Shown here one piece after another: positions 1 through 64,000 of a stretch of 64,000 nucleotides of DNA. Position 1 is the first letter of the stretch. The number at the start of each line of letters is the position of its first letter. A program made the translations under genes and the position numbers. Origin of the DNA: a virus (taxonomy: Duplodnaviria; Caudoviricetes); IMG/VR virus record IMGVR_UViG_3300014205_000175, positions 138,827 to 202,826 of that record, one strand, 5' to 3'. The notes beneath the pieces were generated by a model, which was given only the letters and a program-made list of their open reading frames with translations, did not search any database and was not told where the DNA came from.

Positions 1-11
1 AATGGTCCTTC

Positions 12-431
12 ATGGCCGAGAGTTTCCACGAACTCTTCCAGCGCCAGCAACGTGAGCAAGAACTCTTCCGCTTGGCGCGTCATAACGGCGTTAGTTACAT
101 GCGCGCCTATGCGCACGCGCAAGGAGCGACGATCTGTCGCATCAAACAAGAAGCGCAAGATATCAGCCACAAGCATCTCAACGAATACTGGTCAAAGCGC
201 CTTCAGACGGCAGAAGACACAGGAGACGCTGAGTTCGATGAGTTCCGGCGCTGGGTACGCAATCACGACTGGTACTACGACTACTCAGACGACATCAACG
301 TGTGGCGCTCTGGTCGCCAGCAAGCCGAGAAGATCCAAGCGGCGATCAAAAAGCATGGTGGCAAGTACCAGGATTTCTACCGCTACATTTGTCAGCAACG
401 CGAGAAAGTCGCAGCCGGCACACCGCTGTAA
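12..431 (+). CDS. Hypothetical protein; paralogue of 614-1096
   Basis: 139-aa ORF followed by terminator hairpins. Shares TAEDTGDxEFDEFRxxVRxHxWxYxxSD...KxGGKYxDxYxYI with the next ORF. Confidence 0.75.
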   Translation: MAESFHELFQRQQREQELFRLARHNGVSYMRAYAHAQGATICRIKQEAQDISHKHLNEYWSKRLQTAEDTGDAEFDEFRRWVRNHDWYYDYSDDINVWRSGRQQAEKIQAAIKKHGGKYQDFYRYICQQREKVAAGTPL

Positions 432-444
432 ACATACCCCTAGA

Positions 445-527
445 CCCCTCCGTGCGGAGGGGTTTTTCTTTACCCAGCGCTTCTCCCCGTCCTTTCCGTA
501 ACAGGAGAGGACGGGGATTCTTTTTTT
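445..527 (+). terminator. Two tandem intrinsic terminators
   Basis: CCCCTCC/GGAGGGG plus T-run (445-470) and TCCCCGTCC...GGACGGGGA plus T7 (484-527). Confidence 0.8.
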
Positions 528-613
528 AAAATAAAAACTAACCCACTCATATAACGTGAGGGTAGTCGCTAATTAAATGTTTTTTATTAACCCTCCGGCC
601 GGGAAATATATCT

Positions 614-1096
614 ATGAACAATATCGCTTTCTCTTCTGATCCTCGCGTAGCACTTAAACAATACACTGACGTCATGCATCGCCATGAGTGGTCTTTTATG
701 ACTACCGAGCCTAATGAAGTAGGTCGTCGTCATACCAAAGAACAAAGCCTACTGCTGGCAGCGCATCGTCACGGACCGAAGTTCATGGCGATCTATGTGC
801 GCTGGCAACAGTACGCGATCGGTCAGATCAAGGCTGAAGCCGAACGTCGTGCCCAGCGCGTAGCGACAGTGCACTGGGAAGAACAGGTGCGTACCGCTGA
901 AGACACCGGCGACTTGGAGTTCGACGAGTTTCGTAAACTCGTACGCAGTCACAACTGGAGCTACGCGAATTCCGACAATCATCAAGAACGAATTCGAGGT
1001 AAGAAATCACACACTCTTCTTCAGATGATCATCGCTAAACAAGGAGGCAAATATCTCGACTACTACAACTACATCGCTGATCAACACCAATATTAA
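614..1096 (+). CDS. Hypothetical protein; paralogue of 12-431
   Basis: 160-aa ORF. Its C-terminal ~70 aa align with 12-431, and the N-terminal half looks like a diverged second copy (HRHEWSF...HGPKF). Confidence 0.75.
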   Translation: MNNIAFSSDPRVALKQYTDVMHRHEWSFMTTEPNEVGRRHTKEQSLLLAAHRHGPKFMAIYVRWQQYAIGQIKAEAERRAQRVATVHWEEQVRTAEDTGDLEFDEFRKLVRSHNWSYANSDNHQERIRGKKSHTLLQMIIAKQGGKYLDYYNYIADQHQY

Positions 1097-1120
1097 ATAT
1101 GGTTACCAGAAGGGTTAATC

Positions 1121-1423
1121 ATGCGCTCTCAGAACCGTATTCGTAAACTCATCACTGTGATTGAATGGGTTATGGAGCGGGTCGATCTAACTCGCTTCAA
1201 GCTCAGAATCTATCGCAACGAGTCACACAATACTACCCGTATCGAAGTGTGGAGTCTATCTGAGCGCGCTATTTACATGGAGTGGATGGTGGAGTGGTAC
1301 GGTACATTTGACGAACATATCGAGCTAGACGATCGACTGTGTCGGCCTGAGCTTTTGTTTGACGAGCAAAAAAATACAAGCTTGCCTAATAAAATAGCAG
1401 AGACATCATTCGACAGAGTGTAA
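1121..1423 (+). CDS. Hypothetical protein
   Basis: 100-aa ORF with a purine-rich RBS, co-oriented with neighbours. Confidence 0.6.
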   Translation: MRSQNRIRKLITVIEWVMERVDLTRFKLRIYRNESHNTTRIEVWSLSERAIYMEWMVEWYGTFDEHIELDDRLCRPELLFDEQKNTSLPNKIAETSFDRV

Positions 1424-1526
1424 AACCTCTAAGATGCATAGTAGCGTTCATCTAAGAAACATGCCGATAGTGAGGGTAGGTTTCCTCTCTTAAGACATGT
1501 TTCTTTTTTTCTAAGGAAAAGGACCG

Positions 1527-1922
1527 ATGATACATGTTAGGGCTATGATCCGAGGCATCAATTACAATACCGAGATATCAAATCTAATCCATGCCGTCGA
1601 CGGTAGTGTTAATCAAGAGCTATACTACACTATCACTAAGAGATTTTTTCTCGTGCAGCGTGATGAATATTCGAGCAGCTCTGATACCATTGTTCCTTTG
1701 ACTGAAATAGAAGCACACGAGTGGTTGTTTAAACATGCACGATGCAAGCTAGCTGAGCTGCTACGCTCTAGTCGTGGCACTTCGGGTACTACGATGCGCA
1801 TGAAAAAAGAATACAAAGACGCGCTGCAACTGATGGCGCTGCTAGAGCAAACCTCAATGAACGCTTTTTGTACACGAATATTGAATAAAGCGGCTGAAGA
1901 GTTCATTCAAAGCTTAAAATGA
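1527..1922 (+). CDS. Protein with a C-terminal ribbon-helix-helix-like DNA-binding domain
   Basis: C-terminal TTMRMKKEYKDALQLMALLEQTSMNAFCTRIL fits the HicB/Arc-type RHH pattern. RBS AAGGA. Confidence 0.55.
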   Translation: MIHVRAMIRGINYNTEISNLIHAVDGSVNQELYYTITKRFFLVQRDEYSSSSDTIVPLTEIEAHEWLFKHARCKLAELLRSSRGTSGTTMRMKKEYKDALQLMALLEQTSMNAFCTRILNKAAEEFIQSLK

Positions 1923-1927
1923 ATCAG

Positions 1928-1960
1928 GTGCAGAGAGCTGCGGCTCTCTGCACACTTTTT
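1928..1960 (+). terminator. Intrinsic terminator
   Basis: GTGCAGAGAGC-TGCG-GCTCTCTGCAC followed by a T-run. Confidence 0.75.
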
Positions 1961-2006
1961 CTGCTAACGTCCAATATAGTGGTCAATACTAACACGGATT
2001 AACAAC

Positions 2007-2540
2007 ATGAATACCGAATATGCAACGTATCAAAATGGCCTTAAGTTCCGTCACCGAGTAGAGACTTACGCGATGCAAGGTTCGTCCATTTTGGCGATCT
2101 CTAAAGGAGCGCGCAGTCTACCTGAGATGCCCGGTGGTGGACTCGATGCAGGTGAGAGCATCGAAGTCGCCGGTCTCAGAGAGCTGATGGAAGAAGCTGG
2201 CTGGGCGGGTACTAATCCACGACAGGTAGAAATGGATGGGTCGTGGGTGTGTGATGTGACCAACGATCTGTGGTTAGCCGAAGCGGGCTGGTCCCGTGAG
2301 GTGCAGTATGCCGTAGCGTGCGAAGTGACTGGTTTCGCACCGACGGCACAGTACGGTTCAGAGAACGACCACCTTACGTTCACGCTATTGCCGGCGGAAA
2401 AAGTATTCGATGAGACGCATGCGTTTTTGTTCCATACCGCTAATACCCCGCGTAAAATCTTGCAAGCACAATTCCGACTTCGCGTGTTAGAGATTTTGTT
2501 TCCGGAGCTGGTACGTCCGCACGTTTTTAAACAATGGTGA
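2007..2540 (+). CDS. Nudix hydrolase
   Basis: Nudix box GGGLDAGESIEVAGLRELMEEAG. Confidence 0.9.
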   Translation: MNTEYATYQNGLKFRHRVETYAMQGSSILAISKGARSLPEMPGGGLDAGESIEVAGLRELMEEAGWAGTNPRQVEMDGSWVCDVTNDLWLAEAGWSREVQYAVACEVTGFAPTAQYGSENDHLTFTLLPAEKVFDETHAFLFHTANTPRKILQAQFRLRVLEILFPELVRPHVFKQW

Positions 2541-2553
2541 ATTAAAAAATAAA

Positions 2554-2973
2554 ATGCCTCAAGAAGAAATCATAAGACCTGAGGGTGGTGAAAGTGATTT
2601 TGCCAATGCCGTGACCGGACATATCGTGGCTGGTACTGATGTCATCGCTCGTGGCATGTATCGACAAAAATACTACGTCGTCACGCGCGACGGTAAAGTA
2701 GTGTTCAAACCGAAGATCGCGACTTATGTTTTCGACATCTATAACCTCCTCATTCCAGCTGAGGTCGTAGAAGTGTCGGTGTGGAACAAACACCTGCTCG
2801 ATCGTAAGGGTTCAATCAGACTGAGTGTTAATCACAAACTAAAACTCATTCGTGATTTTACCCTCAGCGCGGCAGCCGGTAAAATCGATCTGATGGCCGG
2901 CACTGAGTTACAGTTAAAAAACATCGCGTTTGCTGCACGTATTTTTTCGTTGGCAGTGTTCTTGCCTGATTGA
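2554..2973 (+). CDS. Hypothetical protein
   Basis: 139-aa ORF directly after the Nudix gene. Confidence 0.6.
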   Translation: MPQEEIIRPEGGESDFANAVTGHIVAGTDVIARGMYRQKYYVVTRDGKVVFKPKIATYVFDIYNLLIPAEVVEVSVWNKHLLDRKGSIRLSVNHKLKLIRDFTLSAAAGKIDLMAGTELQLKNIAFAARIFSLAVFLPD

Positions 2974-3007
2974 GTCTTTGCTGCATCATACCTGATACAG
3001 CTATAGC

Positions 3008-3024
3008 TACATATTTAGTACTTG
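3008..3024 (+). promoter_or_regulatory. Candidate early (virion RNAP) promoter, copy 1
   Basis: TACATATTTAGTACTTG, a near match to the 17-mers at 8225, 21438, 40491 and 54787. Lies upstream of the nvRNAP subunit. Confidence 0.55.
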
Positions 3025-3202
3025 AGAAGGGTAGCAGTTTTTAGACACGACATCTTCTCCGAGCTCATAGGCTTGGAGAAGATGTTAAAAATCACGAGAG
3101 GAGTGTCATATAGTATATAGCGTGTAATTTTTAGGTTCATGAGTTATCGGATGGCTGTAGGTACGAATCAGCCCTTTAATACTAACAAAGCAAGGAGATG
3201 AA

Positions 3203-5245
3203 ATGCATCTAGCGAGAGATCTATTAAAATATACCACCGAACAACTATGGGCTAATCTAACTCCGGGAAGATGTCGCGTGACTTTCGACGATGGCGAAAT
3301 CATCGAGACCAATGATCGGGAGATTTTGTTCTCGTCGTACTGCTGGGAGTTTCATCGCCAGTACCCCGATACCCCGCTGCTCAAAAAGCATCACTTGCAG
3401 GAGGTGTTGCGCGGCAGGTCGTTCAACGATAGCTCTCACTATAAGCTACTGGAGATCATTTACTGGGATGTCGCAGCTGTCTATCACCTGCATACGCCGG
3501 CAGCGCGTGATCACATTACACGGCTGGTCTACCAGATCACAAACACTATCTATAACGATCTCACTCATCGCTTAGAAGAATACGTGGTGTCGCTGGACAT
3601 TCTGGACTTTTTGGAGGCAGCCGATAGCCCTAATATTAGTGCGGCCTTGGACGCCATGCAACCCAACCCCAAATCGATCGAGCATACTTATGAAGTGATC
3701 GGTGAGGAGCTAGGTAAGAGCGCTACGCTGGCACATAACGCACTAGCGCTTTTTACGCGCTCTGGGGTAGTCAAACAAAGCCAGGTGTTGCAGTGCATCG
3801 GTCCGCGTGGTTATGTCACTGAAGTCGATGGCAGTCACATGGAGGTGCCGATTCTACGTAGCTTCACCAAAGGCATGCGTAGTTTATATAACATGGCGTT
3901 AGAGTCGCGGGCTGCTAGTAAGAGTCTGTATTTCTCCGAGGCACCGCTACAAGACAGCGAATACTTCTCCCGTAAACTGCAGCTCATGACGATGGCAGTG
4001 GAATATCTCGAACGAGGCCCGATTGCGGCTCCGGGGGAAAACACCATGGGCATCGCACTGGGTAACTGCTGCAGCACTGATTATCTCGTGTGGCGGGTGC
4101 GTGGCGAAGAGCGTGTTAACGATGAAGTCATCTACAAAGGCGATTTGGAGTTTCTCGACGGTAAGTACTACGTTAACGAGACGACGGGATTGCTGGAACG
4201 ACTCAACCGGTCGGACTATCATCTCGTAGGTAAAACCATCAAGCTGCGTACGGTGCTAGGATGCAAACACCATGACAGTCACGGTGTATGTAGTGTGTGC
4301 TTCGGTGGGCTAGGGGATAACATCTCGCCTTATGCCAACTTGGGTCATATTTGTAGCGCGATGATGACGCAGCAGTCTACTCAGTCAGTGCTCTCGACCA
4401 AACACTTAATGACTAGTAGCGTTGTGGAAGCCATTATGCTAACCGATCTGGCACGACGTTTCTTCAAAGTCGGTAGCAAAGGTGATACCTATCTGCTGCT
4501 ACCCGAGTGGCGTAATAAGCCTTTCAAACTTATCGTTTCGTCACAAGAGGCTTATGGTCTTACCGACATTGCTCTAGTCGATAACGTAGTAGACATCAAC
4601 CCATCGCGTATTTCGGCAGTCGAGATCGTTGAAGTGATGGTGGGTACTGATGAAGCCCACGAGCGCCACCCGATCATCGTTTCACATCACAGTCGCAAAG
4701 CGGTTTTCACCAGTGAGCTACTCCAGCATTTAAAGACTTATCACTGGCAGACCGATGGCACTGGTAACTTCGTTATCGATTTTAGCCACTGGGATTATTC
4801 GAAACCTATTCTGCGTTTACCGCAAAAGGAGTATAGCTATGCTAAGCACGCTAGCGAGATCTCGCGTATTGTCGAGTCTCGAGTCAAAGACATCACGATG
4901 CGTAGCAAGCCCGATTCACCCAAAGCCACACTGATGGAGCTCTTCGAGTTGGTGAATTCCAAACTGTCGGTCAACATCGCATGTTTGGAAGTGATCATTT
5001 ACACTGTCATGTGTAAGAACACCACTGACGATAACTACGCGCTGGTGCGTAACGCTGAGAATGCTGGGCTGGGAGTTATTGATCCTATCATCTCTGGACG
5101 GTCGTTGTCAGCAGTCTACGCTTATGAGTCGCAGTACAAAGTCATTCTCGACCCGAAGTCGTTCTTCCCGCAAAACCGTAACGACCATCTGCTCGACGTA
5201 TTTATCGCGCCGGCTGAGGTAGTAGCACACTACAAATCCCGTTAA
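3203..5245 (+). CDS. Non-virion RNA polymerase beta' subunit, C-terminal part (phiKZ gp74-like)
   Basis: QCIGPRGYV, bridge-helix region ESRAASKSL...QDSEYFSRKL, Zn motif LRTVLGC...GVCSVCFG, trigger-loop region QQSTQSVLSTKH. Adjacent to the SF2 helicase as in phiKZ. Confidence 0.9.
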   Translation: MHLARDLLKYTTEQLWANLTPGRCRVTFDDGEIIETNDREILFSSYCWEFHRQYPDTPLLKKHHLQEVLRGRSFNDSSHYKLLEIIYWDVAAVYHLHTPAARDHITRLVYQITNTIYNDLTHRLEEYVVSLDILDFLEAADSPNISAALDAMQPNPKSIEHTYEVIGEELGKSATLAHNALALFTRSGVVKQSQVLQCIGPRGYVTEVDGSHMEVPILRSFTKGMRSLYNMALESRAASKSLYFSEAPLQDSEYFSRKLQLMTMAVEYLERGPIAAPGENTMGIALGNCCSTDYLVWRVRGEERVNDEVIYKGDLEFLDGKYYVNETTGLLERLNRSDYHLVGKTIKLRTVLGCKHHDSHGVCSVCFGGLGDNISPYANLGHICSAMMTQQSTQSVLSTKHLMTSSVVEAIMLTDLARRFFKVGSKGDTYLLLPEWRNKPFKLIVSSQEAYGLTDIALVDNVVDINPSRISAVEIVEVMVGTDEAHERHPIIVSHHSRKAVFTSELLQHLKTYHWQTDGTGNFVIDFSHWDYSKPILRLPQKEYSYAKHASEISRIVESRVKDITMRSKPDSPKATLMELFELVNSKLSVNIACLEVIIYTVMCKNTTDDNYALVRNAENAGLGVIDPIISGRSLSAVYAYESQYKVILDPKSFFPQNRNDHLLDVFIAPAEVVAHYKSR

Positions 5246-5252
5246 CGCATCG

Positions 5253-5288
5253 AACAGCCGCCGGTATAAGGGCGGCTGTTTTTCTTTT
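5253..5288 (+). terminator. Intrinsic terminator or attenuator between the RNAP and helicase genes
   Basis: AACAGCCGCC...GGCGGCTGTT plus a T-run. Confidence 0.6.
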
Positions 5289-5300
5289 AGAGGGGGTCTG

Positions 5301-7649
5301 ATGCCGATCCATATCGAAAAATATAGTCACTTCCTAGTCATCAGAAATCCTCCGAACTGGGTCATTCCATACCTGCACGAGTTTTCTAAGTTGTACACTA
5401 TGAAGACTTTTGTTAAAACACCAGGAGCTAACACTCTAGCACTACAGCCAGGTAAGGTGTTCGCTTCGCGTTACGGCCGAGAGTACAAGCTCCACGCCAA
5501 CCAGCTCGATCACCTCTTAGCGTTTTTTCGTAAACAAGGGATCGATGGCTCGCATTTTAACGTGACTGCCAATACGCCTCCCGAAGGGGTCGATGTCAAT
5601 ATCCCGATTCGCGATGGCTGGGTGTTGAAGGACTACCAAGTCGGAGTGGTCGATTACGTCGCCAGTGATGATGACACTGCCACCAAGCTCGTAGCACTGC
5701 AAACGGGTAAAGGTAAAATGCAGCCCTTGGATGCTAAGATCAAGATTCCGGGCGGCTGGACGACGATGGGGGATGTAAAGGTAGGCGATACAGTCACTGC
5801 TAAAGACGGCACGCCTACTCGGGTGATAGGTGTATTCCCTAATGGCGTGCAACCGATCTACCGGGTAACTTTCGCTGATGGTAGATCTACCGAGTGCGGC
5901 GGTGAACATCTATGGCGGGTTTATTACCTCAGCGCTTCACAGCAGTGGGAGTGCCGAGTTGCCGATACACATGAGGTGACGCGGCTCATCTTAATACCTA
6001 ATTCACGTGTGTATATTGACCTCATCGATGCCGAGGAAGGTACGGACGCGGATCTTCCGGCAGACCCTTATGTAAGAGGGGTTACCCTAGGGGAAAACCA
6101 TGAGGAACCCATACCTGAAATCTACCTAAAGGGATCAAGGTGGCAAAAATTTGCTCTGTTGCAGGGGTTAATGGATACGGACGGAGTAGTTCATCGGTCT
6201 GATTCGATATCTTACACCACTACTCGTTTAAGGCGTGCTCATGCGGTCGCGGATTTAGTCAGGTCTCTGGGCGGGTTTGCTGCTGTAGGTATTGGCTCCA
6301 TTTACCGTTATCGAGACGGTGAGGTTTATTACAAGATAGATATCCGGTACAGAGAACCTAGTGAATTATTTAGGCTCCCGTGGAAAAAAAGTCAGACTGG
6401 TGATTATAACCTCTGCGCTGAGACACTGAAACTTCGCGTAGCTAAGATAGATTACATAGGAGAAAAGGAGGCTCAATGTATCTCGATCGAACATCCTGAG
6501 CATCTGTATGTGACGGACGATTACATCGTTACGCATAATACGTTTTGCTCACTCGCCGCGATCAGTCGTCTGGGTAAGCGTACTGCGGTAGTGATCCTAC
6601 CCACCTATATCGAGAAGTGGTGTAGTGACATCAGTAAGATTCTCAACATCGATGCCAAAGACATCATGGTGGTGCAAGGCTCGTCGCACCTCAAGGGGCT
6701 GATCTCGCTGGCTCAAGACGGTGGTTTCTACAGTCCGTTTGTCATCATCTCGTCCCGCACTCTACAGAACTTCATCACTGGGTTCGAGTCAGAAGATGGT
6801 GAGCAGATCACGGAGGATTACGGTATTCGTCCTGATGAGCTGTGGCCGCTATTGGGTATCGGTACATTATTAATCGATGAGACGCACCAGCACATCCATG
6901 CGATGTTCAAGATGCTCTTACACAGCCACGTCAAACGTCTCATTGGGCTGACGGCCACGCTGATCTCAGATAACTACACCGTGGAGAAGATCCATAAGGT
7001 CATGTACCCGGTCGAAACCCGTTACAACAACCTCGAATTCGATCGCTACATCCACGTCTTCGCTATCAGCTACCCGACTTCTGACATCCGTGCTGCCAAA
7101 CTGCGTACCAGTGAGTGGGGTTCGAACGTTTATTCGCATAACGCCTACGAACGTTCGATTCTTTCCAAACCTCATTTGGCCAGCAACTACCTCAAGATCA
7201 TCGATTACCTAGTACTCACAGGCTATGTCGAAGAACATATGGCAGGCGACAAGCTTGCGATCTTCGCCTCCAGCATCGCGATGTGCGATAAGATCGTAGG
7301 CTATCTCAAATACAAATATCCGCAATACGACATCAGGAGGTACTGCGAAGCTGATCCTTACGAGAACGTTATCGACGCGGACATCCGTGTCACTACGATC
7401 ATCTCTAGCGGCACAGCGATCGATATACCCGGCTTACGCACGGTGATTCTTACCAACAGTATCGCTAGCTCGGTCTCCAACCTACAAGTGTTGGGACGAC
7501 TGCGTAAGCTACCGGATCGGGAAGTCAAGTTCTACTACTTGTATAACGAACACATCCCTAAACAAGTCGACTACCATCGACGCAAGATGGAGCTCATCCG
7601 TGACAAATCCGCATCGATCAAAGAGCTGCGTTCTCCGGTGAGTCTGTAA
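5301..7649 (+). CDS. SF2 (DExH) helicase, phiKZ gp75-like, containing an intein
   Basis: Q motif LKDYQ, Walker A TGKGK[intein]T, Walker B LLIDETH, motif III GLTAT, motif V GTAIDIP, motif VI QVLGRLR. Confidence 0.9.
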   Translation: MPIHIEKYSHFLVIRNPPNWVIPYLHEFSKLYTMKTFVKTPGANTLALQPGKVFASRYGREYKLHANQLDHLLAFFRKQGIDGSHFNVTANTPPEGVDVNIPIRDGWVLKDYQVGVVDYVASDDDTATKLVALQTGKGKMQPLDAKIKIPGGWTTMGDVKVGDTVTAKDGTPTRVIGVFPNGVQPIYRVTFADGRSTECGGEHLWRVYYLSASQQWECRVADTHEVTRLILIPNSRVYIDLIDAEEGTDADLPADPYVRGVTLGENHEEPIPEIYLKGSRWQKFALLQGLMDTDGVVHRSDSISYTTTRLRRAHAVADLVRSLGGFAAVGIGSIYRYRDGEVYYKIDIRYREPSELFRLPWKKSQTGDYNLCAETLKLRVAKIDYIGEKEAQCISIEHPEHLYVTDDYIVTHNTFCSLAAISRLGKRTAVVILPTYIEKWCSDISKILNIDAKDIMVVQGSSHLKGLISLAQDGGFYSPFVIISSRTLQNFITGFESEDGEQITEDYGIRPDELWPLLGIGTLLIDETHQHIHAMFKMLLHSHVKRLIGLTATLISDNYTVEKIHKVMYPVETRYNNLEFDRYIHVFAISYPTSDIRAAKLRTSEWGSNVYSHNAYERSILSKPHLASNYLKIIDYLVLTGYVEEHMAGDKLAIFASSIAMCDKIVGYLKYKYPQYDIRRYCEADPYENVIDADIRVTTIISSGTAIDIPGLRTVILTNSIASSVSNLQVLGRLRKLPDREVKFYYLYNEHIPKQVDYHRRKMELIRDKSASIKELRSPVSL
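5718..6539 (+). mobile_element. Class 3 intein (274 aa, Met1) with a degenerate LAGLIDADG endonuclease
   Basis: Begins MQPLDAKI, block B ECGGEHLW, block F AQCISIE, ends VTHN before the +1 Thr. HEN remnants LLQGLMDTDG and LVRSLGG. Confidence 0.9.
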
Positions 7650-7670
7650 GTAGCATAATATGGACCCACA

Positions 7671-7720
7671 CATCTCCTCTCCCCCGCTAGCCCGTCAGGA
7701 CTAGTGAGGGAGAGGAGGTG
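7671..7720. terminator. Long hairpin between convergent genes
   Basis: CATCTCCTCTCCC...GGGAGAGGAGGTG imperfect inverted repeat. Confidence 0.6.
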
Positions 7721-7727
7721 CATCATA

Positions 7728-8147
7728 TCACTGCCATTTTTTTGGTCCGAAAAGGTTCAGTCCTAGCGCATAGAGATTCGCCAGCCAACTAGGTGATTCA
7801 TATTCGTGCATGAGTTGCTTAAATAGCGCGATACTGTTTTCTTTGGTCATGCCTTGGATCTCGTTACGGTACTGACACAGCGCGTCGTGTACGAGTGTCG
7901 CTTTCATCGTGCTAGGCATGCCTTGAGTGTTGCTCGGACCATCCCAGATACCGAGCCATAGCCCCTTTGGTAGCACCTCCCCCATCGGGATGCGGTACGA
8001 CGGCGTACAGCCATCCCACGCATAGCCTTTGCGAATGAAGATGCGAGCATTCCGAATAATAACCCAATGACTATCGAACGTGACGCCTATCAAATACGGC
8101 GATGTTAGTTCAAAGTCTTCAGCTAGTTTGTAACGCCATTTCGACAT
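7728..8147 (-). CDS. DUF1353-like protein
   Basis: GYAWDGCTP and ATLVHDALCQY motifs. Confidence 0.65.
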   Translation of the reverse strand: MSKWRYKLAEDFELTSPYLIGVTFDSHWVIIRNARIFIRKGYAWDGCTPSYRIPMGEVLPKGLWLGIWDGPSNTQGMPSTMKATLVHDALCQYRNEIQGMTKENSIALFKQLMHEYESPSWLANLYALGLNLFGPKKWQ

Positions 8148-8224
8148 TGTTTCCCCTTGTTTAATAAGACTCCACTAGATGAATAGTGGGTAGAGTTTTA
8201 TCTGGTTTCTGATTTTAACGCAGT

Positions 8225-8241
8225 TACATATATAATACATG
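8225..8241 (+). promoter_or_regulatory. Candidate early promoter, copy 2
   Basis: TACATATATAATACATG heading the 8.3-13.6 kb accessory block. Confidence 0.65.
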
Positions 8242-8304
8242 GATACTAACACTATCGTTGGATCTACGTTAATTCGGCGTTAACTGGATATGGAGATTTT
8301 AATC

Positions 8305-8901
8305 ATGTACTACTGCACTATTGATGACAATGACGTGTTTGTCGAAGTTACCACGCTAGAAATGCAGCTGGCGGCAATAACCGAGTCCCATCGACAGGAG
8401 ACTCTGAAAAGGTTGTGTATTACAGGTGGGGCGTTGGTAGTTCACCTGACCGAAGAAGCTCTGCAGCACATCCAGGTCTCGGGTGTTTTGAATAGTCAGG
8501 CACGCGAGCAGTTTACCGAGGTGAAATCGGGTTACTACATCACCCTCATTGAAGACTTCATGATCGGATTGGAGAAATCGGAAGTCGAGGCTCTTTTTCA
8601 ACATGAGGTAGGACATCTGAAACACGGTATGCCCGAGACTACTGCTGAAAATACGCAGTGTGGCATTTTGATGTCGCTCGAAGATGAACTGGCTGCCGAT
8701 GCTTACGCTGTCCAACAGGTGGGTACTCAAGTAGTGCAGAGCGCACTCATCAAGCTACTGGGTAATCGCTATCGAGTTGCCGAGCAATATGGTTTCCAGC
8801 TACCAGATACGATCGACAATCTCGTGCAGATTGATATGGCAGATCCTTTCATGAAGGTCCGTCTTGAAACCCTGCAGGCTTTGTCTGCTACAGCTCATTG
8901 A
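8305..8901 (+). CDS. Zincin (M48-like) metallopeptidase
   Basis: LFQHEVGHLKH followed by EDELAADAYAV. Start placed at 8305 from the GGAG RBS. Confidence 0.7.
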   Translation: MYYCTIDDNDVFVEVTTLEMQLAAITESHRQETLKRLCITGGALVVHLTEEALQHIQVSGVLNSQAREQFTEVKSGYYITLIEDFMIGLEKSEVEALFQHEVGHLKHGMPETTAENTQCGILMSLEDELAADAYAVQQVGTQVVQSALIKLLGNRYRVAEQYGFQLPDTIDNLVQIDMADPFMKVRLETLQALSATAH

Positions 8902-8913
8902 AAAGGAGCAATC

Positions 8914-9150
8914 ATGAGCTATCTGGATCTGTATCTGCTCTCAGGTATTTTCGTCGGCATAGTAGAAGTTTTCAAACGTCAAGAGATCGCTCAGGAAATC
9001 ATCGCACGGCGTATCAAGCGCGGCATGGTGTCGCCAGAGAGAAGGCTTGAGCTACTAATCAACACCACTATCATCGTCACGGCCATCACCCCGGTGATCA
9101 ATACCTGGACGATGGCTGCCCGTATCATCCGAATCCTGCACGGGAGATAA
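8914..9150 (+). CDS. Small membrane protein
   Basis: 78 aa with two hydrophobic segments. AGGAG RBS. Confidence 0.65.
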   Translation: MSYLDLYLLSGIFVGIVEVFKRQEIAQEIIARRIKRGMVSPERRLELLINTTIIVTAITPVINTWTMAARIIRILHGR

Positions 9151-9155
9151 ATCGT

Positions 9156-9227
9156 ATGTTTTCATCCGAACTGCAAGGCGCTATGTTCGCTTTTGTCGTG
9201 TTTCTCGTCTTACAAGCAGCTGCTTAA
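9156..9227 (+). CDS. Putative 23-aa hydrophobic microprotein
   Basis: MFSSELQGAMFAFVVFLVLQAAA, GGAG upstream, fills the intergenic gap. Too short for the ORF track. Confidence 0.4.
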   Translation: MFSSELQGAMFAFVVFLVLQAAA

Positions 9228-9253
9228 TTCATCCATCACTAGGAGTCTCCGTC

Positions 9254-10048
9254 ATGCACAGCATCAAAGTCACCAACCGTGAGCAACTCATCGAAATCAT
9301 TACCAACGCTGCTGTCAATGCCGATCTCAATCATCTCGACGTGAGCGGTATCACTGACATGAGTGGATTATTTTCATGCGGCAAGTTTACGGGCAACATC
9401 AGTGAGTGGATTGTATCTAATGTCACTGACATGAGCCATATGTTTTACAATAGCTCATTTAACGGCGACATCAGTCGATGGAACACGGCTAGCGTCACAA
9501 ACATGCACCTGATGTTTGCAGGCAGTCAGTTTAACAGCGACATCTCGGGATGGGATGTATCCAACGTTACCAACATGTCAGGCATGTTTGGCGACAGTCA
9601 GTTCAATGAGGACATCTCGCACTGGAATGTCGGTCAAGTTACCGACATGTCAGGCATGTTCTACAAGAGTCAATTCGATGGCGATATCTCACATTGGAAT
9701 ACCTCGCACATCACTAACATGCGAGCGATGCTCTCGTATAGTCAGTTCAACGGCGACATTTCACAGTGGGATGTGAGTCAAGTCACCGACATGTCTAACA
9801 TGTTTACCCTTAGTCGCTTTAATGGCGACATCTCGAAATGGGATGTTAGCAACGTTACCAATATGACCTGGATGTTTGCAGGCAGTCAGTTTAACAGCGA
9901 CATCTCGGGATGGGATGTATCCAATGTTATCGATATGCACGAGATGTTCGCAAGTAGTTCATTTACTGGCGACGTCAGCGCTTGGAACATCCGTTCCGAT
10001 GCTGATACTACCGACATGTTTGTTGAGTTCGACATATACGCTGAGTAA
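9254..10048 (+). CDS. DUF285/BspA-like repeat protein
   Basis: About ten 24-aa repeats of FNGDISxWDVSNVTxMxxMF. No signal peptide. Confidence 0.85.
   Translation: MHSIKVTNREQLIEIITNAAVNADLNHLDVSGITDMSGLFSCGKFTGNISEWIVSNVTDMSHMFYNSSFNGDISRWNTASVTNMHLMFAGSQFNSDISGWDVSNVTNMSGMFGDSQFNEDISHWNVGQVTDMSGMFYKSQFDGDISHWNTSHITNMRAMLSYSQFNGDISQWDVSQVTDMSNMFTLSRFNGDISKWDVSNVTNMTWMFAGSQFNSDISGWDVSNVIDMHEMFASSSFTGDVSAWNIRSDADTTDMFVEFDIYAE
9511..9924 (+). repeat. Identical 54-bp direct repeat (9511-9564 and 9871-9924) inside the DUF285 gene
   Basis: GATGTTTGCAGGCAGTCAGTTTAACAGCGACATCTCGGGATGGGATGTATCCAA occurs twice, 360 bp (five 72-bp units) apart. Confidence 0.9.
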
Positions 10049-10060
10049 CCATACGCAACC

Positions 10061-10090
10061 CCCTAGAGCCTATCGCTCTAGGGATTTTTT
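10061..10090 (+). terminator. Intrinsic terminator
   Basis: CCCTAGAGC-CTATC-GCTCTAGGG plus ATTTTTT. Confidence 0.7.
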
Positions 10091-10112
10091 ACCACTAACA
10101 GGAGCCTCCATC

Positions 10113-10517
10113 ATGCAAACCATCAAAGTCACCAGCCGTGAAGAACTCATCAGTATCATTCGTCAAGCGCCATTGAATGCAGATTTGAACCATCTGGACG
10201 TAAGTGCGGTCACGGACATGTCCTGTGTGTTTGCCGGTAGTCGGTTCAATGGAGACATTTCGAAGTGGAATGTATCGAACGTCACCGATATGATGGGTAT
10301 GTTTGCCGACAGTCGGTTTAACGGTGACATCTCTCAATGGGATGTATCCAGCGTCACAGACATGTCGGCAATGTTCGAATACAGTCCCTTTACTGGTGAT
10401 ATCTCCGCTTGGAACGTCCGTAACGTGACCGACATGGAGGAGATGTTTGCCCATAGCTCTTTTACTGGCGACCTCAGCAACTGGAGGCCAGATTGTTCCA
10501 CTAACGACATGTTTTAA
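10113..10517 (+). CDS. DUF285/BspA-like repeat protein, short paralogue
   Basis: Start MQTIKVTSREELI with AGGAG RBS, the same N-cap as 9254 (MHSIKVTNREQLI), about four repeats. The track start at 9876 is too far upstream. Confidence 0.85.
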   Translation: MQTIKVTSREELISIIRQAPLNADLNHLDVSAVTDMSCVFAGSRFNGDISKWNVSNVTDMMGMFADSRFNGDISQWDVSSVTDMSAMFEYSPFTGDISAWNVRNVTDMEEMFAHSSFTGDLSNWRPDCSTNDMF

Positions 10518-10595
10518 CCCGCACGCTATTCAGTTCACCCGTTTCCCCTATAGTCTAATGCCGTAGGGGTTCTATCGACACCAGGAACTTCCATC

Positions 10596-10694
10596 ATGCA
10601 CACCATCACCACCGCTTACACCCAAGGCAACGGCGTTATCCGCTCGACTGTCGTTATCACTGCGATCGTCGCCTTGGTTTTGCTGGGTCTTTAA
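10596..10694 (+). CDS. Putative 32-aa membrane microprotein
   Basis: MHTITTAYTQGNGVIRSTVVITAIVALVLLGL. Upstream context CAGGAACTTCCATC-ATG resembles that of the DUF285 genes. Confidence 0.5.
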   Translation: MHTITTAYTQGNGVIRSTVVITAIVALVLLGL

Positions 10695-10758
10695 TGTGTC
10701 GGGGACACTAGCTGTCCCTGTGGTATCAGTAGCGAAAAAAGAAAGGGAGGATATTCCG

Positions 10759-11421
10759 ATGACTAAGTTTAGCACGTGTGTTTGGCTCGCATTTATCTGG
10801 GGTGCACTACTGGCTCTGAGCTGGAACGATCATGTCGAACACGAACGCGATCAGGACAAAACTTACCAACTCGCCGAATCTTCTAGCGACACCCGTCCGA
10901 TCACCTATGTTGAAGAACCGCTGGTGTTTACTAAACCTCAAGCCAGGGTCAAGCCGACAGTGAGCAGGAACACAGCAGCAAAATCACCCACGCAACATAA
11001 ACTCGCCCTGGCCATCACTAAGGTCTACAGGGCAGTCGAGTACGAGACGGCACAGCGCATCGTTGAACTCACCCACCAGCACGCTAGAAAGCATAATCTT
11101 AACCCGATGCTCATGATAGGGCTGATTGCGGCTGAGTCGAGCTTTAATCGTAACGCCGTCTCTCCGGTGGGTGCAATCGGCTACACGCAAGTGCTACCGA
11201 AGTGGCATCAGGAGAAGATCCGTGGGCGCGATCTCAGAGATGTACGCGTGTCTATCGAAGTAGGCGCTCAAGTGCTGAAAGACTGTTTCGACAGACGCGG
11301 GAACACCAAAATGGCGCTGGCATGCTACAACGGCGCTCAGCGCAAGAAGGACATCGAGGAATACTACACGATGGTCATGGATCGTAAAGATCGTATCACT
11401 ACAGTGATGCAAAACATCTAA
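10759..11421 (+). CDS. Membrane-anchored SLT-family lytic transglycosylase
   Basis: N-terminal TM segment, catalytic IAAESSFN, GAIGYTQV, ALACYNG. GGAGG RBS before 10759. Confidence 0.85.
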   Translation: MTKFSTCVWLAFIWGALLALSWNDHVEHERDQDKTYQLAESSSDTRPITYVEEPLVFTKPQARVKPTVSRNTAAKSPTQHKLALAITKVYRAVEYETAQRIVELTHQHARKHNLNPMLMIGLIAAESSFNRNAVSPVGAIGYTQVLPKWHQEKIRGRDLRDVRVSIEVGAQVLKDCFDRRGNTKMALACYNGAQRKKDIEEYYTMVMDRKDRITTVMQNI

Positions 11422-11433
11422 AAGAGGACCAGC

Positions 11434-12213
11434 ATGCTGAATGCAGAGCACCGAAAAGTATTTGAAGAGATGGTGACTAAGGCTCATCAACGCATTGAGA
11501 AAAATGATCAAGGTAACTACATAGATAAAAATGTTAGAACCTTGTGGCGTGGTTTTAAGATGGGCGTAAAAGCTAGCGAAACCATTAAATCTCGGTACCG
11601 AACAGTATGGGTGGTGGCACGGATACAGGACGATAGGTCCTATAGTTTTAGCCTTAATCCTTACCGACACCTCAGTGAACTTGAGGCTATGAACGAAGCA
11701 TCTCGTTTGACTTCAATTCATCAAGCGCGCTTCGCTGTGTTCAGACGCATCCATATCACATCTGCAACACAGCAGTCCGTTGTCGAATCCGTATCGTCTG
11801 CGATGTCGATGGACGATGTATTTCCTGATTATCAGGACGGACATTGTCATGTACTTGCCATCGCACTACACCAAAGGTATGGTTACGACCTGTACGCCAT
11901 TGCAGAAGACCGAGAATATCCGGATGGTGCTGCCTTGGGACTCATTCATGCTTACTGTCTTACTGATATGAGTGATGCTGTCGATGCCAGTGGTATGATT
12001 GACGTAGCAACGATGCATGAAAGATATTTGCCTTTGGGTAATAACCCGATGGTAATGAGACTTACCAGCGAAGAATTGTGGTGGTTGGCAGAGGGTGATG
12101 TGGCGATCGATCTAAAGGCGATAACGAGAGCGCATCGATATATCGACGAGATGATCGCCACCAGTAACGCATCTGTCATTTTTAAAAGGAGTAATGCCTA
12201 TGTGTTCGCCTAA
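11434..12213 (+). CDS. Two-domain hypothetical protein; C-terminal domain has a possible Cys-His-Asp triad
   Basis: GHCHVLAIAL...IHAYC...VDASG. Confidence 0.6.
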   Translation: MLNAEHRKVFEEMVTKAHQRIEKNDQGNYIDKNVRTLWRGFKMGVKASETIKSRYRTVWVVARIQDDRSYSFSLNPYRHLSELEAMNEASRLTSIHQARFAVFRRIHITSATQQSVVESVSSAMSMDDVFPDYQDGHCHVLAIALHQRYGYDLYAIAEDREYPDGAALGLIHAYCLTDMSDAVDASGMIDVATMHERYLPLGNNPMVMRLTSEELWWLAEGDVAIDLKAITRAHRYIDEMIATSNASVIFKRSNAYVFA

Positions 12214-12886
12214 GAAGCCTGTTCCGGTTACCCCCGAAGAACAAGACATCGCTTTGGTGCGTAAAGACCCTCATGCACTAAAGCATCTCAGCAGCCAAAC
12301 TCCTGCTGTGTGTTTGGCTGCAGTGCGTCAGAACGGACTGACTCTCATGTACGTCAAGGAACAAACGCCTGAGATCTGCATGGCAGCGATCAAAGAAGAA
12401 CCAGCAGCGTTGCGTTATGTGCATGAACAAACCCTGGAGCTTTGCCTAGAAGCGGTCGCGACCAATCCTTCGATAGTCGTCTATGTGAACAACCCGACCG
12501 AAGAGTTCTGGACGAAGGCTCTCAAGCGTGACGGCATGCTGCTGAAATTCGCACCTCTGCAGTTTCATCGACTGAGTCTGATCGCCGTACAGCAAAACGG
12601 CCTGACACTGAAGTTCGTCCGACAGCAAACCCCGGAGATCTGTAAGGCAGCAGTCGAACAAAACTCTTTCGCCCTGCGATACGTCCGTGACCAAACCTAC
12701 GAGTTATGCCTCTCGGCTGCGCTCCGTAGTCCGTACGTGTTGGAGATGATAAATGAGGAAGAAATCTATGAGCAGGTCTGTAAAGCTATCCACGATAACA
12801 AAACCACTGCTAACGTACGATCTGTCATCGTTGAGCAACACACACAACTCTACTTAAACCCTAGGAACCATCTATGCGAGTGTTGA
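12194..12886 (+). CDS. DUF4116 repeat protein
   Basis: Repeats of QTPEICxAAVxQNGxxLxYV. Confidence 0.8.
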   Translation: MPMCSPKKPVPVTPEEQDIALVRKDPHALKHLSSQTPAVCLAAVRQNGLTLMYVKEQTPEICMAAIKEEPAALRYVHEQTLELCLEAVATNPSIVVYVNNPTEEFWTKALKRDGMLLKFAPLQFHRLSLIAVQQNGLTLKFVRQQTPEICKAAVEQNSFALRYVRDQTYELCLSAALRSPYVLEMINEEEIYEQVCKAIHDNKTTANVRSVIVEQHTQLYLNPRNHLCEC

Positions 12887-13644
12887 ACAAATACAAGGAC
12901 GCCAAAAGCTGGACTACGGTCTATATCGGTAGGGGCTCGGTGTTTGGTAACCCTTACGTCATCGGTGAACACGGCACGCGTGAAGCCGTCATCGCGATGT
13001 ACGACAAATGGCTGACGAACAAAATCCTTCAGCGTGACGTCATAATGCTGGGTGCTTTGAGGCAACTCACCAAAGATTCGGACCTGATGTGTTTTTGTAA
13101 ACCGGTACCGTGTCACGGTGATGTCATCCAACGCATCTGGGAGGAGATCAGTAGTCACGAGACATGGGATGCTGGCGTGGATGCTTTTATCGCTCGTCAC
13201 GGTAAAAACTACCTGCCCGTTAACGATGGGGTCGATCACATCAACGTTTATAGCCGCGGCAACACCGAGCTCGGACGCTGGTTATCTAACTTTGCCCGCG
13301 CACCGTTCATACACCCCCTATACGGGGTTTTCGAGAGCATCGAAGGGTTCTGGTACTGGCTCGGTACTGGTAAGAGTGTAGAGGCTCTAAGAGGCACTCA
13401 CGGGCTAGCGGCTAAACGTCTCGGTAAACAATACCTCAAAGTCCCGTGTGACAATTTCGAAGAAGAGATCCGTCAAGCCATCACCTATAAGCTAGAGCAA
13501 CATCCGCAATATCTGAAGATGTTGCGCGAGAGCTCGTTGCCACTGGCTCATTACTATTACTACGGTGAGCCTGAAAACTGCAAGATTATCACTATGCCTC
13601 AGTTCGATTGGATCATCGAACACCTAGAACACCAGCGTGTTTAA
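12874..13644 (+). CDS. DUF4326 and NADAR-like fusion protein
   Basis: N-terminal VYIGRGSVFGNPY...LMCFCKPVPCHGDVI (DUF4326). C-terminal LSNFARAPF...FESIEGFW...GLAAKRLG (T4 gp30.3-type NADAR pattern). Confidence 0.75.
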   Translation: MRVLNKYKDAKSWTTVYIGRGSVFGNPYVIGEHGTREAVIAMYDKWLTNKILQRDVIMLGALRQLTKDSDLMCFCKPVPCHGDVIQRIWEEISSHETWDAGVDAFIARHGKNYLPVNDGVDHINVYSRGNTELGRWLSNFARAPFIHPLYGVFESIEGFWYWLGTGKSVEALRGTHGLAAKRLGKQYLKVPCDNFEEEIRQAITYKLEQHPQYLKMLRESSLPLAHYYYYGEPENCKIITMPQFDWIIEHLEHQRV

Positions 13645-13645
13645 G

Positions 13646-13699
13646 GCACTTCCCTCTTCTCCCTACCTGGCAGATGCCGGTAGGGAGAAGAGAGGGTGC
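13646..13699. terminator. Long hairpin between convergent genes
   Basis: CCCTCTTCTCCCTACC...GGTAGGGAGAAGAG inverted repeat with a T-rich tail on the + strand. Confidence 0.7.
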
Positions 13700-13700
13700 T

Positions 13701-14057
13701 TTATTTTTTGCTATCGGAATGAAACTGCTGCTCCACTGATGCTGCGATGTTGGACTTACGTCGGTTTTCTTCATCGGCTGAGCGATTGAGCATATCGACA
13801 ACATCAACCGGCATCTCCAAGTATTCGGCGATGCTTAGTCCATAGATCTCACGGATGTTTTTGGCGATGTAGATACGCAGTATCGTCTCCATGAGACTGC
13901 CATCATTGGGATTTTCAACATCATGAAATGCAACACTCGATAGTGGTTTGGCGATTGCTTGTTTGAAATGGTTGTGTACACCATACTCGACATCATAAGC
14001 ACTACCCAACACAATAGCGCTATCGACGGCATTGAGTTTGGGTAGCTTCTTGAACAT
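13701..14057 (-). CDS. Hypothetical protein; probable C-terminal T part of a -1 frameshift fusion with 14123-15655
   Basis: The frame stays open upstream to the T7 run at 14166-14172. IYGLSIAEYLEMP resembles tail/baseplate chaperone T domains. Confidence 0.7.
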   Translation of the reverse strand: MFKKLPKLNAVDSAIVLGSAYDVEYGVHNHFKQAIAKPLSSVAFHDVENPNDGSLMETILRIYIAKNIREIYGLSIAEYLEMPVDVVDMLNRSADEENRRKSNIAASVEQQFHSDSKK

Positions 14058-14119
14058 CTCACCGATAAAGCTGTACCAGTCTACATCCAGTCCGAAACCT
14101 GGTACAGCGATATGACGTC

Positions 14120-14171
14120 CACTCAGCGAGTCGCTATTCTCTGAATTCGCTGAGTGATGAGGCCGAAAAAA
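14120..14171 (-). promoter_or_regulatory. Putative -1 programmed ribosomal frameshift signal
   Basis: In-frame slippery heptamer T TTT TTC (14171-14165), 8-nt spacer, perfect 10-bp stem CACTCAGCGA (14156-14147)/TCGCTGAGTG (14129-14120). Confidence 0.75.
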
Positions 14172-15655
14172 AGCTGGATCACATCCAACGGGATGATGTT
14201 AACAAATGCATCATTGATGGTGTTTTCTTTTTGCTCCGTATGACATACCGGGCAGTCGTAAGTAGGAATGCCAACTACTGCCAGCGTGCTATCATTGATA
14301 TACTTGACCACGGCTTCAATGAACTTTTCACGCACCCGATCATCTGCCGACATCACATCCAGCGTCATCTCGATGGTTTCGCGATCATCGATGACGTTGC
14401 TATCGAGTTCGATCGATTCGATCCAGTGGGCATACTGGCGCATTGAAGTAGCCTGCGCATACCGTTGGATGATGAGGTTACGTTCTTCATCATTGGCAGT
14501 AGTATTGATGCTCGTAGTGATCTTATCAACGATGCCAGAAATCCAACGATGGCCTTCGTTGACATACTGCGTGACCGTCGGCGATTTGAGAGTGACATGT
14601 AGCTCTGAATCTGTGAACGCATCCGAGAGTGAGACACGACGGTTTTTCAGTCCTAGCATCTCATCCCGGTACTTCTTCACGCTACTGAGATCACGACCGA
14701 ACGGTTGACGCAGTGCCATGTGAGATTTCTGCCACTCAGTTAGAGCATTGCTGTTGGTCCACAGTAGTTTACTCAGATTCAGCCGTTCCTCAACGACGTG
14801 GTTGCATTTTTCTGGATTGGTCAGACAGCCACGTTGGTACTGAAAGCCTTTCGGGTACATCGTACAAGCAAAACCCCACACCAGTGTGAATAGATCTTGC
14901 ACTGCGATATGGTCCCGGATATTCGAAATCGGCAGTTCCTCGTTACGTACCGTAGTGGTGTAGATATGCGAAGCGATGAAATCCATCAGGTAATCGACAG
15001 TGTAGCTCGTCGTATTCGAATACACCAGACCGTAGGTGAAACGACCCATGCGGATTTTCTCCGACACCAGTAGTCGGTTAAGCTCGATGATCTCAGCTTC
15101 AGTGGGTGGTTTGAGCGTAACCCAAATACCGCTATGCCATAGCGGCACTTGGAACGTCGTGCCCAACCCCAGCTGACGAATCACCCTCAGTACCGCTCGC
15201 TCGCCTTTGAGGTTCTCGTTTTCCGTCTGTTTGATCTTGGGTGCCTGAGCACTATAACGCTGACCGTTAAAGTCCACTGATTGTTTGTAAAGAGCGCTGA
15301 CGTTTTCCATGGTAGGCACGAAAGCCTTGGCAAACGTATTATACTCTAGGCCACCAGCCACTACATCAGCCCATTTACGCGAATCGGGATTATCGAGTAG
15401 GTTGATATTAGGAGTATCTTCGAGAAGCTGACGAGCTACCGAGTCCAGATTAGACGGCAGAGGTAGCGTGAGATCATTGTCATCCCAGTTTGTCGCTGTA
15501 CTGACAGCTTCCTCTTGCACTGCTTTATGGCGGATCGGTACAGATTTATCTTCTTCGACTGCTATCTCAGGTTCTACTTGAGGCACCGGGCTCTCATAGA
15601 CTTCATCGGTTTCAACCGTATTTTCTACTTCGCTAGCACAGCTTTCTTGATTCAT
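14123..15655 (-). CDS. Conserved jumbo phage protein (phiKZ gp77-like by synteny); candidate tail/baseplate assembly chaperone
   Basis: 510 aa, two Cys pairs (CLTNPEKC, CPVC), ends ...QLFF at the slippery site. Loosely resembles T4 gp26/gp51-type hub assembly proteins. Confidence 0.65.
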   Translation of the reverse strand: MNQESCASEVENTVETDEVYESPVPQVEPEIAVEEDKSVPIRHKAVQEEAVSTATNWDDNDLTLPLPSNLDSVARQLLEDTPNINLLDNPDSRKWADVVAGGLEYNTFAKAFVPTMENVSALYKQSVDFNGQRYSAQAPKIKQTENENLKGERAVLRVIRQLGLGTTFQVPLWHSGIWVTLKPPTEAEIIELNRLLVSEKIRMGRFTYGLVYSNTTSYTVDYLMDFIASHIYTTTVRNEELPISNIRDHIAVQDLFTLVWGFACTMYPKGFQYQRGCLTNPEKCNHVVEERLNLSKLLWTNSNALTEWQKSHMALRQPFGRDLSSVKKYRDEMLGLKNRRVSLSDAFTDSELHVTLKSPTVTQYVNEGHRWISGIVDKITTSINTTANDEERNLIIQRYAQATSMRQYAHWIESIELDSNVIDDRETIEMTLDVMSADDRVREKFIEAVVKYINDSTLAVVGIPTYDCPVCHTEQKENTINDAFVNIIPLDVIQLFFGLITQRIQRIATR

Positions 15656-16149
15656 TTGGGTTCTCCGGATTTGGAACGGTTGATAGCTTCCATCGCCATG
15701 TCAGTGATAGACAGCACAGTTTGGAAACTCAGGGATTTGAAGTTATCGAAAAACTCGGTATAAAGACCATAGATGCTAAAGGCCGCAGCGAGCTCATCTT
15801 CGGTAGTGATATTACCGCTACGTTGGCTATGCATCGCGTGGATGGCGATGAGTTGATTAGTAAAGAGATCAATGTCACGCTTAAAACCATCGACCGCCAC
15901 GCGGAACTCGGAGGGGTTAGTTACGTAGTTCATCAGGTTCGGGTAGTTAACGAGTTCGGTGACGGAACTCAGCGTCTCGTAGATCCCGGTGGCGCATTTC
16001 TGATACAGGTCTTCGAGTTCACTCCAGGACTGCGATAGGTCCTGGCGCGGAGCAGTGCCACGGTAGGTATCACTAATAGCTGCTGCAGTTGTTTTGGCAA
16101 CAGGGATGACAGCTTTCTTCGCTGCCGGTTTAAGGGTTTTGCTAACCAT
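15652..16149 (-). CDS. Hypothetical helical protein
   Basis: 165 aa, GGAG RBS, stop overlaps the next start (ATGA). Confidence 0.7.
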   Translation of the reverse strand: MVSKTLKPAAKKAVIPVAKTTAAAISDTYRGTAPRQDLSQSWSELEDLYQKCATGIYETLSSVTELVNYPNLMNYVTNPSEFRVAVDGFKRDIDLFTNQLIAIHAMHSQRSGNITTEDELAAAFSIYGLYTEFFDNFKSLSFQTVLSITDMAMEAINRSKSGEPK

Positions 16150-16236
16150 GATTAAAAATCTCCAAAGGTGAAATGATGTGGTGCTTCCAGCTAATATGGA
16201 CTAGCTAATTTTTTTAACTTTAAGTGTGAGGTAGTT

Positions 16237-17097
16237 ATGTTGGACAATGATGTATACGAATTCATTATGAGTCATTATCCGCCGGGTCAAGCTGATGAGA
16301 TGTTAAGAAGTTTTGAACTACTGTTCGCCTATGGTTTGAAATATCCCGATAGCGAATTTGCTGAGTTGGCAGTAACCTCGGATAACTATACTCAAGATGC
16401 CATCGTAGATCTTTTTAGCTACAAACTACGAACCGCGCTCGATCGACTACTGGAAGAACATGCGTTATATCTGAAACCTGAAACTAGTCTTGAAACATGT
16501 AATGAGATTGTCGCTGGGGTATTTCTACTACAGAACCTAGCCGACTATTCGATGGTAGCTGAGATTCTAGAATCTTATCTCGATCATGAAGAGCAACTCA
16601 TTGCTATCCTCGGCTATGTCAGCGCTCTTAACGATATCCAGTTAGCAGATGCATTTTCTAAGACTGACGGGGTATTTCTCACAGCACTACGTAACTTCAT
16701 TACACAACGCTCAGTCACGCCTGCTGTTGAGCATAGCGATGACGAAGGTCCGTTACTAGTGAAGTTAAAACGATTTCGTCAATTTATCGACAGTAACAGT
16801 GCCCTTGGTATCACGTTACTCGAAGATGGTGTGCCGTGTGCTCTGCCGTTAGAACAATATCTAGGGCATCTACAGCACCTCGATCAAACTACCCTGGCAT
16901 TACCGCAGCTGGCTTTGGATATATTGTCAGTGCTATTGCTCTCGCCCGATAGTTATCAGCTACCATTACTTGCCTATCGCAAACATAGTCACGGGTTTAT
17001 TACGGATCTGACTACCATCTCCCAGGTGGATGCTATTATCACGCATATCCTCAACGATTTTGAACGCTACCGTCTGGATGGAGTCTCTCATGAATAA
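16237..17097 (+). CDS. Hypothetical protein upstream of the vRNAP subunit
   Basis: 286 aa, GAGG RBS, overlaps the start of the next gene. Confidence 0.7.
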   Translation: MLDNDVYEFIMSHYPPGQADEMLRSFELLFAYGLKYPDSEFAELAVTSDNYTQDAIVDLFSYKLRTALDRLLEEHALYLKPETSLETCNEIVAGVFLLQNLADYSMVAEILESYLDHEEQLIAILGYVSALNDIQLADAFSKTDGVFLTALRNFITQRSVTPAVEHSDDEGPLLVKLKRFRQFIDSNSALGITLLEDGVPCALPLEQYLGHLQHLDQTTLALPQLALDILSVLLLSPDSYQLPLLAYRKHSHGFITDLTTISQVDAIITHILNDFERYRLDGVSHE

Positions 17098-18403
17098 GTA
17101 TGATTATCTATTGCAGGTTTTTCAGCACGGAGCATATAGACATAAGAGTTGGGTAATCGCAGCTACTTCGATCGTACAAGAGAATCTCACAGACTATCAA
17201 CGTGATCCTTACCCGTGTCGGCTAGTGCAAACCCCTACGGGTTATAGTTTTGTCGATCCGACTAACCCTGAGCAACTCATCCCGATCGAAGATGCTCCTG
17301 CTGGCCAACCATTGGTGCAGTTCAAAGAACCACTACAGGTTGATCCACGCTGGGCTGAGAACATCACTACTACCATAGATACTACTTTCGGTAATGCTCT
17401 AGTCAATTCGATTACGATCGCCGATGTGTTCGGTAAAAAACTACCGTATCTGGAAGGCAAAGTCACGGTCGATAGAGTCGAAACATTGATTGCATCACGG
17501 CTACGTGATACTCCTGTGAGCATCGATAAACGGGAAGATCGATACATCTATGTAGATGAGTATCTACGTTACATTGATCGCTTGCAATACCTAGCTTCAT
17601 TGTCATCGGTATGTGTGTGGTCAGCTACGCGTAAAAATATCGTTGCTCCAGTAGGCATCCAGCAGTATCGCGATCAGCTGGTTAAAGAGTACGGCGATCA
17701 ACTGCGCGATCCCTCCCGTTTAGCAGAGTTCGAGAAAAAACTACGCGATTACGATAGCGAGTATCTCAAAGGTGATCCGAGCGATGGTGTGTTTATCACA
17801 GGTAAAGTTAAAAACATCGCACGTAAAAAAATGTATCTAAGTATCGGAAACGAGAGTAGCTTTACTCAGACGACTACTGCAACACCGATTATTCAGTCTT
17901 TGGAAGAAGGCTGGCCAACTGACCCGACAGAATATACTGCATTGATGAACGGTTTGCGATTTGGTTCATTTGCTCGCGGTGCTGAGACTGTCAACGGCGG
18001 AGTGACGGCTAAGTCGCTACTGCGCTCACTCGGTAGTTACACTATTACTATGGATGATTGCGGTTCTAGTTTAGGACTTACACGTTGCTTTACTGACGAC
18101 GATTATGAGCTACTCATCGATCGTTACATCTATGAAGCTGGTAAATTAGTTCTAGTAGAGTCAGATTCTATGGCACGTGCATATATAGGACGTGACGTAA
18201 TCATGCGTTCACCACTTTACTGTCAGTCGAAGGCAGAGAGTTTCTGTCGTTACTGCGTTGGAGAAAAGCTGGCTAGTAACCCTAATGGATTGAGTCTAGC
18301 AGTAACTGACGTATCGGCAGTTATTCTCGCTTCGTTCATGAAACTAATGCACGGTACGGTTTTGGCATCAGCACATTTTGATTATGAAGTAGGATTAACC
18401 TGA
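17090..18403 (+). CDS. Virion RNA polymerase beta' subunit, C-terminal part (phiKZ gp80-like)
   Basis: SLEEGW...RFGSFARGAETVNGG, DDCGS, MRSPLYC...FCRYCVG, FMKLMHG. Start at 17090 (GGAG RBS). Confidence 0.88.
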   Translation: MNKYDYLLQVFQHGAYRHKSWVIAATSIVQENLTDYQRDPYPCRLVQTPTGYSFVDPTNPEQLIPIEDAPAGQPLVQFKEPLQVDPRWAENITTTIDTTFGNALVNSITIADVFGKKLPYLEGKVTVDRVETLIASRLRDTPVSIDKREDRYIYVDEYLRYIDRLQYLASLSSVCVWSATRKNIVAPVGIQQYRDQLVKEYGDQLRDPSRLAEFEKKLRDYDSEYLKGDPSDGVFITGKVKNIARKKMYLSIGNESSFTQTTTATPIIQSLEEGWPTDPTEYTALMNGLRFGSFARGAETVNGGVTAKSLLRSLGSYTITMDDCGSSLGLTRCFTDDDYELLIDRYIYEAGKLVLVESDSMARAYIGRDVIMRSPLYCQSKAESFCRYCVGEKLASNPNGLSLAVTDVSAVILASFMKLMHGTVLASAHFDYEVGLT

Positions 18404-18413
18404 GGAGTAAAAA

Positions 18414-19130
18414 ATGACGTGGGAAGAATTCGATGTAGGTACCGATCCTAGCCCACCGAAACCAGCATCGCAGTCTTATCCGTCTAAAAGTTACGGTGGG
18501 CAAGGTGGTGGTCAAGGAAGCTGGAATAGTAACCGTCAAGGTGGCGGTGGTAATAACTGGGGCAATAAATCCAAGTTCCAAAAACGTCCGCCGCAAGAAG
18601 AAGGGCCAGCAGAGCTTTATCTGCCGTACGTCGTAGTTTTCAATCAAGACATGCCTGAGGCAAGTAAGTCGCTACTAGAAGGGGTGGTGCGGCGTTTGGA
18701 TGAAGCTGGCTATACGTTGCGTATGGGTGGCAATACCGGTCCTGAAGAAGATTTTGAAAAACTCTCCAAACGTGTCGAATTACATCTACCTTGGCGTGGT
18801 TTTAATCAAAAAGAGAGCAAATCTACTTTTAATACCAAGAACGCTTTTGAAATCGCTAAAACGTTCTCACCGGTCTACGATAAGTTTTCTGACCCTATCA
18901 AGGCAATGCTCGCACGCAATGTCCGTTTAGTGTTAGGTAAAGAGCTCAAAAGCCCAACCCTACTGCTAGTGACATGGAGTGCTGATGGAGCTGAGAGTGC
19001 AGCTGAGCGCACCGCTAGAACCGGTAACGTCGGTCATGTCATCGCTATGGCCTCAGCACTACGTGTACCAGTTTTTAATCTAGCCAAAGCAAATACTCTG
19101 GAGCGCATCCAGCAGTATCTTTCCCAATAA
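18414..19130 (+). CDS. SLOG/DprA-like nucleotide-binding protein with a Gly/Asn/Gln-rich N-terminus
   Basis: LRMGGNTGPE, HLPWRGFN, LARNVRLVLG, TGNVGHVIAMA...VPVFNL. Confidence 0.65.
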   Translation: MTWEEFDVGTDPSPPKPASQSYPSKSYGGQGGGQGSWNSNRQGGGGNNWGNKSKFQKRPPQEEGPAELYLPYVVVFNQDMPEASKSLLEGVVRRLDEAGYTLRMGGNTGPEEDFEKLSKRVELHLPWRGFNQKESKSTFNTKNAFEIAKTFSPVYDKFSDPIKAMLARNVRLVLGKELKSPTLLLVTWSADGAESAAERTARTGNVGHVIAMASALRVPVFNLAKANTLERIQQYLSQ

Positions 19131-19148
19131 TTCAACAGGAGCTTTAAG

Positions 19149-19823
19149 ATGGCGAAAACCCCCGAAGTCAAAGATCAAGGCACCGAGGTTCAAGCAACCG
19201 AACCGGTAGCTGCAGTCACAGTAGAAAATACGGCAACCGCTGCATCTCCCGAACCTGTAGCGCCAGTAGTTACAACCGCTACTAGCGAAGTCAGCAGCAA
19301 CGTCACCACCACTGTCGCTCAGGCACCGGTGCAGGTGGCTGGTGTCAAAAAAGCTGGCATGGATTTTGAGCAACGTATCGCCGATCTCAAAACCAACGGT
19401 ACGCCGAACCAGAAAACTGTTATCGCTGAGATCGAAACCTATTTGGATCGCATGCGTCCGGGCCGTCCGCTGAGCGGAGACGTTGGGGCGAGCTACCAGT
19501 TTAGTTTCTGGATGACTCTGTCGAAGATCGTGCACCGTATGCCGCACGATGAATTCAAGAATTTGTGGTCGCTTGTGCTGTCGTACTTTCATCAGTATCG
19601 CGATGGTGCATTCAGTGATCGATACATCTATCGGTTTGCTGAGTTCTGGTCGCAGCCCGAGAAACAACTCAACGCTTATCAACGGCTAGTCAATCTCATC
19701 AAAGTAACCGCAGACCCACTCACGCGTGAGCGCGGTTTACGGCAAGTCAGCATGGAGCGCACGCTCTCTGAAGGCTTTGACGAAGCAGCACGTCAGCGCA
19801 TCATTGGTTTTTATCAGCGTTAA
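19149..19823 (+). CDS. Hypothetical protein with a low-complexity Thr/Ala/Val N-terminus
   Basis: 224 aa, AGGAG RBS. Confidence 0.7.
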   Translation: MAKTPEVKDQGTEVQATEPVAAVTVENTATAASPEPVAPVVTTATSEVSSNVTTTVAQAPVQVAGVKKAGMDFEQRIADLKTNGTPNQKTVIAEIETYLDRMRPGRPLSGDVGASYQFSFWMTLSKIVHRMPHDEFKNLWSLVLSYFHQYRDGAFSDRYIYRFAEFWSQPEKQLNAYQRLVNLIKVTADPLTRERGLRQVSMERTLSEGFDEAARQRIIGFYQR

Positions 19824-19836
19824 TATCACGCACTGA

Positions 19837-19873
19837 ATCATCACCCGGAGCCTAATGAGCTTCGGGTGATGAT
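19837..19873. repeat. 15-bp-stem hairpin with a CTAATGA loop
   Basis: ATCATCACCCGGAGC-CTAATGA-GCTTCGGGTGATGAT. Confidence 0.8.
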
Positions 19874-19949
19874 CGTGTTTGTGGGAGATTTTTCTAACGT
19901 AGGGATAATCTGATGAAGAATTAAAAAAATAGTAAAGAGGGAGTGTATT

Positions 19950-20783
19950 ATGGCCATAGGGTTAAAGATATATAAGGTTAACAGTATTCCTACGGTATTG
20001 GTTCCGTCGGCGCTGTATTTGGTGCGTGATCCTACTACTTTGAGTCTGAGTGTTTTTGTCAGCGACAACACAGGCACAACATTGCACGGTATACAAACGG
20101 TAGAACTCGAAGGTGAGAGTTTGTTAAGTTTCATCAATAGTCTTAAAGATCAACCCGGTGGTATCGCCGGCATTGATCAGAATGACATTATGTCTTCAGC
20201 CGTACGTCTTAATGGTCAGGATAATCTCATTGTTACTTCTGGTAATGGCAGGGTGTGGTATGATCTGACTTCGAACTTCATCGTGCGTAACTTTAATGGA
20301 GGAAATAATCCTTCGTTTGGGGTCGTGCAGGGTAATCTGCAAGGGTTGTTATTTAGTGCCACAACAATGAACCAAGTGTGGTGCGATTATCATATCTCGC
20401 ACGATATTGCATTAGGAACGAAACTCTACCCGCACGTGCATTGGATGCCTATTACCGATGATGTTGGTGTCGTACGATGGGGTATAGAGTATACGGTAGC
20501 CAAAGGGCATCAGCAGCAGTCTTTCCATTCGCCGGTGACGGTATATGTGACGCAGCATATTACGACTCCGTCACGTTTTTTGCATTGTATTGCAGAAGTC
20601 TCGGAGTTAGATGCCGTCCCAGCGATTAATGTTGAACCTGATTCATTTGTTAAAATACGTGTTTTTCGTGATGCTGTCAATGATAGTTACCCGGCAGCCA
20701 TACACGCATGGCACTGTGATTTGCATTACCAGATAGAGCGAACAGGTACGATCAACCGCGCTCCTAACTTCTACGGTGAATGA
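19950..20783 (+). CDS. Putative tail-fibre/appendage protein
   Basis: N-terminus KIYKVNSIPTVLVPSALYLV is shared with 57812 and 58481. GGIAGID fibre-like motif and a beta-rich C-terminal domain. Confidence 0.55.
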   Translation: MAIGLKIYKVNSIPTVLVPSALYLVRDPTTLSLSVFVSDNTGTTLHGIQTVELEGESLLSFINSLKDQPGGIAGIDQNDIMSSAVRLNGQDNLIVTSGNGRVWYDLTSNFIVRNFNGGNNPSFGVVQGNLQGLLFSATTMNQVWCDYHISHDIALGTKLYPHVHWMPITDDVGVVRWGIEYTVAKGHQQQSFHSPVTVYVTQHITTPSRFLHCIAEVSELDAVPAINVEPDSFVKIRVFRDAVNDSYPAAIHAWHCDLHYQIERTGTINRAPNFYGE

Positions 20784-21384
20784 GATGCATGATAACATTT
20801 TTGCTCGTATAGATGGCGGTGTGATCGTTCAGTATCCTCTTAATATCGACGACATCAACCAACGTAATATTCCAACCGACGTTTATTTACCGTGTTACTT
20901 TTCCGAAGACCACGCGTCGATAGCAGCGCGATTAAAACTATCTGAGAAAATTCTTTATTATCCGAAGATTGTAGGGACTGTCGTATATGTTGATTGCTGC
21001 ACAGTGAAAAAAACTATCGTCGAGATGTTTGATTATCTGCACCAAGTAGCATTACGTCTAGATGCCGAGAATAACCCCTACATTGACCGGATACTAGTGA
21101 CATCACAGATCTACAGTGCTTTTGAAGAAGTTATCAAAGAGCACGTCAGTGCTGAGTTAAATACCTTTGCACGCACACGAGGCTATGATGATCTACGCTC
21201 AGTGTGCACGTATTATAACTCTAGTAACCCAACCTATCAAACCGAAGCTACGCGTGCTATCTATCTACGCGATGAGACATGGTCAACGCTGTATCAGTAT
21301 TTTCAAGATGTTCAAACCGGAACTGCTGAGATCCCGGTGTATTGGAGTGAGATACAAGTTATGCTGCCACAGCTCACATGGTAG
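20776..21384 (+). CDS. Tail fibre assembly chaperone-like protein
   Basis: LNTFARTRGYDD...YQTEA...RDETW...LPQLTW. Paralogue of 58734-59312. Confidence 0.6.
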   Translation: MNEMHDNIFARIDGGVIVQYPLNIDDINQRNIPTDVYLPCYFSEDHASIAARLKLSEKILYYPKIVGTVVYVDCCTVKKTIVEMFDYLHQVALRLDAENNPYIDRILVTSQIYSAFEEVIKEHVSAELNTFARTRGYDDLRSVCTYYNSSNPTYQTEATRAIYLRDETWSTLYQYFQDVQTGTAEIPVYWSEIQVMLPQLTW

Positions 21385-21437
21385 CATTGCCAGCACAATA
21401 ATAACAAAGTACCTTGGTTAATGGAATTTAACTGAGT

Positions 21438-21454
21438 CACATATATAGTACATG
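21438..21454 (+). promoter_or_regulatory. Candidate early promoter, copy 3
   Basis: CACATATATAGTACATG. Confidence 0.6.
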
Positions 21455-21892
21455 AATCAAACCTCAGAGGGCAAAATGATTATATCCGTCGGTAATCCTG
21501 GTGTGAAGAACTCGTTTTACGAGGGTGTTTTTAAACATATTCCGCCAGAGATGATTTTTGTCTTTGGTAGTAATTTAGCCGGTCGGCATGGTAAGGGGGC
21601 AGCCTTAACAGCTAGGCAGCAGTATGGTGCTGAATACGGCGTAGGTATCGGTTTAACTGGGCAGAGCTATGCTATCCCTACCAAAGATCATGAAATTCGC
21701 CCACTCCCGCTAGCAGTAGTGTCGCATCACATCGCTGAATTTGTCAAGTTTAGTAAGCAGGGTCAGCACAATTTCTATGTCACTCCGGTAGGCACTGGGT
21801 TGGCGGGATTTTCTCACGCGATGATTGCACCGCTCTTTCGTGGTTCGATCAATTGCTGGTTTCCTAGAGAGTGGGAGAAATACTTAAGATGA
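21452..21892 (+). CDS. Macrodomain-like protein (A1S_2505-type phage family)
   Basis: IFVFGSNLAGRHGKGAA, SYAIPTK, TPVGTGLAG. The start may be 21476. Confidence 0.7.
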   Translation: MNQTSEGKMIISVGNPGVKNSFYEGVFKHIPPEMIFVFGSNLAGRHGKGAALTARQQYGAEYGVGIGLTGQSYAIPTKDHEIRPLPLAVVSHHIAEFVKFSKQGQHNFYVTPVGTGLAGFSHAMIAPLFRGSINCWFPREWEKYLR

Positions 21893-21937
21893 CGACATAA
21901 TATGGAATTTTCCATACTACGTAAAGGGGTACTAGTC

Positions 21938-22552
21938 ATGCGGTTTATTTTGATTGCCTTGATGGTATTTTTAACTACGGGATGCGCGACTAGTTATGAT
22001 AAATATCATCAAGCAGTAGATAAGGCTAATCAACGCGCTGTAGAGATACAAACGGCTAAGTCTCAAGCAGATGCTGCTAAATATGCCGCTTTGTCGCAGA
22101 TCGCAGCTACTGGAGACACTACTGCCAGAGTAGCCGTTGCTATGGCTATTGCATTTAGTCAAGCCAACCAGCAAAGTGTTCAAACCCATGCTCCTGCACG
22201 TCCTGAAAATGAAGTCAGGGAATGGGCGAAGATCGTAGTCCCTACCGTGGGTAGTATGGGGTTGGGATATTTTCAAATGCGTCAAGGCATAGCTGCTAGT
22301 GAGGCTCAGCGAGATGTAGCTGTCAGTACCAATGCTGCTTTTCAGGGCATGGGAGAGAGCATCGGTCAAGCTGGTGTGGCCGGTTATCAATATATCCAAT
22401 CACCGCAAGCTAACACCACCATCGGCGGTAGTGTAGTAGGTGGTGATCAGGTAGGTGACTATAGCGGCGAGATGTCTGGCAATAGCGGTGAGTTAGTAAC
22501 TGGTGGATATACATCTACCATCACTGAAACTGAAGAAGTAGCAGCGGAGTAA
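21938..22552 (+). CDS. Lipoprotein
   Basis: Signal peptide with lipobox LTTG-C, Ala-rich coiled coil, Gly-rich tail. Confidence 0.7.
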   Translation: MRFILIALMVFLTTGCATSYDKYHQAVDKANQRAVEIQTAKSQADAAKYAALSQIAATGDTTARVAVAMAIAFSQANQQSVQTHAPARPENEVREWAKIVVPTVGSMGLGYFQMRQGIAASEAQRDVAVSTNAAFQGMGESIGQAGVAGYQYIQSPQANTTIGGSVVGGDQVGDYSGEMSGNSGELVTGGYTSTITETEEVAAE

Positions 22553-22624
22553 ATAAAAATACCCCTCCTAGCCATTAATGAGCTGGGAGGGGTGTAATAT
22601 CTATTTTTGAAAAAAGGGAGTGTC

Positions 22625-22981
22625 GTGAAAGTTATTTTCGTCTTGTCAAAAGAACAGCTAGTATGTGCCATGGAGTTAGCTTATACTAATGAAATCAGTT
22701 ATCAGCCACCGACAGGAGAATGGGTGTGGGCTGGTAATTTAGGAGGATGGTTGCAAGAGGGTTCTCAACCTTTTACTAGTGGCTACCTGGCTCTAGAATC
22801 AGACAGAATGGTGTATGAGGGTGAAGTCTGTGCACTGACTAAAACCGTGTTAATCGATATCATGGAGGAGATATTCGGTTGTTCGGTTACTGAAGCTGGT
22901 GAGCCGTTTTATTACGAAGCTGTATCTACGGATGCAAGCTGGTATGAAGATTCGAACCTACGGATGTCAGAGTTTAACTAG
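22625..22981 (+). CDS. Acidic hypothetical protein
   Basis: GTG start after a GGGAG RBS. Confidence 0.5.
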   Translation: MKVIFVLSKEQLVCAMELAYTNEISYQPPTGEWVWAGNLGGWLQEGSQPFTSGYLALESDRMVYEGEVCALTKTVLIDIMEEIFGCSVTEAGEPFYYEAVSTDASWYEDSNLRMSEFN

Positions 22982-23097
22982 CAGGATGCAGTGAACTATG
23001 GTTAGATGGGATGGTTTCAGAACGTGTTTAATAAAAAAATACCTAGTTGCATTAGTGAGGGTATTTTTTTTTTATGAGTAAAAATCCTAACTCACGC

Positions 23098-23140
23098 CTA
23101 CTTCCTTCAGCTAGCTTGTGAGGCTAGCTGAAGGAAGTAG
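23098..23140. terminator. Perfect 18-bp-stem hairpin at the 3' end of the DNA polymerase gene
   Basis: CTACTTCCTTCAGCTAGC-TTGTGAG-GCTAGCTGAAGGAAGTAG. Confidence 0.7.
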
Positions 23141-23147
23141 ATAATGT

Positions 23148-24818
23148 TCAGTGTTTATTAGCTAGGTACAGCTCTAATGCTTCTTGCGGTTTAGGAAGCT
23201 TAAACATGGTGATGCCGTATTCTAGTGCGTTGACTGGTCCGGACATGAGGTTAATGTTCTGCATACGAAACACATCTTCACTAACTCCTTTGACGTTGAT
23301 GAGTTCGCGCCGTGTAGTTTCTTTACTAACTGACAACGATGTGATCGCCGTAGGATATGCAGCGACTGCATCCGAGTCATATACCATACAGCGAATATTG
23401 GTGGAAATGTTTTGATTACCGGCAATAACCGGTAGACCGTGCACTTGAAGCTCAGCTGGGAGCGTAACAATCCAACCTTTGAGCCCTAGTCCTTCATCTT
23501 CCTCCTCATCCTCATCATCGCTGTAACCCACACTACCTAACACGAAACTTCGGTCCATGCAGTAAAAGTGCAGTGCATCTGCAATGCGTTTAGGCTGTGA
23601 GTTGAACTTCTGAAACTCTGTCACGCCGGCGAATTCAGGTACTGTGAATGACAAGTCTTTGGTTTTATCATCGAGCTCCAACATTGACAAGCAGTCGTAG
23701 CGGTTATACACGATGTATTCGACTGGATAGTTCTCCTGCATGAAATCGTGCCAGCGCAGCCCAGAATATTCATCGGCTTGTTCAAAGGTGAGTTTGCGAC
23801 TACTGAGTTCTTTATTAAGAATCGCATCGAGTGCATAGCTCGGCTCTTCAGCTTTCGATAACCGTAGCTGTTTATACACACACATTGCATCGAGTACGTA
23901 AAAGCCTGCTGTCAAAATAAAAGTATGCCATCTGGCAGCTGGGCTGATGGGCGTGACTTTACCACTGGCAGTGACTTTCTTTTTTCTGCCTTCTTTGTAT
24001 TTACAGATCCGTGCTACTTCAGGGACATTGGGATCGCACAATACGTCAGTGGCTTTGACACGGTGGCGTTCTAACATCTCTAGTACTTTCGGGATGTCAT
24101 AGTCCATGTTCCAGATCGCCAATATATCGGGTGACCATTGATGGGCTTTGGCAAAAACGTGACGAATCAGCTCGACTTCGCTATCGAACACTTCAACTTC
24201 GTCTTCGAGCCGGTCACGGTACTGTGGTAGATAACGATGCATTGCTGCACGCAGTGACATTTTTAGATCTCCGATACCCGAGACCAAATCGCGTAGCACC
24301 CCAGTATAGACTCGGTTACGAAAAGCGATCGTCGCCATCTTGACGATCGTCACACCGTTGACGAGCTTGGTTTCAATGTCGAAACTAGCAATGTTGTAAG
24401 GGCTGATATGATCGGGGTACTTTTGCATGTAGTTATGCCGGATTAATGACGCGCTACTGATATCGATACCATAGACGTACGGCGAAGCGGCGAGTTTTTT
24501 CAAGTGATCATTAGTGTACGTGAGCTCTAATGCTTTGGCGACATGATCGCGTAGCTGACTCTCGGTGCACTCGTACTCAACTAGATTGTCCAAGTGTTCC
24601 CATTCTTTTTTCTGGGTATGGCTACGTTTGGATTTGTTGGTAACCCAGAACTTGCGACGAAAGTCCTTGACCAGTCGCACGTTTGGCGTGATGCTACCAT
24701 CTGACCAATGTTGCTGCTCTTTAATCAGATGGAGATCAGGGCGGACATTATATCGTTCCGGAATATGAATGGCAAATTTGCATTCCCGTGCTACGATAGT
24801 CGGTTTCATGTTATTCAT
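23148..24818 (-). CDS. Split family B DNA polymerase, exonuclease plus motif A subunit (phiKZ gp82-like)
   Basis: ExoI SFDIET, ExoII WNMDYDI, ExoIII YNRYDC, motif A DSDAVAAYPT. No motifs B or C. Confidence 0.85.
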   Translation of the reverse strand: MNNMKPTIVARECKFAIHIPERYNVRPDLHLIKEQQHWSDGSITPNVRLVKDFRRKFWVTNKSKRSHTQKKEWEHLDNLVEYECTESQLRDHVAKALELTYTNDHLKKLAASPYVYGIDISSASLIRHNYMQKYPDHISPYNIASFDIETKLVNGVTIVKMATIAFRNRVYTGVLRDLVSGIGDLKMSLRAAMHRYLPQYRDRLEDEVEVFDSEVELIRHVFAKAHQWSPDILAIWNMDYDIPKVLEMLERHRVKATDVLCDPNVPEVARICKYKEGRKKKVTASGKVTPISPAARWHTFILTAGFYVLDAMCVYKQLRLSKAEEPSYALDAILNKELSSRKLTFEQADEYSGLRWHDFMQENYPVEYIVYNRYDCLSMLELDDKTKDLSFTVPEFAGVTEFQKFNSQPKRIADALHFYCMDRSFVLGSVGYSDDEDEEEDEGLGLKGWIVTLPAELQVHGLPVIAGNQNISTNIRCMVYDSDAVAAYPTAITSLSVSKETTRRELINVKGVSEDVFRMQNINLMSGPVNALEYGITMFKLPKPQEALELYLANKH

Positions 24819-24885
24819 GCCTTATGTGAAGTCCTGGTCAGAGGATATTTCTCATCTCTAATTTTTCCCCCCTAAGGAAATAGCT

Positions 24886-26232
24886 ATGTTCAAAAATCGC
24901 CCCGGTTCACGCATCAAAATCGCGCAGGAGTATATCTCCGAACAAAAAGACGGTTTCGGTCGTCAGGTCGAAGTGGTGTTTGAAGAAATCATCGACTATA
25001 CTAAGTCGCATCCGAAAGAAAGTGCTCAGCAGATGGTGAAAACTCTGCCGCAGTTTCGCCTGCTGGAAGAGATTACGTTCAAGCGTTTTGGGCTGCGCAT
25101 CTCGATCGTGCATAATGCCTATACGCTGATGGGTGTGTTGCCGATGTTGCTGAACAAATACCATACCTTTCTTAACCAAGGATTACATGGTTTCTCCGGC
25201 ATCGAAGCCCAAGAGACCGTGATGAAAGGTTGGGGTGAGCAAGAAGGTACGATCAATCTCAAGAAAGCCAAAGTCGGCGGTATGTTCAGCACTTATGTGC
25301 ATACGTTCTTTATCAACACTGCCGCCCTCATCGGTGAAGTCGATCTGAACGCCAAAGAACTCACTGCAGCATATCTACACGAGATCGGTCATCTTTTTAA
25401 CAACTACGAGTTCTCTAACCGCTTGGAAGCGAGCAACACGCTAATGGCGAACCTCGCGCAAGAGCTCAAGCACCCGAGCGATGATAAGAAGCTCACTTAT
25501 CTCTATAAAGAATATCTCGATCTGACTGGCAACAGCGACGATCGTGATCTGCTCACCTCGGGTAAATCGCGCGTAGTCATCGGTAGCCGTATTTTCAAAG
25601 GCTACTTCGGTTACGTTAAATCCCAGTGGCCTAATTCCAAATACATGGAAACCAACTCGGAAGCATCCGCCGATCTGTTCGCTGCACGTTTTGGTTACGG
25701 TCGTGATCTAGTCATCGGCATGTACAAGATCAATGAGAAGTATAGCTTCGAACATAGCCCGCGGCTACTGAGCTACATGTCGTTTATCACCGACGTGATG
25801 CTCCTTGGGTTGCCGTTAGTGGCAGCTGGATTTAGCATCGCGGTTGGTGCCATCCCTCTCGGATTAGTGATGTTGCTGATGCTCGGTATGAACATGTATA
25901 ATACCGGTAAAGATTTGCATGACATGACGTATGATGATCTTAAAGACCGTTACCTACGCATTCGTCAACAATACGTACAGATGTTAAAAGATGGCGATAT
26001 CGACCGCGCTGCGGCAGAATCGGTGTTGGAGAGCATTTATGCGACGGATCGTATCATTAAATCTACTGGTTCATTCAAACCGTTAGTGACGCGTCTGGGT
26101 AACATTGTCTTTAGTCGGCATCGTAATGCTGATAATGACATCCAGCTACAACGACTCATCGAAGAGCTCGCGCATAATGAGCTTTTCATCAAAGCCACTG
26201 AGTTTAATCTTGCTGTAAAAGCTGCCGCCTAA
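24886..26232 (+). CDS. Putative virion protein with a zincin HExxH motif and a hydrophobic hairpin
   Basis: YLHEIGH...EASADLFAARFGYG and a long hydrophobic stretch. First gene of the phiKZ-like structural block. Confidence 0.65.
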   Translation: MFKNRPGSRIKIAQEYISEQKDGFGRQVEVVFEEIIDYTKSHPKESAQQMVKTLPQFRLLEEITFKRFGLRISIVHNAYTLMGVLPMLLNKYHTFLNQGLHGFSGIEAQETVMKGWGEQEGTINLKKAKVGGMFSTYVHTFFINTAALIGEVDLNAKELTAAYLHEIGHLFNNYEFSNRLEASNTLMANLAQELKHPSDDKKLTYLYKEYLDLTGNSDDRDLLTSGKSRVVIGSRIFKGYFGYVKSQWPNSKYMETNSEASADLFAARFGYGRDLVIGMYKINEKYSFEHSPRLLSYMSFITDVMLLGLPLVAAGFSIAVGAIPLGLVMLLMLGMNMYNTGKDLHDMTYDDLKDRYLRIRQQYVQMLKDGDIDRAAAESVLESIYATDRIIKSTGSFKPLVTRLGNIVFSRHRNADNDIQLQRLIEELAHNELFIKATEFNLAVKAAA

Positions 26233-26251
26233 CCTGACAGGAGTTTTTAAG

Positions 26252-26725
26252 ATGTATCTTTTCGCTAAACTTAACAAGGACTCGCAAGAGTTTGTCACGC
26301 GTCTGACCAATTCCGGCACCAGCCGCAAAAAGCTTGTGAGCTACTGTATCGGTAAAGCCATCGCGGATGAGCTACCGATGTGTGCACAAGCGCAAACCGA
26401 TATCCGTCAGTTCTTTCGCCTGACGCTGGAGATGAACGTCTCACGTACCCTCTCCGCAATCAATGAGCTCATCGTTATCGATCCGCTCGTGGTGATCGAA
26501 TATGTACGTAACATTTATATTTGGCGCTACCGTATCGCGTTTGATCCGCCGATGGCTATGTGTTCTAACAAAGACACGGTAACGGCGGATTTTCTGAGTT
26601 TCTCGCAGTACGTCGATCGTGATACCATCGCCACGACGGAAGAGGATTTCTTTACTGCGATGCGTGTCTACAATAGTGCCCGTAGCCTCTATCGCGATCT
26701 ACGCAGCACCGAGGTTCCGGCATGA
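26252..26725 (+). CDS. Putative virion structural protein
   Basis: 157 aa, AGGAG RBS, structural block position. Confidence 0.6.
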   Translation: MYLFAKLNKDSQEFVTRLTNSGTSRKKLVSYCIGKAIADELPMCAQAQTDIRQFFRLTLEMNVSRTLSAINELIVIDPLVVIEYVRNIYIWRYRIAFDPPMAMCSNKDTVTADFLSFSQYVDRDTIATTEEDFFTAMRVYNSARSLYRDLRSTEVPA

Positions 26726-27753
26726 ATCTTTTCAGTGATTTGAAAGCTGATCTGGACCCGGATGTACAACTAGAGAACCTGCATGTGATTTCACAGGCTA
26801 TTAGTACCGCTACACCCCCTCTAGATGTCGAAATCCGGCTGTCTGAGCGGTTAACGGCGATCGAAGCTATCTGTATTAGGATCGATGATCTGCGCGGCTT
26901 GAGCGAGCATCTAGTCAGTCACGGTACGATCTCACAAGAATCGGCACAGCTGATCGAAACTATGCGACCGGGGTTTTTTCACAGTCGTCGTGTGATCGGG
27001 CAATTCACCAAAGAACCTAGCCGGGCATTTTTAGCCGAAGGCACGAGTTACGTAAGTCAACAACTCGCACTTGAAACTGCAGCACTAAACGCTGCTGAAG
27101 CTGAAATGCTCGAAGAGACTGTCGGTGAGCTAAGGATGCTGGCTGATTACTATGAGAAACGCTATAAACCTACCTTGGAGTTGATGGTACGCGATATCAA
27201 AACCACTTACCGTGCTCTACTAGCTGCGTATAGTGACAGTCACGATCTTGTTGTCATGGCTGGTAATAGTTCGATGGCACTGCTCGACACACCGCTAGCA
27301 GTAATTGCAGCTGCGGATGTGCATTCTGATCGTGCTGCTCATCTCGTGCCAGCCTTTTTAGCGGCTACGAATGCTGTCTTGGAAGTGCTAAAGTCTTATC
27401 AGCTCCAACAGCATTTGCAAGAACTCAGCGGCTGTGAACGAATGGCATTAGAACGCGATGAGCTTACTTACCGACTGTTACTAGATATCTATGCTGGTGA
27501 GCGCATCACTATGATCCTTGATGAACAGCATCTGCAGCTATGCGATTGTGTTGAACAGTTTATCAAGTTCAAAGATCAAGCAGCTGGACATGATATGTCG
27601 ACTGAAGGTGGAGAGGAGTTCTTACGCCAGAATGTCGCTACCATTCGTAACTTCAATGAGACGGTGCTGTATGTCAAAGCCACGGTTAGCAATATGACCT
27701 TACTAAATGTGGCTATTAAACCGGCCTTGACGTATCTGAATCATCTTCTGTAA
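26722..27753 (+). CDS. Putative internal head protein
   Basis: 343 aa, helical, with ALE and STE prohead-protease-type motifs. Confidence 0.6.
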   Translation: MNLFSDLKADLDPDVQLENLHVISQAISTATPPLDVEIRLSERLTAIEAICIRIDDLRGLSEHLVSHGTISQESAQLIETMRPGFFHSRRVIGQFTKEPSRAFLAEGTSYVSQQLALETAALNAAEAEMLEETVGELRMLADYYEKRYKPTLELMVRDIKTTYRALLAAYSDSHDLVVMAGNSSMALLDTPLAVIAAADVHSDRAAHLVPAFLAATNAVLEVLKSYQLQQHLQELSGCERMALERDELTYRLLLDIYAGERITMILDEQHLQLCDCVEQFIKFKDQAAGHDMSTEGGEEFLRQNVATIRNFNETVLYVKATVSNMTLLNVAIKPALTYLNHLL

Positions 27754-27756
27754 TAA

Positions 27757-27802
27757 ACCCTCTCCCTCCTGCCCCCGTTTAGGAAGGCAGGAGGGAGAGG
27801 GT
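27757..27802. terminator. Hairpin between convergent genes
   Basis: ACCCTCTCCCTCCTGCC...GGCAGGAGGGAGAGGGT. Confidence 0.7.
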
Positions 27803-27806
27803 AGAA

Positions 27807-30740
27807 TCAGTCTTCTTCTATATCAATAAACTCAATCATCACGTCTTCTTCGACCGTCAGATGACCGTCTTCTTGCTGCGTGAGCTTTTTCTTTAACGCT
27901 AGTGATGTGCCAGCTTCCGTGATAGTGACCATATCTAGATTATGTGCTCCGCCCAGTCCGGTGATCGAGACACTGCGAATCGAGCGATCGAATTCTTTCT
28001 GTAGTTGGATGATCATCTCAGAAATAGTGACAGTGGACGATTCAAGCACCGAGCTGATAATCTCGATCGTCCTGTATTCAATATTCTGTCGAATGCGAAT
28101 GTCGTTGTAGGCAGCATTGCCAACATAGTATTTAACATGGAAACTTTGTAGTATGTCAATATAGTCTTCGATGCCATCTTTGAGTAATACTAACACCCGG
28201 CCAATGTTTTTCTTCGGTCGGAAAAATAGTCGCGTTTGTTCTAGTAGCACTTTATCGATATTTTCTAGATCCTGAGTGATCCATTTGTCCATTGTAGCGA
28301 TAACATCACGACGATATTCAACATGGTCTTCTCGTGTAGCCAGATAGTGTTTATAATCCATCAATACTAGATCGAGGTAGTTTACGGTACCGATGCCATT
28401 GGTACGTAACGGGTTACCATTTACATCAAGCTTAACATCACCGCTGCGATGCTGATAGACGATCTCACCATCGGTATTATAGACGATGTCACCTTTACGG
28501 TGCAGCAAATGAAAATTGAGACTATTATCAGCATTGACGTGAAACACCGAACCTGTGTAAGGATCTATGTCATACACGTCTTCATCGTAGACCATAGGTA
28601 CGTCTTGCTGATAGGTCTGGTAATCATTACCACTTAGAGAAGAACGATAATGTCGCCACAGATTATCTAACGCCAGACCAAATGTGATGTCGAGTTCCTC
28701 ATGGGTTACGACAGCATATCGACCGTCAAGAATAAAGCGCCCCAGGAGTTGATCAGACGCACTTTGACGATACGCTGATACGAACGAATTGGTGTAATGC
28801 AAAATCTGAAAAGTGTACGCTAATGGACTGGGCAGATGTAAAAGTGAATTACTGACTATTTGGAAATTAGTAAAATAAAGCCGGTGTTTAGGGTCGATGT
28901 CGTACTCGGTATGTAGATCGAATTGAAACACGCGTTCATTGTCGGAGTTCTTACCTAGGTATAGTCCATTTATATAGCCGTAATACGACTCACCCGGTGG
29001 TTGAAATGCAAGTTGCACTCCTACTTCCTCATCGGCCAGCTTTTTATAGTTATCACCTGACTTGGTTGTGATTGTCAGTCGGTAACCGAATGATTTTTTC
29101 TCGATGCTGTGACTACCAGTATTAACCGCTAGCTGCAGTGTCGGATTTTGGTATAGGAAGCTGATCTTATCGGTGTTCGGGTAGTCTAGGCTATAGACAC
29201 GCAGATCGAGCTCATCGCGTGAAAAATCCATTACATAGTGATACGGATTTACCAGCAGCTGTCTAGAGTTGATCTCTTCGGTCATAGCGAGTTTCGATAG
29301 TGCTTCAAGACGCGTTTTTTCGTATTGGTCGAGAATTACTAGCTGACTATTGACGAGCTCCATCAATACTCCGGACGGAATCGTAATACGATCTTCCTGA
29401 GTGTAGATGCCTTGATGACTGCTGATATTTTCTGCTGTATCTACGAGCTGTGCTACGGTCAGTAGCATCGGTGTGATCGGGTGCCGGTTACGTGAACGGG
29501 GGATATTTTTCGTAGCAATAAAGATGCGGTTGGTGATGACATCGACGTTTTTATAGAGCGTAAAGCCTTTGCGGTCGACGTAGTATTCGATCTGGGTAGG
29601 TGTGATCGGCAGTTGACGGTCTCCGATGCTATTACTGACTACCAGACTACGTAGGTGATCGAACGGTACTGCTGCAGTACCAGAGACTACGGTTTCACCA
29701 GTAAAGCTAAAGAATGTTGTTTGCTGCAGCGCGTTGGTGAATGCATTGGTGTCAGCATTTTCGTCTAAGGCCAACAACTGTGTTGTAAAAGCTTTTAGTT
29801 CATAGTTAGCAAAGTTGATGTCGACATGTCCACGTGTGCCATAAGTGTCGATACGCACCGTGCCCGTCACTAAGCCATTCATGATATATACAGGAGGGAT
29901 GAAAACCCGTACCTGTCCATCGAACACTTGTAATACTGCTGTGGGTGTGTAGGGATCATAGATCTGATCGGTATGTGTGGTTTTCATCTCTACCCAACCA
30001 GCATTACGGCTGGCACGGTGATAGACACGCGTCACATAGTACTGATCCTGTACGGTAACCTGTTCGATGAAGGGTCGCGATAGCTGTACTGGAAATTCAG
30101 CACTGATGATTTTAAACTGCGATAGCGGTACTTCAAAAGCTAACCAGCGTGTATTGCTCGCATCGGTTTTGATCTGGTAATCGATAACATTCGTCGAGAG
30201 TGTCTGCAACGGGGTCGTCTGAGTCGCATCGTATTTAACCTGTACGATGCCGCTATAATACTTATAAATATCGATAGGGTATTGTAGCGAGAACGTGATG
30301 CCGTCGACGATGACTTCTGTGTTACGCGGAATAGTTGACTTGCAATACTCTTCGAGCGGCATATCGACCATCTCGTTAAGCAGACTATTAAGCTCAAAGT
30401 AAAACTGGAAGTTCGCTGTAGCCGGGGTAGCGAAGCGATCGAGATAGTCCCAGTTCGACATGTGTAGATAAAGATCTTCTTGGTTCTGACTCAGCGCGGG
30501 GTACTGACGGCGCGTGAGAATGGTGTTTTCCTGTATTGCTAGTGCGGTATTAACGCTACTGGCTTCGAGCAGATAAATAAACGGGTTGGTCGGATCGACG
30601 ATATCGACTTTGCCTGCAGTGATATCAGATAGATGGTCTAGGATACGGCGCTGGATTAGCGTCGGGTTGTAGCGATACTGTTGCAGCTCTCCTAGCAAGT
30701 TCTTGATCGACAACGTATTGAACTCAGTAATCTCAGCCAT
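27807..30740 (-). CDS. Large virion structural protein, probable baseplate component (phiKZ gp87-like)
   Basis: 977 aa, beta-rich, DPTNPFIYLLE N-terminal motif. Size, strand and position recall phiKZ gp87. Confidence 0.7.
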   Translation of the reverse strand: MAEITEFNTLSIKNLLGELQQYRYNPTLIQRRILDHLSDITAGKVDIVDPTNPFIYLLEASSVNTALAIQENTILTRRQYPALSQNQEDLYLHMSNWDYLDRFATPATANFQFYFELNSLLNEMVDMPLEEYCKSTIPRNTEVIVDGITFSLQYPIDIYKYYSGIVQVKYDATQTTPLQTLSTNVIDYQIKTDASNTRWLAFEVPLSQFKIISAEFPVQLSRPFIEQVTVQDQYYVTRVYHRASRNAGWVEMKTTHTDQIYDPYTPTAVLQVFDGQVRVFIPPVYIMNGLVTGTVRIDTYGTRGHVDINFANYELKAFTTQLLALDENADTNAFTNALQQTTFFSFTGETVVSGTAAVPFDHLRSLVVSNSIGDRQLPITPTQIEYYVDRKGFTLYKNVDVITNRIFIATKNIPRSRNRHPITPMLLTVAQLVDTAENISSHQGIYTQEDRITIPSGVLMELVNSQLVILDQYEKTRLEALSKLAMTEEINSRQLLVNPYHYVMDFSRDELDLRVYSLDYPNTDKISFLYQNPTLQLAVNTGSHSIEKKSFGYRLTITTKSGDNYKKLADEEVGVQLAFQPPGESYYGYINGLYLGKNSDNERVFQFDLHTEYDIDPKHRLYFTNFQIVSNSLLHLPSPLAYTFQILHYTNSFVSAYRQSASDQLLGRFILDGRYAVVTHEELDITFGLALDNLWRHYRSSLSGNDYQTYQQDVPMVYDEDVYDIDPYTGSVFHVNADNSLNFHLLHRKGDIVYNTDGEIVYQHRSGDVKLDVNGNPLRTNGIGTVNYLDLVLMDYKHYLATREDHVEYRRDVIATMDKWITQDLENIDKVLLEQTRLFFRPKKNIGRVLVLLKDGIEDYIDILQSFHVKYYVGNAAYNDIRIRQNIEYRTIEIISSVLESSTVTISEMIIQLQKEFDRSIRSVSITGLGGAHNLDMVTITEAGTSLALKKKLTQQEDGHLTVEEDVMIEFIDIEED

Positions 30741-30742
30741 CT

Positions 30743-31837
30743 TTAATCTCCGAAGTATTCCTCAATGTCCCGACTCGGGGTGCTTAGAACGTTGTTGATC
30801 CTAGCGTTATAGATGTTATTAGGAATCCACCATTCTAGCTCGTAATTATTTGGGTTAATCCAAGGATAACCGCGATGGTTGAAGTAAGTCAGGAGATCCT
30901 GTGGAATTTTAACTACACCGCCGGCTACTGTTACATCTCGCGGCACGCGCACCGCATTCTCCACCGCTGCCATGTCGGGATTGAAAATCTTCACCGTCGC
31001 ATTAAACTCCTTGACTAAAATGTCATCGAAGTATTCCGCACCGAGACAGCGAAAGCGAATCGTGATGTCTTTGTTCTGGTCGTTGTAGGGCTTCTCGCTG
31101 CTAAAGTCCATGAAGCTGCCGATCGGTGCCGAGATCGGAAAAGCGACTCCGGTAGCGCCGATTTTACGCACGTAGGTCTTTGACTCGTCTAGCGTCAAGC
31201 GATAGATACGCGTCATGTAATCGATTTCGTTCTCTAGCAGATAATCGATATAGGGCATCAAGGTGCCCTCGTAGACGAGCGACGAGTAGTGCGCCCAGAT
31301 GTAGAACAGATAGACGATCGGGTCCCCGCGTGTGTTGCGAAAGGTCGCATCGATGTCAAATGACTCGAAGTTACGCGACACGCCATCGACTTGCGAATAC
31401 ACTTCGTTATACACGCCTTGTTTCGAAGTGTAGGTAGGCACCGTCAGATCGGGCCAGCCAGAAAGAGAAGTGAGATTGTTGGTTAGGATCGGAATAAAGG
31501 CTTGCGTGGAGTCGATCAGCGGACAGCTTAGTCCCGTGGGATTTTCTGGACTACCTACCATCAATCTGGGATCGAGCATGCATCGCACGAAACGCTGAAT
31601 GCTCACCGGGTTCATCGACAGCAACGGGTAAAAATAGCGAATGTTGCGAATGTTGCCTGGCTGTAGGTTAAGCTGCGGACGGACGAAAAAAGTTAATCCG
31701 TACGTGTCTTTGTTGGACGTAACCATGCCAGGAATCTGACGATGATTAAACCCGTAGAGGTTGTTACCGATGGCTTTATCAACTGACCCGATCGGGGTGT
31801 TTTGATAAAAATCATCCATGCTAGCAAAGTTTGACAT
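30743..31837 (-). CDS. Virion structural protein (phiKZ gp88-like; tail tube/baseplate type)
   Basis: 364 aa, GLTFFVRPQLNL, DYMTRIYRL, GVAFPISAPIG. Confidence 0.7.
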   Translation of the reverse strand: MSNFASMDDFYQNTPIGSVDKAIGNNLYGFNHRQIPGMVTSNKDTYGLTFFVRPQLNLQPGNIRNIRYFYPLLSMNPVSIQRFVRCMLDPRLMVGSPENPTGLSCPLIDSTQAFIPILTNNLTSLSGWPDLTVPTYTSKQGVYNEVYSQVDGVSRNFESFDIDATFRNTRGDPIVYLFYIWAHYSSLVYEGTLMPYIDYLLENEIDYMTRIYRLTLDESKTYVRKIGATGVAFPISAPIGSFMDFSSEKPYNDQNKDITIRFRCLGAEYFDDILVKEFNATVKIFNPDMAAVENAVRVPRDVTVAGGVVKIPQDLLTYFNHRGYPWINPNNYELEWWIPNNIYNARINNVLSTPSRDIEEYFGD

Positions 31838-31886
31838 ATGTAATTCCCGTTTTCTTTTTTCAATCTAGTTCGGAGATAGTAACACC

Positions 31887-33074
31887 ATGGACCTCAATAC
31901 CGCCAAAGCCGTAGTCACCACTCCTATTCAAATTATTGGCGAGGTGGTGCATTTTATAAAATCCAACACCGTCGATTACTACCGCACGACATCGCTGCCA
32001 GAGATTACCAAACTCACACGTGTGGAGCCGATTACTGTCATCTCCCGTGACTGCATGAATCTGGAATATACTGGCGACATTTTGCAATCAGTTCTTAATA
32101 TCTTTTCGGGATATTACCTGCAAGCCGTGTCGCTCGGTGCACGCGTCGGTGGGGTGCGAGTGGTGAAAATCCTCGATCGCCTCAACCCCGATCGCGACAG
32201 CTCTGGCTTCTTCTCTAGCCTGGAATCGCACGCGAGCCCGGCCGTGCTGCTGCAGGAGAACTACAAATACCGGCTGCCGCGTGCTACTGCACGGATTTCG
32301 ACCGAAGGCAAACTGATGGATGCGATGCTCAATGGCGACAACGCCTATGACGTAGCGCGTAACGGCAACGTAGCCCCCACACACGGCTCGACCGATTATG
32401 AGCGTGATATGCTCGGTAAATCGGTGCTGACCGAACCGGCCAACCTCGCAGTGGGTAAGATGCTGCGCGTGACGATCACCGTCGATGAACACACCATGGA
32501 AGTGCCGGTCAACGTGCGTCTAGCTCCGGCGGTACTAGCGAACGCGAGTGTCGAACATCTACTGACGCTGAAAAAAGAAGACAACAGCTTGGTCGAGCGC
32601 TATCACTCGTGGCGCGCGGGACGCATCTCGTTCATCCGTGATCTGGTGCTGTGTCAAGACATCATCGATACGCACCGTAAAGCACTAATGAATGATGAGA
32701 GTGGTACCTACAACGAGATCATTCGGCGTGCTAACAACACGAAGAAGTACGGGCTACTCACGCAAAACCCGTCGCTGGTGTCGGCTTCTAACATCTTTGT
32801 CTTCTCTGAAGAGTCGGCCCGCAACGTCGAGCGTCAGCTCGGTGGCAAACTAAGTAACCCGCGCATTCGGCAAAAAGCTTTCGAGAACACTTACGCGATG
32901 ATCCTAGTGGTTATCGATCGTGAATGGGAGCGAGTGAGTATCTACCATCGCGGCATTAGTGCCAGTACCGAAGTCAACGTTCGTGACATCAAGGCAGCCA
33001 ATAAGAAAAATGGCGGCATGGATATCGCCGACGTACTCAAGAGCTTCTCCCTCGGTCAGGCGCCGTCGTTCTGA
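31887..33074 (+). CDS. Virion head protein (phiKZ gp89-like)
   Basis: RVEP, FSGYYLQAV, LAVGKML, SLE and STE cleavage-type motifs. Divergent from the gp88-like gene. Confidence 0.7.
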   Translation: MDLNTAKAVVTTPIQIIGEVVHFIKSNTVDYYRTTSLPEITKLTRVEPITVISRDCMNLEYTGDILQSVLNIFSGYYLQAVSLGARVGGVRVVKILDRLNPDRDSSGFFSSLESHASPAVLLQENYKYRLPRATARISTEGKLMDAMLNGDNAYDVARNGNVAPTHGSTDYERDMLGKSVLTEPANLAVGKMLRVTITVDEHTMEVPVNVRLAPAVLANASVEHLLTLKKEDNSLVERYHSWRAGRISFIRDLVLCQDIIDTHRKALMNDESGTYNEIIRRANNTKKYGLLTQNPSLVSASNIFVFSEESARNVERQLGGKLSNPRIRQKAFENTYAMILVVIDREWERVSIYHRGISASTEVNVRDIKAANKKNGGMDIADVLKSFSLGQAPSF

Positions 33075-33111
33075 TTTCGCTCTTCGTTTACCTTTTAACA
33101 GGATAGTCAAA

Positions 33112-34008
33112 ATGAAACTGTACCAGTTCATCCGTAGCCTGATGCCACGCATCGAACGCCAGCATCTGCTCGAAGATATCGAGATTACGAAAAACGAACT
33201 CACGACTGGCGTGATCCCGGCGTTCCAATCGGCGCAGCTGTACTTCAAAGCCGGCGGTATCCGTAGCGATGCGGTCAAAGCGCTAGAGAGCGTTTTCTAT
33301 CGCAACTACAACGCACGCGGTAGTAAGCGTAAAGAGAACTTTATCGCCGAGATCGCCGAATGTCTGCCGGCGGTGCGCGAGAACCTCGAATATATCGATA
33401 GTCAAATCGAGGAGATCTTTAGCCGTGACATCATCAAAGACGGTTTGAGTATCCGTAAGGCATCCTTGCTACGTGCAGTCGATCATATCTCGTATATTTC
33501 ACGCTATGCGATCGATCTGATCAACCTTATCTACGTACATGAAGCCCAGCATCGCAACGTCGACATCACCGAGAGCTATGGTGGTAACGATAAGATCCGT
33601 GAACTCACGCAGAAGAATCTCTTTATATTCGCCAAGATGCTTGTGATCTATGGGCAAAAAGCGAAAGACTTCCAGGAGCAGTTCTTCAAACTCCCTGAAG
33701 CGGTACTAAACGAGCAAACCTTCCAGCAAGTCGCTGCTCTTTACAAAGACAACGGCGACCCGATCCCGCAAGATGCAGTAAGTGAGTTTGAAGGTAATCC
33801 GATCTATCACATCCGACTCAATATCGCCGAATGGCAGGCGGAACGCTATCGTGGGTTCAAGGATAAGAAGAAGATGTTGGAGCTGCGTCTGATGCATTTG
33901 AAGATGCTGCAACAAGACAAATCTGATCCGAATCTGGAAAAAGAAATCGAATATATTCAAAATCGTGTCGAAGGTATCGATTTCAAACTTCGGAAAATGG
34001 AAGACTGA
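33112..34008 (+). CDS. Virion head protein (phiKZ gp90-like)
   Basis: Start MKLYQFIRSL (AGGA RBS), GNPIYHIRL, C-terminal coiled coil. Confidence 0.7.
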   Translation: MKLYQFIRSLMPRIERQHLLEDIEITKNELTTGVIPAFQSAQLYFKAGGIRSDAVKALESVFYRNYNARGSKRKENFIAEIAECLPAVRENLEYIDSQIEEIFSRDIIKDGLSIRKASLLRAVDHISYISRYAIDLINLIYVHEAQHRNVDITESYGGNDKIRELTQKNLFIFAKMLVIYGQKAKDFQEQFFKLPEAVLNEQTFQQVAALYKDNGDPIPQDAVSEFEGNPIYHIRLNIAEWQAERYRGFKDKKKMLELRLMHLKMLQQDKSDPNLEKEIEYIQNRVEGIDFKLRKMED

Positions 34009-34074
34009 TAACTCCTGCGTGCCCTCCGGCTATAGCAGTCCGGGGGCACGCATCACCACCTTCACGAGGATGCC

Positions 34075-34740
34075 ATGCTCAAGTGTATGATTTTGCAATC
34101 GGGCTTCATTACCCCGGACGTTCCCGGACTGACGTTACCGAAATCCCCCCGTCCGGATATCAGTGACATCATCATCAAACCCTTCAAACATCCCAACACG
34201 CAGTTCTATTATTCGGTTGATATCACTGAGCTCTACGAGCGCTTCATGTTTGATGCCACAGTGGTGAAAGACTTTGCCTACCGTGAACAGTTCTTGAAGG
34301 CATTCATGAACGTCATCAATGGCGTGTCATTTAAACAATGGGTGTATCTGCAAACCGAAGCCACGACGTTGTCGCTGAGCGGTATGGAGTTCTTACTCGA
34401 TACGCTACGCTATATTCGTGACGGTCAGCGCTCGGTTAATATCGGTAACTGGGTCGGGCTGATCGATGCGATCGGTTCTGGTCGTCCGCGTGCTAATGAT
34501 ATCGAGTTACTCCGGTGCTTTTTCGCTGATCGTGTTGACAGTGAGATCTATAGCAAGGGATGCCTGTCGCCAGATCTTACGCGGATTTTAGCTGGCTGGA
34601 CTGGCCATGCTGACGGCTTTAAAGATCTTATCATCACTGCCGGCATCATTTTTGGCTTACATCCTAAAACCACGATTAACAATCAATCGCGCACAACCCC
34701 TGAGTTACCGAATAAATCTGAATCACTGCAACTTAGGTGA
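34075..34740 (+). CDS. Putative virion protein
   Basis: 221 aa, GAGGA RBS, structural block position. Confidence 0.6.
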   Translation: MLKCMILQSGFITPDVPGLTLPKSPRPDISDIIIKPFKHPNTQFYYSVDITELYERFMFDATVVKDFAYREQFLKAFMNVINGVSFKQWVYLQTEATTLSLSGMEFLLDTLRYIRDGQRSVNIGNWVGLIDAIGSGRPRANDIELLRCFFADRVDSEIYSKGCLSPDLTRILAGWTGHADGFKDLIITAGIIFGLHPKTTINNQSRTTPELPNKSESLQLR

Positions 34741-34744
34741 TGTC

Positions 34745-36169
34745 GTGGCGATCAATGTCGGTAAATACTTGGCGCAGGAGAAACTGCATATTGAGCGGGT
34801 AGTAGAGTTGGAGACTGCGCAGCGCGGTGAAGACGACTTCGATCTACTCGCAGATGAATTAGTCAAAAATAAAGAGCTACAGGAGCGTCAAGAAGAGGCT
34901 CCAGATAGCGAAGAAGAGGAAGATATCGACACTGAAGACGCTCCGGATAGCGAAAATGATACCACAGACCCTTCAGAAGACACTGAGAACGCTTCAGAGG
35001 CTTCAGAAGAAGACGTGAGTACCGAACACTATGCTGAACTTCACAAAGGCGCTCAGGCGCATTTGGTAGCGATGGAAGCACAGTTCCTCTGTGATACGGC
35101 TAGCCGGTTAGGGATTGCTCAGGAAGGTGTCGGGAGTTTTATGTACCGCAATCTGGTACGTAAAGACTCTGGTGAAGATGGATTATTGCTAAAACTCAAA
35201 GATCTAGGCATCCATTATAGCAAAGTGGGACTGACGCATTTTGCCAAAGGTATGCTCTATGCGTTAGCCCAAACCGCTGCAGCGATCAGCCGCGGTACGC
35301 GTCAGCTCATTCGTTACGCGTATCAGCGCTCCAAGTCGTATAGTAAGCTTGCTCTACGTATCGATAAAGCGCGCGCGATACTCGCGCAACTACCCGAGCA
35401 GCAAAACGACGGTGGCGTATTCATTGACGCTGTAACTATCGCTAGTCTTAAAGTCGGTAATAGCGCGGACTTTAAAAAGCATATTGGGGTATTGTTAGAA
35501 TTTAATCGAGCCTATCTTCATCAAATGCCAGGATACACCAAGGTTTGCGTAGCTGGAGTTAACAAAACAATCAACCATGTCATGTCTGGTAGTGAGACAG
35601 TGCCGCTCGTCAGTCATGTTCAGTCACTACCGATTGCAGGATTACATCACGTTAAAACCGAGCATGGCTTGGATACTTACCATTACCCCAAAGTTTTACC
35701 GGGTGACATGAACTTCACGGTTCAAACCCCCAGTCGAGAACTGCGAGCTTATGACGACATCAAAACCGCGTACCGTGCTAGTCAAGCTACAATGGTGTTA
35801 AACGACCGTTTGGCTAGTGCTGTGCCAGTTAAGTGCCCTTATTTAACTCCTGATGTTATGAAGGAGTATCTTGATATTATGGCTGAGCTGTGCCGTCACG
35901 GCATGCAGCTTACAGAGACATTCCGCCAAGTGAGCCGATATCGCAGTCAGCTCAAACCCAGTCTAGAATCATACATTCGTTATCTGGGTATGGAACATGG
36001 GCGCTTGACTATACGAGAGTCTTTGGCTGAGTTTGTAGGTCTAAAGACTTCTTATGTAGATAATGTGGTTGTGAAAGGTGCCATGATTATCCATGATCTA
36101 AATTTAACTGTCATCTCCGCTGCGCTTAACTACGTGAAAGCCAGTTTGGAAAATGCCACGCGAAAGTAG
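34745..36169 (+). CDS. Internal head protein with an acidic propeptide
   Basis: Probable GTG start at 34745. Acidic N-terminal region with STE, AME and AQE motifs. Confidence 0.65.
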   Translation: MAINVGKYLAQEKLHIERVVELETAQRGEDDFDLLADELVKNKELQERQEEAPDSEEEEDIDTEDAPDSENDTTDPSEDTENASEASEEDVSTEHYAELHKGAQAHLVAMEAQFLCDTASRLGIAQEGVGSFMYRNLVRKDSGEDGLLLKLKDLGIHYSKVGLTHFAKGMLYALAQTAAAISRGTRQLIRYAYQRSKSYSKLALRIDKARAILAQLPEQQNDGGVFIDAVTIASLKVGNSADFKKHIGVLLEFNRAYLHQMPGYTKVCVAGVNKTINHVMSGSETVPLVSHVQSLPIAGLHHVKTEHGLDTYHYPKVLPGDMNFTVQTPSRELRAYDDIKTAYRASQATMVLNDRLASAVPVKCPYLTPDVMKEYLDIMAELCRHGMQLTETFRQVSRYRSQLKPSLESYIRYLGMEHGRLTIRESLAEFVGLKTSYVDNVVVKGAMIIHDLNLTVISAALNYVKASLENATRK

Positions 36170-36246
36170 CACCCATAGTGTGGATTATGCCATTAGTCCA
36201 CAAACGTTTGTAACAACTTTTCTGTTTTACTGAAGGAGTTTTGAAA

Positions 36247-37614
36247 ATGAATCGTTTTGCACGTAAAGGTCTGGTTGCTGCTATGGAAGACGGCGATCTG
36301 GAAGGTCTGGAAGGCGGCGAAATCGCGGGTGCTGACGCTGACGTGGCTGCTGCTGACGCTGTCGGTGAAACTGCCGAGCAAGAGATCGTCGTCAACGAAG
36401 AGACGACCGCTATCGAAGCCCTGTCGTTCGCGATCGAAGAAGCCGTCGAAGACATCGAAACCGTCGAAGAAATCGCTGACACGGTCGAAGAAGTCTCCGA
36501 CGCTGGTGGTGAAGGCGGTGAAGGCCTGACCGAAGGCGAAGCTGTGCTGGCTGAAGAAGCGCTGTCGATCGTCTATCGTCGCCTCGGCATCCGTGGCGAT
36601 CGCGTCATGCCCGCTACCGAATCGTTCCGTTCGGCTAACAGCCGCAAGGCCGCTACCCGTATCGGTCTCGAAGGCATCGGCGAGACGATCAAGTCGGTGT
36701 GGGAAAAGATCATCGCCGCGATCCGTTCGATGTGGTCGAAGATCGTTGCTTTCGTCAAGAAACTCACGGACGCCAACGTCGGTCTGGAAAAGGCTGCCAA
36801 GGCACTCAAAGAGAAGCTGAAGAAGTCCAAGGCCAAAGTGCCCGCTTCTGGCGACTCGGAGTTCGATGACGCGGGTCTGTACGCGCTGTTCCCCACCGGC
36901 AAGAAGGTTGATGCCGGTGTTGTGAAGGGCTTCCTGACTGCTCACTCTTCGGTGGCTTCGCAAGCTGGCAAGCTTGCTCAATCGGTTCATGCTACCCAAG
37001 CTATCGTCACGGGTCTTGCCGGTGGTAAGAAGTCGGTTCCCGAATTCGCCAAGATGGCCGAGCAATCGGTTGGGTTTGCTGCTAGCGCGATGGTTGGCAA
37101 GACTGTGTCGATTGACACGTCGCGTGAAGAAGGCGTTGAGGCTACTTCCGATGTCATGCTGGTCGGCGGTAAGGCTTTCGAAGTGAAGGCTGTCCTTTAC
37201 ACGCCGTCGGGTGACGATGAATCCGATCAATTCTCGCTGACGCATTCGGTCGTTGACCACGACAAGGCTGAAACGTCGCCGTCGAAGATCGACATCGGCA
37301 CCCAGAGTGAACTGGCTGGTGTGTGTGATGCGGTCATCGCCTTCGCCAAAGACAACGGCAAGATGGTGCGTGAGCTCGAAAAGACCGATAAGGAAGTCAA
37401 GAACCTCCTCAAGGAACTCGACAACGTCTTCAAGACCATCGAGAACGATGACGCTGCTGTCAAGGCCAACCGTCGTCCGTTCATGCTGGCACGTAAAGTG
37501 GTCGCCGGTACTGTCAACAAGCTCGGCGCCTTTGGTACGACCTACGCCGGTATGAACGTCAAGTGCGGTCGTGCTGCACTGCGTTACGTTTCGGCATGTG
37601 CTGCGAAATACTGA
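36247..37614 (+). CDS. Abundant internal head protein (phiKZ gp93/inner-body paralogue family)
   Basis: Acidic propeptide, ATESF, IGLE-GIGETIKSVWEKIIAAIRSMW amphipathic helix, strong codon bias. Confidence 0.8.
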   Translation: MNRFARKGLVAAMEDGDLEGLEGGEIAGADADVAAADAVGETAEQEIVVNEETTAIEALSFAIEEAVEDIETVEEIADTVEEVSDAGGEGGEGLTEGEAVLAEEALSIVYRRLGIRGDRVMPATESFRSANSRKAATRIGLEGIGETIKSVWEKIIAAIRSMWSKIVAFVKKLTDANVGLEKAAKALKEKLKKSKAKVPASGDSEFDDAGLYALFPTGKKVDAGVVKGFLTAHSSVASQAGKLAQSVHATQAIVTGLAGGKKSVPEFAKMAEQSVGFAASAMVGKTVSIDTSREEGVEATSDVMLVGGKAFEVKAVLYTPSGDDESDQFSLTHSVVDHDKAETSPSKIDIGTQSELAGVCDAVIAFAKDNGKMVRELEKTDKEVKNLLKELDNVFKTIENDDAAVKANRRPFMLARKVVAGTVNKLGAFGTTYAGMNVKCGRAALRYVSACAAKY

Positions 37615-37638
37615 TCTATCCTGATCTGATATAGCACA

Positions 37639-37673
37639 CTCCCCACCTAGGGCCATAAGCCCTAGGTGGGGAG
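37639..37673. repeat. Perfect 15-bp-stem hairpin with a CATAA loop
   Basis: CTCCCCACCTAGGGC-CATAA-GCCCTAGGTGGGGAG. Confidence 0.8.
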
Positions 37674-37718
37674 CCTTTAACCTGAATCTTATGATTGATA
37701 ATTATAGAGGATAACGTC

Positions 37719-39035
37719 ATGCGTCGTGTTGACCTGAATTTTAGTAGTCCTGCTGTAGCAGCTGAAACGTTCTCAGTCGCTACGCACCATGATGTCAGTG
37801 GTGAGATGCTTGCTTTGCGCCGACTCGATCAAAAACTCAATCGCGCTATGGAAGATTGGGCACTGGTGAGTGCAGTGGAAAATATCGCTTTGCCGGATGT
37901 TGCAGCGTTGCCGGCATTAGTCATGACGCTAGAGACAGTAGCGCTACGTCTGGGGTTATCACAACCTAGTCTAGAGAGCCATTACAGCCCCGCTATGGCG
38001 CTCGAAGCATCGCTATATAGTATCGGTGAGGCGATGAAGAACGCCTTTAAAAAGATCGTGGAAGTGATTCGTGCATTGTGGAAAAAACTCGTCGCGTTTA
38101 TCAAGCGAGTATTCGATACTAACGCTAGCATGCGTAAAGAAGCCGTGGCACTCAAAGCTAAGCTGAGTAAAGGCGATTACGTCACTGTGGCTGAAGGTCA
38201 CGAGAACGACAAATTCGAAAATGCAGCGCTTGCCGAGAAGTTTGTTTCGGACCAGCGCATCGATGCTAATGTAGTGTTGAAGATGTTCGAGTTGCACGAT
38301 AAGTTCGCTGAGAAATCCGATCGCCTACCGGCTGCAATAGCTATGACAGCACTGATGCTGAATGTGACTTTGAAACTGAATAATCCTGCCAATATCGATC
38401 AAGATATCGAGAAAGCTTACCAGCACACTGAAGCTGCGGCTCGTTCGTTATTAGAATTCATGCTGCCTGATAAAACCGGTCAGATCGATCTGAAGGCTAA
38501 TGGGGGACAGGAGAAAGAAACTGAACTCTACTACCCGAGCAAAGATCTGGCGTTATGTGGTGGCAAACAGTTTGCCTATACCGTACAGGTGCAGACTCCG
38601 GTAACCGATAACGCGGATTCAGAGATCGCTTTTAGCATTCAGTTTACGTTACGTAAACATGAGGAAAAAAGTGGCGACAGTACGGAACTGACAATCCTCA
38701 CCAAAGACGAGATGATTAAACTTTGCGACGCTATCATCAAGATGACGCAGAGTAACGATGCTCTGTGTCGTGACGTTGAAAAAGCCAACAAGGAAGTTGC
38801 CTCTCTCGTGAGCGTGATGGAGAGGATGGCCGCTGATGGTTACAAGAACGATCAGTCCAGTGACAAAGAAGACACCGCCAAGAAGATTCGTCGCGCCATG
38901 CTCTACCAGCGTCGTGTGGTCTCCACGATCGGTGCTAAGACTGGCGCATTTAGCGGTACGGTAACGGGTTTGAATGTCAAACTCTGCCAAGCTGCTGCTA
39001 AGTATGTCAAAGAGTGTATGGCTCGATACAAATAA
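37719..39035 (+). CDS. Internal head protein, paralogue of 36247
   Basis: MALE-ASLYSIGEAMKNAFKKIVEVIRALW. C-terminus GLNVKLCQAAAKYVKECMARY matches 36247. Confidence 0.8.
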   Translation: MRRVDLNFSSPAVAAETFSVATHHDVSGEMLALRRLDQKLNRAMEDWALVSAVENIALPDVAALPALVMTLETVALRLGLSQPSLESHYSPAMALEASLYSIGEAMKNAFKKIVEVIRALWKKLVAFIKRVFDTNASMRKEAVALKAKLSKGDYVTVAEGHENDKFENAALAEKFVSDQRIDANVVLKMFELHDKFAEKSDRLPAAIAMTALMLNVTLKLNNPANIDQDIEKAYQHTEAAARSLLEFMLPDKTGQIDLKANGGQEKETELYYPSKDLALCGGKQFAYTVQVQTPVTDNADSEIAFSIQFTLRKHEEKSGDSTELTILTKDEMIKLCDAIIKMTQSNDALCRDVEKANKEVASLVSVMERMAADGYKNDQSSDKEDTAKKIRRAMLYQRRVVSTIGAKTGAFSGTVTGLNVKLCQAAAKYVKECMARYK

Positions 39036-39089
39036 CATAAGCTAGCGGTGCCACATCTTGTGCGCGCCAAACACAACTGGGAGTTAGTG

Positions 39090-40433
39090 ATGGGTAAATT
39101 CTTGAATCTTGCTGTGGAAGCTGAACCGGTCGTAGTCGACCATGACGTTGATCGTGACGGTATCGAACAGTCCGCTATCGAACTGCATGCCGATGTGTGT
39201 GACGTGCATGCCGAGACCGACGACATCATCGAGACTATGCAGTACACAGGTAGTCTTAGTAACATCGCCAACAACATGGCACAAGGCCCAGAAACGTTCT
39301 CGGTCGAATCGGTGCGCATCACGCACGTCATGGTTGACTCCATCCTCAATCGGCTCGGGATGCGGGATTCACGTCCCATTCCGGTGATGGAATGCTTCGA
39401 GAACCATTTCGAGCGCCGCATGGCTTATCAGATTGCCAGTGAAGGTCTGGTCGAATCGATCGTTTCGATCTGGCGTGCCATCAAGCGAGCGATCCTGTCA
39501 GTGTGGGAGCGTCTCAAGGCGTTTTTCCACCGTATGTTCGATGTTACGCGGAAGCTCGAAAAGTGGAACAACCAGCTCAAGGACCGTCTCAAAAATCCCG
39601 GCGCTTATCCGCTCGAAGATGAGTTCGAACATGAAGAGATCGCACGTGCTTTTGTCATCAATAACCGTGTGCGTAGCGACAACGTGTTGACTATTCTAAA
39701 CAGCCACGCCGACATCACTAGCGATATCAAAGTTCTCGCTAACAATCTCGCTACTAGTTCGAGGTTGCTGAACGCCGTCAAAGACGATTACATCAATAAA
39801 ATTACTGACCTCAAACTCCTCACTGCTCAAAACGGCGAGATCCCGCCTTCGGAGCATAATCTCGAACAGTTCGAGCTCGATCTGAACGAGAAGATCAAGA
39901 TCTTTCGCACCGACATCATCAATGCGCTACATCTGCAACAAAGCGCCGAGGGTAACGAAGGACAGATTGCTGAGTCTACCACGGTACTTCTTGAAGGCAA
40001 AAAGATCTATCTTAACTCGACTAAAATCGGAAATAGTAACTATGAGCTCGATATTACATTTAGCGACCCCGAGTCGCCTGGTGAAATCAAGCTACGCGTA
40101 TTGACTACCGAAGAACTACGCCAAGTGACGATTGCATGTGACCGGCTTTTGAAACTACAATCACTGGTTAACGATGCCGGCAATGAAGTCAACAAAGCCA
40201 CTCGTAGCCTAATAAGCATTATCGAGTCGATCGAGCGTACCATTTTCGATCTTAATCGCACCCATAAAGACACCGCTACTATCTATATGAAATCCTTGGA
40301 ACCGGTGCGTCAATATGTTAATTCGATGATCGCCGTCATCAATCGTGTCTATAGCACGGTACCGGCACTCAACATCAATGCAGTGAGACTCGCTCTGACC
40401 TACGCCGATGAGTCACTGACACGTTATCATTAA
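39090..40433 (+). CDS. Internal head protein, paralogue of 36247
   Basis: IASE-GLVESIVSIWRAIKRAILSVW, C-terminus ALNINAVRLALTYADESLTRY. Confidence 0.8.
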   Translation: MGKFLNLAVEAEPVVVDHDVDRDGIEQSAIELHADVCDVHAETDDIIETMQYTGSLSNIANNMAQGPETFSVESVRITHVMVDSILNRLGMRDSRPIPVMECFENHFERRMAYQIASEGLVESIVSIWRAIKRAILSVWERLKAFFHRMFDVTRKLEKWNNQLKDRLKNPGAYPLEDEFEHEEIARAFVINNRVRSDNVLTILNSHADITSDIKVLANNLATSSRLLNAVKDDYINKITDLKLLTAQNGEIPPSEHNLEQFELDLNEKIKIFRTDIINALHLQQSAEGNEGQIAESTTVLLEGKKIYLNSTKIGNSNYELDITFSDPESPGEIKLRVLTTEELRQVTIACDRLLKLQSLVNDAGNEVNKATRSLISIIESIERTIFDLNRTHKDTATIYMKSLEPVRQYVNSMIAVINRVYSTVPALNINAVRLALTYADESLTRYH

Positions 40434-40439
40434 CCCCCC

Positions 40440-40475
40440 GTCAAGAGCCCTGGGGTCATCCCTAGGGCTCTTGAC
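40440..40475. terminator. 16-bp-stem hairpin ending the head-protein block
   Basis: GTCAAGAGCCCTGGGG-TCAT-CCCTAGGGCTCTTGAC. Confidence 0.65.
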
Positions 40476-40490
40476 AGAATAAATCGTAGC

Positions 40491-40507
40491 TACATATATA
40501 GTAAATG
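40491..40507 (+). promoter_or_regulatory. Candidate early promoter, copy 4
   Basis: TACATATATAGTAAATG heading the 40.5-43.7 kb cassette. Confidence 0.65.
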
Positions 40508-40554
40508 ATCACTGCCTACCCCGGCACGACATTTACTAGAGGAGATACCATCTC

Positions 40555-41148
40555 ATGACCATTCATTTGAACGGCGATATAGATACTATTTTCACTACAT
40601 TCCCAGCAGCACCTGTAGCAGTAAAGAAAAACCGCCGTCTTGTCAACGCGGTTCTCGATCATGCCTCATCCAGTCATCCTCTTGCCGAAGACGAGCCCGA
40701 GTTAGTACAATCGGTGCATTCTGGCTGGCTTAATTCTGAGACCATTATTACACCCGTGATCACCGATCTCGAAAAACCTCTCGACACCCATACCGATGTT
40801 CCGAAAGAAACCTATCAGCAACCGGTCGATATGCTCACCCATGCACTCGGTATGTTGCCGAAAAAAGCTCGTCAGTGCGGTTTTTACAATCACGTTCTCG
40901 CTCACATGACTGAGACGTGCCCGATGCAAAGCCTGATCCGTGAGTATTTCGATAGCCATCTGAAAGAGCCGTTGGCTAAAACCATCGTTGCGGCGAGTAA
41001 AACCGGTTACAGTGCTGAGCGCATTCGCATCTGGCTCACCGCGATACGCTTGCAACTCGTGGAGAAGTTCGGCTTGCTGGAGTGCCTCGAAGACCATTGG
41101 TATGGCAGTACTTTTAAAATACTTTACACGAGCGAGCAGTTCTTCTAA
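40555..41148 (+). CDS. Hypothetical protein
   Basis: 197 aa, GAGGAG RBS. Confidence 0.65.
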   Translation: MTIHLNGDIDTIFTTFPAAPVAVKKNRRLVNAVLDHASSSHPLAEDEPELVQSVHSGWLNSETIITPVITDLEKPLDTHTDVPKETYQQPVDMLTHALGMLPKKARQCGFYNHVLAHMTETCPMQSLIREYFDSHLKEPLAKTIVAASKTGYSAERIRIWLTAIRLQLVEKFGLLECLEDHWYGSTFKILYTSEQFF

Positions 41149-41543
41149 TGACACCTTTCGATGAGCGCATGCTCTCATACGCTTTGGTGAAAGCCTCCCA
41201 TCATCAATCGGGAGGCCGACACCGGATGTTTGCAGTGGCGGTCAATAAGCGCAAAATCGTCGCCGAGGGTGGCAATCAGTATCACCAGACGCACCCATTG
41301 CAGGCACACTGGGGTAGACGCGCAGGTGATGCTGATAGCTTAAAAAGAATCTATCTGCATGCGGAGATTAATATTCTCGCCCAGCTTTATCGTCTGAGGA
41401 AAACTTGTACCGGTTTATATATCGCCGGCATAACCTCAAAGGGTGAAGTGATCCAAGCTACGCCATGTAAAATATGTAGTATGGCTTTAAGCGTAGCTGG
41501 TATCGAGAATATCTTCGCCACCGATAAATCTTTTTCCTTTTAG
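41148..41543 (+). CDS. Zn-dependent cytidine/dCMP deaminase-fold protein
   Basis: LHAEI...PCKIC motif. Confidence 0.85.
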   Translation: MTPFDERMLSYALVKASHHQSGGRHRMFAVAVNKRKIVAEGGNQYHQTHPLQAHWGRRAGDADSLKRIYLHAEINILAQLYRLRKTCTGLYIAGITSKGEVIQATPCKICSMALSVAGIENIFATDKSFSF

Positions 41544-41551
41544 GATTAACG

Positions 41552-42061
41552 ATGCGAACCTATAACGATTGGGTAGAGACGGTAAAACGCGGCACGTCCT
41601 TGCGCTTGGTACCGGCAAGTATGCGTGACGGCAGGCTTTGCAGCATCGCGATCTCAGTCAACGGCTTAAATCTACGCGATGTACCGGAGGAACTACGTAC
41701 TCCTACGCATTGTCTTGATGCAGTGCAACGTTGCGGTATGGCTATTCGGTATGTTCCAACCTCGCTATTAACGGCTGAACTATGCGCTGCAGCAGTAGCT
41801 TCTCACGGACGGGCGATTCGTTACGTACCGGAAGAACTTCTCACTGAAGAGATGTGTTTAGAAGCTGTTTTAGATGCTGGGATGGGGCTGCACGATGTGC
41901 CGGTACATCAGCGTACTGCTCGGGTGTGTTGGGCTTCGGTGGAGAAATACGGTTGGACGCTAGAGTACGTACCCAACGCGCTGAAGACCCCTGAGATGTG
42001 CGATATCGCCGTACGGCGTTTTAGCTTCGCCATCTCGCATGTTCCCGAAGCTTTTCTTTAA
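41552..42061 (+). CDS. DUF4116 repeat protein
   Basis: ~25-aa repeats of VPEELxTxExCxxAVxxxGxAIRY. Confidence 0.8.
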   Translation: MRTYNDWVETVKRGTSLRLVPASMRDGRLCSIAISVNGLNLRDVPEELRTPTHCLDAVQRCGMAIRYVPTSLLTAELCAAAVASHGRAIRYVPEELLTEEMCLEAVLDAGMGLHDVPVHQRTARVCWASVEKYGWTLEYVPNALKTPEMCDIAVRRFSFAISHVPEAFL

Positions 42062-42170
42062 CAGTTTTTCATGACACTCTGCATACTTTGGATGGACAGA
42101 TCATGACTAAAGTTACTCTTTTCGGAACTCTTAGTTTCCTCCATAATCACAGTAACCCAGAGTAAAAACA

Positions 42171-42731
42171 ATGCAAAACTTTCGTACGGCGTGTAAGAAA
42201 ATGTTCGATTCCCAAGATGAACATGGTTCATCAGGCAGCACCTATCGAACGCTCACTGAGGAGCAGTGTTTACAGATAGTGGAAAAAGATGCTCTTCATC
42301 TAGCCCTGATCCCTTTGGAAATGCGTACTGCTGCACTATGTATGGCAGCGGTAAAAAAATCTGGCATAGCTATCTATTATGTACCCGTGAAGCTGCGAAG
42401 TCGTGAACTTTGTTTGGAGGCAGTAAGCCGCAGTGGTCATATTCTCGATCACGTGCCACGTGAGCTACTAACACCCGAGATCTGTAAAGCAGCGTTGCAA
42501 AACTACGGCTGGAGTCTGCGTTATGTCCCTGAACATGACCGTACGCTAGATCTGTGCCTGATAGCGATTCAAGAAGACGGCCAGGCACTCAAATATGTGC
42601 CGCGGCGACTCATGAGTAACGAGCTCTGCCTGATCGCTATCCGGCAGACTTATCGTGCGCTACAACATATCCCGAGCGCCATGCGTACTCCTGAAATCAT
42701 GGCGATCGCTTACTCGAAGGCTAGTGATTAG
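42171..42731 (+). CDS. DUF4116 repeat protein
   Basis: Same repeat type as 41552. Confidence 0.8.
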   Translation: MQNFRTACKKMFDSQDEHGSSGSTYRTLTEEQCLQIVEKDALHLALIPLEMRTAALCMAAVKKSGIAIYYVPVKLRSRELCLEAVSRSGHILDHVPRELLTPEICKAALQNYGWSLRYVPEHDRTLDLCLIAIQEDGQALKYVPRRLMSNELCLIAIRQTYRALQHIPSAMRTPEIMAIAYSKASD

Positions 42732-42759
42732 TCCCTAAAGCAAAAGGAGCTGTAGGTCC

Positions 42760-43248
42760 ATGAATGCACGTGAACGGTGTTTGCAACTAGTAGTAGATGG
42801 CGAATTGAGTTTGGCAGATGTTATACCGGAATCTAAAACTCCGGAGATGTGTCTGGCAGCAGTCAAGAAGTTCGGTCTCAGTCTAGTGTCAGTACCGTTG
42901 GACATGCGTACGCCAGAAATATGTCGTGCTGCTGTCTACCAAGATGCATGGGCCTTACAGCATGTGCCTGATTTTCTACGCAGTGATCAGTTGCATCTCG
43001 CAGCGGTGCGAAGAAATGGGCTGGCATTATATCTCATCCCACCACGCCAAAGAACAGCCGAGATTTGCAGAGTCGCGGTGCATCAAAACGGCTGCGCGTT
43101 AAAATTCATCGCACCTAGTTTGCGTACCGATGAGCTTTGCCTAGCGGCCGTACAGCAAAACGTCATGGCTCTAGAATATTCCCCTAATCGTCAGCACATC
43201 CTAGAGCTCTATACCCAACAAAAAATCGGAGTTAAAAATGTTGATTAG
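42760..43248 (+). CDS. DUF4116 repeat protein
   Basis: Same repeat type as 41552. Confidence 0.8.
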   Translation: MNARERCLQLVVDGELSLADVIPESKTPEMCLAAVKKFGLSLVSVPLDMRTPEICRAAVYQDAWALQHVPDFLRSDQLHLAAVRRNGLALYLIPPRQRTAEICRVAVHQNGCALKFIAPSLRTDELCLAAVQQNVMALEYSPNRQHILELYTQQKIGVKNVD

Positions 43249-43693
43249 TGCATTAACCGGAAAAGCAGTGAAGATCAGCTACCCTGGTCTGACTTCGCAG
43301 GATGTGGCTGATTTCTGTCGTAACGCCGAAGTGGATTTTCTCGCTCTCGGTACGTTAGGTGCTTGGGATGACGAGACCATGTTCTACGCAGCTCCGAGTA
43401 ATCATGAGGGCAGAAACCGCACCTTTGAGTTCGCCGTGGTACTGAAATGGAAACAAGTACGCGACATGATCGCTGAAGCGCAGCTATCCCCCAATAGCCG
43501 CTTTCGTCACTACAAAGGCGGCATCTATACTGTCGTATGTAAGGCGAGCGATGAGCGTACGCAACAGCCAGTGATCGTCTATCGCGACGTGCAAGGTAAA
43601 ACGTGGGTGCGTCCGCAAGAAGATTTTCGCAGTGTTGTTACCGTCGATGGTGAGATGATGCCTCGTTTCACCTATATTGGACCAGGCTACTAG
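43238..43693 (+). CDS. Protein with a C-terminal DUF1653 (SH3-like) domain
   Basis: RFRHYKGGIYTV...VIVYR...TWVRPQEDF. Confidence 0.75.
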   Translation: MLISALTGKAVKISYPGLTSQDVADFCRNAEVDFLALGTLGAWDDETMFYAAPSNHEGRNRTFEFAVVLKWKQVRDMIAEAQLSPNSRFRHYKGGIYTVVCKASDERTQQPVIVYRDVQGKTWVRPQEDFRSVVTVDGEMMPRFTYIGPGY

Positions 43694-43701
43694 TGTGTAG
43701 A

Positions 43702-43745
43702 CACCTTCTTGCCAACGCCGGCAAGAAGGTGGTGTTTTTTTTTTT
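43702..43745 (+). terminator. Intrinsic terminator closing the accessory cassette
   Basis: CACCTTCTTGCC/GGCAAGAAGGTG plus T11. Confidence 0.8.
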
Positions 43746-43757
43746 GTCTGGTTAACG

Positions 43758-43767
43758 TATCAAGTGG
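43758..43767 (+). promoter_or_regulatory. Candidate late promoter motif WATC-N3-TGG (representative copy)
   Basis: TATCAAGTGG. Further copies at 45587, 50884, 53394, 56371, 57747, 58448 and 63121, each upstream of a structural gene. Confidence 0.55.
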
Positions 43768-43794
43768 TTCCTTACATTTTAGAAGGTATGCAAT

Positions 43795-45516
43795 ATGCCT
43801 GTTGTCAGCATGACTTTACCCGATGTCGAGCAAGCGGTGGTTAGACCTGCGATCGTCGACATCATTCACCAGATCGAGAACATCGTCAAAATCCCAGCTA
43901 CTACGCGCATCATGTTTCCAGGTGAGATGGGTACCAGCGCGACAAGTAGATCGACAATCGATGAAGAACAAGACCGGCGTGCGATCTTCACCAATGATCG
44001 TTATCTTTATGTCGAGGTAGAACAGTCGTATAACGAGGACATGATCTCTAGTACGGCAGTACATCAACGTGAACACAATCCTGTTTTTCTCGATCGAGAG
44101 ATTCGTGTAGCATTATGGCCAGTGTATTTATCGACTAACTACACTATCAATTTTCGCTACTCGACACTAAGTAAAACCGAGGCAGTGAGATGGCGTGATG
44201 ATATCTACGCCAAGATCACCCAGATGCGCGATCTGAACCTACATGACATCACTTATCATTATCAGCTACCCAATGAACTATGGGAGTTGATACGAGTCAT
44301 TCACGAGCATAAAAGTCGGTTACAAACCACTCCGGAAACTTTCGAGCACTATGTCAAATCTCATGCTACCGATCGGCTCATGCTGCTAAGTGACATGACG
44401 AATAAGAACTATGCGCTGGCAGTAGCTGAAAAACAGACGCGTATTGTGGGACAATTCGACTTTAGCCCGGTACCCGAGAAGATCGAACGTGAAGATACTG
44501 GTGTGTGGATCTGTAGTTTTGGCTATAAACTCACATTTGAAAAGCCTGCGCTAATAGGCTGTCGATATCCTATTACGGTGTATAACCGTATCCTGCCAGC
44601 TGAATATGTGACGTTTCTAGCCGACGGGCGAGATGATGAGAACAAACATGATTATAGCCGATCGCTGTCGATGGAAGCGCTGTCGATGTTTGAAGCCACT
44701 CGTCAACTCGAAGCTGCGAATAACATCTATGTGCCATATCGTATCCCAGAATTCGATGAGATCAAAGTGCGTACTGGTCCGGCCGGCTACGCTTCAGCTC
44801 TGTCAGTGCTGACCGAAGTAGATGAGGATACTCGCCGTGGGTTATTTAACTTACGTGATCTAAGCCCGTATGCGTTGGACGAAGATCTACTAGATTTCAT
44901 TGCTACTTCTGAGTACCCGTATATCCATCATGCGTATCATTCGGTACTGTATATTGGCCTATATAAAAATTACGGCTACGCTTCAGATCGAATGCTGCGT
45001 TGTAACCATGATTTAGAACTTACCGCTGCTGTCGATCTTAATCTTACTCAGCCCTATCACGTGATGTTTTCGCTTCTGGTAGATCTACCGTATCTGAAAG
45101 AAGCCGCAGTGGAACGACTTAAAAAACACCCGCGCGCCTTCGTTAAAATAGTGCAGTGTATCAATGAGGCTCTGCGGAATTTTCCTGAGTTGGAGATATT
45201 GGCGAAAAAACCGCGTGTCACCACGACTGATTTTAACCGCTTCTTCCGCCACATCGTCAGCTATAACACCAAAACTTTTCCTGGACCCAACAACGTTTAC
45301 CAGTCTCCTACGACTATGGCTTATCTCAATGAGCTTGATAGTCACGGCAGACCAAAATTTACCCGTGAACAGCGTCCTACTTATCAAGATTCCCTATACG
45401 CTAACGATCCGATCCAGCCCTATCGTGGTGAGATCTGGGAACGCATCCGTGCTGACTCGATCGGTTTTAAGCGTCAGCAGCTCTCTAGCATTCTTACGAT
45501 CCACCATCAACGTTAA
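43795..45516 (+). CDS. Virion structural protein (phiKZ gp98-like by synteny)
   Basis: 573 aa, resumes the structural block. Confidence 0.65.
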   Translation: MPVVSMTLPDVEQAVVRPAIVDIIHQIENIVKIPATTRIMFPGEMGTSATSRSTIDEEQDRRAIFTNDRYLYVEVEQSYNEDMISSTAVHQREHNPVFLDREIRVALWPVYLSTNYTINFRYSTLSKTEAVRWRDDIYAKITQMRDLNLHDITYHYQLPNELWELIRVIHEHKSRLQTTPETFEHYVKSHATDRLMLLSDMTNKNYALAVAEKQTRIVGQFDFSPVPEKIEREDTGVWICSFGYKLTFEKPALIGCRYPITVYNRILPAEYVTFLADGRDDENKHDYSRSLSMEALSMFEATRQLEAANNIYVPYRIPEFDEIKVRTGPAGYASALSVLTEVDEDTRRGLFNLRDLSPYALDEDLLDFIATSEYPYIHHAYHSVLYIGLYKNYGYASDRMLRCNHDLELTAAVDLNLTQPYHVMFSLLVDLPYLKEAAVERLKKHPRAFVKIVQCINEALRNFPELEILAKKPRVTTTDFNRFFRHIVSYNTKTFPGPNNVYQSPTTMAYLNELDSHGRPKFTREQRPTYQDSLYANDPIQPYRGEIWERIRADSIGFKRQQLSSILTIHHQR

Positions 45517-45518
45517 AA

Positions 45519-45563
45519 GCCGTCATCCAGCAGAGGCCTAATGAGCCTCTGCTGGATGACGGC
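45519..45563. repeat. Perfect 19-bp-stem hairpin with a CTAATGA loop
   Basis: GCCGTCATCCAGCAGAGGC-CTAATGA-GCCTCTGCTGGATGACGGC, with no U-tract. Confidence 0.85.
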
Positions 45564-45623
45564 GATAAATAAAGCGTTGCTACGGATATCCTTTGGCTTA
45601 AAATTACCAGGAGATTTTTAATC

Positions 45624-46985
45624 ATGGCTATTGCTCGTCTCAGACCCGATGCGGTTTCACCGGTGGTACCTAACCTACCCCGAGCACAACCGGCAGAATT
45701 TAAAAGTACTGTGGTAGAAAATATCCTTCAGCCGGTTAAGTCCCTTTTAGCATATGCTGAAGGTGCGCCGTGGACGGTTAATTACTATAGCCAGCTCCTC
45801 GGTAAAAACAATGATCTTAAAGATTATGACCCAGGTCAGCCAGAGCTCTATCAGCAGTATCTCAAAATCCATCACGTAGAACTGCGTGTCACAGCACCTC
45901 TGAGTAGTTCATATATCAATGAGACTGGAGTATCACAAGTACAAGGTTCAGCATACCTGCCCTCGTGCATCACTCCGAACGTCGGTGATGTATTTCTTAC
46001 CTCGGTTGACAATGGCGACGATGCACTGTTCCGAGTGACCCTAGTAGAGCGTAAATCGCATAATCGCGAATCGCTCTACTATATCGAATATAGCCTCTAT
46101 GGGTTGATCCCACAGCACCCTGAGTGGTTAGAACTCATCGAACAAAAAGTCCAGCGCGAGTATTACTTTCATAAAGATCGTCTCATCGATGGCTTAGATG
46201 CGTTGGTTACCCCACATCAACACGAGAGGATCAGTCAGGCTGAACAGCGTCTGCGTGATATTGTTACCTATTATTTCAAGACTTTCTTTAATCGTCTCTA
46301 TTCGACTCTGGTACTGCCGAATCAGTCTACCACATTTTACGATCCGCTGCTAGTCCGGTATCTGTTACGTATGGTTGATAGTAACACTACTCCTGAGATC
46401 ATTCATCTCAATAATCTCTCTATCGAAGATGACGCGTATCTCTCGCAACCTACCCTGTGGGATGCGATGCTAGAGCAGGACTATGGTCAGCTTGAATACA
46501 TCAACCGTCAGATGGGATTTGTTACTAGCCGAGCATTTTTCCGCATGCCTTCGCTTGCTACGGCTCGATATCAACGCATGAACTACATTCTCTATCCGCT
46601 TGATGCTGATACGAGTGTGACGCTCGGCATTGACCCATTACCGAAAGAGGCGATTGAAGAGGATCTGGTGGCAGCCCCGTCGCATCACGGTCTTGCTGAC
46701 ATGCTCTATAACGAGTACATCTACGAGAACACCACGATTCGGCTACTACCGAGTCTGTTCGAAGAGAACTATTACGTGTTGTCGCCAGCTTTTTATACTG
46801 GTACTGGAACGAAAAGCCTGTTGGAAGTATTGGTGTTACGGTATCTGAAACATGAGGCTCTTGACCTACAGCAGCTACTTGTGCTCCTGAAGAACTACAC
46901 CCAATGGAACCGTCTAGAACAGTTCTATTTTCTACCGCTGGTAATCGCCATGCTCAAGACCACTCTTGGTGGGGTACGGCCATGA
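45624..46985 (+). CDS. Virion structural protein (phiKZ gp99-like by synteny)
   Basis: 453 aa, EGAPWTVNYYSQ, PNVGDVF. Confidence 0.65.
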   Translation: MAIARLRPDAVSPVVPNLPRAQPAEFKSTVVENILQPVKSLLAYAEGAPWTVNYYSQLLGKNNDLKDYDPGQPELYQQYLKIHHVELRVTAPLSSSYINETGVSQVQGSAYLPSCITPNVGDVFLTSVDNGDDALFRVTLVERKSHNRESLYYIEYSLYGLIPQHPEWLELIEQKVQREYYFHKDRLIDGLDALVTPHQHERISQAEQRLRDIVTYYFKTFFNRLYSTLVLPNQSTTFYDPLLVRYLLRMVDSNTTPEIIHLNNLSIEDDAYLSQPTLWDAMLEQDYGQLEYINRQMGFVTSRAFFRMPSLATARYQRMNYILYPLDADTSVTLGIDPLPKEAIEEDLVAAPSHHGLADMLYNEYIYENTTIRLLPSLFEENYYVLSPAFYTGTGTKSLLEVLVLRYLKHEALDLQQLLVLLKNYTQWNRLEQFYFLPLVIAMLKTTLGGVRP

Positions 46986-47548
46986 GTGGTTATGATACGA
47001 CCAAAGAGATTTGGGAGAAGCTCTATATGGTACGGCTACCGAGTCTGGATGCTACTTCGATGAGTTTTCTCAAACATCATGGCACTTACGTAACCGGCAT
47101 TAAGGAAATTGATAATGCCAACGTGAATAACTGGATCACGACTTATATCACGATTGACAAAATGGTTGAGTTCTATAAGCAGGGTGTTACCGTATCTGTC
47201 ATTCGACCCTCGGATACACAGCTCATCTATGAAGCGATTGAAAAGCATTTGGTGGGTTGGCGCACGATGCTAGAAAAAGGCATCAACATCGGTAACGCTC
47301 CGATTGAAGATCTAATCGAGATGGATAAATTCGCTAACGCCGTATATGAACATGCTCGCTACCACATCCCTGAAGAACTCATCGAGTCGCTCTTTAAGCT
47401 TAATATCGGTAAACGCATTCGAGCGATCCCTGGTCAGATGTTCCGGCCTGAACCTTCTGTCATAACCGAAGAGGAGAAACATCCGCAGCAACGCAACTCA
47501 ATGGCGGAGTTTCTCAAATCGCGTGTGCACGGCATCAAGAGGTTTTAA
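46982..47548 (+). CDS. Conserved hypothetical protein (phiKZ gp100-like by synteny)
   Basis: Start 46982 overlaps the previous stop (ATGA). APIEDLIEMDKFA. Confidence 0.6.
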   Translation: MSGYDTTKEIWEKLYMVRLPSLDATSMSFLKHHGTYVTGIKEIDNANVNNWITTYITIDKMVEFYKQGVTVSVIRPSDTQLIYEAIEKHLVGWRTMLEKGINIGNAPIEDLIEMDKFANAVYEHARYHIPEELIESLFKLNIGKRIRAIPGQMFRPEPSVITEEEKHPQQRNSMAEFLKSRVHGIKRF

Positions 47549-48943
47549 ATGCAAGCTTACTTACAAGAGTCGCCATTATGGGCAGATCTCGAAATTATTT
47601 TTAGCCGTGGTGGCGATGTGCCTGCTTTCATGTTCAAGGGCTATCTGCATACAGTAGACCATGACATCGAAGTGATGAATATTGCCAGTATCGATTTTGC
47701 GCGTGATTACGTTAACAAAATCGGTGATGAGATCGTTATCAAATTTCATATCCCCTTTGGCGATTATATGTTGGATGTTTATCCGCATCGTAACAATATG
47801 GAATTTACGCTGATTCGCACTACGCTTGTTGGTAATGGTTATCGTACCGATACCACGCAGATGCAACAGATCGAGCGTTATAAGGCAGTATTCATACCGG
47901 ATGCCAATAACCACAGCAACTTGAGTTCATTTAACACCATCGATCGCTTCACGCTCAATAATCAAGCCCCGGTGGAATTATCAATGCAGCTCCTGAACCG
48001 TACGCTTGAACCATTGCGTATTAAGACTACACAGGGAGTATTTGGTAACGTGACTCGTGAGGATCTCATCCGCGGAATACTTGGAGGAGAAACAGCAAAA
48101 ATATATGTCGATGGTAAACCCGGCATCGATGCATTTAACATCATCTCGCCTGACAATACCGAACATGTCAAGCAGATCATCTTCCCCAATAACACCCCAG
48201 TACTAGCCGTACCGACTTACATGCAAGAACGTCATACGGGTGTTTATACTGCCGGGATCGGTAACTATTTTCAAACTTACAATGACAAACGTACATGGTT
48301 TGTTTATCCATTATTTGATACTCGGCGTTTTTCTGAACCAGTGCCAAAACTTATTGTCTATGCAGTACCAAGTCAGCAATATAGCGGTATGGATCGCACC
48401 TATCGTGTAAACGATACGACATTACATGTAGTCGGTACTGGCGGGCAAAAGTATCAGGATGACGGCGAAGCTTCCCAGATGCAGCAAGGCATAGGTTTTC
48501 GTCAAGCGAGTGCTGATGCGATGATGGATAAACCCGTCAAGATGACCAAAGAAGGTCCAATCGGCGTGCGTAATAAAATCAACACCGAAGTATCGATGAA
48601 GTACCGTGATGACAATCTTAACTTTGCTGCCGTGTCATCGCGCGGTATTTCAGCTAACAACTTCGCTGAATATAGCCAACACCTTATTAACAATGGCGCA
48701 CGCATTGACATCAGCTGGCATAACTCGGACCCCAGTCTGCTCTATCCTGGCATGCCTTGTAAGTATGTCTATATGGATGATAGCGAAATGCAAGAAGTGT
48801 GCGGAGTATTGATCGCTAACCATACTTTGATTACTACCGGCAATAAGCAAACCGGTATAAAAATGACAGACACAAACTATAGTGTGAGCACGATGCTAAC
48901 CTTATTCGTAGAGAAATTTAACGAGGTAAAAGATGCGGCTTAG
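47549..48943 (+). CDS. Virion structural protein, probable baseplate hub (phiKZ gp101-like)
   Basis: 464 aa, beta-rich, GVYTAGIG, WHNSDPSLLYPGMP. Confidence 0.65.
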   Translation: MQAYLQESPLWADLEIIFSRGGDVPAFMFKGYLHTVDHDIEVMNIASIDFARDYVNKIGDEIVIKFHIPFGDYMLDVYPHRNNMEFTLIRTTLVGNGYRTDTTQMQQIERYKAVFIPDANNHSNLSSFNTIDRFTLNNQAPVELSMQLLNRTLEPLRIKTTQGVFGNVTREDLIRGILGGETAKIYVDGKPGIDAFNIISPDNTEHVKQIIFPNNTPVLAVPTYMQERHTGVYTAGIGNYFQTYNDKRTWFVYPLFDTRRFSEPVPKLIVYAVPSQQYSGMDRTYRVNDTTLHVVGTGGQKYQDDGEASQMQQGIGFRQASADAMMDKPVKMTKEGPIGVRNKINTEVSMKYRDDNLNFAAVSSRGISANNFAEYSQHLINNGARIDISWHNSDPSLLYPGMPCKYVYMDDSEMQEVCGVLIANHTLITTGNKQTGIKMTDTNYSVSTMLTLFVEKFNEVKDAA

Positions 48944-49328
48944 GATGATTAAGTGGTTTACACGACTACGCGTCAAGTTTCGTCTTTTATGCCGGGCACT
49001 AACGCTAGATGTAGATGAGGTTCTGCAAAAAGCTGAAGTGCCTCAGGTAAAGTATCGTGTTACCACGGATGACTCAGTATCATGGGAGCAAGATCCGACT
49101 GACCCAGATCCGAATGAGCTACGTTTTTATCGGCTCAAAGAGGATCTGGGAGCTTTCGAGATTCAACAGGTGGTATATCGACGTGGCACGCAAGAAGCCA
49201 TGGTCGTTATCCATAACCCTGCTCATGAAGCAACCTTCGCTTTATCCAAAAAGTGGTTCGAATATCTGTTCGAACCCATCGTGTTACAACCTATAGTTAT
49301 TCGTCATCAAGGAGATGCACATGACTAA
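48933..49328 (+). CDS. Hypothetical protein
   Basis: 131 aa, overlaps both neighbours. Confidence 0.6.
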   Translation: MRLRMIKWFTRLRVKFRLLCRALTLDVDEVLQKAEVPQVKYRVTTDDSVSWEQDPTDPDPNELRFYRLKEDLGAFEIQQVVYRRGTQEAMVVIHNPAHEATFALSKKWFEYLFEPIVLQPIVIRHQGDAHD

Positions 49329-50034
49329 GCAATGCGTTTATATCCGCCGTGAAGAATTCACCGAGCTGGTGCGTAAAGACGGCATCGAAAATCCGCACGA
49401 GAGTTTCGCCGTGATTCTTGCTGGTGATGCGGCTGCTGCTTTTAATCAACTGCCGATCTATATCGGTAATCCGCCGGTGCAAGGACAGCATGACCCAGCA
49501 CTGCTGTGCGTGTTGCCGTTGGTCGTCACGTGCAACAACGATGCCCAAGTGCTCACACATATGCGCCACGTCGTCGGTGAAGCGGGTGAAGCCGATATCG
49601 TCTCGTGCGGCTTCGCTTCGTATCTGGACCAATGCCCGGCTCAAGCAACCGATCTGGTCGATTGCGTTACCGACAGTGTTAACGCAGGTGCTCGCGTAGC
49701 CCTTGGTGCTGAGCTCAATGAAGAAACCATCGCCGGCATGAAGGCAGTGCGCCATCAGCAAGCCACGCTCGTGTATTCTTCCCACTCACAGCTCGACGGT
49801 TACGTGGCGCTGGTGTATTTCCTCTGCATGGATGAGAAAGAACTACGGGAGATGCCGGGTACCCTCTCTCAAGGAGAGTTTCGCTACAATCACGAAGTGC
49901 TGGAAGAAACCGAACAAGGTAAGGTGCTGATGGAAGAATGGTCGTACTATGCGTTGAAGATTCTTCAGCAGCTCAATGAACAGCAAGCAGCGACTCAGCT
50001 TGGTGAGGCTACTGAAACGACCGCTACCGCGTGA
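49321..50034 (+). CDS. Hypothetical acidic protein
   Basis: AGGAG RBS before the ATG at 49321. Confidence 0.65.
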   Translation: MTKQCVYIRREEFTELVRKDGIENPHESFAVILAGDAAAAFNQLPIYIGNPPVQGQHDPALLCVLPLVVTCNNDAQVLTHMRHVVGEAGEADIVSCGFASYLDQCPAQATDLVDCVTDSVNAGARVALGAELNEETIAGMKAVRHQQATLVYSSHSQLDGYVALVYFLCMDEKELREMPGTLSQGEFRYNHEVLEETEQGKVLMEEWSYYALKILQQLNEQQAATQLGEATETTATA

Positions 50035-50093
50035 TAGAAGCTATCCCACCACAGTAACGGAGGTGGGATAGTTTAACAAAAGGGGTAGTTATA

Positions 50094-50291
50094 ATGAGCG
50101 AGCCTAAGATCACTCATTTTTGTTTGGGTAACGGGGCATTAAAGTGTGATGGATGCCTGCAGGAGAAAAACTGGCAGACGCTTAACCAGTTGCCCGAAGC
50201 ATTACGACTAGCGCTACAGACGCAAGCATTACGTATCGATGATACTGCTTGTATATTGGCAGGGCGGCCTTGGTATGTGGCTACACCATGA
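50094..50291 (+). CDS. Small Cys-rich protein
   Basis: 65 aa, C-x6-CxxC...C. Confidence 0.55.
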   Translation: MSEPKITHFCLGNGALKCDGCLQEKNWQTLNQLPEALRLALQTQALRIDDTACILAGRPWYVATP

Positions 50292-50500
50292 TGCGCCCTA
50301 CACCCACCGATGAAGAGCTGCGCGATGTCCGATTGCAGTACGTGAAACAGACAGCATACGATGCTATATGCCCGTCGATGAGCCGCGCCGAACGCAGGAC
50401 TGCGAAAGGTCGGATGTTGCTGGCACAAGCAGAAGCTGCAGCACTGCGTGCAGAAGTCGAGTTTTTAAAGCAAGAACTAAACGATAGGGGTAATGCATGA
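50288..50500 (+). CDS. Small hypothetical protein
   Basis: ATGA overlaps on both sides. Confidence 0.55.
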   Translation: MMRPTPTDEELRDVRLQYVKQTAYDAICPSMSRAERRTAKGRMLLAQAEAAALRAEVEFLKQELNDRGNA

Positions 50501-50808
50501 CCGATGAAGAAATCGAACAAGAACTGACGGTGAAAGGACTCAATGCACCACGGGTTTCACTAGCTGAGTTCGAAGCGAATATCGCCCACACGGAAATCGT
50601 AAAACACGTTTCGGTTTCCGGTCAAGTGTTACGCTGGGCGGTGCTTACAACTAAAAACGGCTACAGTCTAGCTGGCAGGCCATCGTGTTCTGCGTCTTCC
50701 GATAACGATAACCAAGAACTCGGCGAGTCGATTGCGATCGATAACGCTCGTAACGACCTGTGGCCATTGATGGGCTATGCGTTGAAAGAGCGAATCGCAT
50801 TAGGTTAA
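50497..50808 (+). CDS. Phage Gp49/gp66-family protein (Acb4-like nucleotide sponge candidate)
   Basis: APRVS...NGYSLAG-PS-SAS--N-NQELGESIA--NA---LWPLMGYALK. Confidence 0.75.
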   Translation: MTDEEIEQELTVKGLNAPRVSLAEFEANIAHTEIVKHVSVSGQVLRWAVLTTKNGYSLAGRPSCSASSDNDNQELGESIAIDNARNDLWPLMGYALKERIALG

Positions 50809-50917
50809 GATAATCGACCCACTGCACCGAACAACTAGCCCTACACGAGAGGTGGCTTTGTGCCACCTCTCGTATCTCACGTAAATCGTCTGGATAGCTA
50901 CAATAGGGGTAACGATT

Positions 50918-51355
50918 ATGACGTGGGAACAAAACATCGAGACAGTGGTACGGCTAATAGTCGAGGCCTATGTACGGCATAGTAACGTGATGCGTTCGCC
51001 TAGTGATTATAGCTGGGAGTTAAAACCTCCCGGACTCAGCAGTGATTTCAGTCTTGATCTCAAAGCACGTAATGTCAATGACCAGCATCGACTACGCGCC
51101 TATGTAAAATTAACTCATAGCACCGGCATTAAGCCTTTTCGTCTCTATGAAAAAGCCAACTACGCTCGTGGTCCGCATGATGAAATCTACGTCACTGCAG
51201 TCAATCTCGACCAAGCAGTATTTTTTGACCTAGCTCTTTACATCCGTGGTCAGATTTTCGATACACCAATCACTGCTAGTCTCGTGAGTGAAGACGGAGT
51301 CACGCTGGTGTCAGAACACGGTTATCCGTTAGTAACTGAACTTTCTTTGAACTGA
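50918..51355 (+). CDS. Tail fibre adaptor-like protein; paralogue of 56402
   Basis: RLRAYVK...FRLYE...DEIYV, C-terminal LVSEDGVTLVSEHG. Confidence 0.6.
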   Translation: MTWEQNIETVVRLIVEAYVRHSNVMRSPSDYSWELKPPGLSSDFSLDLKARNVNDQHRLRAYVKLTHSTGIKPFRLYEKANYARGPHDEIYVTAVNLDQAVFFDLALYIRGQIFDTPITASLVSEDGVTLVSEHGYPLVTELSLN

Positions 51356-51365
51356 GGACAACAAC

Positions 51366-52874
51366 ATGAATCAACCTATTCTTAAGATCTCGCAGTTTCC
51401 ACGCATGGATGCCTTATTGGGTGACGAATGGGTCGTCATGATCGCCAATGAAAAAAATAAACTCATGCGAGTATCGACCTTTATTAATGCGATTCCAAGT
51501 CTAGTTGTCACCGAACACTCACACCCGATCTCTAAGATTAGTGGTCTGACGGCAGCACTAGACAGTAAAGCATTAGTCGATCACACCCATCAGTTCACAG
51601 AAGTAGGTGGTCTAGAAACCATACTAGCAGCACTAGCATTGGCAGACCACACGCATCCTGCCGATGATATCGAAAATCTTGATCTCTATCTCAGTACTGC
51701 TGTAGCCGGTAAAGCCAATACAGCCCATAAGCACGGGGTTACGGATGTAACTAATCTTACCACCATGCTCGATGGTAAAGCTGATTCTAATCACCAGCAT
51801 TATACTGGATCGATATTGGGTCTGAGTGAATTATTCGCCAATAAATCAGATGCGACACACACGCATGGTTTGGGTGATGTCAATGATCTTGATTTAGTAC
51901 TGGCAGAAAAAGCAGAGGTAGTTCATACTCATACCTTAGCTGATGTTACCGGTGTTACTACCGCCCTAGCCACCAAAGCTGGGTTGCAGCATACTCACAC
52001 GCAAAACAGTATCGCTAATCTCACAACCGATCTACAAAACATCAATCAAGCATTAGCTGGCAAGGCTGGTACGGATCACACACATGCTTTTGTCGGTACT
52101 GTGGACAATATCGCAGGTTTGCCTGAGGCACTTAACAAAAAAGCCGGCGTCACTCACACCCACGCTATCTCACAAGTAACTGGACTGCAAACCGAGCTAG
52201 ATACCTTAACTAGACTGTTGGGTGAGACGGCTGATGAAGAACATACGCATACCATTACTCAAGTGGCAGATCTACAGCTCAATCTCGATAGCAAAGCCGG
52301 CATCGATCATACTCATGAATACTTAGCAACGATTGATAGTGTTGCTGGGCTGCGTGGTGCACTAGACAGTAAGGCGAGTCAATCCCACGCTCACGAAATC
52401 AGCAGTATCAATGGTCTTGGCGGTCAGTTAAATGTGATGTCAACCTCACTTAACAACTTAGGTGTTGCTCTCACTAATAAAGCTGAGACAGGACATCAGC
52501 ATGTTTTCGCCGATCTAGGCAACCCGGAAGCTTTTTTGACCTATATGCAGATCATGCTGCGGCCATTACCAGCAATTAGTTCGGTGGCTAATGTCACGAG
52601 TACTGAGGCTGAAATTGCCTTTAACATTATCTCATCGGGATATTACTTCCTTACTGGGTTAGTGATCCGACTAGAATATCGCCGTGCTGGTGAGGAAGAA
52701 TGGTCCTCAGCTACCGTCATCACTTTTAATGGCGTGACGCTTAGTTTTGGTTATATTTTGACTGGTCTCGCTCCAGCACAGAACTACGAGCTGCGGGTAC
52801 GGCTTAACGATCGCTTTAACCCTGATCTTAATGAGTCTTCCAGCATCGTCGCTTTTGTCACTTTAGCTGCATAA
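51366..52874 (+). CDS. Fibre protein with 14 HxH repeats and a C-terminal FN3-like domain
   Basis: ~23-aa repeats of KAxxxHTHxxxxVxGLxxxL (phage tail repeat-like). LEYRRAG...LTGLAPAQNYELRVR. Confidence 0.8.
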   Translation: MNQPILKISQFPRMDALLGDEWVVMIANEKNKLMRVSTFINAIPSLVVTEHSHPISKISGLTAALDSKALVDHTHQFTEVGGLETILAALALADHTHPADDIENLDLYLSTAVAGKANTAHKHGVTDVTNLTTMLDGKADSNHQHYTGSILGLSELFANKSDATHTHGLGDVNDLDLVLAEKAEVVHTHTLADVTGVTTALATKAGLQHTHTQNSIANLTTDLQNINQALAGKAGTDHTHAFVGTVDNIAGLPEALNKKAGVTHTHAISQVTGLQTELDTLTRLLGETADEEHTHTITQVADLQLNLDSKAGIDHTHEYLATIDSVAGLRGALDSKASQSHAHEISSINGLGGQLNVMSTSLNNLGVALTNKAETGHQHVFADLGNPEAFLTYMQIMLRPLPAISSVANVTSTEAEIAFNIISSGYYFLTGLVIRLEYRRAGEEEWSSATVITFNGVTLSFGYILTGLAPAQNYELRVRLNDRFNPDLNESSSIVAFVTLAA

Positions 52875-52899
52875 ACCCTACCGCAGAGGTAAGAACGCT

Positions 52900-53391
52900 A
52901 TGGCTGCTTATTCCGCCATTAGAAGTTCGATACAATCGGGCGATCTACTCGTCTGGTCACGAACTAAACTCAGATCGTTAAACGATCTTAAACTCAAAGC
53001 CGTACAAATCATGACGCAATCCAGCTATGATCACGTTGGCATAGCATGGAATATCGGTAATCGCCTGATGGTAGTGGAAGCCCGTCCGCCAGAGATTCGC
53101 ATTTACCCCCTCTCGCGCCTGACGCCATTTTACTATGTGCACATGGGTATTAAATGGCAAGATGAATATACCGAGTATCTGCTTAATCACATCGGTGATA
53201 AATATTCCCTTTGGGAAGTGTTAACCGCATATTTTAACCGTAACACGTCTGACAATGAATGGCAGTGTGCAGAGTTTGTTAAGGACTTTTACCAGCACGC
53301 CGGACTCAAGCTTGACTTTGGTTATACGCCTAAATCTATTGTCGAATCGGCTATCGAAGAGTCAGAATACGGCATCATCAAAGCAGTCTAG
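52900..53391 (+). CDS. Permuted papain-like NlpC/P60 (YiiX/YebB-like) enzyme
   Basis: GDLLVW, YDHVGI, WQCAEFV (His precedes Cys). Confidence 0.8.
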   Translation: MAAYSAIRSSIQSGDLLVWSRTKLRSLNDLKLKAVQIMTQSSYDHVGIAWNIGNRLMVVEARPPEIRIYPLSRLTPFYYVHMGIKWQDEYTEYLLNHIGDKYSLWEVLTAYFNRNTSDNEWQCAEFVKDFYQHAGLKLDFGYTPKSIVESAIEESEYGIIKAV

Positions 53392-53434
53392 GCAATCCTC
53401 TGGAAACCAAGCTTTCGAATAAGGATTAGATGCC

Positions 53435-54703
53435 ATGCCTGCGACTACTATCCGCTATGAACTAGATATTACCGGTGTCAATCCCGATAACCTAGTGATC
53501 GGCGAGCTACACAATCTCAATGACAGGGAAGTAAGAGCCATCACGCCGGTGCATGGCCCTTTTTTCACTAGCCAATTACAAGTCTACGATAACACCACCG
53601 GACGTATCCTCACCCGCGGACTGCATTACCAGTGCGTTGAGCTACTCCAAGACGCTACACTTAAATATGGTAAAGAGATCTGTAGCGTTATATTGATCAT
53701 AGATAAGACCATCAGTCATGACGTTAAGATCACCTACCAGGCGCTAGGGGGGCATTTTAGCAACGATGCTACCGCGATAGCCAACTTGTATGAGACGGTG
53801 ATGCAAGACGAGCGACCTGTGCAGTGGGTCAATCTGCTGAATAAGCCGGCTGAATACCCACCTGCACTACATCGTCACCTCCTGGAAGATCTATACGGTT
53901 TCGAACCGGTAGTGGCAGCACTAGAACGTATCCGTAATGCCATAGTGCTCTCGGACGTACCGGCGTTTGAAGCGCTGATCGATTATGTGCATCAGCGTGT
54001 GAGTATGCTCACATGTAAGGAAGCAACGACGATCCGCCCAGTGAGAAAAATTGTCACCTATGATCGACTGCTAGTGACGCTCTCTAAGCTAGGGATATTA
54101 TCGGGATATAAGATTGCCTATCTGCCTGAACGTGTTCCTGAAGGCGGTAGCTTTAATGTACAGATCACAAGTAAAGACGTACCCGACGGTACGACGATCT
54201 ATTGGGAGATTGTTCACAACACGACTGACGACGATGATTTTATCGCCAGTAGCGGTGAAATAGTCATCCGTGACAACCGTGGTAGTTTCACCATACAGCT
54301 AGTTGTCGATGCCTTAAGTGAACCGGCTGAACAGTTTTCATTGATGCTCAAAGAACGAGCCGATAGTGAAGACTGTTTATATGTGAGTTGCTCGATTCAG
54401 GTTCAGCAGATCAACCCGAGCATCGACGATATCGATATCTGGGATCTGTACCGCTATCCTGATACAGCGCTGGCAAGCACTAGCCTCATCACACCAGCTA
54501 AGCTCTTTATGTTCTCGAACAAGGGCTTTGATGATGTGCTGCGTAGGTCTGGTTATACGGGTGATCCGGAAAATATGTGGGATCTATTCCGTGATCCGGA
54601 TATCTATCGCAGCGAAAAGAACTTCATCAACCCTAGTCGTCTCTATATGTCTAGCTCCAAAGAAACAGACAACCTCGTGTTCCTACCGAGTAGATATGTT
54701 TAA
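53435..54703 (+). CDS. Tail/baseplate-associated virion protein with a Calx-beta-like domain
   Basis: YELDITGVNPDNLVIGELH N-terminus of phiKZ-type tail proteins. VPEGG...DDDF...SG...DALSEPAEQF. Confidence 0.7.
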   Translation: MPATTIRYELDITGVNPDNLVIGELHNLNDREVRAITPVHGPFFTSQLQVYDNTTGRILTRGLHYQCVELLQDATLKYGKEICSVILIIDKTISHDVKITYQALGGHFSNDATAIANLYETVMQDERPVQWVNLLNKPAEYPPALHRHLLEDLYGFEPVVAALERIRNAIVLSDVPAFEALIDYVHQRVSMLTCKEATTIRPVRKIVTYDRLLVTLSKLGILSGYKIAYLPERVPEGGSFNVQITSKDVPDGTTIYWEIVHNTTDDDDFIASSGEIVIRDNRGSFTIQLVVDALSEPAEQFSLMLKERADSEDCLYVSCSIQVQQINPSIDDIDIWDLYRYPDTALASTSLITPAKLFMFSNKGFDDVLRRSGYTGDPENMWDLFRDPDIYRSEKNFINPSRLYMSSSKETDNLVFLPSRYV

Positions 54704-54786
54704 CAAACTGTGAAAAAAGGATAGCCAGGGGATATCCCCTGGCTATCCTCTCTGCCGCATTGTCAATTATTGGAGTTTTTTATAGC

Positions 54787-54803
54787 TACATATATACTAC
54801 ATG
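54787..54803 (+). promoter_or_regulatory. Candidate early promoter, copy 5
   Basis: TACATATATACTACATG heading a two-gene insert. Confidence 0.65.
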
Positions 54804-54836
54804 GCACTAACGCCTACTCTTAAAAGAGGTTTTGTC

Positions 54837-55607
54837 ATGCGCGATTATATCTTCTACAATGCTAGCGATATCGATTCCGTCATTACTGCTGCAGTACTAC
54901 AACACAACGGTTACGGCAAAGCTATCCGGCACTTTGACCCGCTATTAAAGTGCGACAAGCTACACGTGCTCGGAGAGTTCGAAAAGCTGCCAGAGGCTCG
55001 GGAAGTTCTCAAATACGTCAAGTATGACATCGACCTTATCGACCTCGATAGCGAATATAAGGCTGAGCGGTGCACGTATCTGTTCGCCGTTGGTAACGAT
55101 TTGCTCCCAGTGAATCAAATCTCGGAGCCGGCCTTGCGCCAGTATGCGATTCTTCTCACGCGGCTGCAAAAGTGCGACAGTTATCTCTCGAACGAGCAAA
55201 TGGCCGTCATCCATCATCTCTTTGATCGGGCGCTTGACACCATTAACAAGAACGAGCCTTTTGAACTGTGTCTGACCTACCAAGACACGATGCTCAAAGG
55301 GTTCGTGACGTTTTTGACCGGTATCAAGAAACTCGTCAGCGAGAAGCTCCATCACCGCACAGTCGATATCAGTCGCAACGTGCTGGGTTTTCCAATTCGC
55401 AAACCGAAGAACGTTACACTCGGTCTTATTAACACCGATTTATCCATGACGCCCTGGATTATCAAACTCACCAGCTACTCGCTAGAAGGAGTGGTAGTGT
55501 ATGAATACAACCGCGACGGCAGTATCCTTCACGCGCACCAAACGTTCACTGACCTAGGGTACCTAGCTTACAAGAAATTAATTACTGAGAAGGCAGACTA
55601 TGTTTAA
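54837..55607 (+). CDS. Hypothetical protein with a weak DHH-like N-terminus
   Basis: YNASDIDSVITAAVL, but no DHH motif. GAGG RBS. Confidence 0.6.
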   Translation: MRDYIFYNASDIDSVITAAVLQHNGYGKAIRHFDPLLKCDKLHVLGEFEKLPEAREVLKYVKYDIDLIDLDSEYKAERCTYLFAVGNDLLPVNQISEPALRQYAILLTRLQKCDSYLSNEQMAVIHHLFDRALDTINKNEPFELCLTYQDTMLKGFVTFLTGIKKLVSEKLHHRTVDISRNVLGFPIRKPKNVTLGLINTDLSMTPWIIKLTSYSLEGVVVYEYNRDGSILHAHQTFTDLGYLAYKKLITEKADYV

Positions 55608-56316
55608 AATCCTCAAACACCAAGTAGGTTCGATGTTTAACCGCATCAATCCGCCTACTCCTACGAGTAAGCGAGACGAGATCTACAAAGCATTAACCAA
55701 GAGCATCAATCATCCGTCGATCAAAATCCTCGTAGTCAATGGACCCAACTTCTACACTGTCAAGATCCATAACTACGCTAATCTACGCACCTATCGCTTT
55801 GAGATAGATGCGCATGGCGATGGACCTATCGCAGTCTATCAACTCGAACGCACGCATAACATCGTGCATGATATCAATGAGTTTTATATTGGTACACGTA
55901 GCGAAGTCCGATATGATGACTTGCTATGGTTGTGTAAGAGTGGTAAGTACCTTGATGAGTGGCTCACTGCTACAGTGGATCGCTCCTGTGACATAGAGGT
56001 AGCAGCAGCTTATCGTGCTAAGGATATCACTCATCTACCAGAAAACGACGAGTATGTCAACTACGCCATCGTTGACAAAGTCAAACTACTACCGGCGATA
56101 GGCGATCGGCAAAAGATCGTTTTAACATTTGTTGACCTACCGGGTGAGATCACTGTTATTGTACCGCGACGTAACGTTGGGTTATATCAGCCTGATCGAC
56201 TCTACATCACTAACACCTACGGTAAACACGCGGTATTCAAACTCACCAAAGCGCGTAAGTTCCTGAAGTTTAAAGCCGGTGATTGGAAAGAGCTGCAAAA
56301 CATCAATGATCTTTGA
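55600..56316 (+). CDS. Hypothetical protein
   Basis: 238 aa, overlaps the previous stop. Confidence 0.65.
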   Translation: MFKILKHQVGSMFNRINPPTPTSKRDEIYKALTKSINHPSIKILVVNGPNFYTVKIHNYANLRTYRFEIDAHGDGPIAVYQLERTHNIVHDINEFYIGTRSEVRYDDLLWLCKSGKYLDEWLTATVDRSCDIEVAAAYRAKDITHLPENDEYVNYAIVDKVKLLPAIGDRQKIVLTFVDLPGEITVIVPRRNVGLYQPDRLYITNTYGKHAVFKLTKARKFLKFKAGDWKELQNINDL

Positions 56317-56322
56317 CTTATG

Positions 56323-56365
56323 GCCTCTCTCCCTGTAGCGGGAGAGAGGCTGTATTTTTTTTTTT
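56323..56365 (+). terminator. Intrinsic terminator closing the insert
   Basis: GCCTCTCTCCC/GGGAGAGAGGC plus T11. Confidence 0.8.
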
Positions 56366-56401
56366 CTGCATATCGAGTGGATCAGACAACCAGGAAAAAC
56401 C

Positions 56402-56827
56402 ATGGACGGGATATTGAGTGATTACCGCGCAATGGTGATTTACGCAGCAGCGCATCAGCTCGGTATTAAACTAGATCCCCTTACTTTTGATCTTAGAAAA
56501 GTGCAGTGGGATAATAGCCGTTATCGTCTGGCAATCGAGTTCTACAACCAAGCTCTGCCACCGATTCGGTTTCGTATCTATATTCGTATTGACACTGAAC
56601 GCAGTTCGATGACAGCCTTCACGCTGTTCGAAGATCCTAATTACAATCTCACCCCGTATGACGAAGTCTATGTCGGGGATGGTTTTACGACTCCCGAACT
56701 CTACAGTGCGATCGTGGACTATCTGAGAAATGACTCCGAGGCAGCGAAGTATAGCAACTATGACATCATTCTAGTTGATGGCGAGAGTCCTCTCATTACC
56801 GCCGAGGGTGATTATGTGCTATATTAA
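56402..56827 (+). CDS. Tail fibre adaptor-like protein; paralogue of 50918
   Basis: RFRIYIR...FTLFE...DEVYV, C-terminal LITAEGDYVL. Confidence 0.6.
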   Translation: MDGILSDYRAMVIYAAAHQLGIKLDPLTFDLRKVQWDNSRYRLAIEFYNQALPPIRFRIYIRIDTERSSMTAFTLFEDPNYNLTPYDEVYVGDGFTTPELYSAIVDYLRNDSEAAKYSNYDIILVDGESPLITAEGDYVLY

Positions 56828-56866
56828 AACATTTATCGATAGTACTGAAGTGACTGGGAGTTAAAT

Positions 56867-57700
56867 ATGGCCGCAAAAAAAATCCACGAGGTAACTAGAC
56901 TAGGCGGGCTGAATGATGAAACCCTGCTACTGTGTTCTCTTAATGAAGCCACTTATGCGTTAAGACTAGGATTGATCAAGAGTTTATTTAACAAAAACTC
57001 GTTGGCTCTCGATTTAGTCGATAATACTTCCGATGAAGAAAAACCGCTCAGCCGTCTAGCACGGGCAGCACTAGAAGCCAAAGCGAATAGCGCTCACAAA
57101 CATGCCGTCGAAAGCATCGACGGATTAGGTACATTATTTAATTCTAAAGCCAACACTACTCACTCCCATCCTTTGGAAGAAGTCGGTGGGCTCAGTGATA
57201 CACTTAGCACCAAAGCCAACGTAGGACACTATCACACTACTGATGAGATCACTGATCTAGCTTATCTACTAGCCAATAAGCCAGACTTGAACCATCACCA
57301 TGCGTTAAGTACTATCGATGGATTGATCGAGGCGCTAGCCAACAAAGCAGGGCTCGGTCACTTGCACCTCATGAGTGAGATTCAGGGTCTTGATCTGTAT
57401 CTGGCCAATACCGCTAAGAAAGTTCATGGTCATGCCTTAATCGACATAGCTGGACTAGCTGAAGCTATAGCTGGTTTAGCTCCGACTATTCACCAACACA
57501 CTATCATCGAGGTGACTGGTCTAGTTGAGGCGCTGGCAGGTAAGGCATCGTTGGTGCACATACATGAAATCAGTGATGTCAACCATTTATCAGAGACGCT
57601 AGCTAACAAAGCTGCTCTGAGTCACACCCATACTTTGGCTGATATCGCTGATCTTATCAGCGTCGAAGAAAGCGTCAAGTTAAGTGAAGTGAAGTGGTAA
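56867..57700 (+). CDS. Fibre protein with nine HxH repeats
   Basis: LDLVDNTSDEEKPLS, then KAxxxHxH repeats. Confidence 0.8.
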   Translation: MAAKKIHEVTRLGGLNDETLLLCSLNEATYALRLGLIKSLFNKNSLALDLVDNTSDEEKPLSRLARAALEAKANSAHKHAVESIDGLGTLFNSKANTTHSHPLEEVGGLSDTLSTKANVGHYHTTDEITDLAYLLANKPDLNHHHALSTIDGLIEALANKAGLGHLHLMSEIQGLDLYLANTAKKVHGHALIDIAGLAEAIAGLAPTIHQHTIIEVTGLVEALAGKASLVHIHEISDVNHLSETLANKAALSHTHTLADIADLISVEESVKLSEVKW

Positions 57701-57811
57701 ATAGTTGTCGTAGTAGAGGTAGGCATAGATGAAATAAAAAATCATCTATCCTGTGGAAGTACCGTTCTTAAAACTTGATCTATTCGATCTTTTTCACCAG
57801 GAGTCACTGCA

Positions 57812-58372
57812 ATGTCCGTTCAAATGCAAATCCGTATCGTCAACGCTCTGCCGCAGACCTTCGAACCGACCACGATGTATATGGTCAAGGGTGGCGAAGC
57901 TGGCCTGTTCGAGATGTACATGTCGGCGGCTGATGGCCTGTCGGTTCGTCACATCATCAACAAGAGCGAAATCAACACGATGGTTGTCAACGCGCTGGCC
58001 GGTTTCAACACCGTCCAAGTGGCTGCCGACATCACCGCGCGTGACGCGCTGAGCCCGACCGTCAACACGCAAGTGCTGGTGCTCGACGCTTCCGCTGACG
58101 CGACCGTGGCTGCTGGCGCCGCGACCTACGTCTACGACGTCCCGACCACGACCTGGTACAAGATTTCGGAATCGGAATCGATGGACGTGGTCCTGCAGTG
58201 GGCGAACATCGTTGGTCGTCCGACCAGCTCTGTTGCCGATATCGACGACGCGGTTACCCGTCGCCACTCGCACGCCAACCTCGCCACGCTCGACAAGCTC
58301 GGCGAAACCGATGGCTTCCTGACGTTCGATGGTGACTTCGTCGGCGCTGTCACCACCGCTGCTGAGTGGTAA
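57812..58372 (+). CDS. Putative virion/fibre-associated protein
   Basis: VAADITARDAL, VLVLDASADATV, WANIVGRPTS, HSHAN. Strong codon bias. Confidence 0.7.
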   Translation: MSVQMQIRIVNALPQTFEPTTMYMVKGGEAGLFEMYMSAADGLSVRHIINKSEINTMVVNALAGFNTVQVAADITARDALSPTVNTQVLVLDASADATVAAGAATYVYDVPTTTWYKISESESMDVVLQWANIVGRPTSSVADIDDAVTRRHSHANLATLDKLGETDGFLTFDGDFVGAVTTAAEW

Positions 58373-58480
58373 TGTATCGCCCGGTCTGTTCGGACTGATA
58401 TGACCTAGTCGATCAAGCGGGGCTCATCGCCCTGCTTGATCGACACATATCATCTGGACAGACATACGGAGGGCTGCGTT

Positions 58481-58711
58481 ATGACTGAGAGGATAAACCT
58501 CCGAAAGCTCAATAGCCTGCCTGAAACCATAGAACCTTCTACTCTCTATTTCATCAGAAATGCCAGCAATGGGACGATGGACATTTATATGTCTGACATC
58601 GAAGGGACTGTGGTTTACAGAGCTATCACCGCGCCGGAAGACAATCTATCAGTATCGGCGATGGATCGCATCGAAAAGTTCATGGTTTTTAATGTTTTTG
58701 CTGCTGTTTAA
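58481..58711 (+). CDS. Small paralogue of the 57812 and 19950 N-terminal domain
   Basis: RKLNSLPETIEPSTLYFIRN...IYMSD. GGAGG RBS. Confidence 0.6.
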   Translation: MTERINLRKLNSLPETIEPSTLYFIRNASNGTMDIYMSDIEGTVVYRAITAPEDNLSVSAMDRIEKFMVFNVFAAV

Positions 58712-58733
58712 CTTTTGTTTTCAGGAGAAGTAA

Positions 58734-59312
58734 ATGACGATTTATGCACGTGTTAACAACGGTCATGTGTTTGAGTATAACCTGACTGAAAAACAGATCA
58801 CCGATCGTGGTGATCGTCTCGGTCAGTATCTGCCGGTGAAGTTTGGCTTCAAACCCACTCAAGCACCGAAGTACCACTGCATTGCTGAAGAGACGGAACT
58901 CTTTGACACCTACGTCAAAGTCAACTACGTCATTCGTCCGCTCGGTCTCGCATCGCTGCTAATTCGAGTGCATTGTCCTGATGGTGATCTGCAAAACGTC
59001 ATCGAAGGCATGACGATTGGCAACGTCGATCCGGTTCTGGTGAACGCTATTTTCGCTGCTGCCCAGGGCGAAGTTCAAAAACTGCTGGATCGTTTTGCAC
59101 GTCAGCGTAACTATGACGGCATCACCAGCACGATTACCTATCGCAATTCGCCGGTGCCGTCGTTCCAAGCTGAAGGTGTGCGTGCTAATGAAGTGCGCGA
59201 TCTGAGCTGGGCGGCTCTGTATACGTATCTGGGTGAAGTCCAGGCTGGTATCAAGCCGCTGCCGCGACGCGTTGATGATATCTTGGCAGAACTGCCGGCT
59301 ATGACTTGGTAA
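58734..59312 (+). CDS. Tail fibre assembly chaperone-like protein
   Basis: LDRFARQRNYDGI...FQAEG...RDLSW...LPAMTW. Confidence 0.65.
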   Translation: MTIYARVNNGHVFEYNLTEKQITDRGDRLGQYLPVKFGFKPTQAPKYHCIAEETELFDTYVKVNYVIRPLGLASLLIRVHCPDGDLQNVIEGMTIGNVDPVLVNAIFAAAQGEVQKLLDRFARQRNYDGITSTITYRNSPVPSFQAEGVRANEVRDLSWAALYTYLGEVQAGIKPLPRRVDDILAELPAMTW

Positions 59313-59430
59313 CAAGTCGTTAGTACCAAACCCCACCACGCGGCCTTATGGCTAGCGTGGTGGGAGTAAATATTTTACGCTTACGTAATATCCAATGAAA
59401 CCTCACACCTACATTAGCCAGGAGAAGTAA

Positions 59431-60045
59431 ATGTACCAGATTCTGATCAATGCCAAACGTGATACCGCCATCACCATTAATCTAACACAGGGATTTCTCG
59501 CCCTACCGGCACATCTGCGCGTCGGTGTGGGTAAGCGTTCGAAAGCGTATCAGCAATGGCTAGAGAAGATGCTCGCGGAAAATACCGATTTCTCGATGAT
59601 GCTAGCTGCCTTGCATCGCAGTGCTAGTGAAAAAGATTTATTGGTACTACTGGTACCTGAGCGCTATCGTTGGCAGGCTGAGACACTAGAGACTTTCCTG
59701 TGCGAGCACGACCACAGTCTCACAGCGATGATGAGCTACACCTCGCTCGGTCAACAGTCGGGTCTCGATATGGTGTCGCCTGAAGTGATGGCTAAGATCC
59801 GTGCACAGATGGCTAGCGGTGTTCTGAGTGACGGAGCGCGTGTAGCGACGATCGATCTTGATCCGGTAGTCGTAGCGGCTGAACCGGCCACTTCTGTCGC
59901 GCTCACCGAAACACCGACGACTCCGAGTCTGCCCATAACAGCCCTGCTCGATGAGGTGATCGAAGAACTGCAAGAAAACATTGATGCGAAAGCAGTACAT
60001 GCAGCTGCTCTAGTACGAGCGATACTGCCACAAGCTATTCTCTAA
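59431..60045 (+). CDS. Hypothetical protein
   Basis: 204 aa, AGGAG RBS. Confidence 0.65.
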   Translation: MYQILINAKRDTAITINLTQGFLALPAHLRVGVGKRSKAYQQWLEKMLAENTDFSMMLAALHRSASEKDLLVLLVPERYRWQAETLETFLCEHDHSLTAMMSYTSLGQQSGLDMVSPEVMAKIRAQMASGVLSDGARVATIDLDPVVVAAEPATSVALTETPTTPSLPITALLDEVIEELQENIDAKAVHAAALVRAILPQAIL

Positions 60046-60133
60046 TACCGACTGTCGCTCTACAGTCCTCGTGGGGCTGTAGAGCGACATGAAGTCATCA
60101 TATGGCAGGTTTATAACTAAGGGAGATAGAAGA

Positions 60134-60754
60134 ATGATTTTGGCCGTAGAAGGACCAAATGCGTGTGGTAAGAGCACGTTCATCGATACACTCATAGCAC
60201 GTTTGAAAAAAGATCACCCGCGTGGTCCACCGATTCATATGCTAGATATTCGGCAGCACACGCATTTAGGTAAGGACGTGGTCAAGACGATGAATGCACG
60301 CGATACATTTCATCTGTCTGAGTCGATATTGATGCGTATGGCAGCAGCACATATCGAACTCATCGAAAACGCAATGTGTCTAGAAAAGATCTCGCCGTGT
60401 CTGGTGATTTTAGCGCGCACGCTGCCGTCTTTCTACGTCTACCAATATGCACAGAGTTCGCTGTGCGACAAAGCCCTAGAGCTTTACCAGCGCTTTTTGT
60501 CGCCGTGGGAATATTCCAGCGAGATAGTCTATATGGCTACCGATTACGCCACAACGAAGCAACGATTGATTAGTCGCGGCGATGCTGAGCACCTCATGGA
60601 AGACTTGGGGTCGCTGTGGTGTGAGTATCAGGCATACTTTACAGGCGTGAGAAAGCCCAACTATACTGTGGCTGATCAGCATAGTAGCAACGCTACAGTT
60701 GAGCAGATCTCTCAAGCTTATCAGCAACTCGGGATAACTGAAGAATTCATTTAA
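60134..60754 (+). CDS. tmk: Thymidylate (dNMP) kinase
   Basis: MILAVEGPNACGKST P-loop, LAR-x-x-x-SFYVYQ, lid RLISRG. Confidence 0.75.
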   Translation: MILAVEGPNACGKSTFIDTLIARLKKDHPRGPPIHMLDIRQHTHLGKDVVKTMNARDTFHLSESILMRMAAAHIELIENAMCLEKISPCLVILARTLPSFYVYQYAQSSLCDKALELYQRFLSPWEYSSEIVYMATDYATTKQRLISRGDAEHLMEDLGSLWCEYQAYFTGVRKPNYTVADQHSSNATVEQISQAYQQLGITEEFI

Positions 60755-60771
60755 CTAACCAGGAGAATGTA

Positions 60772-61089
60772 ATGCGGTTTCGTAATGTGTACATGGCTAT
60801 CGGCAGTTTGGTGGTAGTACTGATAATGTTGAGTACTGATCCTGACACGGGATGGTTTGAAGGTTTGCCATTTGGTGCTTCGACTGTAGCGACTTTGGTG
60901 ATCTTGCTACAAAGCATCTTGTATGTAGGGTTACTACACTACTCGCGTAAAGCGCTCTTTGACTATCTGGATTTCGGTGAAATCAGTCAGCGAGCGATGC
61001 GTTCTCCTGAAGGGGCGGGGTATCTAGCGATTGCAGTAGCAGTAGCAATGGTAGCGATTGCGTTAGTGATTACTGCAGCGGTAAATTGA
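60772..61089 (+). CDS. Holin-like membrane protein
   Basis: 105 aa with three hydrophobic segments, directly upstream of a lysin. Confidence 0.55.
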   Translation: MRFRNVYMAIGSLVVVLIMLSTDPDTGWFEGLPFGASTVATLVILLQSILYVGLLHYSRKALFDYLDFGEISQRAMRSPEGAGYLAIAVAVAMVAIALVITAAVN

Positions 61090-61160
61090 ATGCATTACCA
61101 GCAAGCCTACAGAGGGACTCTACCCTCTGTGGGTTTGTTTTGACTGAAGGAGAATTTACT

Positions 61161-61877
61161 ATGTTGGCTAAGTATTTAGTGATGCTGGTTTTATGTTTTC
61201 TAAATAGTTCGGTATATGCCCAAAGTGTTAAGACATATATCCCCGAGCGTGCCCATCAGTATTTACCATTGCTCAAAGCAGAAACTCTTCGCCTAATGCC
61301 CGAGCTTTTGACGCCGCAGTATTTCGGTGCACTCATCGAACACGAGAGCTGCATCAGCCTTAAACATTCGCGTTGCTGGTCGCCAACTTCAGAGTTTAAA
61401 ACTAAACGTGAGCAAGGAGTCGGGGTCGGAATGCTCACCCGTGCTTATCGTGCTGATGGTACTTTACGGTTCGATGCGCTACGCGATCTACGGGCTAATT
61501 ATCTCAGTGAACTCCGAGAGCTAAGCTGGGTTAATATCAAAACCCGCCCCGACCTACAGATCCGTGCAGTGATCCTGCTCTATAAGGATAGCTATCGACG
61601 GCTCGGCATGGTGAATCAGCAGTCTGAACGTCTTAAGATGGCCGATGCGGCTTATAACGGAGGCATCGGTGGTCTGCAGCGTGAACGTCGCGCCTGTAGC
61701 CTCTCAGCCCGTTGTGACCCCGATATCTGGGACCTGAACGTAGAGAGGTACTGCCTCAAGAGTAAAAAAGCACTGTATGCTGGTCGCTCAGCTTGTGATA
61801 TCAACCGTCACCACGTTCATGACACTTACTACACCCGCATGCCCAAGTATCAACCGTACTTCGAGCAAAAAATGTAA
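61161..61877 (+). CDS. SLT-type lytic transglycosylase (endolysin) with a signal peptide
   Basis: Signal ...SSVYA-Q, catalytic LIEHESC, REQGVGVGML, AAYNGGIG. Confidence 0.8.
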   Translation: MLAKYLVMLVLCFLNSSVYAQSVKTYIPERAHQYLPLLKAETLRLMPELLTPQYFGALIEHESCISLKHSRCWSPTSEFKTKREQGVGVGMLTRAYRADGTLRFDALRDLRANYLSELRELSWVNIKTRPDLQIRAVILLYKDSYRRLGMVNQQSERLKMADAAYNGGIGGLQRERRACSLSARCDPDIWDLNVERYCLKSKKALYAGRSACDINRHHVHDTYYTRMPKYQPYFEQKM

Positions 61878-61973
61878 TCACGTTATATGTAATGAGGCCG
61901 GATACAGCTACCCTCACGCGGGGTAGCTGTATCCGTCTATTAACGCCTATTCATCCAGCAAGAGGAAAACAAC

Positions 61974-63062
61974 ATGCAAAATTACCTACAGCTACTGAAA
62001 AAAATCGTCGATGAAGGTCATGCGCATCGTGATCGTACCGGTGTCGGACGTACGAGTCTCTATGGTGAGGTTTTGAGATTCGATATGCGTGAAGGTTTGC
62101 CTTTGATAACCACTCGTAAAGTTCCATATCGCGGCATCATTCTTGAGCTACTATGGTTTATCAGTGGTAGCACGACGGCTAAAGACCTGCACAATCAAGG
62201 CATCAAAATCTGGGATAGCTGGACTGTACAAGAGCAGCACATCGAGGCATTTCTCAATAAACACAGCGGCATCATCGCTAATGAACGCGAAGAACTTCGC
62301 CAAGCCTTGATGCAAAAATTCGACGGCAGTATCGGTAACATGTATGGACACGCATGGCGTAATGCTCCAGCCGAAGAGACCTCGGTGTTTCATCCGCTTA
62401 TCAACGAGAATAATATCGCCAGCGACAAACTCGCGCTCTATCGTCAACAGTTTGACTTCATTCGTGAGCATAACTCTGACGTACTGGAGGAACAGTGGTC
62501 TGAGTATCTCATGTCAGCATGTTATAGTCACGTCGATCAGCTTCAATCACTGGTAGTTAATCTGCGTGAGAGACCGTACTCGTCGCGCCATGTCGTGAGC
62601 GCATGGATTCCTGGCTATATGCCGTTCGAAGATCTGAGCCCGCAGGAGAATGTCATCCTCGGTAAAGGTGCTCTCGCAGCATGTCACACCATGTTCCAGT
62701 GTTTTGTTATTCCGCCGACTTCAGAAGATGAAAAGCCCAAGCTCTCGATGATGCTCACGCAGCGCTCGGCTGATTTTCCAGTGGGAAGCTGTTTTAACAT
62801 TGCGCAGTACAGTATCCTGCTATGTATGCTCGCTCAGATCAGCGGCTATGAGGCTTACGAGCTCATCTATAGCCTAGGGGATGTCCACTACTACGCAGAC
62901 CAGCTAGAGGGCATTAAAGAACAGCTAACGCGTACTCCGCTACAAAAACCGCAACTACGGTTAAATCCACAAGTCACCGATCTATATAAGTTCACTAGCG
63001 ACGATATATGCATCAGTGACTATGAGAGTCATCCAGCTATTTCCTACCCTGTAGCGATTTAA
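61974..63062 (+). CDS. thyA: Thymidylate synthase
   Basis: DRTGVG, ELLWFISG, SRHVVSAW, ACH, QRSADFPVG-x-x-FNIAQY, GDVHYY. Confidence 0.95.
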   Translation: MQNYLQLLKKIVDEGHAHRDRTGVGRTSLYGEVLRFDMREGLPLITTRKVPYRGIILELLWFISGSTTAKDLHNQGIKIWDSWTVQEQHIEAFLNKHSGIIANEREELRQALMQKFDGSIGNMYGHAWRNAPAEETSVFHPLINENNIASDKLALYRQQFDFIREHNSDVLEEQWSEYLMSACYSHVDQLQSLVVNLRERPYSSRHVVSAWIPGYMPFEDLSPQENVILGKGALAACHTMFQCFVIPPTSEDEKPKLSMMLTQRSADFPVGSCFNIAQYSILLCMLAQISGYEAYELIYSLGDVHYYADQLEGIKEQLTRTPLQKPQLRLNPQVTDLYKFTSDDICISDYESHPAISYPVAI

Positions 63063-63195
63063 CTCCTTTTTTGCCCTGTCCTGCTCGCTATGCGGGTGGG
63101 ATAGGGCTAGTTTATCTTTATATCAAGTGGCTGTGTGGGTGACTCAGGTAAAAAAGAGTTTCCATTAGACGACTATATCTTTTCAGGAGATTCAG

Positions 63196-64000
63196 ATGGC
63201 TCGTATCGTAGTTAATCCGGCACGTTATAACCAGATTGGCCTATCCGACGTGGTGCCTGTCAAACTCGGTGGTACCGGTGCAGACAGCGTTGAGGATGTT
63301 ATTGAGACGCTAGGCGTCGTGCAAGATAGTGAAGTAGGTGTAGCCAACGGTGTTGCTAGCCTAGATGCAACAGGTATGGTGCCATCTAGTCAACTGCCTT
63401 CATTCGTTGATGATGTGATGGAATTTCCTGATCTGGCTTCGTTCCCGCCAGTCGGTGAAGCGAGCAAGATCTATGTCGCTAAAAACGACGGTAGTGATAG
63501 TGTTATTTATCGCTGGTCAGGTTCTACTTATATCGTCATCAGCAATAGTGCTGGTAGTGCCGATACCGCAGTGCGTCTGGCTACTGCTCGGACGATCTCA
63601 CTTACCGGGGATGTAACCGGTTCGGGTAGTTTTGACGGTAGTACTAACTTGGCTATCGCTGCCACTATCGCCAACGATAGCCACACGCATGCTTTTACCA
63701 ACCTTACGAGTCGTCCTACGACTATCGCAGGTTATGGTATCACCGATGCTGCGCCGTCTAGTCACGTAGGTAGCGGTGGTACTTCGCATGCGGATGCTAC
63801 GACCACCGTAGCAGGTTTCATGTCGGCTGCCGATAAGGTCAAACTCAATACTATCGGTTCCAGCGCCAACGTCGCTTCAGTCGCTGGTAAAACCGGTGCA
63901 GTGACGCTCGTTAAAGCCGATGTGGGTCTGGCTAGTGTGGATAACACCGCTGATACGGCTAAAGCCGTCGCCAGTGCTGCTAAACTTACCACCGCGCGTA
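63196..64000 (+). CDS. Tail fibre protein, truncated by the window edge
   Basis: CAGGAG RBS and an open frame to the end: GVASLDATGMVPSSQLPSFVDDV, LATARTISLTGDVTGS, PTTIAGYGITDA, GFMSAADKVKL, DVGLASVDNTAD. Absent from the ORF track because it has no stop. Confidence 0.85.
   Translation, partial: MARIVVNPARYNQIGLSDVVPVKLGGTGADSVEDVIETLGVVQDSEVGVANGVASLDATGMVPSSQLPSFVDDVMEFPDLASFPPVGEASKIYVAKNDGSDSVIYRWSGSTYIVISNSAGSADTAVRLATARTISLTGDVTGSGSFDGSTNLAIAATIANDSHTHAFTNLTSRPTTIAGYGITDAAPSSHVGSGGTSHADATTTVAGFMSAADKVKLNTIGSSANVASVAGKTGAVTLVKADVGLASVDNTADTAKAVASAAKLTTAR

Follow-up and report, generated by a model that had tools for sequence, protein, structure and literature searches.

We propose that two adjoining minus-strand reading frames in the window (the whole stretch of 64,000 nucleotides analyzed here) constitute a single recoded locus, in which a programmed -1 ribosomal frameshift on a run of T residues probably yields two forms of a baseplate-hub assembly chaperone of the T4 gp26/gp51 type. 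The first-pass annotation of this DNA had already joined the two frames into one recoded locus with a short and a long product, and this is supported both by the -1 arrangement of the downstream frame in all 78 related loci that we compared and by protein conservation preceding the ATG of that frame. In the proposed mechanism, most ribosomes would read CTT TTT TTC and 13 further codons (498-510) up to the TGA, giving the 510-aa protein. A minority would slip one base back while tRNA-Phe occupies the U run, where UUU and UUC could both re-pair as UUU, and would then read CGG CCT CAT... in the -1 frame. The shift would add a conserved, mostly helical domain of ~154 residues, resulting in a 651-aa protein, and the locus would supply the short and long forms of a nonvirion tail or baseplate assembly factor in a fixed ratio. 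We infer that it is the ribosome and not the RNA polymerase that slips, that it does so with an efficiency leaving the long form in the minority, and that the products function in assembly.

At the locus itself (Table 1), the zero-frame codons CTT TTT TTC (14173-14165) specify L495-F496-F497, and a run of seven T residues (T7; 14172-14166) overlaps the heptamer. On the 3' side of the heptamer lies an 8-nt spacer, GGCCTCAT (14164-14157), followed by a stem-loop in which CACTCAGCGA (14156-14147) pairs with TCGCTGAGTG (14129-14120); the zero-frame stop codon, TGA at 14125-14123, falls within the 3' arm. From 14198 the -1 frame runs uninterrupted as far as its stop codon at 13701-13703, a stop-to-stop length of 165 codons, and reads ...FFRPHHSANSENSDSLSGRHIAVPGFGLDVDWYSFIGEMFKK..., so that the fusion product comes to 495 + 156 = 651 aa, the 156 including the two Phe codons. 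The predicted masses of the short and long products are about 58 and 74 kDa, and the phiKZ counterparts would have 533 and about 687 aa. The predicted junction peptide of the trans-frame product is ENTINDAFVNIIPLDVIQLFFR, and its zero-frame counterpart is ENTINDAFVNIIPLDVIQLFFGLITQR. The heptamer, the 13-codon distance, the spacer, the stem, the open -1 frame, and the fusion of about 651 aa, all of which the first-pass annotation had described, match the sequence in every case. The upstream gene has GGAG and an 8-nt spacer preceding its start at 15655. By itself the heptamer means little, because crude gene calls place 10 in-frame T TTT TTY heptamers in the whole 202,826-bp genome; taken alone it is no more than would be expected by chance, and its significance rests entirely on conservation across relatives.

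Table 1. Features of the recoded locus, in coordinates of the window
Feature	Position	Strand	Basis or remark
Zero-frame gene, 510-aa short product	14123..15655	-	ORF list and translation
Slippery heptamer U UUU UUC	14165..14171	-	Sequence; homologous T5-T8 run in 78/78 distinct loci
-1 extension, read only after the putative shift	13701..14164	-	Open frame, phrog_12109, alignment A3
ORF of 118 aa from the first ATG	13701..14057	-	A gene caller would annotate it as a separate gene
Stem-loop, perfect 10-bp stem with 17-nt loop	14120..14156	-	Sequence and fold
Hairpin of 7 bp abutting the T run on its 5' side, terminator-like geometry	14173..14189	-	Fold

The 510-aa product matches phrog_4585 (E = 1e-107) and belongs to the family of phiKZ gp077, PhiPA3 gp074, and 201phi2-1 gp136, whose members also come from Goslar, SPN3US, RAY, and PCH45; a tblastn search with this protein matched 239 phage records. 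Our comparison set comprised 78 distinct related loci, which form 37 clusters below 50% identity. In every one of them a T5-T8 run lies at a conserved Phe-Phe, and the downstream ORF occupies the -1 frame, remaining open for 152-194 codons past the run. The zero-frame stop follows 10-20 codons after the run (39 codons in three loci), and the +1 frame meets a stop after no more than a few codons. phiKZ, SPN3US, Goslar, and JM-2012 share this run and -1 geometry. Between the run and the zero-frame stop, the -1 frame contains a stop codon in none of the 78 loci, against 43 of 78 in a segment of equal length immediately before the run; the +1 frame has stops in 42/78 and 50/78, respectively. The -1 ORF therefore has its 5' edge at the run.

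Base choice at the site points in the same direction as the frame geometry. The Phe codons are TTT in 131 instances and TTC in 19, and the first of the pair is always TTT, even in GC-rich genomes, against a TTT share of 39% elsewhere in the same genes and of ~10% in the GC-rich loci. Where the preceding codon is 4-fold degenerate, T occupies its third position in 52 of 61 loci versus 20.1 expected (binomial p = 4e-17, a value uncorrected for shared ancestry). As judged from these codon and base preferences, the run is under selection at the nucleotide level, beyond the needs of the protein. Read in the zero frame, all 78 loci offer at least U UUY and most offer U UUU UUY. G UUU UUU is found in nine loci and a T5 run only in seven, neither of which is a canonical X XXY YYZ site. 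The first-pass annotation had named two comparative checks, conservation of the slippery run with its -1 geometry among orthologues and conservation of the downstream protein upstream of its ATG. Both bear the proposal out: the run and geometry are kept in all 78 distinct loci, and the protein conservation extends upstream of the ATG through the HIAVPGFG motif.

A programmed site may carry a stimulatory element, such as a downstream stem-loop or pseudoknot or an upstream Shine-Dalgarno sequence, and the 10-bp stem described in the first-pass annotation is a candidate for that role. The stem-loop of the window folds at -18.8 kcal/mol (z = -1.35), and 21 of 200 shuffled sequences fold as well or better. 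L006, the nearest relative, has the same two arms around a different loop, and the stem-loop is absent from most other lineages. Across the family, the folding of the 60 nt past the run is no stronger than that of other segments taken from these genes (mean z = +0.27), and we reject downstream structure as a family feature on that ground. The stem, common to the window and L006 only, is not supported as a general stimulator, and it may be a lineage-specific one. The terminator-like hairpin on the 5' side of the run was likewise rejected as a family feature, since comparable hairpins were found at the run in only 3 of the 78 related loci.

These results bear on the alternative that slippage occurs in transcription, with the phage or host RNA polymerase adding one U at the T run such that the two ORFs become fused in a fraction of the mRNA, which we judge to be unlikely though not negligible. 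The homopolymer run of T5-T8 is the only conserved element, RNA structure being conserved on neither of its sides, and the T that is selected on its 5' side would aid a polymerase as well as a ribosome. Further, 14 loci have T8, though seven residues suffice for the heptamer. Transcription in these phages relies on multisubunit RNA polymerases of their own, and a gene for the beta subunit of a virion RNA polymerase is located 1.4 kb from the locus. The window, together with only two other loci, also has a hairpin directly 5' of the run, a geometry that, as Penno et al. reportedly found in 2015, stimulates slippage in some IS elements, but the rarity of this hairpin among the relatives speaks against a general role. 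Likewise, useful slippage by known bacterial polymerases (as at mxiE, Thermus dnaX, and IS elements) takes about 8-9 residues or more, whereas one locus in three has a run of just T5 or T6, and none has T9 or longer. The genome, moreover, tolerates seven T7 runs on the sense strand of genes and 16 A7 runs inside other genes. The loci with only T5 keep the junction region under selection at the protein level and still conserve residues upstream of any ATG, which favors ribosomal slippage on U UUY over slippage of the polymerase. A narrower version, to which we would attach slightly less credence still, is that the noncanonical multisubunit RNA polymerase of the phage adds a U at U5-U8, as a conserved device of nucleus-forming phages. 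If this were true, the family as a whole would be maintaining a device that works on runs below the length exploited by any known bacterial polymerase.

Programmed ribosomal frameshifting also has to be weighed against the simpler arrangement of two ordinary genes, with the downstream ORF starting at ATG 14057, at a noncanonical start codon, or by termination-reinitiation, and with the run reflecting no more than the Phe-Phe pair. This is how the public records present the locus: in all of those that we examined, a small hypothetical gene of its own stands for the second half, frequently beginning at an arbitrary position (phiKZ 076.4, for instance, covers only 80 of 167 codons). The window does offer an ATG, and T4 gp26 conserves a Phe-Phe pair without a slip site. 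In pT24, a distant phage, the HMM built from the extension detected a homologue of its C-terminal half as a separate small ORF; that ORF is in the +1 frame and lacks a T run, by which a frameshift reaching as far as pT24 is ruled out. Nevertheless, we consider two independent genes very improbable for the loci at hand. The -1 relation holds in 78/78 and the frame is open back to the run even across its overlap with the upstream gene, while TTT and the T preceding it are chosen against codon bias. The start codons are no more accommodating. The first ATG of the -1 ORF falls after a conserved H-x5-FG motif in 78 of 81 loci, such that conservation is seen upstream of every possible ATG in these. 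Two loci lack any ATG in this ORF, in some the first one comes more than 100 codons in, and in 69 of 81 neither ATG, GTG, nor TTG occurs before the motif. In the window, ATG 14057 stands 13 codons past the motif and has no properly spaced Shine-Dalgarno sequence, the sole candidate, GGTGAG, sitting 0-1 nt before it.

The homology searches bear on the same question. The match of phrog_12109 to the stop-to-stop -1 ORF begins at residue 26 (E = 2e-21), tblastn matches to the -1 product start at its residue 3-4, and in alignment A3 conservation begins at the shift site and continues downstream. On this reading of the sequences the extension cannot start translation independently, and the 118-aa ORF beginning at ATG 14057 is most likely no independent gene. 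An in-frame fusion of the two parts was found in none of the 78 loci, as would be expected if both forms are needed; longer proteins with the extension were also sought and none was found, although this is weak evidence. That a homopolymer error or a recent frameshift mutation merely split a single 651-aa gene is an explanation to which we assign virtually no weight and regard as refuted as far as comparison allows, for although T7 is a classic site of indel error and one added T would fuse the frames, the split recurs in ~80 independent assemblies and finished isolate genomes with runs of 5-8 in the same frame relation, no in-frame version was found, and the zero-frame tail past the Phe-Phe pair is conserved as protein among relatives.

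With regard to function, several lines of evidence suggest that the 510-aa protein is a distant, enlarged relative of the baseplate-hub assembly chaperones gp26 and gp51 of T4. Four of 70 family members match the Pfam profile PF12322 (T4_baseplate) at E <= 1, covering the C-terminal half of the profile. The best of these, L031, scores 23.3 bits (E = 5.8e-5), below the curated cut-off of 24.5, and L015 scores 15.7 bits; the protein from the window itself has no match in Pfam. NCBI names the PF12322-type protein "gp26 family baseplate hub assembly chaperone," and PMC3004832 counts both T4 gp26 and T4 gp51 among the hub assembly chaperones. Alignment by hhalign places residues 449-500 of the window's protein against T4 gp26 170-208, collinear over CPxC...FFxLL, and a profile-profile alignment extends the collinear segment to residues 411-500 against 135-208, with hhalign probabilities of only 3.6-25%; in terms of sequence the relationship is weak.

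Structure comparison was performed with an AF2 model of the 510-aa protein (pLDDT 85). After its orthologues, Foldseek against BFVD, the matches in which are predicted rather than solved structures, returned about 15 proteins of 226-312 aa named baseplate hub assembly protein, subunit, or chaperone (E of 1e-4 to 1e-2, probability of 0.9-1.0, and TM normalized to the target of 0.43-0.60). The models thereby point to a fold common to the 510-aa protein and the gp26/gp51-type proteins. Against the PDB, Foldseek with the same model found nothing at E <= 0.001, and a search of PDB sequences with profiles A2 and A3 gave no match; nor did PF12322 and the A2 profile match anything in the records of phages pT24 and T4. 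VIA-align against 48,161 chains reached a best Z of 3.9 and placed two tail assembly chaperones among the top four, namely, 3klu (YqbN; Z 3.9, rmsd 4.2, 85 aligned residues) and 2ob9 (the HK97 chaperone; Z 3.6, rmsd 4.3, 101 aligned residues). The two alignments fall on residues ~237-460 of the 510-aa protein, and they are tied with unrelated helical chains, which makes them no more than a lead. Where the first-pass annotation had spoken of a G/GT-like chaperone pair, the likeness stands as a matter of logic and analogy, and actual membership in the lambda G/T families does not, given the length of 510 versus ~140 aa and Z scores of 3.6-3.9. The extension is modeled as helical (AF2 pLDDT 87) and matches only generic long-helix proteins in fold, e.g., the MerR dimerization helix (Z 5.5); its profile has no similarity to T4 gp51 (probability of 0.1%).

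As the first-pass annotation had remarked, no tape measure gene adjoins the locus. Genes for gp078-like and gp079-like proteins and a virion RNA polymerase beta subunit flank it on one side; the opposite side is occupied by a convergent accessory gene. The same synteny is found in phiKZ, PhiPA3, and Goslar, where the locus adjoins the virion RNA polymerase genes and not tail genes. The phiKZ record flags gp079 and gp080 as structural and gp077 without that flag, and in the virion model of Goslar, which includes 28 proteins, gp81 and gp82 go unmentioned. The Churi orthologue of phiKZ gp077 is present in the early-infection proteome (PMC11849849), which is unexpected for a late assembly chaperone.

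Neither the published papers nor the genome records that we searched describe a frameshift at this phiKZ-like gene, in agreement with the first-pass annotation, which knew of none in such phages; indeed, no frameshift of a tail assembly chaperone was known in these phages. Its recognition would put right how a core gene is annotated across hundreds of genomes, and knockouts, tags, and essentiality calls for "gp077" and "gp076.4" would have to be understood as concerning one locus with two products. It would also extend the two-form logic of lambda G/GT to another family, that of the gp26/gp51 hub assembly chaperones. The roles of gp26 and gp51 are poorly understood, and a two-form locus offers a testable handle on them and suggests why T4 carries two paralogues. 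Finally, the ~80 U-run sites constitute a natural series (from T5 up to T8 and in three phases, some having hairpins and some not) that is suited to measuring slippage on bare U runs.

Among known systems, the closest in logic is the tail assembly chaperone pair gpG/gpGT of lambda, a -1 frameshift that Xu, Hendrix, and Duda reportedly showed in 2004 (cited in PMC9024508) to be conserved among such genes. In lambda and, as proposed, here, the shift is near the 3' end of the first ORF, the downstream ORF lacks a good start, the short and long forms have a common N-terminal part, a strong stimulatory structure is not needed, the arrangement persists where sequences have diverged, and the product is probably a nonvirion tail assembly factor. 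Unlike lambda gpG (~140 aa), the first product here has 510 aa and no sequence similarity to the lambda G/T families, the locus is not situated between the tail tube and tape measure genes, and the slippery run consists of U only, in contrast to G GGA AAG of lambda.

The -1 frameshift of gene 10A/10B in phage T7, said to occur on G GUU UUC in the 1991 work of Condron, Atkins, and Gesteland, is similar in having a U-rich tRNA-Phe site near the end of the gene and a C-terminal extension on a minority of the product. This system tolerates noncanonical re-pairing in the P site, a point that bears on the loci reading G GUU UUU or G UUU UUU. It differs in that it concerns a capsid protein with a dispensable extension of 53 aa and needs a distant 3' sequence. 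A further parallel is dnaX, whose tau and gamma products arise by -1 frameshifting on A AAA AAG in E. coli and by transcriptional slippage on A9 in Thermus; as proposed here, two forms come from one homopolymer-type site, and slippage of ribosome or polymerase gives the same outcome. The dnaX shift shortens the product, whereas the one proposed here lengthens it, and E. coli dnaX has strong flanking stimulators, a Shine-Dalgarno sequence and a stem-loop, of a kind that is not conserved here.

With T4 gp26 and gp51 the likeness lies in the protein: there is remote similarity of sequence and fold over the C-terminal half, and the C-terminal CPxC ... FF-x-LL is common to the gp26 family, the Phe-Phe of the slip site being part of that motif. 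The T4 proteins, at 208 and 249 aa, are without the long N-terminal part found here, and gp26 ends 3 residues past its FF, which is encoded as TTC TTT and offers neither a slip site nor a -1 extension. T4, then, has two paralogous genes where these phages would have two forms of one gene.

Every element on which the first-pass annotation had built its proposal of a programmed -1 ribosomal frameshift, namely a slippery heptamer, an 8-nt spacer, a 10-bp stem, an open -1 frame, and a fusion of about 651 aa, is present in the window sequence near the end of the gene for the 510-aa protein. The 3' arm of the stem contains the zero-frame stop codon, the -1 frame is open from its bounding 5' stop across the heptamer to 13701, and the predicted product of a shift at the heptamer is 495 + 156 = 651 aa. 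Taken without its relatives, the window's combination of heptamer and hairpin is not beyond chance, because T TTT TTY heptamers lie in frame 10 times in its own genome of 202,826 bp (crude gene calls) and the energy of the downstream hairpin is ordinary (z = -1.35, equalled or surpassed by 21 of 200 shuffles). The nine further in-frame heptamers include those in the window near 53557 (plus strand) and 31693 (minus strand).

Features of the putative frameshift locus in the window
Feature	Position	Strand	Remark
Zero-frame ORF, 510 aa	15655..14123	minus	sequence
-1 frame stop bounding the open stretch at its 5' side	14199-14201	minus	sequence
7-bp hairpin GTTGGAT / GTG / ATCCAGC, directly 5' of the T7 run	14173-14189	minus	intrinsic-terminator geometry
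Codons 495-497, CTT TTT TTC (zero-frame U UUU UUC)	14173-14165	minus	sequence
Perfect 10-bp stem, 17-nt loop	14156-14147 with 14129-14120	minus	8-nt spacer from heptamer
Zero-frame stop TGA, 13 codons past the heptamer	14125-14123	minus	sequence
First ATG of the -1 frame	14057	minus	sequence

The 510-aa protein belongs to the family phrog_4585, has orthologues in phiKZ (gp077), PhiPA3 (gp074), and 201phi2-1 (gp136), and has a homologue in 239 phage records. We sampled four annotated phage loci and 77 IMG/VR loci, and later phiKZ, SPN3US, Goslar, JM-2012, and PCH45; the 70 aligned proteins represent 37 clusters below 50% identity. The slippery run and -1 geometry, proposed earlier as features to be sought in orthologues, are kept in all 78 distinct loci: 5 to 8 T's encode the same conserved Phe-Phe, and the -1 frame stays open for 152 to 194 codons from the run, with the +1 frame mostly shut within a few codons. 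The same arrangement is found in the four model phages scanned for the run (phiKZ, SPN3US, Goslar, and JM-2012). The zero-frame stop follows the run at 10 to 20 codons, or at 39 codons in three loci (L076, L080, and L081), where the short product gains a longer private tail.

The run itself bears the marks of constraint at the nucleotide level. Phe codons at the slip site are TTT in 131 cases and TTC in 19, the first always being TTT; the rest of these genes use TTT for 39% of their Phe codons, and TTT TTT is kept at the site even in GC-rich loci that use TTT 0 to 2 times among 12 to 17 Phe codons. When a four-fold degenerate codon precedes the site, its third position is T in 52 of 61 loci, where 20.1 would be expected (binomial p 4e-17, uncorrected for shared ancestry), and G in the remaining nine.

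The downstream stem, also put forward earlier as a candidate for conservation, is not kept family-wide: the 60 nt past the run show no greater folding stability than 60-nt windows elsewhere in these genes (mean z = +0.27, with z under -1 at 19 of 78 loci). The window's stem recurs in its nearest relative, L006 (67% protein identity), with both arms identical and a different loop, and in more distant lineages the hairpin downstream of the run is a different one or missing. A hairpin comparable to the window's 5' one occupies the same place in only 3 of 78 related loci. Only the run and the frame relation are universal, and the window's stem may be a local enhancer. Directly past the -1 ORF stop, between two convergent genes, lies a long imperfect palindrome (13652-13696; 18-nt arm with a 2-nt bulge, 11-nt loop, 16-nt arm), unflagged by a simple scan, whose probable role is that of a bidirectional terminator or RNA end.

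Given recoding, we consider it likely that the ribosome does the slipping, because at least U UUY stands in the zero frame at every locus, the runs are short, the junction region is still conserved in T5 loci, and the second Phe codon can also be TTC, at the cost of run length but not of the heptamer. Further, tail chaperone frameshifts of phages normally occur at sites that are bare or only weakly stimulated, and T7 gene 10 shifts at G GUU UUC; both points favor the ribosome. Slippage of the polymerase at the T run, which could draw on the homopolymer being all that is conserved, seems unlikely to us, as the run is only T5 or T6 in a third of loci and T9 or more in none, and even the T5 junctions remain conserved.

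The -1 ORF starts at the run, within the upstream gene: -1 stops between the run and the zero-frame stop occur in 0 of 78 loci versus 43 of 78 for an equal-length window just upstream (+1 stops: 42 and 50 of 78, respectively); reinitiation past the zero-frame stop would not need such a beginning. Conservation of the downstream ORF ahead of its ATG, suggested earlier as a check, was indeed found. Conservation of the -1 product sets in at the shift site with FFYPxRxE... and continues through an H-[VI]-x4-FG motif (in the window, HIAVPGFG). Matches to the -1 product in tblastn start at its residue 3 or 4. The motif precedes the first ATG in 78 of 81 loci, and in 69 of the 81 there is no ATG, GTG, or TTG ahead of it. 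Two of the 81 lack any ATG in the -1 ORF, and several have the first more than 100 codons in. One clade (L027, L035, and L042) combines a shorter run (GTT TTT ATC/ACC/TCC) with a newly acquired ATG immediately ahead of the FG motif, the residues before that ATG being still conserved; this clade could be a lineage shifting toward independent initiation. The zero-frame tail past the Phe-Phe is also conserved as protein, no locus among those compared joins both parts in frame, and longer proteins bearing the extension were searched for without success, all of which would fit a need for both products. These results from the relatives exclude an independent downstream gene for practical purposes, and they exclude a sequencing error or recent mutation as the source of the split. 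We consider it very probable that the locus is recoded to yield the fusion.

The extension is predicted (pLDDT 87) to form a helical domain whose C-terminal helix is long, and fold comparison of its model gave no informative match. In the distant jumbo phage pT24 (LC168164.1, reverse strand 140472-141591), a gp26-like ORF of 306 aa, with ...CEKCGH...NFLL at its end, overlaps a small ORF downstream of it that matches the extension profile in the C-terminal half of the latter (E = 7.7e-6). The two would there be separate genes or be joined some other way; since the small ORF lies in the +1 frame and a T run is lacking, the partnership of a gp26-like protein with the extension seems older than the frameshift.

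For the 510-aa protein, a Pfam search with the window's sequence gave no match, and its confident AlphaFold model (pLDDT 85) had no clear match in the PDB. Among predicted viral structures it matched, past orthologues, about 15 proteins of 226 to 312 aa (E 1e-4 to 1e-2) named baseplate hub assembly protein, subunit, or chaperone. PF12322 (T4 gp26/gp51) is touched by 4 of 70 family members, at best with 23.3 bits (cut-off 24.5) in a match covering the profile's C-terminal half, and the NCBI family name is "gp26 family baseplate hub assembly chaperone." With hhalign, the C-termini are collinear with T4 gp26, at low probability, over CPxC ... FF-x-LL, which suggests that the slip site is the gp26/gp51-type family's own terminal Phe-Phe; unlike the window's protein, T4 gp26 has only three residues past it, codons TTC TTT, and no extension. 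In the T4 hub gene cluster, genes 27 and 28 share 56 nt (6349-6404 of the locus compared), gene 28 being in the +1 frame. T4 gp26 and gp51 are listed as hub assembly chaperones (PMC3004832), and the account of the Goslar virion, which has a T4-like hub, never mentions gp81 and gp82, which fits a non-virion factor. Detection of the Churi orthologue in an early-infection proteome (PMC11849849) counts against an assembly role, as does the position of the gene, which has virion RNA polymerase genes rather than tail genes around it. On balance, we lean slightly toward a hub or tail assembly chaperone.

We found no description of this frameshift in the literature or genome records, and none of the records examined annotates a joined CDS. 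The annotated starts of the downstream "gene" vary widely (80 aa in phiKZ, 109 in Goslar, 123 in SPN3US, 134 in PhiPA3, and 182 in Desertfox). In phiKZ (slip site ACT TTT TTT), the 80-aa PHIKZ076.4 corresponds to no more than the C-terminal half of the -1 ORF behind PHIKZ077 (167 codons; 3715-4230 of the locus compared), with which it shares its stop. The first-pass annotation had likened the locus to the lambda G/GT chaperone pair. The two-form logic of that comparison stands: the -1 shift comes close to the end of the first ORF, the downstream ORF has no start of its own, and the outcome would be two forms of an assembly factor. Membership in the lambda G/GT family does not: the locus departs from it in size, position, and sequence and lies outside that family. 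The description that suits it best is a conserved -1 frameshift in jumbo-phage proteins related to the hub assembly chaperones gp26 and gp51 of T4.
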